Source of the DNA: Escherichia coli | Lineage (GTDB): Bacteria > Pseudomonadota > Gammaproteobacteria > Enterobacterales > Enterobacteriaceae | Length of the DNA stretch: 64,000 bases | Assembly: GCF_003334785.1 (NCBI RefSeq) | Contig: NZ_QOWV01000001.1 | Direction: 5' to 3' (one strand) | Shown here: positions 1 to 64,000 of the stretch, in pieces | Numbering within the stretch: position 1 is the stretch's first letter | Layout: the number at the start of each line of letters is the position of its first letter | Program-made: the position numbers and the translations under genes | The notes under the pieces: generated by a model | Databases searched by the model: none | What the model saw: only the letters and a program-made list of their open reading frames with translations | What the model was told of the DNA's origin: nothing

Positions 1-34059: not shown

Positions 34060-34707
34060 GTGATTCAGACCTTTTTTGATTTTCCCGTTTACTTCAAATT
34101 TTTCATCGGGTTATTTGCGCTGGTCAACCCGGTAGGGATTATTCCCGTCTTTATCAGCATGACCAGTTATCAGACAGCGGCAGCGCGAAACAAAACTAAC
34201 CTTACAGCCAACCTGTCTGTGGCCATTATCTTGTGGATCTCGCTTTTTCTCGGCGACACGATTCTACAACTTTTTGGTATATCAATTGATTCGTTCCGTA
34301 TCGCCGGGGGTATCCTGGTGGTGACAATAGCGATGTCGATGATCAGCGGCAAGCTTGGCGAGGATAAACAGAACAAGCAAGAAAAATCAGAAACCGCGGT
34401 ACGTGAAAGCATTGGTGTGGTGCCACTGGCGTTGCCGTTGATGGCGGGGCCAGGGGCGATCAGTTCTACCATCGTCTGGGGTACGCGTTATCACAGCATT
34501 AGCTATCTGTTTGGTTTCTTTGTGGCTATTGCATTGTTCGCTTTATGTTGTTGGGGATTGTTCCGCATGGCACCGTGGCTGGTACGGGTTTTACGCCAGA
34601 CCGGCATCAACGTGATTACGCGTATTATGGGGCTATTGCTGATGGCATTGGGGATTGAATTTATCGTTACTGGTATTAAGGGGATTTTCCCCGGCCTGCT
34701 TAATTAA
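34060..34707 (+). CDS. ychE: MarC-family inner-membrane protein
   Basis: 215-aa polytopic ORF starting at GTG 34060. Confidence 0.88.
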   Translation: MIQTFFDFPVYFKFFIGLFALVNPVGIIPVFISMTSYQTAAARNKTNLTANLSVAIILWISLFLGDTILQLFGISIDSFRIAGGILVVTIAMSMISGKLGEDKQNKQEKSETAVRESIGVVPLALPLMAGPGAISSTIVWGTRYHSISYLFGFFVAIALFALCCWGLFRMAPWLVRVLRQTGINVITRIMGLLLMALGIEFIVTGIKGIFPGLLN

Positions 34708-35444
34708 TTCCTTTCAAATGAAACGGAGCTGCCATGCTCCGTTTACTTCGTCATTATTTTTACTTTGTTCCCGCGCAGTTATCAAAAGCAAAAGGAATAG
34801 GTAAAAATATTCTTCTCAAATTACAGTTAGTTATAAGGATTTCCTTAACTGCTTCTCCTCACCATCATGTTATTTTCGCCACATCATAATCCTGGGCTTG
34901 CTGAAGAATAATTGAAATGATATTAGTAATTCCACTGCCTTTGGTAGAGGAAAGTGCTAAATAATAATCAATTGTTAAATTATTGTGCATTTCACTACTG
35001 GAACTGTAATCAGAAAAGATAGACATGCTTAGCCAATCTCTATTTGATTGAATTGAAAGATGTTTGTTAAGGCATGGATGCAAGCTATAGATTCTGATAC
35101 GGTCAATAAAAGAGAATTGCTTAACAATTTTGCAAAATGTATTGGCGAGTAAGAACCGCATTTGGTACTTTCCGGGCAACCGCCAGACGATTCTTTATTG
35201 GTAATGAGAATAATTAACAATTAAAGAGCGTCGCGAAAGAATAATGTGTCTCGACAGGGGAGACACAGTACGAATCGACATAAGGTGATCGTCTGAATCA
35301 CCAGAATAAATAAAGTCGGTGATAGTAATACGTAACGATAAAGTAACCTGACAGCAGAAAGTCTCCGAGCCTGTGCAGGGTCCCAATCCGGGATTACACA
35401 TGCTGGTTAATACCAGTAATTATAATGAGGGAGTCCAAAAAACA

Positions 35445-37076
35445 ATGACCAACATCACCAAGAGAAGTTTAGTAGCAGCTGGCGTTCTGGCTGCGCTAAT
35501 GGCAGGGAATGTCGCGCTGGCAGCTGATGTACCCGCAGGCGTCACACTGGCGGAAAAACAAACACTGGTACGTAACAATGGTTCAGAAGTTCAGTCATTA
35601 GATCCGCACAAAATTGAAGGTGTTCCGGAGTCTAATATCAGCCGAGACCTGTTTGAAGGCTTACTGGTCAGCGATCTTGACGGTCATCCAGCACCTGGCG
35701 TCGCTGAATCCTGGGATAATAAAGACGCGAAAGTCTGGACCTTCCATTTGCGTAAAGATGCGAAATGGTCTGATGGCACGCCAGTCACAGCACAAGACTT
35801 TGTGTATAGCTGGCAACGTTCTGTTGATCCGAACACTGCTTCTCCGTATGCCAGTTATCTGCAATATGGGCATATCGCCGGTATTGATGAAATTCTTGAA
35901 GGGAAAAAACCGATTACCGATCTCGGCGTGAAAGCTATTGATGATCACACATTAGAAGTCACCTTAAGTGAACCCGTTCCGTACTTCTATAAATTACTTG
36001 TTCACCCATCAACTTCACCGGTGCCAAAAGCCGCTATCGAGAAATTCGGCGAAAAATGGACCCAGCCTGGTAATATCGTCACCAACGGTGCCTATACCTT
36101 AAAAGATTGGGTCGTAAACGAACGAATCGTTCTTGAACGCAGCCCGACCTACTGGAACAACGCGAAAACCGTTATTAACCAGGTAACCTATTTGCCTATT
36201 GCTTCTGAAGTTACCGATGTCAACCGCTACCGTAGTGGTGAAATCGACATGACGTATAACAACATGCCGATCGAATTGTTCCAGAAGCTGAAAAAAGAGA
36301 TCCCGGACGAAGTTCACGTTGATCCATACCTGTGCACTTACTATTACGAAATTAACAACCAGAAACCGCCATTCAACGATGTGCGTGTGCGTACCGCACT
36401 GAAACTAGGTATGGACCGCGATATCATTGTTAATAAAGTGAAAGCGCAGGGCGACATGCCCGCCTATGGTTACACTCCACCGTATACTGATGGCGCAAAA
36501 TTGACTCAGCCAGAATGGTTTGGCTGGAGCCAGGAAAAACGTAACGAAGAAGCGAAAAAACTGCTGGCTGAAGCGGGTTATACCGCAGACAAACCGTTGA
36601 CCATCAACCTGTTGTATAACACCTCCGATCTGCATAAAAAGCTGGCGATTGCTGCCTCTTCATTGTGGAAGAAAAACATTGGTGTAAACGTCAAACTGGT
36701 TAACCAGGAGTGGAAAACGTTCCTCGACACCCGTCACCAGGGTACTTTTGATGTGGCCCGTGCAGGCTGGTGTGCTGACTACAACGAACCAACTTCCTTC
36801 CTGAACACCATGCTTTCGAACAGCTCGATGAATACCGCGCATTATAAGAGCCCGGCCTTTGACAGCATTATGGCGGAAACGCTGAAAGTGACTGACGAGG
36901 CGCAGCGCACAGCTCTGTACACTAAAGCAGAACAACAGCTGGATAAGGATTCGGCCATTGTTCCTGTTTATTACTACGTGAATGCGCGTCTGGTGAAACC
37001 GTGGGTTGGTGGCTATACCGGCAAAGATCCGCTGGATAATACCTATACCCGGAATATGTACATTGTGAAGCACTAA
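35445..37076 (+). CDS. oppA: periplasmic oligopeptide-binding protein
   Basis: start placed at MTNITKRSLVAAGVLAALMAGNVALA (signal peptide) for a 543-aa product; ORF track starts 24 codons upstream. Confidence 0.94.
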   Translation: MTNITKRSLVAAGVLAALMAGNVALAADVPAGVTLAEKQTLVRNNGSEVQSLDPHKIEGVPESNISRDLFEGLLVSDLDGHPAPGVAESWDNKDAKVWTFHLRKDAKWSDGTPVTAQDFVYSWQRSVDPNTASPYASYLQYGHIAGIDEILEGKKPITDLGVKAIDDHTLEVTLSEPVPYFYKLLVHPSTSPVPKAAIEKFGEKWTQPGNIVTNGAYTLKDWVVNERIVLERSPTYWNNAKTVINQVTYLPIASEVTDVNRYRSGEIDMTYNNMPIELFQKLKKEIPDEVHVDPYLCTYYYEINNQKPPFNDVRVRTALKLGMDRDIIVNKVKAQGDMPAYGYTPPYTDGAKLTQPEWFGWSQEKRNEEAKKLLAEAGYTADKPLTINLLYNTSDLHKKLAIAASSLWKKNIGVNVKLVNQEWKTFLDTRHQGTFDVARAGWCADYNEPTSFLNTMLSNSSMNTAHYKSPAFDSIMAETLKVTDEAQRTALYTKAEQQLDKDSAIVPVYYYVNARLVKPWVGGYTGKDPLDNTYTRNMYIVKH

Positions 37077-37161
37077 TGGCAATACGTGGGGCAGGAGTGT
37101 CCTGCTCCACGGTGTCTGATTTTTATCGCATTACAGAAGGCACAGGCCAGAAGGTAGGGCA

Positions 37162-38082
37162 ATGTTAAAATTTATTCTACGTCGCTGTCTGGAAGCGATT
37201 CCGACGCTATTTATTCTTATTACTATTTCGTTCTTTATGATGCGCCTCGCGCCGGGAAGCCCTTTTACCGGCGAACGTACTTTACCGCCAGAAGTGATGG
37301 CCAATATCGAAGCGAAATATCATCTTAATGATCCGATCATGACACAGTATTTCAGCTACCTGAAACAACTGGCGCACGGTGATTTCGGTCCATCGTTTAA
37401 ATATAAAGATTATTCGGTCAATGACTTGGTTGCATCCAGTTTTCCCGTTTCTGCCAAACTGGGAGCCGCAGCATTTTTCCTTGCGGTAATACTGGGTGTT
37501 AGTGCTGGCGTTATTGCCGCATTAAAACAAAACACCAAATGGGACTATACCGTGATGGGGCTGGCAATGACCGGGGTTGTTATCCCCAGTTTTGTGGTTG
37601 CACCATTATTAGTCATGATATTTGCGATCATTTTGCATTGGCTGCCGGGCGGTGGCTGGAATGGTGGGGCGCTTAAATTCATGATATTGCCGATGGTGGC
37701 GTTGTCACTCGCTTATATCGCCAGTATTGCGCGTATTACCCGTGGCTCTATGATTGAAGTATTACACTCCAATTTTATTCGTACTGCCCGGGCGAAAGGG
37801 TTACCTATGCGGCGGATCATTTTACGTCACGCATTAAAACCTGCTCTGTTACCCGTGCTCTCTTATATGGGCCCCGCATTTGTCGGCATTATTACCGGTT
37901 CTATGGTTATCGAAACCATTTATGGTTTGCCGGGGATTGGACAACTGTTCGTTAATGGCGCATTGAACCGTGACTATTCCTTAGTGTTAAGCCTGACCAT
38001 CCTGGTTGGTGCTTTAACCATTTTGTTTAATGCCATTGTCGATGTGCTATATGCGGTTATCGACCCGAAAATCCGTTACTGA
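37162..38082 (+). CDS. oppB: oligopeptide ABC transporter permease
   Basis: 306-aa membrane ORF in the opp operon. Confidence 0.94.
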   Translation: MLKFILRRCLEAIPTLFILITISFFMMRLAPGSPFTGERTLPPEVMANIEAKYHLNDPIMTQYFSYLKQLAHGDFGPSFKYKDYSVNDLVASSFPVSAKLGAAAFFLAVILGVSAGVIAALKQNTKWDYTVMGLAMTGVVIPSFVVAPLLVMIFAIILHWLPGGGWNGGALKFMILPMVALSLAYIASIARITRGSMIEVLHSNFIRTARAKGLPMRRIILRHALKPALLPVLSYMGPAFVGIITGSMVIETIYGLPGIGQLFVNGALNRDYSLVLSLTILVGALTILFNAIVDVLYAVIDPKIRY

Positions 38083-38096
38083 TACTGGAGCTCGCG

Positions 38097-39005
38097 ATGA
38101 TGTTAAGTAAGAAAAACAGCGAGACGCTGGAAAATTTCAGTGAAAAGCTGGAGGTCGAAGGGCGCAGCTTGTGGCAGGACGCACGTCGACGTTTTATGCA
38201 TAACCGTGCGGCGGTTGCCAGTCTGATAGTGCTGGTGCTGATCGCGTTATTTGTAATCCTGGCACCGATGCTTTCCCAGTTTGCCTATGACGATACTGAC
38301 TGGGCGATGATGTCCAGCGCCCCGGATATGGAGTCCGGTCACTACTTTGGTACTGACTCATCCGGTCGCGACCTGCTTGTGCGCGTTGCGATTGGCGGGC
38401 GTATCTCACTCATGGTCGGTGTTGCTGCGGCACTGGTGGCTGTGGTCGTCGGGACACTTTATGGTTCGCTTTCCGGTTATCTGGGCGGTAAAGTGGATTC
38501 GGTAATGATGCGTCTGCTGGAAATCCTCAACTCCTTCCCATTCATGTTCTTCGTCATTTTGCTGGTGACCTTTTTCGGTCAAAACATCCTGCTGATTTTC
38601 GTGGCGATAGGCATGGTTTCCTGGCTGGATATGGCTCGTATTGTGCGTGGGCAAACCCTGAGTCTGAAGCGCAAAGAGTTTATTGAGGCGGCACAAGTTG
38701 GCGGTGTATCGACATCGGGCATTGTTATTCGCCACATTGTGCCGAATGTACTCGGTGTGGTGGTGGTCTACGCATCACTTCTGGTGCCCAGCATGATCCT
38801 CTTTGAATCTTTCCTTAGCTTCCTGGGGTTGGGTACGCAAGAGCCGTTAAGCAGCTGGGGTGCATTGCTGAGTGATGGCGCGAACTCGATGGAAGTCTCT
38901 CCATGGTTATTGTTGTTCCCAGCGGGATTCCTCGTGGTGACGCTGTTTTGTTTCAACTTTATCGGCGATGGCTTGCGTGATGCCCTCGACCCGAAAGATC
39001 GTTAA
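38097..39005 (+). CDS. oppC: oligopeptide ABC transporter permease
   Basis: 302-aa membrane ORF. Confidence 0.94.
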   Translation: MMLSKKNSETLENFSEKLEVEGRSLWQDARRRFMHNRAAVASLIVLVLIALFVILAPMLSQFAYDDTDWAMMSSAPDMESGHYFGTDSSGRDLLVRVAIGGRISLMVGVAAALVAVVVGTLYGSLSGYLGGKVDSVMMRLLEILNSFPFMFFVILLVTFFGQNILLIFVAIGMVSWLDMARIVRGQTLSLKRKEFIEAAQVGGVSTSGIVIRHIVPNVLGVVVVYASLLVPSMILFESFLSFLGLGTQEPLSSWGALLSDGANSMEVSPWLLLFPAGFLVVTLFCFNFIGDGLRDALDPKDR

Positions 39006-39016
39006 GGAGTGCAGCC

Positions 39017-40030
39017 ATGAGCGTAATTGAAACTGCAACTGTGCCGCTCGCACAACAACAGGCTGACGCACTGCTGAACGTGAAAGATTTGCGTGTCACC
39101 TTTAGTACCCCGGACGGCGACGTCACGGCGGTCAATGATTTGAATTTTTCCCTACGTGCCGGAGAAACGCTGGGTATTGTAGGTGAGTCTGGTTCGGGTA
39201 AATCGCAAACTGCATTTGCGTTGATGGGCCTGTTGGCTGCCAACGGACGTATTGGCGGATCGGCAACCTTCAATGGGCGTGAAATCCTCAATTTGCCAGA
39301 GCATGAACTCAATAAACTGCGCGCTGAACAAATCTCAATGATTTTTCAGGACCCAATGACTTCGTTGAATCCCTATATGCGCGTCGGTGAGCAGTTGATG
39401 GAAGTGCTGATGCTGCATAAGAACATGAGCAAAGCTGAGGCGTTTGAAGAGTCGGTGCGGATGCTTGATGCGGTAAAAATGCCGGAAGCGCGTAAACGCA
39501 TGAAAATGTACCCGCACGAATTTTCTGGCGGCATGCGTCAGCGAGTCATGATTGCGATGGCCTTGTTATGTCGACCTAAGCTGCTGATTGCGGATGAACC
39601 AACAACTGCGCTGGACGTCACCGTACAGGCGCAGATCATGACGCTATTAAATGAACTGAAGCGGGAATTTAATACCGCCATCATTATGATCACCCACGAT
39701 CTTGGCGTGGTGGCGGGGATCTGCGACAAAGTGCTGGTAATGTACGCCGGGCGCACGATGGAATATGGCAACGCGCGCGATGTCTTTTATCAACCCGTTC
39801 ATCCTTATTCTATCGGTTTGCTCAACGCGGTGCCGCGTCTCGATGCGGAAGGTGAAACAATGTTGACCATCCCGGGTAATCCGCCAAACCTGCTGCGATT
39901 ACCGAAAGGTTGCCCGTTCCAGCCACGTTGTCCGCATGCGATGGAAATTTGTAGTAGCGCACCGCCGCTGGAAGAGTTTACGCCTGGCCGTCTGCGTGCT
40001 TGCTTTAAACCGGTGGAGGAACTGTTATGA
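39017..40030 (+). CDS. oppD: oligopeptide ABC transporter ATPase
   Basis: Walker A (GESGSGKS), signature (FSGGMRQR) and Walker B motifs. Confidence 0.95.
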   Translation: MSVIETATVPLAQQQADALLNVKDLRVTFSTPDGDVTAVNDLNFSLRAGETLGIVGESGSGKSQTAFALMGLLAANGRIGGSATFNGREILNLPEHELNKLRAEQISMIFQDPMTSLNPYMRVGEQLMEVLMLHKNMSKAEAFEESVRMLDAVKMPEARKRMKMYPHEFSGGMRQRVMIAMALLCRPKLLIADEPTTALDVTVQAQIMTLLNELKREFNTAIIMITHDLGVVAGICDKVLVMYAGRTMEYGNARDVFYQPVHPYSIGLLNAVPRLDAEGETMLTIPGNPPNLLRLPKGCPFQPRCPHAMEICSSAPPLEEFTPGRLRACFKPVEELL

Positions 40031-41031
40031 ATGCTGTAACTGAAGGAAGAAAAGTCCTCCTTGAAATCGCCGATCTTAAAGTGCACTTTGAAATCAAAGA
40101 TGGCAAACAGTGGTTCTGGCAACCGCCGAAAACGCTCAAAGCCGTCGATGGTGTCACTCTTCGCCTGTATGAAGGGGAAACATTAGGTGTGGTAGGGGAA
40201 TCGGGATGCGGTAAGTCCACCTTTGCTCGCGCCATCATCGGTTTGGTCAAGGCGACCGACGGTCATGTTGCCTGGTTAGGTAAAGAGTTGCTGGGCATGA
40301 AACCCGATGAATGGCGTGCCGTTCGCAGTGATATTCAGATGATTTTCCAGGATCCGTTGGCATCGCTAAACCCGCGTATGACCATCGGCGAGATCATCGC
40401 TGAACCACTGCGTACTTATCATCCGAAAATGTCACGCCAGGAAGTTCGCGAGCGCGTGAAGGCGATGATGCTGAAAGTCGGGTTATTGCCTAACCTGATT
40501 AACCGCTATCCGCATGAGTTCTCTGGTGGGCAGTGCCAGCGTATCGGGATTGCGCGTGCTCTTATTCTTGAACCGAAGCTGATTATCTGTGATGAGCCGG
40601 TGTCGGCGCTGGACGTGTCAATTCAGGCACAGGTGGTCAACCTGCTCCAGCAATTGCAACGTGAGATGGGATTGTCATTAATTTTTATCGCTCATGACCT
40701 GGCCGTGGTAAAACACATTTCCGATCGTGTGTTGGTGATGTATCTCGGCCATGCGGTAGAACTGGGGACCTATGATGAGGTCTACCACAATCCACTACAT
40801 CCTTACACCAGGGCATTGATGTCGGCAGTCCCCATACCTGATCCGGATCTGGAGAAGAACAAAACCATCCAGTTACTGGAAGGGGAATTACCGTCGCCGA
40901 TCAACCCGCCTTCCGGTTGTGTTTTCCGTACCCGTTGCCCGATTGCCGGTCCAGAGTGCGCCAAAACACGTCCTGTTCTGGAGGGGAGTTTCAGACACGC
41001 CGTTTCTTGCCTGAAAGTCGATCCGCTTTAA
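40027..41031 (+). CDS. oppF: oligopeptide ABC transporter ATPase
   Basis: Walker A (GESGCGKST) and signature (FSGGQCQR); ATGA overlap with oppD. Confidence 0.95.
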   Translation: MNAVTEGRKVLLEIADLKVHFEIKDGKQWFWQPPKTLKAVDGVTLRLYEGETLGVVGESGCGKSTFARAIIGLVKATDGHVAWLGKELLGMKPDEWRAVRSDIQMIFQDPLASLNPRMTIGEIIAEPLRTYHPKMSRQEVRERVKAMMLKVGLLPNLINRYPHEFSGGQCQRIGIARALILEPKLIICDEPVSALDVSIQAQVVNLLQQLQREMGLSLIFIAHDLAVVKHISDRVLVMYLGHAVELGTYDEVYHNPLHPYTRALMSAVPIPDPDLEKNKTIQLLEGELPSPINPPSGCVFRTRCPIAGPECAKTRPVLEGSFRHAVSCLKVDPL

Positions 41032-41083
41032 AAACAATAAGGGCTGACAGTTGTCAGCCCTTTTTCACGCTAAAAGCGATTAT

Positions 41084-42908
<1,825 letters not shown>

Positions 42909-43050
42909 AGATTAGAAATCCTTTTGAAAGCGCATTGTTATGAGTTTACGCATATGGATTCATCTGGCAAATAAAAACGCGGGAAAAGCACTGGTCAGCG
43001 TCGGGGGTGGGGGTATAATGACCATTCTGTTATTGCATAGAGTAGTTAAC

Positions 43051-43224
43051 ATGAAGCGGAGTAGAACGGAAGTGGGGCGCTGGCGCATGCAGCGTCAGGC
43101 TAGCCGACGTAAATCGCGTTGGCTTGAGGGGCAATCGCGCCGAAATATGCGTATCCACAGCATCAGGAAGTGCATTCTAAACAAACAGCGTAACTCGTTA
43201 TTGTTTGCGATCTACAATATCTAA
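43051..43224 (+). CDS. yciY: small highly basic hypothetical protein (57 aa)
   Basis: ATG-initiated sub-ORF of ORF-track 42940..43224 (MKRSRTEVGRWRMQRQASRRKSRWLEGQSRRNMRIH...); I recall an annotated small gene here, but expression is not demonstrable from sequence. Confidence 0.4.
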   Translation: MKRSRTEVGRWRMQRQASRRKSRWLEGQSRRNMRIHSIRKCILNKQRNSLLFAIYNI

Positions 43225-43278
43225 ATGTACTGGGCACCATTGCGGTGCCCAATAAGTTTACTCTTCCGTCTTTAAACT

Positions 43279-44532
43279 CTATTTTTGCGCCGATTCTTTA
43301 CTGTCAGCTTTCGTTTCTAGTTCATCGTTATCGCTGAAAATACCATGACCTGAGTTCAACAACATTGAAACGAGCATATCATTATTAATCTCTTCACCAT
43401 TTAAAACTCGCGCCAGAATTTCGCTGCCAAACAGTTGCGGTGAGAGAATGATATCCGGATGTACCATCTTAATCTTATTCAGGTTTTTGCTATCACTGAC
43501 GGCGAGAACTGTTTTGACATCACTGCTCATATCTTTTGCCGAGAGTACAACAAACGCGTTATCTGCATCGTTATCACTCAGCGCCAGAATGGCCCGGCAA
43601 CGATCGATTCCCGCTTTCTTTAATACAGAACTGTCATTACTGTCACCGGGGATAACATCAGCATTATCGCCTAAGCGTTGCTCAAGTTGCTTGATATCAT
43701 CTTCAGGCAAGTTGCTGATAACCGTTACGTTTTGTCCGCGTTGATTCAGTTGCAGGATCGTATTGATGGCGAGAATCGAATGTCCGCAAACAATAAAATG
43801 ATCTTTACGATGCATTGTATGATTGTTTCCTTTTACAAGTTTGTTGAATCCCCCGCGGATAAGCGGACCAAAAATTGAGGTCATAGATGTGGCAAAAACG
43901 GTAATGCCGGAAATAATGACCGAAATAGTGAACAATCGTGCTGATTCAGAAACAGGGACAATATCGCCATAGCCGACGGTTGACATGGTTTCTATCGAAA
44001 AATAGAACGCGGTCATCAAACTTTCTATTCGCGGATTAAAACCTTCGCTTAAATAAAGCGCACCGTAGGTTGAGTAAAACAGTAATGTCGTGAAACTAAT
44101 AAATGCAAAAATTGTCCCGGCTGCGGCGCTACTGTGGGAGAAGTCTTTGCGCAGTATCAGCAAAAACACCAGCGTAAAAATGCAAAATCCAATACTAAAT
44201 TTCAGCCAGGGATAAAAATGCAGGGTGTAAATTAGCGCTATCAACAACAAAATGATACTGATTGCCCATGCGAGCTTTGCCCGGAACAGTAAGCCAATGG
44301 AGTTCAGGACAAGAAAGACGCCGAGCATAAAGAGTGGGGCGTTTGCCAGCAAGGAGAGATCCAACTCTGAAAATGCTTTGATATGGAAAATATCAAGCAA
44401 ATTGACCGACATACCATAGATTGTTTTAAAAATAAGCAATCCATTTAAAAAGACGGCCAGCGCGAGAATGTCGTGCCGAAGGGTCACCCATAAATTTGTT
44501 GCTGTTTGTTTGAATGTAGCCCAGTGACTCAC
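43279..44532 (-). CDS. kch: voltage-gated-like K+ channel with RCK/TrkA domain
   Basis: K+ selectivity-filter signature TVGYGD present (SIETMSTVGYGDIVPV); start set at GTG (VSHWATF) for a 417-aa product. Confidence 0.9.
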   Translation of the reverse strand: MSHWATFKQTATNLWVTLRHDILALAVFLNGLLIFKTIYGMSVNLLDIFHIKAFSELDLSLLANAPLFMLGVFLVLNSIGLLFRAKLAWAISIILLLIALIYTLHFYPWLKFSIGFCIFTLVFLLILRKDFSHSSAAAGTIFAFISFTTLLFYSTYGALYLSEGFNPRIESLMTAFYFSIETMSTVGYGDIVPVSESARLFTISVIISGITVFATSMTSIFGPLIRGGFNKLVKGNNHTMHRKDHFIVCGHSILAINTILQLNQRGQNVTVISNLPEDDIKQLEQRLGDNADVIPGDSNDSSVLKKAGIDRCRAILALSDNDADNAFVVLSAKDMSSDVKTVLAVSDSKNLNKIKMVHPDIILSPQLFGSEILARVLNGEEINNDMLVSMLLNSGHGIFSDNDELETKADSKESAQK

Positions 44533-44831
44533 TGATACCTCTGTAACCACAATTTTGTTTAATTATCTTAGCGTGCACATTTTCTGAACATACATGCAGC
44601 GCGTGAATGTGTTAAACAATAGTAGATGACTTTATCCGCAGTAATCAAAGGATTTGAGCGAGCAACTGTACCTCAGGAAAGGTCATTTTTCCTGAATATG
44701 CTCACATCATATAAAGAAATACAGATAAAGTTATTATCTGCTTGTGGTGGTGAATGCACTGACCGGCTATAAGGAAAGGCCAAACAAGAACACGGTTGCA
44801 AAAACCGTGCCCTTAAATATTGAATCTCTAT

Positions 44832-45128
44832 TCAGAACACTTTCTTAAATGGTTTCACTGAAACGTGTTCATAGACTCCTGCCGCTACGTACGGGTCAGC
44901 ATCGGCCCAGGCCTGAGCTGCTTCCAGCGATTCAAATTCAGCAATAACGGTTGAGCCAGTAAATCCCGCAGCCCCTGGATCGTTACTGTCTACCGCTGGC
45001 ATTGGACCAGCTGTCAACAAACGACCTTCATCATGCAGTAACTGTAAACGTGCTAAATGTGCCGGACGAACGGAAAGGCGTTTTTCGAGGCTATCAGCTT
45101 TGTCTTGAGCGTAAATAACATACAACAC
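44832..45128 (-). CDS. yciI: YciI-like small protein
   Basis: 98-aa product from GTG start with AAGGAG SD 9 nt upstream; ORF track's 130-aa version starts further upstream. Confidence 0.85.
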
Positions 45129-45280
45129 GGGCACAACTCCTTGTTCGGGAAAGTTGTAAAGTACGTTATTTGAAAGGGCGAAGATCTGCAACGGAAAGAT
45201 GATGTCTTTGTTAAGGCCATGCATAAAGTAAGGGTAATTACGCCAAAAATGACATTTTCACTGATCCTGATCGTCTTGCC

Positions 45281-45308
45281 TTATTGAATATGATTGCTAT
45301 TTGCATTT
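45281..45308 (+). promoter_or_regulatory. probable Fur box overlapping the tonB promoter
   Basis: ttattgaatatgattgctatttgcattt partially matches the Fur consensus GATAATGATAATCATTATC; tonB is a known Fur target. Confidence 0.4.
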
Positions 45309-45351
45309 AAAATCGAGACCTGGTTTTTCTACTGAAATGATTATGACTTCA

Positions 45352-46071
45352 ATGACCCTTGATTTACCTCGCCGCTTCCCCTGGCCGACGTTACTTTCGG
45401 TCTGCATTCATGGTGCTGTTGTGGCGGGTCTGCTCTATACCTCGGTACATCAGGTTATTGAACTACCTGCGCCTGCGCAGCCGATTTCTGTCACGATGGT
45501 TACGCCTGCTGATCTCGAACCGCCACAAGCCGTTCAGCCGCCACCGGAGCCGGTGGTAGAGCCAGAACCGGAACCTGAGCCGATCCCCGAACCGCCAAAA
45601 GAAGCACCGGTGGTCATTGAAAAGCCGAAGCCGAAACCTAAGCCAAAACCGAAGCCGGTGAAAAAGGTACAGGAGCAGCCAAAACGCGATGTCAAACCCG
45701 TAGAGTCGCGTCCGGCATCACCGTTTGAAAATACGGCACCGGCACGCCTGACATCAAGTACAGCAACGGCTGCAACCAGCAAGCCGGTTACCAGTGTGGC
45801 TTCAGGACCACGCGCATTAAGCCGTAATCAGCCGCAGTATCCGGCACGAGCACAGGCATTGCGCATTGAAGGGCAGGTTAAAGTTAAATTTGACGTTACG
45901 CCGGATGGTCGCGTGGATAACGTACAAATCCTCTCAGCCAAGCCTGCGAACATGTTTGAGCGTGAGGTGAAAAATGCGATGCGCAGATGGCGTTATGAGC
46001 CGGGTAAGCCAGGCAGTGGGATTGTGGTGAATATCCTGTTTAAAATTAACGGCACCACCGAAATTCAGTAA
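45352..46071 (+). CDS. tonB: TonB energy-transducing protein
   Basis: start at MTLDLPRRFPWPTLLSV (239 aa); (EP)n and (KP)n proline-rich spacer. Confidence 0.96.
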   Translation: MTLDLPRRFPWPTLLSVCIHGAVVAGLLYTSVHQVIELPAPAQPISVTMVTPADLEPPQAVQPPPEPVVEPEPEPEPIPEPPKEAPVVIEKPKPKPKPKPKPVKKVQEQPKRDVKPVESRPASPFENTAPARLTSSTATAATSKPVTSVASGPRALSRNQPQYPARAQALRIEGQVKVKFDVTPDGRVDNVQILSAKPANMFEREVKNAMRRWRYEPGKPGSGIVVNILFKINGTTEIQ

Positions 46072-46078
46072 GCAGAAA

Positions 46079-46108
46079 GTCAAAAGCCTCCGACCGGAGG
46101 CTTTTGAC
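46079..46108. terminator. bidirectional rho-independent terminator shared by convergent tonB and yciA
   Basis: perfect palindrome gtcaaaagcctccg-accggaggcttttgac between the two convergent stops. Confidence 0.85.
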
Positions 46109-46110
46109 TA

Positions 46111-46509
46111 TTACTCAACAGGTAAGGCGCGAGGTTTTCCTTCAGGATCAACCGCGACATACTTAAATAATGCTTCTGTCGCTTTATAGCGTTGCCCAAT
46201 TGGTTCAGACGCTACTTTTTTCACCCACACTTCAATATTAATGCTGACCGATGTCGTCCCTTTCTGGACACAGCGTGCATAGCAGCACACCACATCGCCG
46301 ACCGCAACCGGCCGTAAGAAAGTCATTCCTTCAACCCGCACAGTCACTACGCGACCGTGGGCAATTTCTTTTGCCAGAATAGCGCCGCCAATATCCATTT
46401 GTGACATTAACCAACCACCAAAGATGTCACCATTGGCATTGGTATCGGCGGGCATGGCTAAAGTACGTAAAACAAGATCGCCCTGAGGGACGTTATGTGT
46501 TGTAGACAT
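46111..46509 (-). CDS. yciA: acyl-CoA thioesterase (hotdog fold)
   Basis: 132-aa ORF. Confidence 0.9.
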   Translation of the reverse strand: MSTTHNVPQGDLVLRTLAMPADTNANGDIFGGWLMSQMDIGGAILAKEIAHGRVVTVRVEGMTFLRPVAVGDVVCCYARCVQKGTTSVSINIEVWVKKVASEPIGQRYKATEALFKYVAVDPEGKPRALPVE

Positions 46510-46613
46510 GGTAAAACCGACTTAAAAGGAAAATCACAGGCGCGATGCTACTATGATTTTCCTGAGGAGAACAGAGGAGATACAGCGCCAGCCCCGAAGG
46601 ACTGGCAGTCTGG

Positions 46614-47153
46614 TTAGGATTTATCTTCCTGCGGCATGTGGCGGTAGATATAGATACCGCTTAACAATGTGAAGATTAAGGTAAGGGCGGTCAGGCCAAA
46701 GACTTTAAAGTTGACCCAAATATTTTGCGGCAGCCAGAATGCGATGTAGATGTTTGCCAGACCGCAAAGGATAAAGAAAACAGCCCAGGCCAGATTCAGC
46801 TTCGACCATACCGGTTGCGGCAGCGTGAGTTCTTTACCCAGCATCCGCTGAATTAGCGGCTTTTTCATCACCCATTGGCTGACTAACAGGGCTCCCGCAA
46901 ATAGAGCATAAATGACTGTAACCTTCCATTTAATAAACTCATCATTGTGGAAGAACAGCGTCAAGCCACCGAAGACGACCACCAGAACAAAAGTGATCAG
47001 GGCCATCTTCTCAACCTTACGAAAGCGAACCCAGCTATAGATAAGCACAATCGCCGTGGCGACGATCAGCGCCGCAGTAGCCGCATAGATGTCATAAATC
47101 TTGTAAAACGCGAAAAAGACAACCAGCGGTAAAAAATCAAGAAACTGCTTCAT
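46614..47153 (-). CDS. yciB: inner-membrane septation-associated protein
   Basis: 179-aa hydrophobic ORF. Confidence 0.9.
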
Positions 47154-47182
47154 TTTACGATTCCGTAATCAAATGCTTAAGG

Positions 47183-47926
47183 TTATTGGCGAATCAACAT
47201 ATACAGGCGGAACAGATAGATGAGCAATATGGCTGAAATCAGGTTGCTCAAGGTGTTCGCCAGTACGGCACCAATTTCCGGGGTTAATGCGGCAAAAGAA
47301 GAGGCAAAAAGCAGCAACAGTGTTTTTGCCAGCAACCAGCTCAGTACTGCGGGTGCCACCAGACGCATATTCGCCCAAGTCAGCCGCATACTGCTACGCA
47401 TCGAGGCAAAAACGCCCATTTTGTCCTGTACCAACATCACCGGTGCCAGGGCCAGTAAAATGGCCATGATAATTCCCGGAACGACCACCAGCATGATGCC
47501 AATCTGTACTAAAAGGGTAGTCAGAAAAATCAGAATAAATAACTTTGGCAATATCGGCGCACTGGCACCAATAGCTCGCAGCGCACTGACTCTCTGACCC
47601 GCAGACACCAGCTGGATAATTAATATTACGCCTCCGGCGAGAATGGCGTTACCGATTAATCCTGAAAAAGTGGACGCCGCTGAAGCCTGCAGCAAAATTT
47701 GTTGCTGTTCCGGTGACATATTCTGAACCAGGTCGAACAACCCACTACTGCCGCTAACGGGCACGCCGTCATTGAGCTGCGCAAGCTGTGCATCACTGGG
47801 TGAGAAAACATGCCCTAACACCACTGTGATAAACGCACATAGCAACGATACCAACAGAATGGTCATAAATTGATTACGGAAGAAATTTCCGGTGTCACGG
47901 TATACGGACTGCGCCGTGATAGACAT
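47183..47926 (-). CDS. yciC: UPF0259 inner-membrane protein
   Basis: 247-aa hydrophobic ORF. Confidence 0.9.
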
Positions 47927-48120
47927 GCACTCTCCTTGAGTTTTATGCAGGTGTTAATTAGCGGGCAATTGTACCCTGGTTAAGCCTCGGGTGGCAGCAT
48001 CAGGTCTTGTATGGAAAAGCATATCTTTGTAAAGCGGAGGTAATTGCTGGCCTTCAGGCATGGGCAAATCGCGGCAAGTGGCGACCGAGTTAATATTTGC
48101 GTAGCGAAAATATTTAAAAA

Positions 48121-48134
48121 TTGATTTAAATCAC
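48121..48134 (+). promoter_or_regulatory. FNR-like half-site pair upstream of ompW
   Basis: TTGATttaaATCAC (one mismatch to TTGAT-N4-ATCAA) about 160 bp upstream of the ompW ATG. Confidence 0.4.
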
Positions 48135-48282
48135 ATTAACCAGGATTCTCAATGCAACTTCTAAATTAATCCAGATCAATAAAGGGTGAATTATCATATG
48201 TAATGTGATCTATGTAGGATCATTTGTTACTCCAATGTAGGTATATTCGTCACGTTTTTATAACCATAACGACGGAGCGGAT

Positions 48283-48921
48283 ATGAAAAAGTTAACAGTG
48301 GCGGCTTTGGCAGTAACAACTCTTCTCTCTGGCAGTGCCTTTGCGCATGAAGCAGGCGAATTTTTTATGCGTGCAGGTTCTGCAACCGTACGTCCAACAG
48401 AAGGTGCTGGTGGTACGTTAGGAAGTCTGGGTGGATTCAGCGTGACCAATAACACGCAACTGGGCCTTACGTTTACTTATATGGCGACCGACAACATTGG
48501 TGTGGAATTACTGGCAGCGACGCCGTTCCGCCATAAAATCGGCACCCGGGCGACCGGCGATATTGCAACCGTTCATCATCTGCCACCAACACTGATGGCG
48601 CAGTGGTATTTTGGTGATGCCAGCAGCAAATTCCGTCCTTACGTTGGGGCAGGTATTAACTACACCACCTTCTTTGATAATGGATTTAACGATCATGGCA
48701 AAGAGGCAGGGCTTTCCGATCTCAGTCTGAAAGATTCCTGGGGAGCTGCCGGGCAGGTGGGGGTTGATTATCTGATTAACCGTGACTGGTTGGTTAACAT
48801 GTCAGTGTGGTACATGGATATCGATACCACCGCCAATTATAAGCTGGGCGGTGCACAGCAACACGATAGCGTACGCCTCGATCCGTGGGTGTTTATGTTC
48901 TCAGCAGGATATCGTTTTTAA
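48283..48921 (+). CDS. ompW: outer-membrane protein W
   Basis: 212-aa ORF with signal peptide (MKKLTVAALAVTTLLSGSAFA) and C-terminal aromatic residue (GYRF). Confidence 0.95.
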   Translation: MKKLTVAALAVTTLLSGSAFAHEAGEFFMRAGSATVRPTEGAGGTLGSLGGFSVTNNTQLGLTFTYMATDNIGVELLAATPFRHKIGTRATGDIATVHHLPPTLMAQWYFGDASSKFRPYVGAGINYTTFFDNGFNDHGKEAGLSDLSLKDSWGAAGQVGVDYLINRDWLVNMSVWYMDIDTTANYKLGGAQQHDSVRLDPWVFMFSAGYRF

Positions 48922-48980
48922 TTCCGCACAAAAACGACCCCGTAATATACGGGGTCAATAAGGACATGGTATAAAGGGTA

Positions 48981-49487
48981 TTATTTCTTCGCTTCTACGC
49001 CATCAGTTTCAGAGCGAATTAAAAATTTCTCAGTTGTTTGCGGAATATTCTGAATCAGCCAGTCGGCCATTTGCTTTTCCTCATTTAAAATCGCTTCGAT
49101 GGTTGGAATTGAAGCTGTATCACCGGCATTTTTTGCTGCTGCTAATAGTGAGGTGTAACAGGCGATTTCAAATTGCTCGAAGACATATCCGCTAATAGAG
49201 CCTTTGACTATTTCATCAGAAGGGAATATACCACCGATTGACTGCCCAAGCGCAGCCATTTTACTCATGGAATCTTTAATGACTGAACGTGAAATGTCAT
49301 TACGATCAAGAATAGTTTCCAGTTGAACAATCTGGTTTTTGGTTTCACTAAGATGTTGTTCAATACGAGCGCGTAGTTCAGGATAATTATCTATACGGCT
49401 GGCCATGGATTCAAGCATAGATTCGGCTTGCTTTTCCATTGCGTGGGCGTCACGTAACCAGTCATGATAATGTTCAATACGATTCAT
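48981..49487 (-). CDS. yciE: ferritin-like DUF892 stress protein
   Basis: 168-aa ORF, paralogous in sequence to adjacent yciF. Confidence 0.88.
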   Translation of the reverse strand: MNRIEHYHDWLRDAHAMEKQAESMLESMASRIDNYPELRARIEQHLSETKNQIVQLETILDRNDISRSVIKDSMSKMAALGQSIGGIFPSDEIVKGSISGYVFEQFEIACYTSLLAAAKNAGDTASIPTIEAILNEEKQMADWLIQNIPQTTEKFLIRSETDGVEAKK

Positions 49488-49532
49488 GAAAATGTCCTCT
49501 TTATAAAATGACTAAAAGTTAAAATTCATATT

Positions 49533-50033
49533 TCAGGCTTTATTTTCGGCTTTCTTATTTACGTTATTAATGGCCAGATCAGTCAGTTTGATGTCGGTGG
49601 CCTTTTCTTCTTCCAGGGTTTCTTTCAGAAGCTTCGCTGCTTTACGGTAACCTAATTGTTCAGCCAGCGTCGCTAATGTCCCGTAACTGGCAATCTCATA
49701 ATGCTCGACTTTCTGTGCTGCGGCAATCAGTGCGGCATCACGCACTTCGTTTTTCTCGGTACTTTCGATGACCTCATTAGCTTCTTCAATAAGACCTTCC
49801 ATTGCCACACATTTCATGCGCTTAATTTTCAGGTTCGATTCGGACTCCACAACTTGATCAATACGTTCAATCTGTCCATGAGTTTCCTCGAGGTGCGCAT
49901 GAAAAGCCTGACTTAATTTTTCATTTGATGTTGCTCTTGCGAGTTTTGCCAGTGCCCGGGTTAATTGTTTTTCTGCGCTGTAGGTATCTGAAAGCAGGTG
50001 AATAAATACATCTTCAATGGTCTTCATATTCAT
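49533..50033 (-). CDS. yciF: ferritin-like DUF892 stress protein
   Basis: start at MNMKTIEDVF (166 aa). Confidence 0.88.
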   Translation of the reverse strand: MNMKTIEDVFIHLLSDTYSAEKQLTRALAKLARATSNEKLSQAFHAHLEETHGQIERIDQVVESESNLKIKRMKCVAMEGLIEEANEVIESTEKNEVRDAALIAAAQKVEHYEIASYGTLATLAEQLGYRKAAKLLKETLEEEKATDIKLTDLAINNVNKKAENKA

Positions 50034-50118
50034 ATTTTTCTCCAGTGAAATCACTGCGAGCCATACGGCCCGCAGATGCAATTATCTTTATCAGCTGATA
50101 TTAATAATTAACGGTGAA

Positions 50119-50298
50119 TCAGGATTTGCCTGATTTATTACCACCGCTTTGTTGACCGCCTTTTTTACCCGCTTCAGATGCGCGTTGCGGATCATTTTTA
50201 AAATTACCGCCGCTATGCTGACCGCCTTTACGGCCTGCGTCGGATGCCTTCTCACGGTCTTCGGCGAAATTTCCTGAACCACCACGATGTTCGGCCAT
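50119..50298 (-). CDS. yciG: small KGG-repeat stress protein
   Basis: 59-aa product from MAEHRGGSGNF...; contains two internal repeats of about 20 aa. Confidence 0.85.
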   Translation of the reverse strand: MAEHRGGSGNFAEDREKASDAGRKGGQHSGGNFKNDPQRASEAGKKGGQQSGGNKSGKS

Positions 50299-50640
50299 GT
50301 TATTTCTCCCGTTGCGTTGCATTGTTTCATTAATATGAGTGTTGTGTGTCGACACTCATTAAAATTAGTCGCTAATGAGAATTAGTCAAATTAAGCGCAA
50401 CGAGAAGATAGAGGGAAAATATATTTTGAGGAACATTCTGGATATATTAACAATTACCTGAGGAATAAGTGACTTAGAGAAAATTATTGATTTTACTGGT
50501 GTTATGTTGCGGGATTAATTTGTTTGATTATATTACTGTTGGGCGGAAAAATGACGTAAGTTGACGTTCGACCGGGGTAAGCGAAACGGTAAAAAGATAA
50601 ATATTAAATGAATTTAGGATTTTTCCGGCTTCATTAAAGA

Positions 50641-50672
50641 AAGTTAAAATGCCGCCAGCGGAACTGGCGGCT
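50641..50672 (-). terminator. trp operon terminator (trp t)
   Basis: gccgccag-cggaa-ctggcggc hairpin with U-rich run on the minus strand immediately after the trpA stop. Confidence 0.85.
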
Positions 50673-50678
50673 GTGGGA

Positions 50679-51485
50679 TTAACTGCGCGTCGCCGCTTTC
50701 ATCGGTTGTACAAAAACTTTCAGTGCCGCCAGCATTTTCTCTGGCTCATTAATATGTTGCTCGATGATTTTAACAATGGCCGAACCAGAAATCGCGCCCG
50801 CAGCTCCTGCATCAATCGCTGCTTTTACCTGATCCGGGGCGGAAATACCAAATCCCTGCAATGGAGGTGCAGCGTTGTACTCTTTCAGCTTCGCAACCAG
50901 ATGATTGAGGGGTAACGCGGCGCGGTTTTCTGCGCCGGTCACGCCTGCTCGTGACAGCAAATAGGTGTAACCACGACCGTAAGAGGCTATCTGGCGCAGC
51001 AGGTCGTCATCGGCATTTGGCGGGCAGATGAAGATAGGTGCGACATTATGACGCAACGCGGCCTGGCGGAAGGGCGCGGACTCTTCAACTGGCACATCGG
51101 CAACCAGCACCGAATCGACGCCGACTTTTTCGCACTGGGCATAAAACTCATCAATGCCTTTGTTAAACACCAGATTGGCATACATCAACAGGCCAATGGG
51201 AATGGTCGGGTGTTTCTGGCGAATCAGTGCCAGCATTTCAAAACATTGTGCCGGAGTCACACCTGCCGCAAAGGCGCGCAGAGTGGCGTTTTGAATCGTC
51301 GGGCCATCCGCCAGTGGGTCGGAGAAGGGGATACCTAACTCCAGCGCGTCAGCACCGGCTTCAATTAGCGTATCGATAATTTTCAATGACTGCTCAATGC
51401 CCGGATCACCGAGCGTGACGAAAGGAACGAATGCGCCTTCTTTGCGCTCCTTCAACTGGGCAAACAGAGATTCGTAGCGTTCCAT
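50679..51485 (-). CDS. trpA: tryptophan synthase alpha subunit
   Basis: 268-aa ORF; sequence recognised. Confidence 0.97.
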
Positions 51486-52678
51486 CAGATTTCCCCTCGT
51501 GCTTTCAAAATATCGTGAACGGTGAAGATGTCTTTATCGCCGCGACCGGAAAGGTTAACCACCAGTAGCTGCTCTTTATCCGGGTTTTCGCGCATCATTT
51601 TCAACGCATGGGCCAGGGCGTGGGAGGATTCCAGCGCCGGGATGATCCCTTCGTGCAGGCACAGCGTTTTGAAGGCTTCAAGGGCTTCATCATCGGTAAT
51701 AGACACGTAATCAGCGCGTCCAGTGCTGTTAAGATACGCGTGTTGTGGGCCGACAGACGGGAAATCCAGTCCGGCGGAGATGGAGTAAGATTCTTCAATC
51801 TGCCCGTCTTCGGTTTGCATCATCGGCGCTTTCATACCGAAATAGATACCCACGCGACCATGTTTTAGCGGTGCGCCGTGCTCGCCAGTTTCGATACCGT
51901 GACCACCTGGCTCCACACCAATCAGGCCGACGTTGGTTTCATTGATGAAATCAGCAAACATGCCGATGGCATTCGAACCGCCGCCAACACAGGCGATAAC
52001 GGCATCCGGCAGGCGACCTTCTCTTTCCAGAATCTGCGCTTTGGTTTCTTCGCCAATCATCCGCTGAAACTCACGCACAATGGTCGGATAAGGATGCGGG
52101 CCAGCTGCGGTGCCCAGCATATAGTGCGCGGTTTCGTAACTACCGGACCAGTCGCGCAGCGCCTCGTTACAGGCATCTTTCAGCGTCGCGGAACCGCTAT
52201 GCACCGGGATCACTTCCGCACCCATTAAGCGCATACGAAAAACGTTAGGCGACTGGCGTTCAACGTCTTTGGCACCCATATAAATACGGCATTTCAGGCC
52301 GAGCAGGGCGCTGGCAAGGGCCGACGCCACGCCATGCTGACCGGCACCGGTTTCGGCGATGATTTCGGTTTTACCCATCCGCTTCGCCAGCAACGCCTGC
52401 CCCAGCACCTGGTTAGTTTTATGCGCGCCGCCGTGCAGCAAATCTTCACGCTTGAGATACAGCGTGGTGTTCGTCCCGGCTGTAATGTTCTGGCATTTGG
52501 TCAGCGCGGTTGGACGCCCGGCATAGTTTTTCAGCAGGTCGTTGAACTGAGCCTGAAATTCAGGATCTTTTTGCGCACTGACAAAAGCTTCTTCCAGCTG
52601 GCGCAGAGCAGGCATCAGGATTTGTGGCACGTACATGCCGCCAAACTCACCAAAATAGGGGTTAAGTAATGTTGTCAT
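51485..52678 (-). CDS. trpB: tryptophan synthase beta subunit
   Basis: 397-aa ORF; 1-nt overlap with trpA. Confidence 0.97.
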
Positions 52679-52689
52679 TGTTCCTTTCC

Positions 52690-54051
52690 TTAATATGCGC
52701 GCAGCGTCTGGAAAACCGAGGCCAAAAGACGTGCGTCTTTGATGCCCGGTTGCGACTCTACAGCAGAATTAAAATCAAGTCCGGCGCAGCCGGTTTGTGC
52801 CGCTTCCACGCAGTTATCTGCGCCTAAGCCCCCCGCCAGCAGAACGTTGCCAAGCGATTGACCATTTAATAGTGACCAGTCAAAACGTTGCCCGCTTCCA
52901 CCCTGGCCGTTGTCTAAAACATATTTATCAACGTGCTGAAACTCGCGGGCGGGCAGGGTTTCACCGACGCTTAATGCTTTCCAGATGGCAACATGTGCTG
53001 GCAGAGCTTCACGCAGCGTATCGATATACAGCTGTTCTTCATTACCATGCAGTTGCACTGCCGCCAGCGATAACACCTTAGCTTTGTCCACCACATCGGC
53101 AATATCGTGATTGCGGAACACGCCAACATACTGCAACGGTGCCGCAGCCATCACTTCCTGCGCCTGTTCAACGTTGACGCAACGCGGTGATGTCGCAACA
53201 AAAATCAACCCACCGTAAATCGCGCCCGCGTCATAAGCTGCTTTAGCATCTTGCCCACGCGTCAGGCCACATACTTTATTCTCACCCAGCAACACCCGGC
53301 GCACGGCGGCGTGCAAATCGTCATGGGCCATCAACGCCGAACCAATCAGAAAACCGTTAGCGAAGTGGCTTAACTCGCGCACCTGAGCGTAAGTATTGAT
53401 GCCGGATTCGCTGATTACCGTCACGTTGTGCCCCAGTTTCGGCGCAAGCTCGCGGGTACGGTTGAGATCAATCGACAAATCACGCAGATCGCGGTTGTTG
53501 ATGCCAACGACCTTTGCTCCCAATGCAATGGCGCGCTCCTGTTCCTCTTCATTACTGACTTCGGTCAGCACCCCCATCTCCAGACTGTGAGCGACGGCGG
53601 CAAGCTGGCGATATTGGTCGTCATCCAGTACTGAAAGCATTAATAAGCAGGCATCGGCCTGGTAATAGCGCGCCAGATAGATCTGGTAAGGGTCGATAAT
53701 GAAGTCTTTACATAAAATCGGCTGCGGGGCGATTTGGCTGACGATGGGGAGGAAATTAAAGCTCCCCTGAAAATATTTCTCATCAGTCAGCACCGAAATT
53801 GCCGAAGCGTAATGTTTATAAATGGCGGCAATGCGTGCTGGATCGAAATCATCACGGATCACGCCTTTTGACGGCGACGCTTTCTTGCACTCCAGAATAA
53901 ACGCCGTGCGCGCACCCTGTAGCGCATCATAAAAATGTCGCGTGCTCGGCTGAACCTCATTCTGAAAACTGGCCAGCGGTTGCTGCTGTTTGCGGGCTTC
54001 TACCCAAATCGCCTTGTCTGCGACGATTTTCGCTAAAACGGTTTGCATCAT
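52690..54051 (-). CDS. trpC: bifunctional indole-3-glycerol-phosphate synthase / phosphoribosylanthranilate isomerase
   Basis: 453-aa ORF. Confidence 0.96.
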
Positions 54052-55647
54052 TTACCCTCGTGCCGCCAGTGCGGTGACTCTGTCGTAAGCGGAACCACTG
54101 CGCAGTACCTCAAGAACGGTTTGCGCATTGGCTTGCAGATCTTCATGGCCATGCAGGCGCATTAACATGGCGACGTTCGCAGCGACGGCTGCTTCATGGG
54201 CGGCGTCGCCTTTACCTTGTAACAAACGTGTTAAAATGTCACGGTTTTCTTCCGGTGTTCCGCCTGCCAGTTGCTCCTGGTGGTAGGGTGTCAGGCCAAA
54301 GTCTTCTGCGGTGAGCTGATAGCTTTTAATTTCGCCGTCATGCAGTTCGGCAACGATTGTCGGCGCGTGTAATGAAACTTCATCCATCCCGCCGCTGTGC
54401 ACCACCGCCGCGCGTTGATACCCCAGCACGCGCAAGGTTTCGGCAATCGGCAGCACCAGTTCCGGACTATAAACACCAATTAACGCCAGCGGCGGATGCG
54501 CCGGGTTAATCAATGGCCCCAGCACATTGAACAGGGTGCGGGTTTTCAGTTGCTGGCGAACCGGCATCGCGTGGCGGAATCCGGTGTGATACTTCGGCGC
54601 AAAGAGGAAACATACACCTAACTCATCCAGCGCCTGGCGCGATTTATCGGCGTTCATATCAAGATTAATACCGAACGCCGCCAGCAGATCGGACGAACCA
54701 GATTTACTGGAGACGCTACGGTTGCCGTGTTTCGCCACTTTCAGCCCACAGGCCGCGGCGACAAACGCACTGGCGGTAGAAATATTGATACTGTTGCTGC
54801 CGTCACCGCCAGTACCGACGATATCAGCAAACAGATAATCCGGGCGCGGGAACGGCGCTGCGTTTTCCAGTAGCGCGGTTGCTGCCCCGGCGATCTCGTT
54901 CGGGTGCTCACCGCGAATTTTCATGCTCACCAGCGCCGCCGCCAGTTGTTCCGGCTTCAGCTCGCCACGCACCACCACTGAAAACAGCTGGTGGCTTTCT
55001 TGTTGGCTAAGCGTCTGCGCCTGATACAGTTTTTCCAGAATCGGTTGCAGCGTGTTGGCTGGCTCTAGTTTCTGCTGCGCCCAGGCCAGCGTTTGTTCCA
55101 GCAGGCGAGCGCCCTGGGTGGTGAGAATGGATTCCGGATGGAACTGGAATCCACAAACGCGATCCGCATCGTGACGTACTGCCATCACCATGCCATTAAA
55201 ATGGGCGTTGATGGTTAAACCGGCCGGAATGTTACTGCCAACCAGCGAGTGATAACGCGCCACCGGCAGCGGGTTTGTTAATCCGGCAAACATCGCCTGA
55301 CCGTCATGTTCAATGCTGGAGGCTTTACCGTGGAGAATTTCGCCCGCCTGACCGACATAGCCCCCGTAAGCTTCGACAATCGCCTGATGTCCGAGGCAAA
55401 TGCCAATAATGGGCAGCTTGCCACGCAAGCGGGTGAGGAGTTCCGGCATACAACCGGCTTCGCTCGGCACACCGGGGCCAGGAGAAAGCATCAGCACCGG
55501 ATTGCTCATGGTCGCCAGGCGTTCAATTAAGGTTTGCGCCGGAATATGGTTGCGGTAAATCACCACGTTATGCCCATTGCTGCGCAACTGATCTGCCAGG
55601 TTGTACGTAAAAGAGTCGATATTATCGAGCAGCAGAATGTCAGCCAT
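54052..55647 (-). CDS. trpD: anthranilate synthase component II / anthranilate phosphoribosyltransferase
   Basis: 531-aa ORF with N-terminal glutamine amidotransferase region (GICLGHQ). Confidence 0.97.
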
Positions 55648-57209
55648 CAGAAAGTCTCCTGTGCATGATGCGCGGTGGCAATAGCGCGCAGTACAGCGCG
55701 GGCTTTGTTACGGGTTTCGTCGGCTTCCGACTGCGGAACAGAATCAAGGACTACACCAGCACCCGCTTGCACGGTGGCGATACCGTTTTCCACCAGCGCC
55801 GAGCGGATCACAATGCAGGTGTCGAGATCGCCATGCGCGGTGAAATAACCTACCGCGCCGCCGTAGCTGCCGCGGCGACGACCTTCCGCCTCGGCAATTA
55901 ACTGCATAGCGCGTACTTTCGGCGCACCGCTTAACGTCCCCATATTCATACAGGCGCGATAAGCGTGCAGGGCGTCAAGATCGTGACGCAGTTCGCCGAC
56001 TACGCGAGAGACGAGGTGCATCACATAGGAATAACGGTCAACTTTGGTGAGATCGGCGACGTAGCGGCTGCCGGGGGTGCAAATGCGTGCCAGATCATTA
56101 CGGGCGAGATCAACCAGCATCAGATGTTCAGACAGCTCTTTATGATCGGTACGCATTTCCAGTTCAATACGGCTGTCGAGATCTCTGTCCAGTGAACCAT
56201 CGGCGCGACGACCGCGTGGGCGTGTTCCGGCAATCGGGTAGATCTCAATCTGGCGGCTGGTGGCATCATACTTGAGCGAGCTTTCCGGCGACGCGCCAAA
56301 TAGGGTGAAATCATTATCCTGCATAAAAAACATGTACGGGCTGGGATTACTCTTTTTCAGCACGTAATAGGCCGCCAGCGGTGACGGGCAGGGCAGAGAG
56401 AAACGGCGAGATGGCACCACCTGGAAAATTTCTCCAGCGCGAATCGCTTTTTGCAACAAACGCACTACGCCACCGAACTCTTCATCGCTCTGATTACATT
56501 CACAACGCATATGCGGCACGGAAACCACTGGCAGCGGCGGCGCGGCTTCGGTCAGTTGCTGACGTAGTTCGTTCAGGCGAGCAGTGAGACGTTGTTTTTC
56601 TTCTTCATTCGGAGCAAACAGGCTGGCCTGAATACGGGTGCTTTTTTTCTGATGGTCAATCACCATCAGCGTTTCAGCGAGATAAAAACAGAAATCAGGG
56701 CAGTTATTTTCCGCTGACAGTTGCGGTAAATCTTCAAATCCCGCCACAAGGTCATAAGAGAACAGGCCGCCGAAGAACATGGCTTCTCGTTCTTCCTTCG
56801 GTACATTCAACAGATTCTGCAATAAACGGAAAGCGTCAAAAACCGAAAGGGAGCATAAGCGGGCGTCTTCATCCAGCAGTGGACTGACAGGGGGGAAGCG
56901 CAGCACACGGCAGTTTGGTGATTGTTCACTTTCCACACCCGCAGGCAGGGCGTTATCCAGTAGTGCCAGCAGGGCTTCGCCGTTGCCGGAAAGTGCCTGG
57001 ATTGTGACAGTGTCACCTAAAGCTGTAATGCGCAGCGCACTGTCTACCAGCAGCAGGCTTTTTAAATCATCTTTGCTGTCGATATCTGCGGATTCCAGCA
57101 GCAGCGTTGCCGGACGATCCCCACACAACTGGTGAAAAAGCGCGGTGGGATTGTCGCGATAAGCGCCTTCGCAGGTTAGCAGTTCGAGAGTCGGTTTTTG
57201 TGTTTGCAT
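55647..57209 (-). CDS. trpE: anthranilate synthase component I
   Basis: 520-aa ORF; 1-nt overlap with trpD (UGAUG). Confidence 0.97.
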
Positions 57210-57230
57210 TGTTATTCTCTAATTTTGTTC

Positions 57231-57258
57231 AAAAAAAAGCCCGCTCATTAGGCGGGCT
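57231..57258 (-). terminator. trp attenuator (3:4 terminator hairpin plus U8)
   Basis: minus strand reads AGCCCGCCtaatgaGCGGGCTTTTTTTT between trpL and trpE. Confidence 0.9.
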
Positions 57259-57300
57259 GGGTATCTGATTGCTTTACGCATGGTGAATACACTGCCCGTT

Positions 57301-57345
57301 TCAGGAAGTGCGCCACCAACCTTTCAGTACGAAAATTGCTTTCAT
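57301..57345 (-). CDS. trpL: trp operon leader peptide (14 aa, tandem Trp codons)
   Basis: minus strand atgaaagcaattttcgtactgaaaggttggtggcgcacttcctga = [14 protein letters not shown]. Confidence 0.95.
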
Positions 57346-57369
57346 TGTCGATACCCTTTTTACGTGAAC

Positions 57370-57410
57370 TTGCGTACTAGTTAACTAGTTCGATGATTAA
57401 TTGTCAACAG
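57370..57410 (-). promoter_or_regulatory. trp promoter and TrpR operator
   Basis: operator palindrome gtactagttaactagt(t)c and -35 TTGACA (tgtcaa on plus strand at 57403-57408). Confidence 0.85.
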
Positions 57411-57482
57411 CTCATTTCAGAATATTTGCCAGAACCGTTATGATGTCGGCGCAAAAAACATTATCCAGAACGGGAGTGCGCC

Positions 57483-64000: not shown

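Follow-up and report, generated by a model that had tools for sequence, protein, structure and literature searches.

The promoter region and 5′ leader of the Escherichia coli oppABCDF operon were reportedly described by Igarashi et al. in 1997. In E. coli, oppA has a strong promoter, P1, whose start (+1) is the strongest, and a second promoter, P2, at +246 (Carrier, Lalaouna and Masse 2023, PMC9988348). The same study places an RNase E processing site, formerly ‘P3’, at +341 of the leader, followed by a MicF pairing site at +372..+393, which an AU-rich translation enhancer adjoins downstream. It also describes a polyamine-responsive structure in the leader and the binding of Hfq and GcvB at the oppA ribosome-binding site. 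In E. coli, MicF activates oppA translation, and a Northern probe at the MicF site detects no stable leader fragment (PMC9988348). MicF co-purifies with ychE-oppA intergenic RNA (MAPS ratio 14.3), an interaction also recovered in RIL-seq. In Salmonella, the oppA leader gives rise to OppX, a sponge of MicF that occurs as RNAs of 410, 190 and 109 nt (Matera et al. 2022, as summarised in PMC9988348). In addition, Ribo-RET and INRI-seq have revealed an out-of-frame 7-codon ORF with an alternative translation start at oppA.

Transcriptional regulators also act here. Upstream of oppA, ArcA gives two ChIP-seq peaks with one box each in the supplementary tables of Park et al. 2013 (PMC3798270). Likewise, Ziegler and Freddolino 2023 (PMC10127797) describe two strong ChIP peaks of Lrp at this promoter. 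In minimal medium these peaks repress oppA, and leucine makes them disappear. FNR co-regulation of oppA is mentioned in the literature as well.

We analyzed this locus in a stretch of 64,000 nucleotides from an E. coli genome (contig NZ_QOWV01000001.1, assembly GCF_003334785.1), hereafter the window, numbered from its first letter. The interval between the ychE stop codon TAA (34705-34707) and the oppA ATG at 35445 spans 34708-35444, a gap of 737 bp. A sequence-only reading of the window had described this gap as long and AT-rich, and its base composition agrees with that. The G+C content of the gap is 0.373 (37.3%), compared with 0.499 for the whole 64-kb window. The gap is the G+C minimum for its size in the window, with 0.14% of 737-bp windows being equally AT-rich, and the 300-bp minimum (0.32) begins at 34776. 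We infer that the interval is so AT-rich because it consists of promoter, operator and unstructured leader DNA. The genes and promoters of the region are as follows.

30908-33583, minus strand: adhE, a neighbouring gene
34060-34707, plus strand: ychE, the upstream neighbour of the gap
34721-34744, plus strand: hairpin AAACGGAGC-N6-GCUCCGUUU, 14 nt past the ychE stop codon, with a T-rich run about 10 nt further on
34898-34934, plus strand: promoter P1, with a -35 TTGCTG at 34898-34903, a -10 TATTAG at 34921-34926 and its start (+1) at 34934
34934-35444, plus strand: the oppA 5′ untranslated leader, 511 nt from P1
35163-35179, plus strand: promoter P2, with an extended -10 TGgTACTTT at 35163-35171 and its start at 35179 (+246)
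From 35445, plus strand: oppA, downstream of the gap

We are confident that this gap serves to control the oppABCDF operon at both the transcriptional and the post-transcriptional level and that it holds no separate gene. For the comparison across genera we used YchE as an anchor, obtaining 80 loci from species representatives, 78 of which reach oppA. In all 78 measured loci, which extend across Enterobacteriaceae genera, the ychE-oppA gap measures 664-878 bp. The gap alignment comprised 77 sequences, namely the window, 5 other Escherichia and 71 others.

At the upstream end of the gap, the hairpin at 34721-34744 is the probable terminator of ychE, a function suggested by its predicted fold (-14.9 kcal/mol, z = -4.6), which none of 200 shuffles equalled. 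A simple terminator scan skipped this hairpin, owing to the distance of about 10 nt that separates the stem from the T run. RNAalifold returned no consensus structure for the ychE terminator region, which aligns poorly between genera, or for the leader from +1 to +67. On the other side of ychE, we observed that a 17-codon ORF on the plus strand (MLSKGVLSARLFNLIYG, 33976-34029) is the small protein YchT (b4771), which is annotated both in MG1655 and by PGAP and ends 30 nt ahead of the ychE start. YchT may serve as a leader peptide for ychE.

The transcription start positions used here come from the text and the oligonucleotide table of one paper (PMC9988348). The P1 promoter fusion was made with the reverse primer EM5064, whose end maps to 34934. 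Three independent oligonucleotides, EM5064, EM4528 (+341) and EM5095 (deletion from +399), agree on +1 = 34934, so the oppA leader is 511 nt long. The large regulatory leader and promoter region that the sequence-only reading had proposed is thus located by published oligonucleotides. P2 was placed at 35179 by converting the published +246 with this same +1. The hexamers given for both promoters are putative and represent our own reading of the sequence. Those of P1 are at least 95% conserved in the 71 non-Escherichia species, and the block containing P2 (35160-35175) is likewise at least 95% conserved. A promoter consensus scan returned 4 promoter-like sites, against 2.7 expected, and none of them lies at P1 or P2, which makes the scan uninformative for these promoters.

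When set against the published E. coli oppA region, the window carries the same locus. Primer and site sequences are identical apart from one strain SNP, and the matched parts include P1, +341, the delta-399 deletion, the MicF site and the Shine-Dalgarno region. In the window, the P1 -10 element ends with G at 34926 (TATTAG), a base shared by 10 of 11 further Escherichia sequences in the comparison, while K-12 GM4792 and the published K-12 primer EM5064 have T (TATTAT, nearer to the consensus). Judging from this base, P1 of K-12 may be stronger than P1 of most E. coli. We also observed a block at 34868-34887 (GTTATTTT ... ACATCAT), some 47-66 bp ahead of the P1 start, in which conservation across genera reaches at least 95%. 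This block has no counterpart among the published sites compared, as far as the available parts of those sources show, and may represent an UP element or the binding site of a factor.

Two of the most conserved blocks of the gap contain TGTTAA-type repeats, and we therefore looked up ArcA. The following features were identified.

34972-34992, plus strand: ArcA box 1 TTGTTAAATTATTGTGCATTT, at +39..+59 of P1, an exact match to ‘oppA1’ (U00096.2 1298733-1298753) as tabulated in PMC3798270
34993-35107, no strand: inter-box spacer, conserved in length and unconserved in sequence
35118-35138, minus strand: ArcA box 2 ATTTTGCAAAATTGTTAAGCA, upstream of P2, an exact match to ‘oppA2’ (U00096.2 1298879-1298899) as tabulated in PMC3798270

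The offset that converts these U00096.2 coordinates to the window also puts the oppA ATG correctly. ArcA box 1 lies inside a conserved block, and the block around ArcA box 2 (35108-35147) is about 90% conserved across genera. The gap therefore carries direct-repeat boxes of 18-21 bp, of the kind found in ArcA-regulated promoters, that are identical to those tabulated under the ChIP-seq peaks (PMC3798270). Having two ArcA boxes, two ArcA peaks and two Lrp peaks, the locus resembles the ArcA and Lrp promoters with two separated operators, as far as they are described in the parts of PMC3798270 and PMC10127797 on which we draw. Lrp control of oppA had been put forward in the sequence-only reading, and it agrees with the two peaks reported in PMC10127797; the ArcA peaks of PMC3798270 come in addition.

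The remaining features belong to the leader RNA.

35245-35267, plus strand: 8-bp stem-loop at leader +312..+334, with the loop nGACAGGG, 7 nt upstream of the RNase E site
35272-35281, plus strand: RNase E site, with +341 at 35274, inside the near-invariant GAAUCGACG
35284-35302, plus strand: short helix GGUGAU...AUCACC, directly upstream of the MicF site (RNAalifold, 77 sequences)
35305-35326, plus strand: MicF pairing site, published as +372..+393
35327-35351, plus strand: AU-rich putative translation enhancer, its function taken from PMC9988348
35347-35379, plus strand: leader helix pairing 35347-35354 with 35371-35379
35401-35418, plus strand: hairpin GCUGGU-UAAU-ACCAGU, directly upstream of the Shine-Dalgarno sequence, with a consensus helix at 35404-35415
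35425-35448, plus strand: upstream ORF MRESKKQ (ATGAGGGAGTCCAAAAAACAATGA), 7 codons, out of frame, its stop codon TGA overlapping the oppA ATG
35431-35459, plus strand: GcvB (R1) pairing region, spanning a C/A-rich stretch and the oppA start codon

The T7 template oligonucleotide EM4528 opens the +341 transcript at ATCGACATAAGG, which is position 35274. At the RNase E site, CGAC is invariant and AAT occurs in at least 90% of 62 aligned sequences. EM5095 places the published delta-399 deletion at 35332-35351. We predicted the sRNA duplexes with the MicF and GcvB sequences of MG1655. The best predicted MicF duplex in the leader joins 35304-35327 to MicF nt 1-26 (-20.2 kcal/mol), with conservation of about 86% over the corresponding stretch 35308-35325. 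The best GcvB R1 duplex (-25 to -27 kcal/mol) covers 35431-35459/35469, and the oppA Shine-Dalgarno sequence GAGGGAG is at 35427-35433. Both the MicF and the GcvB site were thus recovered computationally at their published places, which bears out the sRNA control of oppA assumed in the sequence-only reading.

Two further observations concern the translation start. MRESKKQ at 35425-35448 is the sole ORF fitting the reported 7-codon ORF, which the earlier reading had missed. Its ATG is conserved across genera, while its peptide is not. Separately, the oligonucleotides EM4466/EM4467 of the ‘oppAUCG’ compensatory mutant (Table S3, PMC9988348) change AGT to TCG at 35432-35434 (+499..+501), beside the Shine-Dalgarno sequence. 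This change differs from the one described in the text of that paper, which concerns AGT at +391..+393 (35324-35326) in the MicF site.

The leader holds at least four conserved helices, one of which, located just upstream of the RNase E site, is strongly covarying. In the short helix at 35284-35302, between 66 and 75 of the 77 sequences preserve the four predicted pairs (35286-35289 with 35297-35300), each of which occurs as 2-4 pair types. Seven predicted pairs of the helix at 35347-35379 are kept in 67-77 of the 77, several of them with CG/UA or AU/GC alternation. The hairpin at 35401-35418, kept in 69-76 of the 77 sequences and of unexceptional single-sequence energy (z = -1.2), sits within the region of the reported polyamine-responsive structure.

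Conservation across the gap is a mosaic. The first conserved island (34868-34987) holds the upstream element, the P1 hexamers, the early leader and ArcA box 1, and the second (35108-35175) holds ArcA box 2 and P2. The third (35248-35327) comprises the covarying hairpin, the RNase E site and the MicF site, while the fourth (35348-35427) contains two helices and the sequence up to the Shine-Dalgarno. Between these islands, identity drops to background.

Our model of this control region is as follows. The ychE message would end at the hairpin at 34721-34744. About 190 bp further on, P1 would start the 511-nt leader at 34934, and P2 would provide a second start at 35179. ArcA would act through one box just downstream of P1 and another just upstream of P2, and the two Lrp peaks would fall in the same promoter region. 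In the leader RNA, RNase E would cut at 35274, MicF would bind 35305-35326 beside the AU-rich enhancer, and GcvB and Hfq would bind the ribosome-binding site. These control elements make up the conserved islands of the gap, as traced in the 71 non-Escherichia species, and the sequence between them drifts freely.

Among the other explanations, the one that survives best concerns a small RNA. The sequence-only reading had named the gap a candidate site for unannotated sRNAs, and the E. coli leader might indeed also release a stable OppX-like small RNA sponging MicF, as it does in Salmonella. The two regions are homologous. The window has a MicF-complementary stretch positioned in the oppA leader, as OppX does, and the MicF site, the RNase E site and the helices flanking them are conserved in Escherichia, Salmonella and other genera. 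The three OppX forms of the Salmonella leader, as summarised in PMC9988348, and the recovery of MicF with ychE-oppA intergenic RNA by MAPS and RIL-seq fit this idea too. However, while MicF is sponged in Salmonella according to that summary, in E. coli it activates oppA, and Northern blots left a stable fragment undetected (PMC9988348). An Rfam 15 scan of 33500-36000 (E <= 1) returned only a chance plant microRNA match, of 20 bits against a gathering threshold of 57. The MG1655 annotation has no ncRNA at the locus, and our consensus scan found no terminator-like site on the plus strand inside the leader. We consider an OppX-like RNA in E. coli unlikely. As OppX has already been described in Salmonella, a stable fragment was undetected in E. 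coli and Rfam gave no match, the proposal of an unannotated sRNA in this gap is neither new nor, for E. coli, currently supported.

The second alternative assigns a gene to the opposite strand of the gap.

34865-35179, minus strand: ORF of 104 codons from TTG 35179, or 98 codons from ATG 35161, antisense to P1 and to leader +1..+246

This ORF (34865-35161 from its ATG) could be a young, E. coli-specific gene, transcribed antisense to the oppA leader. Its 98-codon frame is intact in most E. coli, and PGAP places a ‘hypothetical protein’ (WP_001211520/WP_001211521) on it in 48 of 60 sampled RefSeq E. coli genomes. However, the PGAP start calls are inconsistent, giving 98 aa, 53 aa (the last 53) or no gene even on identical or equally intact sequences, and the curated MG1655 record has no gene at this locus. 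The length of the ORF falls in the top 3-5% of shuffles, with an ORF of at least 104 codons appearing in 2.8% of dinucleotide-preserving shuffles of the gap. Such a length is mildly unusual for one region and expected several times per genome. The consensus scan gave a promoter-like match on the minus strand, though at 34989-34961, which is within the ORF. The ATG at 35161 is preceded at about 7 nt by a weak GGAAAG, so the statement of the sequence-only reading that the ORF lacks a ribosome-binding site was too strict.

The frame itself argues against a gene. It has a stop in the nearest species, which is 94% identical over the gap, and is interrupted by both stops and frameshifts in Citrobacter, Salmonella, Enterobacter and Klebsiella as well as in four more species of Escherichia. 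Conservation of a minus-strand protein was thus looked for, and the frame was broken in all relatives checked: no open frame was found among five other Escherichia species and every other genus examined. Within E. coli, a polymorphism test on 11 alleles, with 34 changes only, distributed the variable sites over the codon positions as 12/9/11. Of these changes, 9 were synonymous (59 sites) and 25 non-synonymous (235 sites), which gives a ratio of about 0.7, and no third-position bias or synonymous excess was seen among these alleles. Two natural alleles, those of O157:H7 FRIK2455 and Ecol_745, are nonsense alleles. The G+C content by codon position is flat as well (0.32/0.35/0.32). Searches of Pfam and NCBIfam with the ORF product returned zero matches. 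A homologue search against 1.84 billion representatives, which combined a word-indexed pass with an exhaustive HMMER pass, yielded nothing beyond close variants or fragments of the ORF itself; the named sources of these matches are Escherichia or Shigella, except one labelled Enterobacter hormaechei.

The ends of the ORF are conserved, and this appears to stem from the P1 and P2 promoter blocks, of which they are the reverse reading. Species with a broken frame still keep these blocks conserved. Like other chance antisense ORFs automatically annotated as ‘hypothetical protein’, this one is a family-less orphan of one species, antisense to functional non-coding DNA, with inconsistent starts. 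It differs from them in being longer than most and in staying open across most E. coli, which is probably due to the promoter constraint on both of its ends. We infer that the frame is open by chance and restricted to E. coli, and we regard a young gene as highly improbable. The minus-strand ORF is very probably non-coding and its annotated CDS spurious, overlapping a real promoter. The sequence-only reading had reported this ORF as devoid of coding character, and indeed the ORF exists and failed every coding test that we ran. Its further statement that the gap holds no convincing gene stands as far as these tests go, and runs against the PGAP annotation in the 48 genomes.

The same stretch is also a repeated target of insertion sequences, between P1 and P2 (about 34957-35097). 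MG1655 carries an IS5 (IS5U/insH21) in the ORF, after about 34960, some 25 bp downstream of P1. In NBRC 3301, an IS5 in the orientation opposite to that of MG1655 interrupts the ORF at about 35032, and NCTC122 has an ISSen4 in it at about 35097. TUM24769 carries an IS1 in the region. These represent three to four independent insertions across E. coli, which also speaks against a gene, and about 1.6% of complete genomes lack a contiguous match to the region. The MG1655 reference thus has 1.2 kb of IS5 between P1 and oppA, in contrast to the window, which is free of IS5, and this insertion complicates the reading of K-12 transcript maps at oppA. The lowest G+C in the window and these repeated insertion-sequence hits might suggest that the gap is a decayed horizontally acquired insert or a mobile-element scar silenced by nucleoid proteins, but we give this idea practically no credence, given that the same gap, block order and flanking genes occur in 78 measured loci across Enterobacteriaceae genera and that no transposase remnant, repeat family or protein homology was seen.

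Within the oppABCDF control region, which is already characterised in detail, two elements may be new: the covarying hairpin upstream of the RNase E site (35245-35267) and the length-conserved spacer between the ArcA boxes (34993-35107). In the hairpin, 8 of 8 pairs show compensatory double changes, and 90.5% of cells are paired, against 69.4% in shuffles. Its covariation score is 0.707, compared with 0.288 for shuffled alignments (0 of 500 reach the observed value) and 0.09-0.25 for slid partners, and the single-sequence fold has -12.2 kcal/mol (z = -3.4). In the loop, the central AGG is invariant, and the flanking C and G are present in at least 90% of the 62 aligned sequences. G-U wobbles favour the plus strand, 51 to 16, and therefore the hairpin belongs to the oppA leader RNA. 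The lone terminator-like site of the consensus scan was the minus-strand reading of this same hairpin, a candidate against which the wobble counts argue.

The spacer has a mean pairwise identity of 0.34 among the 71 non-Escherichia species, yet its length varies with a standard deviation of 1.6 bp (112-126 bp), compared with 10-12 bp for other unconserved segments of the gap. From box to box, most genera have 154-156 bp, whereas the distance in Escherichia is 145-146 bp. This suggests that the spacing of the ArcA boxes is under length constraint, and such a fixed spacing would possibly reflect protein bridging. We rejected helical phasing as the explanation for the 146- and 155-bp spacings: their 9-bp difference is about 0.86 turn only, and we therefore claim length constraint alone. 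A box spacing that stays constant across genera despite a drifting spacer is not discussed in the parts of the published ArcA and Lrp accounts available to us (PMC3798270, PMC10127797).

We tentatively propose, as a possibility that we hold to be rather doubtful, that these two are undescribed functional elements, one a recognition element and the other a fixed operator distance. Based on its covariation and position, the hairpin may be a dedicated element for positioning RNase E, or for a protein that binds GGA loops, such as CsrA. The GGA-in-loop motif is associated with CsrA, and the ACAGGG loop resembles it. Our literature search for a link between CsrA and oppA found nothing, and a role for CsrA here is a guess. 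The spacer, in turn, at about 115-124 bp, may keep the distance between both operators constant so that Lrp or ArcA can bridge them.

With this leader being among the better-studied ones of E. coli, the discovery value of these results is small. They give base-exact coordinates of the published oppA control elements in a non-K-12 sequence, and they mark as very probably spurious a CDS that most of the RefSeq E. coli annotations sampled carry. Work on OppX and MicF or on Lrp bridging could draw inexpensive leads from the covarying hairpin and from the constant distance between the operators. If the proposed role of the hairpin is true, it would control the processing of the leader, and hence OppX or oppA output, across the Enterobacteriaceae.

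Follow-up and report, generated by a model that had tools for sequence, protein, structure and literature searches.

Genetic Organization and Identity of yciY

The window, that is, the whole 64,000-nucleotide stretch of Escherichia coli DNA analyzed in this study, contains a 57-codon ORF with an ATG start codon and a TAA stop codon at 43051–43224 on the plus strand, which is located between two minus-strand genes, cls (41448–42908) and kch (43279–44532), in the gene order oppF, yciU, cls, yciY, kch, yciI, and tonB. Translation of the window confirmed the 57-aa plus-strand frame between cls and kch noticed in a preliminary description of this DNA, and the product, MKRSRTEVGRWRMQRQASRRKSRWLEGQSRRNMRIHSIRKCILNKQRNSLLFAIYNI followed by TAA, is exactly the peptide string given there. 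The peptide possesses 13 Arg and 4 Lys residues versus 2 Glu residues, with a net charge of +15. As the 5 kb around yciY contains 51 ORFs of 30 aa or more, the length of the ORF is no more than chance gives, and the gene is regarded as real because of its conservation and published translation data, not because of ORF length.

The ORF is annotated in RefSeq as yciY, “YciY family protein”, and the supposition in the preliminary description that it carries a y-gene name was therefore right. In the NCBIfam search, the peptide matched NF033701 (“yciY_fam”) with 109.8 bits (E=5e-32; residues 1–55 on a 56-position model), the curated whole-protein cutoff of which is 30 bits, and PF26518 is precomputed on 120/120 yciY homologs among the matches listed. 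Furthermore, the peptide is identical to K-12 YciY (b4595) as printed in the supplements of two papers. The ORF at 43051–43224 is yciY (b4595), the type member of its family (NF033701/PF26518), and the window YciY shows the same sequence and the same place beside cls, with no difference. NF033701 is classed by NCBI as “hypoth_equivalog”, a family without an assigned function, and the preliminary description likewise assigned none. The assignment of the CDS (43051–43224, plus strand) is based on translation, RefSeq annotation, NF033701, codon statistics, start-codon mapping by tetracycline ribosome profiling (TetRP), a chromosomal Venus fusion, Ribo-seq, and AlphaFold2 (AF2) modeling.

A megablast search with the region 42850–43330 found it in 5,423 of 5,426 complete E. 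coli genomes at identities of at least 95%; three of the 5,423 matched genomes missed 80% coverage, leaving 5420/5426 that pass. The feature under the match was “yciY: YciY family protein”, flanked by cls and kch, in every row sampled from these genomes. Thirteen of 5,432 matches to the cls–yciY–kch region were on plasmid-labelled records, and some genomes carried up to three copies; these matches may represent chromids, mislabelled replicons, or duplications.

The gene is already known, having been annotated for years in K-12, with its own NCBIfam and Pfam families and experimentally demonstrated translation, and carries little weight as a discovery because the gene, the families, and the translation are on record. 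The present analysis adds quantified purifying selection, a map from promoter to terminator, the recognition of cls and not kch as the genomic context, and acid induction taken from published tables, together with negative tests of amphipathic, transmembrane, dimeric, ribosomal-homolog, and RNA-element readings of YciY.

Promoter, Start Codon, and Downstream Hairpin of yciY

The divergent control region of cls and yciY (42909–43050, 142 bp) holds the predicted promoters of both genes. The predicted sigma-70 promoter of yciY (42992–43019, plus strand) is composed of a −35-like TGGTCA, a 16-bp G-rich spacer, and a −10 TATAAT at 43014–43019, and scored 10/12 in a consensus scan. In an alignment of 20 genera, the TATAAT upstream of yciY is invariant and the CTGGTC/TGGTCA located approximately 16–17 bp upstream of it is largely conserved. 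Transcription of yciY would start near 43026, with a leader of approximately 25 nt. A weak Shine–Dalgarno-like AGAGTAG (43039–43045, plus strand) is situated 6–12 nt 5′ of the ATG, and the AGAG 9–12 nt before the ATG is kept in most of the 20 genera. On the minus strand, the scan revealed a promoter-like site, predicted to be the cls promoter, with TTGCCA at 42970–42965 and TAAACT at 42948–42943. The conserved blocks of the spacer in the same alignment of 20 genera are GAGTTTACGC, TCTGGCAAATAAAAAC, and AAATCCTTTTGAAAG, and the minus-strand conserved blocks match the predicted promoter and the ribosome-binding site of cls.

The yciY frame is open for 37 codons further upstream, to an ATG at 42940, from which a 94-aa product would be translated, and automatic calls of 93–94 aa starting with “MSLRI..LANKN” are found in many Escherichia, Klebsiella, and Trabulsiella genomes. 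This longer frame was rejected: the ATG at 42940 is not conserved and is often AAG in other genera, in-frame stop codons occur 3–25 codons 5′ of the yciY start in most of 81 loci compared, and TetRP maps the start of the 57-aa product instead (PMC4909307). The apparent conservation of “MSLRI..LANKN” stems from the cls promoter, through which the yciY frame runs on the opposite strand, and the longer calls are a recurrent misannotation. A start at Met13, which is used in some gene calls, was likewise ruled out, as residues 1–12 are constrained like the rest of the protein.

Eight nucleotides 3′ of the yciY stop codon lies a hairpin, GGGCACC-ATTGC-GGTGCCC (43232–43250), the stem of which is identical in 20/20 genera, whatever the downstream gene. 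The motif has one match in the window compared with 0.01 expected by chance, and a repeated element at yciY was accordingly rejected. The hairpin was not called by the terminator scan because E. coli has no clear T-run there, and no covariation was seen in the stem, which is invariant. It is likely a bidirectional terminator common to yciY and its convergent neighbor (kch in Escherichia, yciI elsewhere). The stem GGGCAC/GTGCCC is conserved with zero compensatory changes across genera in which synonymous sites are saturated, a degree of conservation beyond the strict need of a terminator; the stem might be under constraint from both sides or might serve as a binding site.

Protein-Level Selection on yciY

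A scan of GTDB r220 with one genome per species identified 338 species encoding a YciY relative, the best 80 of which were fetched; they include members of Escherichia, Citrobacter, Salmonella, Enterobacter, Kluyvera, Kosakonia, Cedecea, Buttiauxella, Mangrovibacter, and Shimwellia. Altogether, 81 yciY loci from approximately 25 genera, mostly Enterobacteriaceae, were compared, representing 79 distinct nucleotide sequences. All 81 possess an ATG start codon and 57 or 59 codons. The entropies at the first, second, and third codon positions of the 79 distinct enterobacterial sequences are 0.32, 0.20, and 1.08, and those of codons 1–40 are 0.21, 0.15, and 0.98, with third positions approximately five times as variable as first and second positions. 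Pairwise Nei–Gojobori comparison of residues 1–40 with E. coli gave dN/dS values of 0.02–0.10 where dS was measurable, synonymous sites being saturated in many pairs and near saturation between genera. The pooled pN/pS ratio is 0.15 in the yciY frame and 1.65–2.4 in four of the five other frames; the fifth, an antisense frame that has its third positions in common with yciY, gave 0.32. Up to four synonymous codons are used for one and the same invariant residue of YciY, such as CGG, CGT, CGC, and CGA at R12, CGT, AGA, CGA, and CGG at R15, and TCG, TCA, TCC, and TCT at S29. Judged from these substitution patterns, selection at yciY acts on the amino-acid sequence and not on DNA or RNA.

An alignment of 25 diverse members shows 19 invariant columns, and the conserved core motif of the family, EV(G/A)RWRMxRQ...RWLExQSR, is present in the window protein. 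The variable positions are 6, 14, 17, 18, 22, 27, 37, and the C-terminal third except for L50-L51-F52-A53. At the 5′ end of the gene, codons 2–10 (43054–43080) show third-position entropies of approximately 0.2–1.0 compared with approximately 1.4–1.9 mid-gene, and 71/79 sequences retain AGA, a rare codon, at Arg5. This low synonymous variation probably reflects a constraint on translation initiation.

Disruption of yciY is rare in E. coli. In E. coli C3728 (NZ_CP196347.1; L090:3202–4075), a human faecal isolate, an IS1A insertion cuts the gene after codon 40, and the allele, a pseudogene in RefSeq, represents a natural partial knock-out.

At the RNA level, the predicted E. coli yciY transcript is more stable than shuffled sequences (z = −3.75). 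RNAalifold analysis of 18 genera gave a covariation term of −0.38, with double changes at two pairs in one sequence each, and the main helix of the consensus is formed by two invariant Arg-Trp codon blocks. An Rfam search of the yciY region with E up to 1 yielded nothing but a spurious CRISPR repeat hit. A conserved mRNA structure was therefore rejected, given that the low folding energy in E. coli is not conserved and that neither covariation nor an Rfam family was found. As for a leader peptide or uORF, no co-directional gene is present downstream of yciY, the hairpin being succeeded by a convergent gene in most loci. A functional RNA or a purely cis-acting yciY ORF is very unlikely.

Translation and Expression of yciY

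Translation of yciY has been demonstrated in published studies. TetRP placed a start site at K-12 coordinate 1306812 on the plus strand, giving exactly the 57-aa yciY product (Nakahigashi et al. 2016, PMC4909307); the site was labelled intergenic, with the remark “New protein (2014) yciY” (PMC4909307). In the same study, a chromosomal yciY-Venus fusion (IVP3) served as a positive expression control in LB and minimal medium (PMC4909307). In Ribo-seq data, the RPKM values of yciY were 50–84 at pH 7.6, 79–112 at pH 5.8, and 166–229 at pH 4.4, and those of its mRNA were 104–176, 454–687, and 445–787, respectively, with a translation efficiency of 0.2–0.5 (PMC10746267, Table S3). With mRNA values higher at pH 5.8 and 4.4 than at pH 7.6, yciY mRNA is approximately 4-fold acid-induced. 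The translation efficiency is consistent with the weak ribosome-binding site described above. In the supplements of a Salmonella small-protein census, yciY was absent.

The preliminary description had left open that the frame could equally be a chance ORF in a promoter region, and had named ribosome profiling, a chromosomal tag, and conservation analysis as checks. All three speak for a gene: ribosome footprints are present in the published Ribo-seq data and TetRP maps the start codon, the chromosomal Venus fusion is expressed, and the frame is undisrupted in the 81 fetched loci from approximately 25 genera. The suggestion of a chance ORF is refuted by these footprints, the fusion, and the intact frame, together with dN/dS values of approximately 0.03–0.1.

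Genomic Neighborhood and Taxonomic Range

The yciY gene is divergent from cls in 81/81 fetched loci, with a start-to-start spacing of approximately 137–146 bp. In contrast, kch is found 3′ of yciY only in Escherichia, and elsewhere among the 81 loci yciI comes next, either immediately or beyond an insertion. Divergence from cls is also kept in four more distant lineages with different downstream neighbors, namely a YnfU-like gene in Rouxiella, an unknown gene of 244 aa together with a bestrophin-like gene in GCA_033863235, yciI overlapping the yciY stop codon in a metagenomic contig, and an Rce1-like gene in GCA_002752595. The conserved partner of yciY is cls and not kch; the placement of the ORF between cls and kch in the preliminary description is thus true of the window, but half of it describes an Escherichia-specific neighbor. 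As evidence of a functional link, the adjacency of cls and yciY is weak because selection would in any case disfavor breakpoints within a 142-bp region that holds two promoters.

Among 1.84 billion representative proteins, a filter-only HMM search returned 39 hits, all of which are YciY family members or fragments except for one, P0145, which was rejected as a tandem-repeat artefact. The YciY family has few members, which occur only in Enterobacterales-type contexts. Taken with the evidence on its control region and coding frame, yciY is almost certainly an independent, monocistronic gene confined to Enterobacterales, divergent from cls, with 57 codons between a promoter and weak ribosome-binding site of its own and a hairpin terminator, translated from the annotated ATG and with strong purifying selection acting on its protein. 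The constraint (dN/dS of approximately 0.05) is strong for a 57-residue protein, and with its own promoter and terminator, its acid induction, and a predicted single, highly charged helix with conserved residues on every face, yciY is among the better candidates of the uncharacterized E. coli small proteins.

Homology Searches and Predicted Structure of YciY

In the NCBIfam search, YciY matched only its own model, NF033701; the Pfam-A search gave nothing, the copy used being older and lacking PF26518, and the PHROGs and PADLOC searches gave 0 matches each. A phage or defence origin of yciY was rejected on the basis of the latter two results. In a profile search of the PDB (177,635 distinct sequences, E up to 10), no chain carried the YciY sequence and no hit was significant. 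The copy searched includes E. coli ribosome entries, so that YciY has not been modeled in these structures as a stoichiometric ribosome component. The best ribosomal similarity, to the N-terminal helices of mitochondrial uS14 (uS14m) at E=0.24 and 0.6, is not significant and is probably compositional. Thus, no homology of YciY to any characterized family was found in NCBIfam, Pfam-A, PHROGs, PADLOC, the PDB, or the 1.84 billion proteins.

AF2, run on the 25-sequence alignment, predicted YciY to be one continuous helix at residues 5–56 with a mean pLDDT of 89.9, although the alignment is shallow and long single helices are often predicted by default. The hydrophobic moment of the whole helix is 0.22 compared with 0.17 ± 0.09 in shuffled sequences (p=0.26), and that of the best 18-residue window is 0.54 compared with 0.53 ± 0.11 (p=0.45). 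An amphipathic membrane helix such as that of AzuC was rejected because these moments are not above those of shuffled sequences. No transmembrane segment of approximately 18–20 residues was found in YciY, the longest hydrophobic run being LLFAI at residues 50–54. The invariant residues include an Arg ladder (R5, R12, R19, R23, R30, and R34), W11, W24, E7, E26, Q16, Q28, and S29, and on the helical wheel invariant residues are present in all 40-degree sectors. A homodimeric coiled coil was also rejected, given that a tandem model of two YciY copies joined by a flexible linker, a crude test, lost confidence (pLDDT 58, pTM 0.27) and showed no confident helix–helix packing.

Arginine-rich-motif (ARM) peptides fold upon binding an RNA groove, as represented by lambda N and HIV Rev, whose arginine-rich helices bind RNA grooves. 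YciY, with 13 Arg among 57 residues, is likewise predicted to be an Arg-dense helix without a globular fold, and resembles lambda/P22 N, HIV Rev, and Tat in being short, with Trp and Gln scattered among the Arg residues and without a globular core. In contrast to those peptides, YciY is a free-standing chromosomal protein with a far longer predicted helix of approximately 52 residues, and shows no sequence homology to them. RMF and Sra are small basic proteins that bind ribosomes, and RMF, Sra/RpsV, bL34, and bS21 are similar to YciY in size, basic character, and narrow range. YciY is also alike in its stress-linked expression, here acid induction, but shows no significant similarity to these proteins and is absent from solved structures. 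The idea of a nucleic-acid-binding or ribosomal-type peptide raised in the preliminary description is accordingly plausible in view of composition and predicted helix, whereas the similarity to ribosomal proteins is not significant. AzuC and the single-pass small proteins of E. coli are, like YciY, shorter than 60 aa and were missed for years by standard annotation; YciY differs from them in having no transmembrane segment or significant amphipathicity and a far higher charge of +15.

Possible Function of YciY

Based on the predicted structure and the conservation pattern, it is tentatively proposed that YciY may be unfolded alone and become helical on binding RNA or another polyanion, a model that is the likeliest of those considered here but more doubtful than not. 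The predicted helix is unlikely to be stable alone because it comprises 52 residues with a charge of +15 and no hydrophobic core, and the free protein would therefore be unfolded. Contact with a polyanionic partner could then turn YciY helical. Because invariant Arg, Trp, Gln, Ser, and Glu residues are found on all faces, the partner may envelop the helix rather than touch a single surface, and a single highly charged helix conserved in this manner predicts a specific partner wrapped around YciY. The likeliest partner would be RNA, either the groove of a structured RNA or ribosomal RNA, in a mode like that of ARM peptides and small basic ribosome-associated proteins. YciY would probably act mainly under acid or envelope stress, as its mRNA is approximately 4-fold higher at acid pH. 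Neither the Rfam search nor covariation in the ORF pointed to a conserved RNA structure nearby that YciY could target; the only conserved structure near yciY is the hairpin after the stop codon, which is most simply read as a terminator.

The positive charge of YciY equally suits DNA, anionic phospholipid, or an acidic protein. A DNA-binding or nucleoid-associated protein, or a regulator that binds an acidic protein, with a target other than RNA, is rather unlikely: the charge and predicted helix agree with such a protein as well as with an RNA binder, and the strict conservation of residues implies a specific macromolecular partner, but the NCBIfam, Pfam-A, PHROGs, PADLOC, and PDB searches revealed no recognizable DNA-binding fold or motif, and the dimerization needed by most helical DNA binders finds no support in the linked tandem model.

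It is unlikely that YciY binds cardiolipin, phosphatidylglycerol, or cardiolipin synthase and is functionally coupled to cls, in which case the Arg/Trp-rich protein could modulate cardiolipin synthesis or mark cardiolipin-rich membrane. Such a coupling would agree with the divergent orientation to cls at all loci examined, also those of distant members with other downstream neighbors; the two invariant Trp residues, many Arg residues, and the hydrophobic C-terminal LLFAI resemble features of lipid-binding cationic peptides, and acid induction fits a role in envelope stress. However, the helix is not amphipathic, its moment being no greater than that of shuffled sequences, no transmembrane segment is present, and a lipid-facing surface is hard to reconcile with invariant polar residues on every side of the helix. 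The pairing itself carries little weight, as described above, since rearrangement between the two promoters is disfavored in any case.

Returning to the RNA-binding model, a more specific form of it, which is distinctly unlikely, is that YciY is an acid-induced chromosomal ARM protein, the helix of which would insert into rRNA, mRNA, or sRNA, possibly the cls message. If this were true, an ARM-type YciY would, under acid stress, adjust translation or the lipid composition of the envelope, and YciY would be a cellular counterpart of phage N- and HIV Rev-type peptides that is confined to Enterobacterales.

The probability that the peptide itself is irrelevant, the frame being a chance one in the cls promoter, a cis-regulatory ORF, or a dual-function RNA, is virtually negligible, since the many chance ORFs of like length nearby and the folding of the E. 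coli transcript above shuffled sequences are set against a pN/pS ratio far below that of four of the five other frames (and about half that of the antisense frame) at near-saturated synonymous sites, a negative covariation term with no Rfam match, and a hairpin and convergent gene where a co-directional gene to be regulated would lie, and this reading is essentially refuted by codon-position entropy, dN/dS, and synonymous codon use.

Other Features Around cls

In genera without kch beside yciY, a different, shorter K+ channel-like ORF is situated between oppF and yciU, so that a K+ channel gene lies on opposite sides of cls in Escherichia and its relatives. In Salmonella enterica subsp. diarizonae, this ORF (L031:1151–1987, plus strand) encodes 278 aa with a TVGYGD filter and a Cys-rich C-terminal tail. 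The channel-like product is 25–34% identical to Kch, and similar hits at approximately 1250–1900 were obtained in many non-Escherichia loci. The gene adjoining cls on its other side, yciU (41084–41413, minus strand), carries the annotation of a dsDNA-mimic protein of the HI1450 family; it has the same orientation as cls and accompanies it in all loci. A highly acidic DNA mimic and the highly basic YciY are therefore encoded on the two flanks of cls.

Follow-up and report, generated by a model that had tools for sequence, protein, structure and literature searches.

How two convergent genes separated by only a few dozen base pairs end their transcripts, and whether one element can serve both of them, is the question raised by the junction of tonB and yciA in Escherichia coli. 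We examined this junction in a stretch of 64,000 nucleotides of E. coli DNA (assembly GCF_003334785.1, contig NZ_QOWV01000001.1), referred to here as the window. The palindrome that occupies positions 46078-46109, between the two genes, is with a probability of roughly 93% the known bidirectional Rho-independent terminator common to tonB and yciA. Such a bidirectional terminator at this junction is an ordinary feature that was already published in 1985; it is the founding, classic example of a bidirectional intrinsic terminator, has since been reused as a part in synthetic biology, and carries little weight as a discovery. The analysis confirms that a real functional element was recognizable from sequence alone, and it makes three small additions. 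These are a comparative picture, in which the core is invariant, the loop varies freely and some lineages have REP-like sequences or another convergent gene instead; modest evidence for a maintained symmetry of the outer A/U stem, which agrees with the published weakness of the minimal tonB terminator; and the proximity of the stop codons to the stem on both sides, seen alongside a downstream Rho region.

A perfect palindrome lies between the convergent stop codons

The gene on the left of the junction is tonB (45352-46071, + strand, 239 amino acids, stop codon TAA at 46069-46071), which corresponds to b1252 of strain MG1655 (1311089-1311808). Its convergent neighbor is yciA (46111-46509, - strand, 132 amino acids), which encodes an acyl-CoA thioesterase, corresponds to b1253 (1311848-1312246) and is presumably the P14 of the older literature. 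Both identities had been assigned in the original prediction for this DNA, and the RefSeq annotation of matching E. coli genomes agrees with them: many complete E. coli chromosomes are 100% identical over a 1451-bp region around the gap, where tonB, yciA and yciB are annotated. The 39-bp gap between the convergent stops, proposed at the same time, is likewise borne out by the open reading frame list and the raw sequence, which place it at 46072-46110 (GCAGAAAGTCAAAAGCCTCCGACCGGAGGCTTTTGACTA), between the tonB stop and a yciA stop codon at 46111-46113 that reads TTA on the + strand and lies 1 nt from the palindrome.

From about position 35,000 onward the window is offset from MG1655 by +1,265,737, and the palindrome corresponds to MG1655 1311815-1311846, between b1252 and b1253. 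Relative to MG1655 the window shows scattered SNPs and lacks a 1,199-bp IS5 (including its target duplication) upstream of oppA; because this IS5 is absent and a few SNPs are present, the source of the window is a K-12-like E. coli strain and not MG1655 itself. The terminator allele in the window is the K-12 allele. The empty IS5 site lies at about 34,960 in the window (MG1655 1299499-1300693), and a different MG1655 offset applies upstream of that point.

An inverted-repeat search, RNA folding and shuffles delineate the full palindrome (46078-46109) as perfect arms of 15 bp around a 2-nt spacer, with the left arm (46078-46092, AGTCAAAAGCCTCCG) and the right arm (46095-46109, CGGAGGCTTTTGACT) each 15 nt in length and 100% complementary. 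The original prediction had correctly called the palindrome perfect but had given it 14-bp arms, which proved to be one base longer on each side. No other perfect inverted repeat with a short spacer reaches this length in the 64-kb window, and in 40 dinucleotide-preserving shuffles of the window (spacer 0-10) the longest perfect arm measured 8-11 bp, an arm of at least 12 bp appearing in none. RNA transcribed from either strand folds at -23.5 kcal/mol into a stem of 14 bp, one fewer than in the DNA arms because a 2-nt loop is too short to be closed by the innermost G-C pair; the loop is therefore 4 nt long. The z-score of this fold is -8.1 on the + strand and -7.2 on the - strand, and none of 200 shuffles folded as well.

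The anatomy of the element, a direct observation like its fold and its improbability by chance, follows the order AGTC-AAAA-GCCTCC-GACC-GGAGGC-TTTT-GACT. At its center is the core hairpin (46086-46101), in which GCCTCC (46086-46091) and GGAGGC (46096-46101) enclose the loop GACC (46092-46095) and which folds on its own at -10.4 kcal/mol. To the left of the core is an A-tract, AAAA (46082-46085), whose complement is the U-tract of the terminator in the yciA direction and which pairs with the U-tract in tonB RNA; to the right is a T-tract, TTTT (46102-46105), the U-tract of the terminator in the tonB direction. The outermost part is a stem extension, AGTC (46078-46081), which pairs with GACT (46106-46109) and emerges from orthologue comparison as Escherichia-specific. 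The expectation that A and T runs flank the hairpin holds in this arrangement, but not their placement outside the palindrome, as AAAA and TTTT sit within the arms, around the GCCTCC/GGAGGC core, and the true flanks (GCAGAA on the left, ATTACTC on the right) are only moderately A/T-rich.

Intrinsic terminator features are present on both strands

With a 6-bp stem that includes five G-C pairs and a 4-nt loop, the core hairpin falls within the dimensions of intrinsic terminator hairpins (stem of about 5-14 bp, loop of 3-8 nt). Directly 3' of the core stem, UUUUGACU is present on both strands and provides a U-tract with 5 U in its first 8 nt. This eight-base tail is the same on both strands because its bases lie inside the palindrome, where AAAA at 46082-46085 mirrors TTTT at 46102-46105 in the symmetry characteristic of a bidirectional terminator. 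Beyond these eight bases the tails differ (AUUACUC on the + strand, UUCUGCU on the - strand), and the T-tract tail is UUUUGACUAUUACUC on the + strand and UUUUGACUUUCUGCU on the - strand. The corresponding T-tract scores are 3.37 (+) and 3.51 (-); since these are nearly equal, the sequence predicts similar strength in both directions. The location is also that of a terminator shared by two transcription units, as the hairpin lies at the 3' ends of tonB on the + strand and yciA on the - strand, which converge on the 39-bp gap. Taken together, the GC-rich hairpin, the common tail and the near-equal scores support the original prediction that the element can act as an intrinsic terminator in both orientations. 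A search of Rfam 15 returned no family at the gathering threshold for the element, only sub-threshold hits to microRNA hairpin models, attributable to chance (21.9 bits, compared to a gathering threshold of 80).

This same element has a substantial published history. Postle and Good (1985, Cell 41:577-585) claim in their title a bidirectional, rho-independent terminator of tonB and P14, and the passages of PMC4824070 and PMC3091783 that cite their paper present it as an example of one terminator serving two adjacent genes. Their element and that of the window share the species, the gene pair and the intergenic hairpin, with no difference of substance. In Cambray et al. (2013, PMC3643576), the tonB terminator is measured in a one-directional reporter in two forms, one carrying 30 nt of native flanks and the other reduced to the hairpin and its U tail. 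The minimal version is described there as weaker than the native-flank version and was among seven terminators set aside because they terminated poorly; the advantage of the native flanks is ascribed to an extended outer stem, and tonB is one of six cases in which, according to the authors, the upstream sequence may pair with the U tail to make an "outer" stem closed by G-C pairs. The "tonB terminator" is also named as a vector part, for example in pJAZZ. In its architecture the element resembles the hypersymmetric or extended terminators (Wright, Kumar & Hayward 1992, EMBO J 11:1957; the "outer terminators" of Cambray 2013), in which an A-tract likewise mirrors the U-tract and an extended stem is closed by G-C pairs (GTC/GAC at tonB/yciA). 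It differs from these in that the G-C-closed outer extension at tonB/yciA, being confined to Escherichia and having lost its G46079-C46108 pair in two sampled E. coli alleles, is not strictly conserved.

A model for termination in both directions

The arrangement of the sequence suggests how one element could release both transcripts. A polymerase arriving from tonB would transcribe AAAA-GCCUCC-GACC-GGAGGC-UUUU, and the GC-rich hairpin would form while the weak rU:dA hybrid occupies the active site, which would release the tonB transcript with a 3' end predicted at 46108-46110, some 7-9 nt beyond the core stem. A polymerase arriving from yciA would read the complementary strand and, because the element is palindromic, would produce the same hairpin, with the loop GGUC, followed by the same tail, with release predicted at 46077-46079. 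In this scheme the A-tract would play a double role, serving as template for the U-tract of the other strand and pairing with the U-tract in the released RNA. Such pairing would lengthen the stem to 14 bp; it should also shield the 3' ends of both RNAs from exonucleases, and termination seems to be more efficient with it. Given the predicted ends, the tonB and yciA RNAs would be complementary to each other across the hairpin. Three points of this scheme are inferred: where precisely the transcripts end, how efficient one direction is relative to the other, and what the outer stem contributes.

Is termination efficient in both directions?

The relative efficiency of the two directions is also the point at which the strongest alternative arises, namely that the element terminates efficiently one way only and is leaky the other way, where Rho acting on untranslated antisense RNA would do much of the work, with the hairpin serving mainly to stabilize 3' ends after exonuclease trimming. 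We consider this alternative unlikely, although it may serve as a refinement of the main reading. The U-tracts are short, consisting of four consecutive U followed by GAC, and a consensus terminator scan reports a site on the - strand only, because it counts the maximal 14-bp stem and a T-rich tail past that stem exists only on the - strand. However, the 8 nt that follow the core stem do not differ between the strands, and their T-tract scores are close to equal. The low efficiency class into which the minimal tonB terminator falls in vivo, as reported in PMC3643576, also points toward leakiness, but the better performance of the native-flank version in that same paper argues the other way, as do the words "bidirectional" and "rho-independent" in the title of Postle and Good.

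The spacing of the stop codons may also favor some leakiness. Counted from the tonB and yciA stops, respectively, the outer stem begins after 6 and 1 nt and the core stem after 14 and 9 nt. Ribosomes repressed the tR2 terminator at such spacing: with a stop codon 28 bp upstream its efficiency was ~90%, and with the stop at 5 bp it dropped to <10%, a loss due to the ribosome blocking hairpin folding (Li et al. 2015).

Published transcriptome data add one observation on the tonB side. A Rho-termination region listed in Supplementary file 2 of Adams et al. (2021) lies on the + strand at 46231 (MG1655 1311968), antisense to yciA and ~120 nt past the hairpin, with upstream/downstream reads of 64/22 in untreated cells and 59/67 with bicyclomycin, corresponding to downstream/upstream ratios of 0.34 without and 1.14 with the drug (Rho score 3.3, p = 6.9e-5). 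This region may act as a backup for read-through past the hairpin in the tonB direction, but the signal may equally reflect independent antisense transcripts initiated within yciA; the counts are low, with tens of reads in 800-nt windows, and bicyclomycin also unmasks transcripts of this kind. The Term-seq tables of the same study (LB, M63) contain no dominant 3' end at tonB or yciA, which we suspect stems from low expression of the two genes in those conditions; these tables thus lend the element no direct support, and the TERMITe supplements contained nothing relevant to the tonB/yciA site. We favor a shared intrinsic terminator that works in both directions; with both stops within ribosome-footprint distance and a Rho region downstream, our analysis suggests that its termination in vivo may be less than complete.

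The convergence of tonB and yciA on a 39-bp gap, with predicted 3' ends overlapping across a hairpin-forming region, is also reminiscent of the collision-dependent terminators of Ju et al. (2019) and Wang et al. (2022, bioRxiv 10.1101/2022.10.23.513370), whose model, proposed for many convergent gene pairs of E. coli, treats bidirectional terminators as a prevalent class there. Applied to this junction, head-on collision of RNA polymerases would mainly drive termination and the hairpin would just position or stabilize the overlapping 3' ends, a scenario to which we assign very little probability. The collision-dependent class is described as unlike intrinsic terminators and free of their features, whereas the tonB/yciA element possesses every canonical one, including the hairpin and the U-tract, which sets it outside that class. 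In addition, the element works without an opposing promoter: it terminates in the one-directional reporter of PMC3643576 with no convergent partner, and it is used alone in vectors. Neither tonB nor yciA is mentioned in the collision paper.

Conservation of the junction across enterobacteria

To place the element in a comparative context, we used 80 enterobacterial yciA loci, in 53 of which tonB converges on yciA; together with the window this provides 54 junctions. The pattern of A-run, GCCTCC, 3-6-nt loop, GGAGGC and T-run is kept in 38 of the 54, from Escherichia, Enterobacter, Lelliottia, Kosakonia, Leclercia, Silvania and some Citrobacter, and this conservation is again observed directly. 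Across the 38 conserved junctions there are 25 different loops, A-runs of 2-8 and T-runs of 1-10, the latter mostly 4-10 and most often 7-8, and the distance from stop to stem in orthologues ranges from 5 to 21 nt. An anchored alignment of 36 distinct orthologous sequences revealed that the six core pairs are invariant, that beyond the core the nearest A-U pair is likewise fixed and its neighbor almost so, and that double-sided changes occur at 7 pairs, all of them in the outer stem. Examples of these paired changes are AAGAA/TTCTT (L054), AAATAAA/TTTATTT (L022) and TAAGAAAA/TTTTCTTA (L027), and the outer stem of E. whittamii is similarly compensated, with ATC/GAT where E. coli has GTC/GAC.

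The covariation score of the outer stem is 0.113, compared to a shuffle mean of 0.074, with none of 500 shuffles attaining the observed value, and to slid controls of at most 0.083. The paired changes thus give modest support to the idea that the A/U symmetry of the outer stem is maintained, modest because A-rich and T-rich columns pair trivially and because hairpin-templated (quasipalindrome) mutation could make paired changes in a single event. On the core stem the covariation is silent, since the six core pairs never vary. The invariance of GCCUCC...GGAGGC across at least six enterobacterial genera could in principle mean that the sequence itself has a function in addition to forming a hairpin; the motifs GGAGG (a perfect Shine-Dalgarno) and CCUCC (anti-Shine-Dalgarno-like), carried in both 3' ends, might meet ribosomes or 16S rRNA, or the core might be recognized by a protein. 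We regard such a function as a long shot and rank above it, as more likely, the ordinary account of a pairing constraint imposed by two strands. Because a G-U pair on one strand is an A-C pair on the other, a stem that must form from both strands would allow only Watson-Crick pairs, and therefore every single mutation in the core would be deleterious in two genes at once.

Not every junction keeps the element. Salmonella (L011, L013) and a number of Citrobacter loci (L014-L020, L023, L037) have gaps of 68-87 bp that contain different hairpins, without the GCCTCC core or the T-run, and to judge from these sequences the classic tonB-yciA terminator is replaced in Salmonella and several Citrobacter. 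We take the hairpins in those Citrobacter gaps to be REP-like by the known consensus, e.g. GCCGGATTTGGCGG…CCGCCATCCGGC. In Kluyvera, Klebsiella, Raoultella, Pluralibacter, Pseudocitrobacter and others (L017, L025, L028, L033, L041-L081), it is a different gene that converges on yciA. This gene encodes a membrane-type protein ending in …YFFFSLLGFL (stop), and its gap to yciA holds a GCCCGG-type hairpin, often with A and T runs on both sides. A hairpin common to the convergent genes is the rule, and the GCCTCC hairpin travels with the tonB-yciA junction. A locus of a different kind is that of Escherichia albertii NBRC 107761 (L005), which has ~1.4 kb of extra DNA between yciA and tonB, with the tonB C-terminus present only at the far end of the locus.

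Variation and copy number within E. coli

Over a 51-bp region, identity was at least 99% in 3266 genomes and below this level in 2158. Strains ST2747 and N64 carry GATT in place of GACT (C46108T) and lose the G46079-C46108 pair, which becomes G-U in tonB RNA and A-C in yciA RNA, with folds of -22.2 (+) and -19.8 (-) kcal/mol, while the B-strain allele differs in the flank only, at 46075. The element is present at one locus per E. coli genome, unlike the many copies that define REP/BIME sequences. The two "places" per genome at which it is found fit a self-match of the palindrome on the opposite strand, and the second vanishes in alleles with an arm mismatch. A REP-like or otherwise dispersed repeat was rejected as an identity for the element on the basis of its single copy per genome.

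A role at the level of DNA, as a protein site, a cruciform, a REP-like repeat or a transposon target, could draw on the perfect DNA palindrome, the GCCTCC/GGAGGC core that is invariant without covariation across several genera, the insertion of IS200C directly at the 3' edge in strain N64 and the REP-like sequences at the same position in Salmonella and several Citrobacter, but it is scarcely credible in place of an RNA terminator, because the element is single-copy, its free loop (25 variants) and kept A/T runs fit an RNA hairpin with a U-tract rather than a dimeric protein site, and its position between two stops and its published termination activity are fully explained by the RNA role.

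Insertion sequences were encountered in the tonB-yciA region of some E. coli strains. In N64 (NZ_CM165879.1, L084 1543-2255), IS200C adjoins the 3' arm in the order …CTTTTGATT / IS200 / ATTACTC… and carries its own hairpins at both ends. In WP7-S17-ESBL-04 and MC4100_0.1s, the tonB-yciA region is in two pieces, with an IS1A insertion.

Other hairpins in the window

The other convergent gaps of the window, galU/hns, oppF/yciU, rluB/btuR and ompW/yciE, all hold strong hairpins that are likewise GC-rich and placed in a short gap between convergent genes, and the feature class is therefore ordinary. Compared to these, the tonB/yciA palindrome is the longest and the sole one with 15 perfect pairs. 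The galU/hns gap contains a palindrome with perfect 11-bp arms (27923-27947, AAAATCCCGCC-GCT-GGCGGGATTTT), an A-run upstream and a T-run downstream, and this looks like a second bidirectional terminator. A further candidate for a shared terminator is the palindrome AATAAGGGCTGACA-GT-TGTCAGCCCTTTTT (41036-41065) in the 52-bp oppF/yciU gap; its left flank is A-rich, a T-run is present as well, and the fold on either strand has an energy of about -24 to -25 kcal/mol. The remaining two hairpins look one-directional, with the partner gene lacking an obvious terminator: that of ompW/yciE (48936-48956) has a T-run on the - strand only (GTTTTTG), and that of rluB/btuR (61998-62024) has a T-run on the + strand only (TTTT).

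Two further palindromes lie near yciQ. One is a perfect palindrome with 12-bp arms in the intergenic region between yciQ and rluB (61032-61062, CAGTGAGTCAGA-TGTAAGT-TCTGACTCACTG), without a T-run. The other, shortly after yciO and ~70 nt into yciQ as annotated, is imperfect, with 20-nt arms that are 85% complementary (59080-59122, AAACACGGAGATCCCTTCTT-ATG-AAGAAGGGATCTCGCTCTTT). It may represent a terminator or an attenuator, or indicate that the start of yciQ is mis-annotated.

Follow-up and report, generated by a model that had tools for sequence, protein, structure and literature searches.

The yciG-yciF-yciE locus of Escherichia coli: two ferritin-like DUF892 paralogues and a KGG-repeat hydrophilin behind a predicted sigma-S-type promoter

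Genes, boundaries and distribution of the locus

Three open reading frames (ORFs) are located on the minus strand at positions 48981-50298 of the window, i.e., the whole stretch of 64,000 nucleotides of Escherichia coli DNA that was analyzed, and the ORF listing together with direct reading of 48600-50800 identified these as yciE, yciF and yciG. The gene yciE (48981-49487, minus strand) encodes a ferritin-like four-helix-bundle protein of the DUF892 type with 168 aa, as supported by ORF, Pfam, PDB and RefSeq evidence, yciF (49533-50033, minus strand) encodes a DUF892 ferritin-like protein of the YciE/YciF ferroxidase family with 166 aa starting with MNMKTIED (ORF, Pfam, PDB), and yciG (50119-50298, minus strand) encodes a glycine-rich hydrophilic KGG-repeat protein with 59 aa (ORF, Pfam). 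According to the ORF listing the genes are flanked by ompW (48283-48921, plus strand) on the yciE side and by trpA (50679-51485, minus strand) on the yciG side. The location given in an initial annotation of this DNA matches the ORF coordinates exactly, and the gene names used there agree with RefSeq: many E. coli chromosomes contain the 1.8-kb region with 100% identity, and in these RefSeq annotates yciE, yciF and yciG between ompW and trpA. The locus is the chromosomal yciG-yciF-yciE stress operon of E. coli on an ordinary chromosome. No NCBIfam model matched YciE, YciF or YciG at E <= 0.001, and therefore the RefSeq names derive from other types of evidence.

Each of the three genes is preceded by a Shine-Dalgarno sequence and the gaps between the genes are short, with 85 bp between yciG and yciF and 45 bp between yciF and yciE. 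The Shine-Dalgarno sequence of yciG is GGGAGA at 50305-50310, upstream of the ATG at 50298, and the ATG of yciF at 50033 is preceded by GGAGAAAAAT. Longer ORFs were considered for both genes, namely a GTG-started ORF of 78 aa for yciG (50119-50355) and a TTG-started ORF of 182 aa for yciF (TTG at 50081). These were rejected because the shorter ATG starts possess a Shine-Dalgarno sequence and agree with RefSeq and, for yciF, with the PDB entry.

On both sides the operon is bounded by intrinsic terminators. The terminator following yciE (48935-48957, minus strand) is composed of a 10-bp stem followed by TTTTTGTG; it is arranged back to back with ompW and sits in the gap of 59 bp between the stop codons of yciE and ompW (48922-48980). 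The upstream boundary is the trp operon terminator after trpA (50651-50671, minus strand), which contains a 9-bp stem, 7 pairs of which are GC, and then ATTTTAACTT. A terminator scan of the coding strand found no terminator-like site between yciG, yciF and yciE. An Rfam E-value scan of 48000-51500 returned a match to sroD over the trp terminator as its sole hit; with 21.9 bits it is below the gathering score of 50 and was rejected as a chance match or a terminator look-alike. The base composition distinguishes the genes from their neighborhood, as the GC content is 0.37-0.46 in the yciGFE genes and 0.32 upstream of them vs. 0.52-0.59 in trpA/trpB.

When 5,426 complete E. coli genomes were searched by megablast with window positions 48900-50700 as query, 4,736 of them gave a match to the region, i.e., the yciGFE islet is missing from approximately 690 of these (~13%). 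In strain MS1170, which is devoid of yciGFE, the distance from ompW to trpA is 50 bp and both genes share one common terminator (locus L003, 1655-1704; L004, 5822-6001). A smaller natural deletion is present in ATCC 25922, in which 313 bp equivalent to window positions 50005-50317 are absent (L002, around 2216-2221). This removes yciG completely, together with the yciG-yciF spacer and 29 nt at the 5' end of yciF, and the retained yciG promoter and leader are now fused to the 5'-shortened yciF.

Further variation was observed in the neighborhood of the operon. The ompW gene of MS1170 is a divergent allele encoding 217 aa with ~90% identity. An IS1 element is inserted between ompW and yciE in several E. 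coli strains that are otherwise identical (L001, 3094-3791, corresponding to approximately 48960), and the window is free of it. In many genomes the match to ompW breaks at query positions 514-521, i.e., at approximately window positions 48796-48803 (H34-H42, L004), and what is left of the gene carries the annotation of a partial "OmpW family" protein beside prophage tail genes, which points to prophage integration within ompW near window position 48800. Between yciC and ompW, a gene of the YkgJ family with a CxxCxxCC motif is left as a 90-nt pseudogene remnant in E. coli annotations (~47950-48070, minus strand), and it is intact in the Salmonella locus (L005, 7040-7444, 134 aa).

The closest known system is yciGFE-katN of Salmonella enterica, which shares with the E. 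coli locus the position between trpA and ompW, the gene order yciG-yciF-yciE, the -35/-10 promoter blocks and a hairpin between yciG and yciF, and which encodes a YciG with 90% and a YciF with 86% identity. It is likewise RpoS-dependent and regulated by H-NS and YncC. The E. coli locus differs from this four-gene operon in lacking katN: in Salmonella and Citrobacter the katN gene, encoding a Mn catalase of 292 aa, is positioned between yciE and ompW (L005, 5104-5982; L007, 5088-5966; L008, 5095-5973), whereas the 59 bp from the yciE stop to the ompW stop in the window (48922-48980) hold the terminator and neither katN nor a remnant of it. The genes z1921-z1924 of the EHEC prophage CP-933X are, by published description, highly homologous to yciGFE-katN; these are prophage-borne and include katN, whereas the copy in the window is the chromosomal one between trpA and ompW.

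The low GC content, the absence from ~690 of the 5426 genomes with ompW 50 bp from trpA, the ATCC 25922 deletion that takes out yciG, the IS1 beside yciE in some strains and the second, prophage-borne yciGFE copy reported in EHEC could together be read as marks of a horizontally acquired, H-NS-silenced and largely dispensable islet that is conserved by hitch-hiking rather than for its function. This is very unlikely, as purifying selection is implied by the identity of 86-95% that the proteins retain between genera and by the invariance of their ligand residues and of the promoter blocks, and as the operon shows a very strong induction by RpoS (PMC2907692).

Predicted promoter, upstream region and the yciG-yciF hairpin

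Loci orthologous to yciGFE were obtained from Salmonella, Citrobacter and C. rodentium via their YciF homologues and the trpA-yciG intergenic regions were aligned. The mean column identity in this alignment is 53%, but E. coli, Salmonella, Citrobacter sp. and C. rodentium all have the two blocks AATTTGACTA and CGACTAATTTTA without any change. A generic sigma-70 scan was silent upstream of yciG, also at the conserved TTGACT/TAATTT site, and its only hits were two weak sites within yciE or at its beginning, which is fewer than in shuffled sequences (2 vs. 5.2); therefore, the promoter was located by cross-genus conservation. The predicted yciG promoter, supported by this conservation and by the consensus, extends over 50362-50389 (minus strand). 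It is composed of the -35 element TTGACT (50384-50389, minus strand), which is invariant in the four genera, a spacer of 16 nt and the -10 element TAATTT (50362-50367, minus strand), which has a C at -13 (50368) and then TAA and is a sigma-S-type extended -10. Both the C(-13)TAATTTTAA block and the -35 block are invariant across the four genera. The signature of promoters preferred by sigma-S combines a CTAnnnT -10 element, a C at -13 and A/T-rich DNA downstream of the element. The sequence GACTAATTTTAAT at 50370-50358 contains the C at -13, the CTAnnnT -10 and the A/T-rich stretch after it, and it is invariant in the four genera. The promoter is thus predicted to be of the sigma-S type, and the sigma-S-type -10 element for which the initial annotation had proposed to search upstream of yciG was found. 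From its position, transcription would start near 50355, giving a leader of ~57 nt. Beraud and co-workers reportedly mapped the yciG promoter and the YncC site in 2010.

A perfect TATAAT at 50527-50532 was rejected as the main promoter because it has no acceptable -35 element and is not conserved across the genera. Two palindromes were noticed in the promoter region. The perfect DNA palindrome GTGTCGACAC (50345-50354, minus strand) is located downstream of the predicted -10 at approximately +1 to +11 of the putative transcript; it is conserved in Salmonella, and the Citrobacter version of it is imperfect. The second palindrome, CTAAT-N4-ATTAG, lies in the promoter spacer (50368-50381) and has the version CTATC-N5-GATAG in Citrobacter. 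Either of them could be the binding site of a regulator. A hairpin GAGUGU...ACACUC in the 5'-UTR is no more stable than its shuffled counterparts (z = -0.78).

According to the composition profile, the upstream DNA from the trp terminator to the yciG promoter (50390-50650, minus strand) is AT-rich, with a GC content of 0.32-0.40, and it is a plausible candidate region for H-NS nucleation and for McbR binding. It was shown that the yciGFE operon is repressed by H-NS (PMC6064147; bioRxiv 10.1101/2025.05.13.653802), and in PMC7705038, which cites Beraud 2010, McbR/YncC is described to activate the operon by binding at the yciG promoter. In stationary phase of strain EDL933, the RpoS dependence of yciGFE amounts to 205/405/38-fold (PMC2907692), and in Salmonella yciG was found to be RpoS-dependent by qRT-PCR (PMC7161692). 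Furthermore, Salmonella YciG is upregulated upon phosphate starvation in a PhoB-dependent manner (PMC10715179) and OmpR upregulates yciF under acid and osmotic stress (PMC6262077). The RpoS dependence, the H-NS repression and the McbR/YncC activation bear out the initial reading of the cluster as an operon of stress proteins.

A further conserved element is located inside the operon. The yciG-yciF spacer contains a GC-rich hairpin of 9 bp, CTGCGGGCC-GTAT-GGCTCGCAG (50054-50075, minus strand), which is positioned just upstream of the yciF Shine-Dalgarno sequence and occurs once in the window. The spacer of 85 nt folds with -25.2 kcal/mol (z = -2.8), and one of 200 shuffled sequences reaches an equal stability. 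The hairpin stem is conserved in four genera, including Salmonella and two Citrobacter loci, while the rest of the spacer diverges. The stem shows one-sided base changes only, and therefore covariation does not prove the structure. The hairpin may be a leaky terminator or a stabilizer of an RNA end, and given its presence the three genes could be expressed other than stoichiometrically from one simple transcript.

YciG, its repeats and its possible role

YciG has the sequence MAEHRGGSGNFAEDREKASDAGRKGGQHSGGNFKNDPQRASEAGKKGGQQSGGNKSGKS and gives two matches to the Pfam family KGG (PF10685), covering residues 10-30 and 32-52 with E = 4.9e-9 and E = 3.5e-8, respectively. The initial annotation had described YciG as a protein of 59 aa made of two repeats, and this holds in extended form, as the units comprise 22 aa and are followed by a truncated third unit. 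Repeat unit 1 (50218-50283, minus strand) encodes residues 6-27, GGSGNFAEDREKASDAGRKGGQ, and repeat unit 2 (50152-50217, minus strand) encodes residues 28-49, HSGGNFKNDPQRASEAGKKGGQ; after unit 2 follows the partial third unit QSGGNKSGKS with 10 residues (50122-50151, minus strand). The two 22-aa units delimited in the initial annotation are alike in 12 of 22 residues.

The corresponding 66-nt units of the DNA agree in 36 of 66 positions (55%) and in 6 of 22 third codon positions, and a core of 45 nt encoding ASxAGxKGGQxSGGN is 78% identical at the 66-nt period. The best in-frame 66-nt self-match of yciG has 42/66 identical positions, compared with a mean of 31.3 and a maximum of 40 in codon shuffles, and none of 2000 shuffles equaled it. 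Tandem Repeats Finder (TRF), applied to 48900-50700 with a minimum score of 30, found no array, for which reason a recent DNA tandem repeat was rejected. As the units are only 55% identical with scrambled third positions and as TRF found no array, the duplication is real yet ancient and kept at the protein level. The tandem duplication claimed at the DNA level is thus detectable, as it exceeds all 2000 codon shuffles, but it is far weaker than was implied, with 55% identity and no TRF array.

Hydrophilins are defined by the criteria of Garay-Arroyo as proteins with more than 6% Gly and a mean hydrophilicity above 1. With 24% Gly (23.7%) and a Kyte-Doolittle GRAVY of -1.67, YciG falls within this definition. 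It may also resemble Bacillus GsiB. The Garay-Arroyo criteria are cited in PMC5437024, and YciG has been termed a hydrophilin with the paralogues YmdF and STM14_1829 (PMC5437024, PMC7161692). With these KGG-repeat/con-10/GsiB-type hydrophilins it shares the tandem KGG repeats of ~22 residues, the high Gly content and the hydrophilic character, and according to the literature also the RpoS/general-stress control and the intrinsic disorder, which was reported for the Salmonella YciG orthologues (PMC7161692). YciG differs from its paralogues in that its full repeats number only two, followed by a stub, and in that it is co-transcribed with DUF892 genes, whereas the paralogues stand alone per the literature. 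A PDB search returned no relative of YciG. The protein is 90-95% identical to its Salmonella and Citrobacter orthologues, and its phenotypes (motility, acid and heat tolerance) vary between strains (PMC7161692).

YciG is most likely a stress protectant or a binding partner rather than an enzyme. A more specific role has been derived from a bacterial two-hybrid screen in S. Paratyphi A, in which YciG was recovered three times as a partner of YhjH (2026 preprint): YciG could be a specific regulator that binds the c-di-GMP phosphodiesterase PdeH/YhjH or controls flagellar genes and thereby links RpoS to motility. The same preprint refers to earlier reports of effects of YciG on motility and fliC, and in exponential phase of EDL933 yhjH depends on RpoS, as does yciF (PMC2907692). 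However, the interaction was absent with the S. Typhimurium YhjH allele (2026 preprint), the motility phenotypes did not recur in S. Enteritidis (PMC7161692) and this evidence comes from Salmonella and not from E. coli. Moreover, the composition of YciG is typical of hydrophilins, which act non-specifically. A regulatory role is therefore rather unlikely for YciG, and a function as disordered protectant or binding partner is preferred.

YciE, YciF and the proposed function of the operon

By sequence comparison, YciE and YciF are distant paralogues, with 25% identity over 159 residues (BLASTP, E = 6e-8), and both match the Pfam family DUF892 (PF05974) over the full length, YciE with E = 2.2e-50 (model positions 4-158 of 159) and YciF with E = 5e-52 (model positions 1-158 of 159). 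YciF gives an additional weak match to the Pfam family Rubrerythrin (E = 0.011). For both proteins structures are available: YciE matches PDB 3OGH, "Protein yciE", with E = 3.6e-106, and YciF is identical to PDB 2GS4 across all 166 residues and matches the Salmonella YciF structure 4ERU with E = 3e-87. The fold of DUF892 proteins was described as a four-helix bundle (PMC6262077). The paralogy of the two proteins and their assignment to the ferritin-like DUF892 type, both stated in the initial annotation, are upheld by the BLASTP comparison and by the Pfam and structure matches, respectively.

The initial annotation had further made its reading dependent on the presence of metal-binding residues, and a complete set of ligands was found in both paralogues by alignment of eight sequences, i.e., YciF and YciE from E. 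coli, Salmonella, Citrobacter sp. and C. rodentium. The residues E21, H47, E50, Q54, E110, E113, E142 and E143 (YciF numbering) are invariant in all eight, and the di-metal ligand set E21, E50, Q54, E110, E113 and E143 is complete in YciF and in YciE, in which E18, E48, Q52, E104, E107 and E137 align with the YciF metal ligands. The classical ExxH motif is absent, as YciF has E110-H-Y-E113 at this position and YciE has E-Q-F-E with Q in place of H111. For Salmonella YciF it was shown that the protein is an iron-binding ferroxidase with an oligomer size of ~100-109 kDa, and iron binding and ferroxidase activity were reduced or abolished in the mutants Q54A, E113Q and E143D, while EDTA left the melting temperature unchanged (bioRxiv 10.1101/2023.01.20.524870). 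E. coli YciF is 86% identical to Salmonella YciF and the residues mutated in that study, Q54, E113 and E143, are conserved, so that ferroxidase activity is strongly suggested for E. coli YciF on account of this identity; it is suggested with less strength for YciE, the activity having been measured for the Salmonella YciF orthologue only and in a preprint (bioRxiv 10.1101/2023.01.20.524870). The statement in the initial annotation that the biochemical role of these proteins is poorly defined was accordingly too cautious, given a ferroxidase that is 86% identical.

In comparison with ferritin, bacterioferritin, Dps and rubrerythrin, the YciE/YciF proteins share the four-helix bundle with carboxylate ligands inside it and, as known for Salmonella YciF, the formation of higher oligomers and the ferroxidase activity. 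YciF differs from these ferritin-like di-iron proteins by the lack of the ExxH motif, by the Gln residue Q54 as ligand and by its membership in the separate Pfam family DUF892, and the reported Salmonella YciF oligomer of ~100-109 kDa contrasts with a 24-mer or 12-mer cage.

The metal site without ExxH and the unchanged melting temperature upon EDTA treatment in the Salmonella YciF study (bioRxiv 10.1101/2023.01.20.524870) would also suit proteins that are not iron-detoxifying ferroxidases in vivo, and YciE and YciF might instead use a di-metal site with, e.g., Mn or be non-enzymatic structural or storage proteins acting as partners of the Mn catalase KatN. The gene of the latter directly follows yciE in Salmonella and Citrobacter, and older annotations name proteins of this kind "putative structural protein" (names of PDB 2GYQ and 7TMV; PMC2907692). 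Against this stand the direct measurement of iron binding and ferroxidase activity for Salmonella YciF, both dependent on the predicted ligands (bioRxiv 10.1101/2023.01.20.524870), and the retention of highly conserved yciF and yciE in E. coli without katN, which make a role of this type quite improbable.

With a probability of approximately 90%, the locus is thus read as an RpoS-driven and H-NS-silenced yciG-yciF-yciE operon encoding di-iron proteins and the disordered YciG. The low-GC islet would have been inserted between the trp operon and ompW and would be transcribed from a single promoter upstream of yciG, whose -35 is close to the consensus and whose -10, with C at -13, is of the sigma-S type; RNA polymerase containing RpoS would read this promoter in stationary phase and under stress. 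H-NS would silence the operon over the AT-rich upstream DNA with McbR/YncC acting as counter-activator, and transcription would stop at the terminator common to yciE and ompW. YciF, and by analogy YciE, would be four-helix-bundle di-iron proteins that oxidize and sequester Fe(II), and the removal of Fe(II) would limit Fenton chemistry and the formation of reactive oxygen species in cells exposed to bile, to acid or to osmotic or oxidative stress, while YciG would contribute as a disordered glycine-rich hydrophilin. The genes, the structures, the regulation by RpoS, H-NS and McbR and the ferroxidase activity of the family have all been published already, so that this reading has little weight as a discovery.

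The yciG-yciF hairpin, the natural removal of yciG in ATCC 25922 and the absence of the islet from ~13% of genomes are the basis for a further and tentative proposal, which is more doubtful than not: the hairpin would be a functional RNA element giving rise to an abundant transcript of yciG alone, and the operon would be less a fixed unit than a modular stress cassette that varies between lineages. If this is true, the hairpin would uncouple the dosage of YciG from that of YciF and YciE.

Follow-up and report, generated by a model that had tools for sequence, protein, structure and literature searches.

The control region of the tryptophan operon lies on the minus strand of a 64-kb stretch of Escherichia coli DNA (the window, by which we mean the whole stretch analyzed), in the local gene order rnm-trpL-trpEDCBA-yciG. 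The original prediction, which left the strand unstated, had named an operator palindrome, a -35 TTGACA, a leader peptide gene at 57301 to 57345, and an attenuator at 57231 to 57258; all of these were present at those positions and intact. The control region, from promoter to attenuator, is made up as follows.

57402 to 57407, minus strand: trp promoter -35 hexamer TTGACA, read directly; exact match to TTGACA-N17-TTAACT and the same as in K-12.
57379 to 57384, minus strand: trp promoter -10 hexamer TTAACT, 17-nt spacer from the -35 hexamer, wholly within the operator.
57374 to 57391, minus strand: TrpR operator GAACTAGTTAACTAGTAC, a near-perfect palindrome centered between 57383 and 57382.
57371, minus strand: presumed +1 of the trp mRNA, assigned from the K-12 162-nt leader (AAGUUCACG...), whose sequence the window shares.
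57354 to 57358, minus strand: Shine-Dalgarno-like AAGGG for trpL (leader nt 14 to 18, 8 nt upstream of the AUG).
57301 to 57345, minus strand: trpL open reading frame, 14 codons plus stop; the identical sequence of MG1655 carries a trpL annotation here.
57313 to 57318, minus strand: tandem Trp codons UGG UGG (codons 10 and 11; leader nt 54 to 59), the sensor, at the 5' edge of region 1.
57281 to 57318, minus strand: 1:2 hairpin (nt 54 to 70 with 74 to 91), the pause and anti-antiterminator structure.
57253 to 57298, minus strand: 2:3 antiterminator (nt 74 to 86 with 107 to 119).
57231 to 57258, minus strand: 3:4 attenuator, an intrinsic terminator with U8 (hairpin nt 114 to 134; T8 at 57238 to 57231).

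The 351 bp at 57150 to 57500 were 100% identical to E. coli K-12 MG1655, with no substitution, in agreement with the original statement that neither leader nor attenuator carries a deletion. Of 5426 complete E. coli genomes, 5422 contained this 351-bp region, with a best match of at least 99% identity in 5342 of 5426 matching records, and the matching region is annotated as trpL or Trp leader region, between rnm and trpE. The whole 64-kb window is collinear with the hemA-to-sohB interval of MG1655 (no large indel), from whose record it differs by 31 mismatches and 2 gap openings. Between 47263 and 64000, comparison with NC_000913.3 gave no indels and three differences, two of them in trp structural genes: synonymous changes at trpE L80 and yciQ L184, and the change in trpD codon 224. 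The candidate identification of the window as MG1655 itself was rejected on the mismatches, the gap openings, and these three differences. Compared with the K-12 trp promoter/operator and trpL attenuator (Yanofsky's classic system; RF00513; PF08255), the control region of the window is without differences, sharing the position upstream of trpE, the 14-amino-acid peptide, the three alternative helices, and the U8 terminator; it is the surrounding strain that is not K-12.

A trp promoter fragment can also reach a sequence record by another route. Such fragments travel on vectors, and the 351-bp query also matched nine plasmid places in the E. coli collection, so that the apparent native locus might be an expression-vector cassette carrying a cloned trp promoter and leader, or else might owe its resemblance to chance. 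Both readings are exceedingly improbable here: the native gene order and the collinearity with MG1655 over the full 64 kb show that the promoter sits at its native place in the chromosome rather than on a vector-derived insert, and chance is excluded by the Rfam match (E = 1e-18) together with the operator statistics.

In the native locus, the operator was returned by a repeat finder as an inverted repeat with arms of 10 nt each (57373 to 57382 and 57383 to 57392; 90% complementary), and its near-palindrome holds two symmetric ACTAG half-sites. Searching 100 dinucleotide-preserving shuffles of the window for GAACTAGTTAACTAGTAC, with up to 3 mismatches allowed, gave 0 chance matches. Since the -10 hexamer (57384 to 57379) falls inside the operator (57391 to 57374), which ends 3 nt before +1, operator and core promoter overlap. 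The two-hexamer promoter pattern alone is not rare (with up to 1 mismatch allowed, 0.39 matches per window are expected), and the significance of the trp promoter therefore derives from its position and its identity to the characterized K-12 promoter, not from the rarity of the pattern. A generic sigma-70 scan did not list the trp promoter, as TTAACT agrees with TATAAT in just 3 of 6 bases and so falls under the scan threshold; the miss was rejected as a sign of promoter absence and treated as a threshold artifact. The trpR gene does not lie within the 64-kb window, and its presence is assumed.

Other features were noted around the promoter. On the plus strand, a promoter-like TTCAGA-17-TATGAT (57416 to 57444) faces rnm (trpH/yciV; open reading frame from 57483) and stands back-to-back with the trp promoter, 9 nt past its -35 hexamer; chance alone would give about one match of this kind in the region scanned. 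Natural control-region variants outside the key elements were also seen: two public contigs that have the Val224 allele of trpD (discussed below), L128 and L129, carry a T-to-A change at locus position 1248 (window 57400), in the spacer and 2 nt after the trp -35 hexamer, and L005 and L132 differ at leader +13 (window 57359).

With +1 at 57371, which we take from established knowledge of the K-12 162-nt leader, the trpL AUG falls at +27 and trpE at +163, giving a leader of 162 nt. Translation placed the trpL ATG at 57345 and the last base of the stop codon at 57301, and confirmed the predicted 14-codon leader with its tandem Trp codons (TGG TGG at 57318 to 57313). The locus thus holds a short leader open reading frame with near-terminal tandem Trp codons and a ribosome-binding site, and the identical 14-amino-acid product in related contigs is assigned to Pfam PF08255 (Leader_Trp). 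The attenuator hairpin reads AGCCCGCC-TAAT-GAGCGGGCT followed by the T-run; from 57258 to 57231 it comprises 7 to 8 pairs (7 by the terminator scan, 6 of them G-C) and then U8, and it ends 21 nt upstream of the trpE ATG, placing a terminator before the first structural gene. The Rfam model RF00513 (Trp_leader) matched 57324 to 57231 on the minus strand with a score of 93.1 bits, where the gathering score is 41, and an E-value of 1e-18 over the whole window. The match covers model positions 1 to 100 of 100 without truncation, and the 3:4 helix is the 3' helix of the model's consensus structure.

RNA folding of the leader had been proposed with the original prediction, and stepwise folding yielded 1:2, 2:3, and 3:4 alike. 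The free 162-nt leader folded at -49.8 kcal/mol (z = -3.9 against shuffles) and held 1:2 and 3:4, and the isolated helices 1:2, 2:3, and 3:4 gave z values of -2.1, -3.5, and -3.9 against shuffles. In the length series without a ribosome, 1:2 was complete when 92 nt had emerged and 3:4 appeared at 134 nt. When nt 1 to 69 were masked to mimic a ribosome stalled on the Trp codons, 2:3 formed once 120 nt were out (-15.6 kcal/mol at 120 to 130 nt emerged; z = -3.45 against shuffles) and was kept until region 4 was fully out, the terminator forming only then; the 3:4 fold was at -14.0 kcal/mol (z = -3.9). At equilibrium, the +1 to +141 transcript with region 1 masked still folded into 3:4 and not 2:3, because the attenuation choice is kinetic and co-transcriptional, as the classic model requires; folding over a series of lengths, as opposed to an equilibrium fold of the full transcript, is therefore the proper test of the switch. 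In silico, 1:2, 2:3, and 3:4 are mutually exclusive, with region 1 lying over the Trp codons.

Conservation was assessed from one pattern scan of species-representative genomes, which returned 120 loci; after removal of Vibrio-type leaders, duplicates, and chance hits in other phyla, 57 distinct Enterobacterales leaders were aligned, including that of the window. The pairs of the E. coli structure were kept in 86% (1:2), 78% (2:3), and 94% (3:4) of cells, against 20 to 61% overall (1:2, 31 to 54%; 2:3, 31 to 40%) in controls with the 3' partners slid by 1 to 3 columns, a comparison in which the proportion of cells paired is inflated relative to the controls since the tested structure was derived from the window's own sequence. 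The tandem Trp codons were invariant across the 57 aligned leaders, though the search pattern required them; as the pattern fixed both these codons and the 3' arm of the terminator, the comparison across species is telling chiefly for regions 2 and 3. Compensatory double changes were few (1 to 4 pairs per helix), a weak covariation due in part to the same fixed elements, and in the aligned set the E. coli pairs of nt 84 to 86 with 107 to 109 were kept in only about 27 to 75% of cells. Support from alignment-based pair conservation is modest.

Classical covariation was replaced by alignment-free folding of each leader separately, which gave the clearer result. Folded one by one, all 57 leaders formed the terminator and 55 of the 57 formed the 1:2 hairpin. 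When region 1 was masked and region 4 left out, the 5' arm of the terminator was captured in 56 of 57 leaders, compared with 8 of 57 without the mask, and the capturing partner was the CGGGC segment directly after the trpL stop. The same switch logic is found in the other Enterobacterales trp leaders (Salmonella, Citrobacter, Enterobacter, Kluyvera, Erwinia, and others; 56/57), which share with the window a short open reading frame ending ..WWRT.., CGGGC after the stop, and a GCCCGC/GCGGGC terminator with its U-run, and which vary in the N termini of the leader peptides, the loop sequences, and the lower half of helix 2:3.

The element is almost certainly the native chromosomal control region of trpLEDCBA, operating at two levels, TrpR repression and ribosome-mediated attenuation, and nothing that we read in the sequence speaks against it. 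Our own data bear on the identity to K-12, the genomic context, and the three alternative helices with their conservation in silico; TrpR binding, the polymerase pause, and the response in vivo are taken from the literature on the identical K-12 element. At the first level, a tryptophan-bound TrpR dimer would occupy the palindromic operator over the -10 hexamer and exclude RNA polymerase. Otherwise, transcription would start at 57371, and the 1:2 hairpin would then form. This hairpin would hold the polymerase in a pause near +92 until translation of trpL by a ribosome gets under way. With charged tRNA-Trp plentiful, the ribosome would pass the tandem UGG codons and reach the stop, so that region 2 could not pair with region 3; 3:4 and U8 would then form, and transcription would end at about +140. 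With tRNA-Trp scarce, the ribosome would stall on UGG-UGG and cover region 1, and region 2 would pair with region 3 as the latter emerges; the terminator would not form, and the polymerase would read into trpE. We infer the termination response to charged tRNA-Trp in vivo from the identity to the K-12 element.

The same DNA may have a second output, which we judge an even call: the approximately 140-nt rnTrpL, released by the attenuator, would act in trans as a small RNA by pairing with mRNAs such as dnaA, aided by Hfq, and the 14-amino-acid peptide may also act in trans. For E. coli, a review (PMC12612679, summarizing Li et al. 2021) describes rnTrpL as destabilizing dnaA mRNA, repressing sanA, and activating mhpC. 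The window is identical to K-12 from +1 to +141, so the K-12 behavior should hold here, and by that identity the released +1 to ~+140 transcript would be the same molecule; the rnTrpL of Sinorhizobium meliloti differs in length (110 nt) and in targets (trpDC and sinI). Such a role, already published, does not compete with the cis mechanism, and would add a function to attenuation without replacing it.

The structural genes follow the leader directly on the same strand.

55647 to 57209, minus strand: trpE, ATG at 57209; 520 amino acids, intact, with one synonymous difference from K-12 at 56970.
54052 to 55647, minus strand: trpD (trpGD), 531 amino acids, intact; codon 224 is GTG (Val).
52690 to 54051, minus strand: trpC, 453 amino acids, identical to K-12.
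51485 to 52678, minus strand: trpB, 397 amino acids, identical to K-12.
50679 to 51485, minus strand: trpA, 268 amino acids, identical to K-12.
50651 to 50671, minus strand: trp t, the intrinsic terminator at the end of the operon (terminator scan: GCCGCCAGTTCCGCTGGCGGC then ATTTT), 8 nt after the trpA stop.

The original prediction had concluded from the intact leader that the trp operon is wild type. As far as the control region is concerned this holds strictly, and all five open reading frames are full length and trp t is present; it goes too far for the operon, since an intact leader alone does not show the operon to be wild type, and TrpD carries Ala224Val in a window that is not K-12. 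"Intact natural variant" is the more accurate description than "wild type" in the K-12 sense.

The variant codon (trpD codon 224, window 54977, minus strand) reads GTG here and GCG in K-12, E. coli C, and P21_SE1_04.20, and encodes a residue in the N-terminal helical part of the TrpD phosphoribosyltransferase domain. Not one of 5426 complete E. coli genomes contained the exact 81-mer around the change, and at the aligned position the solved Pectobacterium and Thermus homologues have Ala. Rarity, departure from the three genomes, and the Ala of these two homologues could be read as signs of an intact control region over an altered operon, in which Ala224Val impairs anthranilate phosphoribosyltransferase or the TrpE-TrpD complex and the strain would not be trp wild type. 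This is very unlikely, because the change is conservative, the position is occupied by Asp in the solved homologue 9ucw, and the exact Val224 protein occurs on at least 24 public contigs (24 by contig look-up; 21 by cluster look-up) of several backgrounds, as would not be expected of a disabling lesion. Over 7.6 kb, these backgrounds are separated from the window by 1 to 88 base differences. Equally hard to credit is an effect of this rare change on how the anthranilate synthase-phosphoribosyltransferase complex works or assembles, which would give the otherwise classically regulated operon a flux different from that in K-12. The occurrence of the exact Val224 protein on public contigs of several backgrounds marks Ala224Val as a rare, naturally occurring allele rather than a laboratory lesion. 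A reading of the three G:C-to-A:T changes that set the window apart from the panel genomes (below) as marks of a mutagenized laboratory strain with a trpD lesion was accordingly rejected as far as trpD is concerned. The most fitting description of the operon is intact, carrying a natural TrpD variant whose effect is probably negligible.

Elsewhere in the window, three bases differ from all panel genomes (MG1655, E. coli C, and P21_SE1_04.20), at 23131, 39466, and 54977 (the trpD change), and all three are G:C-to-A:T transitions. The first lies in the tyrT promoter (minus strand), where the G+C-rich discriminator after the -10 TATGAT reads GCGTCCC, with C in place of the T in the three panel genomes; the exact 81-mer around 23131 was found in none of 5407 matching records of complete E. 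coli genomes. The tyrT discriminator region mediates stringent control of tRNA-Tyr transcription, and the change could matter functionally. The second (plus strand) changes oppD codon 150 from CTC to CTT, synonymous for Leu. Among the rtT repeats downstream of tyrT/tyrV (22427 to 22514), one RtT copy holds a cluster of nine differences from MG1655 and E. coli C, although the stretch matches P21_SE1_04.20 exactly; this looks like an exchange between the four tandem RtT copies reported by Rfam. A tandem array of three rdlD-type antitoxin RNAs occupies 4785 to 5920 (plus strand), opposite three Ldr toxin genes, and several of the differences from MG1655 are concentrated there, among them a single-base indel.

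Judged by its sequence, the trp element is the classic E. coli promoter-operator-leader-attenuator, already known and ordinary, and no open question is made testable by finding it here. Its value lies only in annotation quality control, for the strand, coordinates, and intactness of the best-studied attenuator in biology; it shows, too, that the source of the window is an E. coli resembling K-12 without being K-12.
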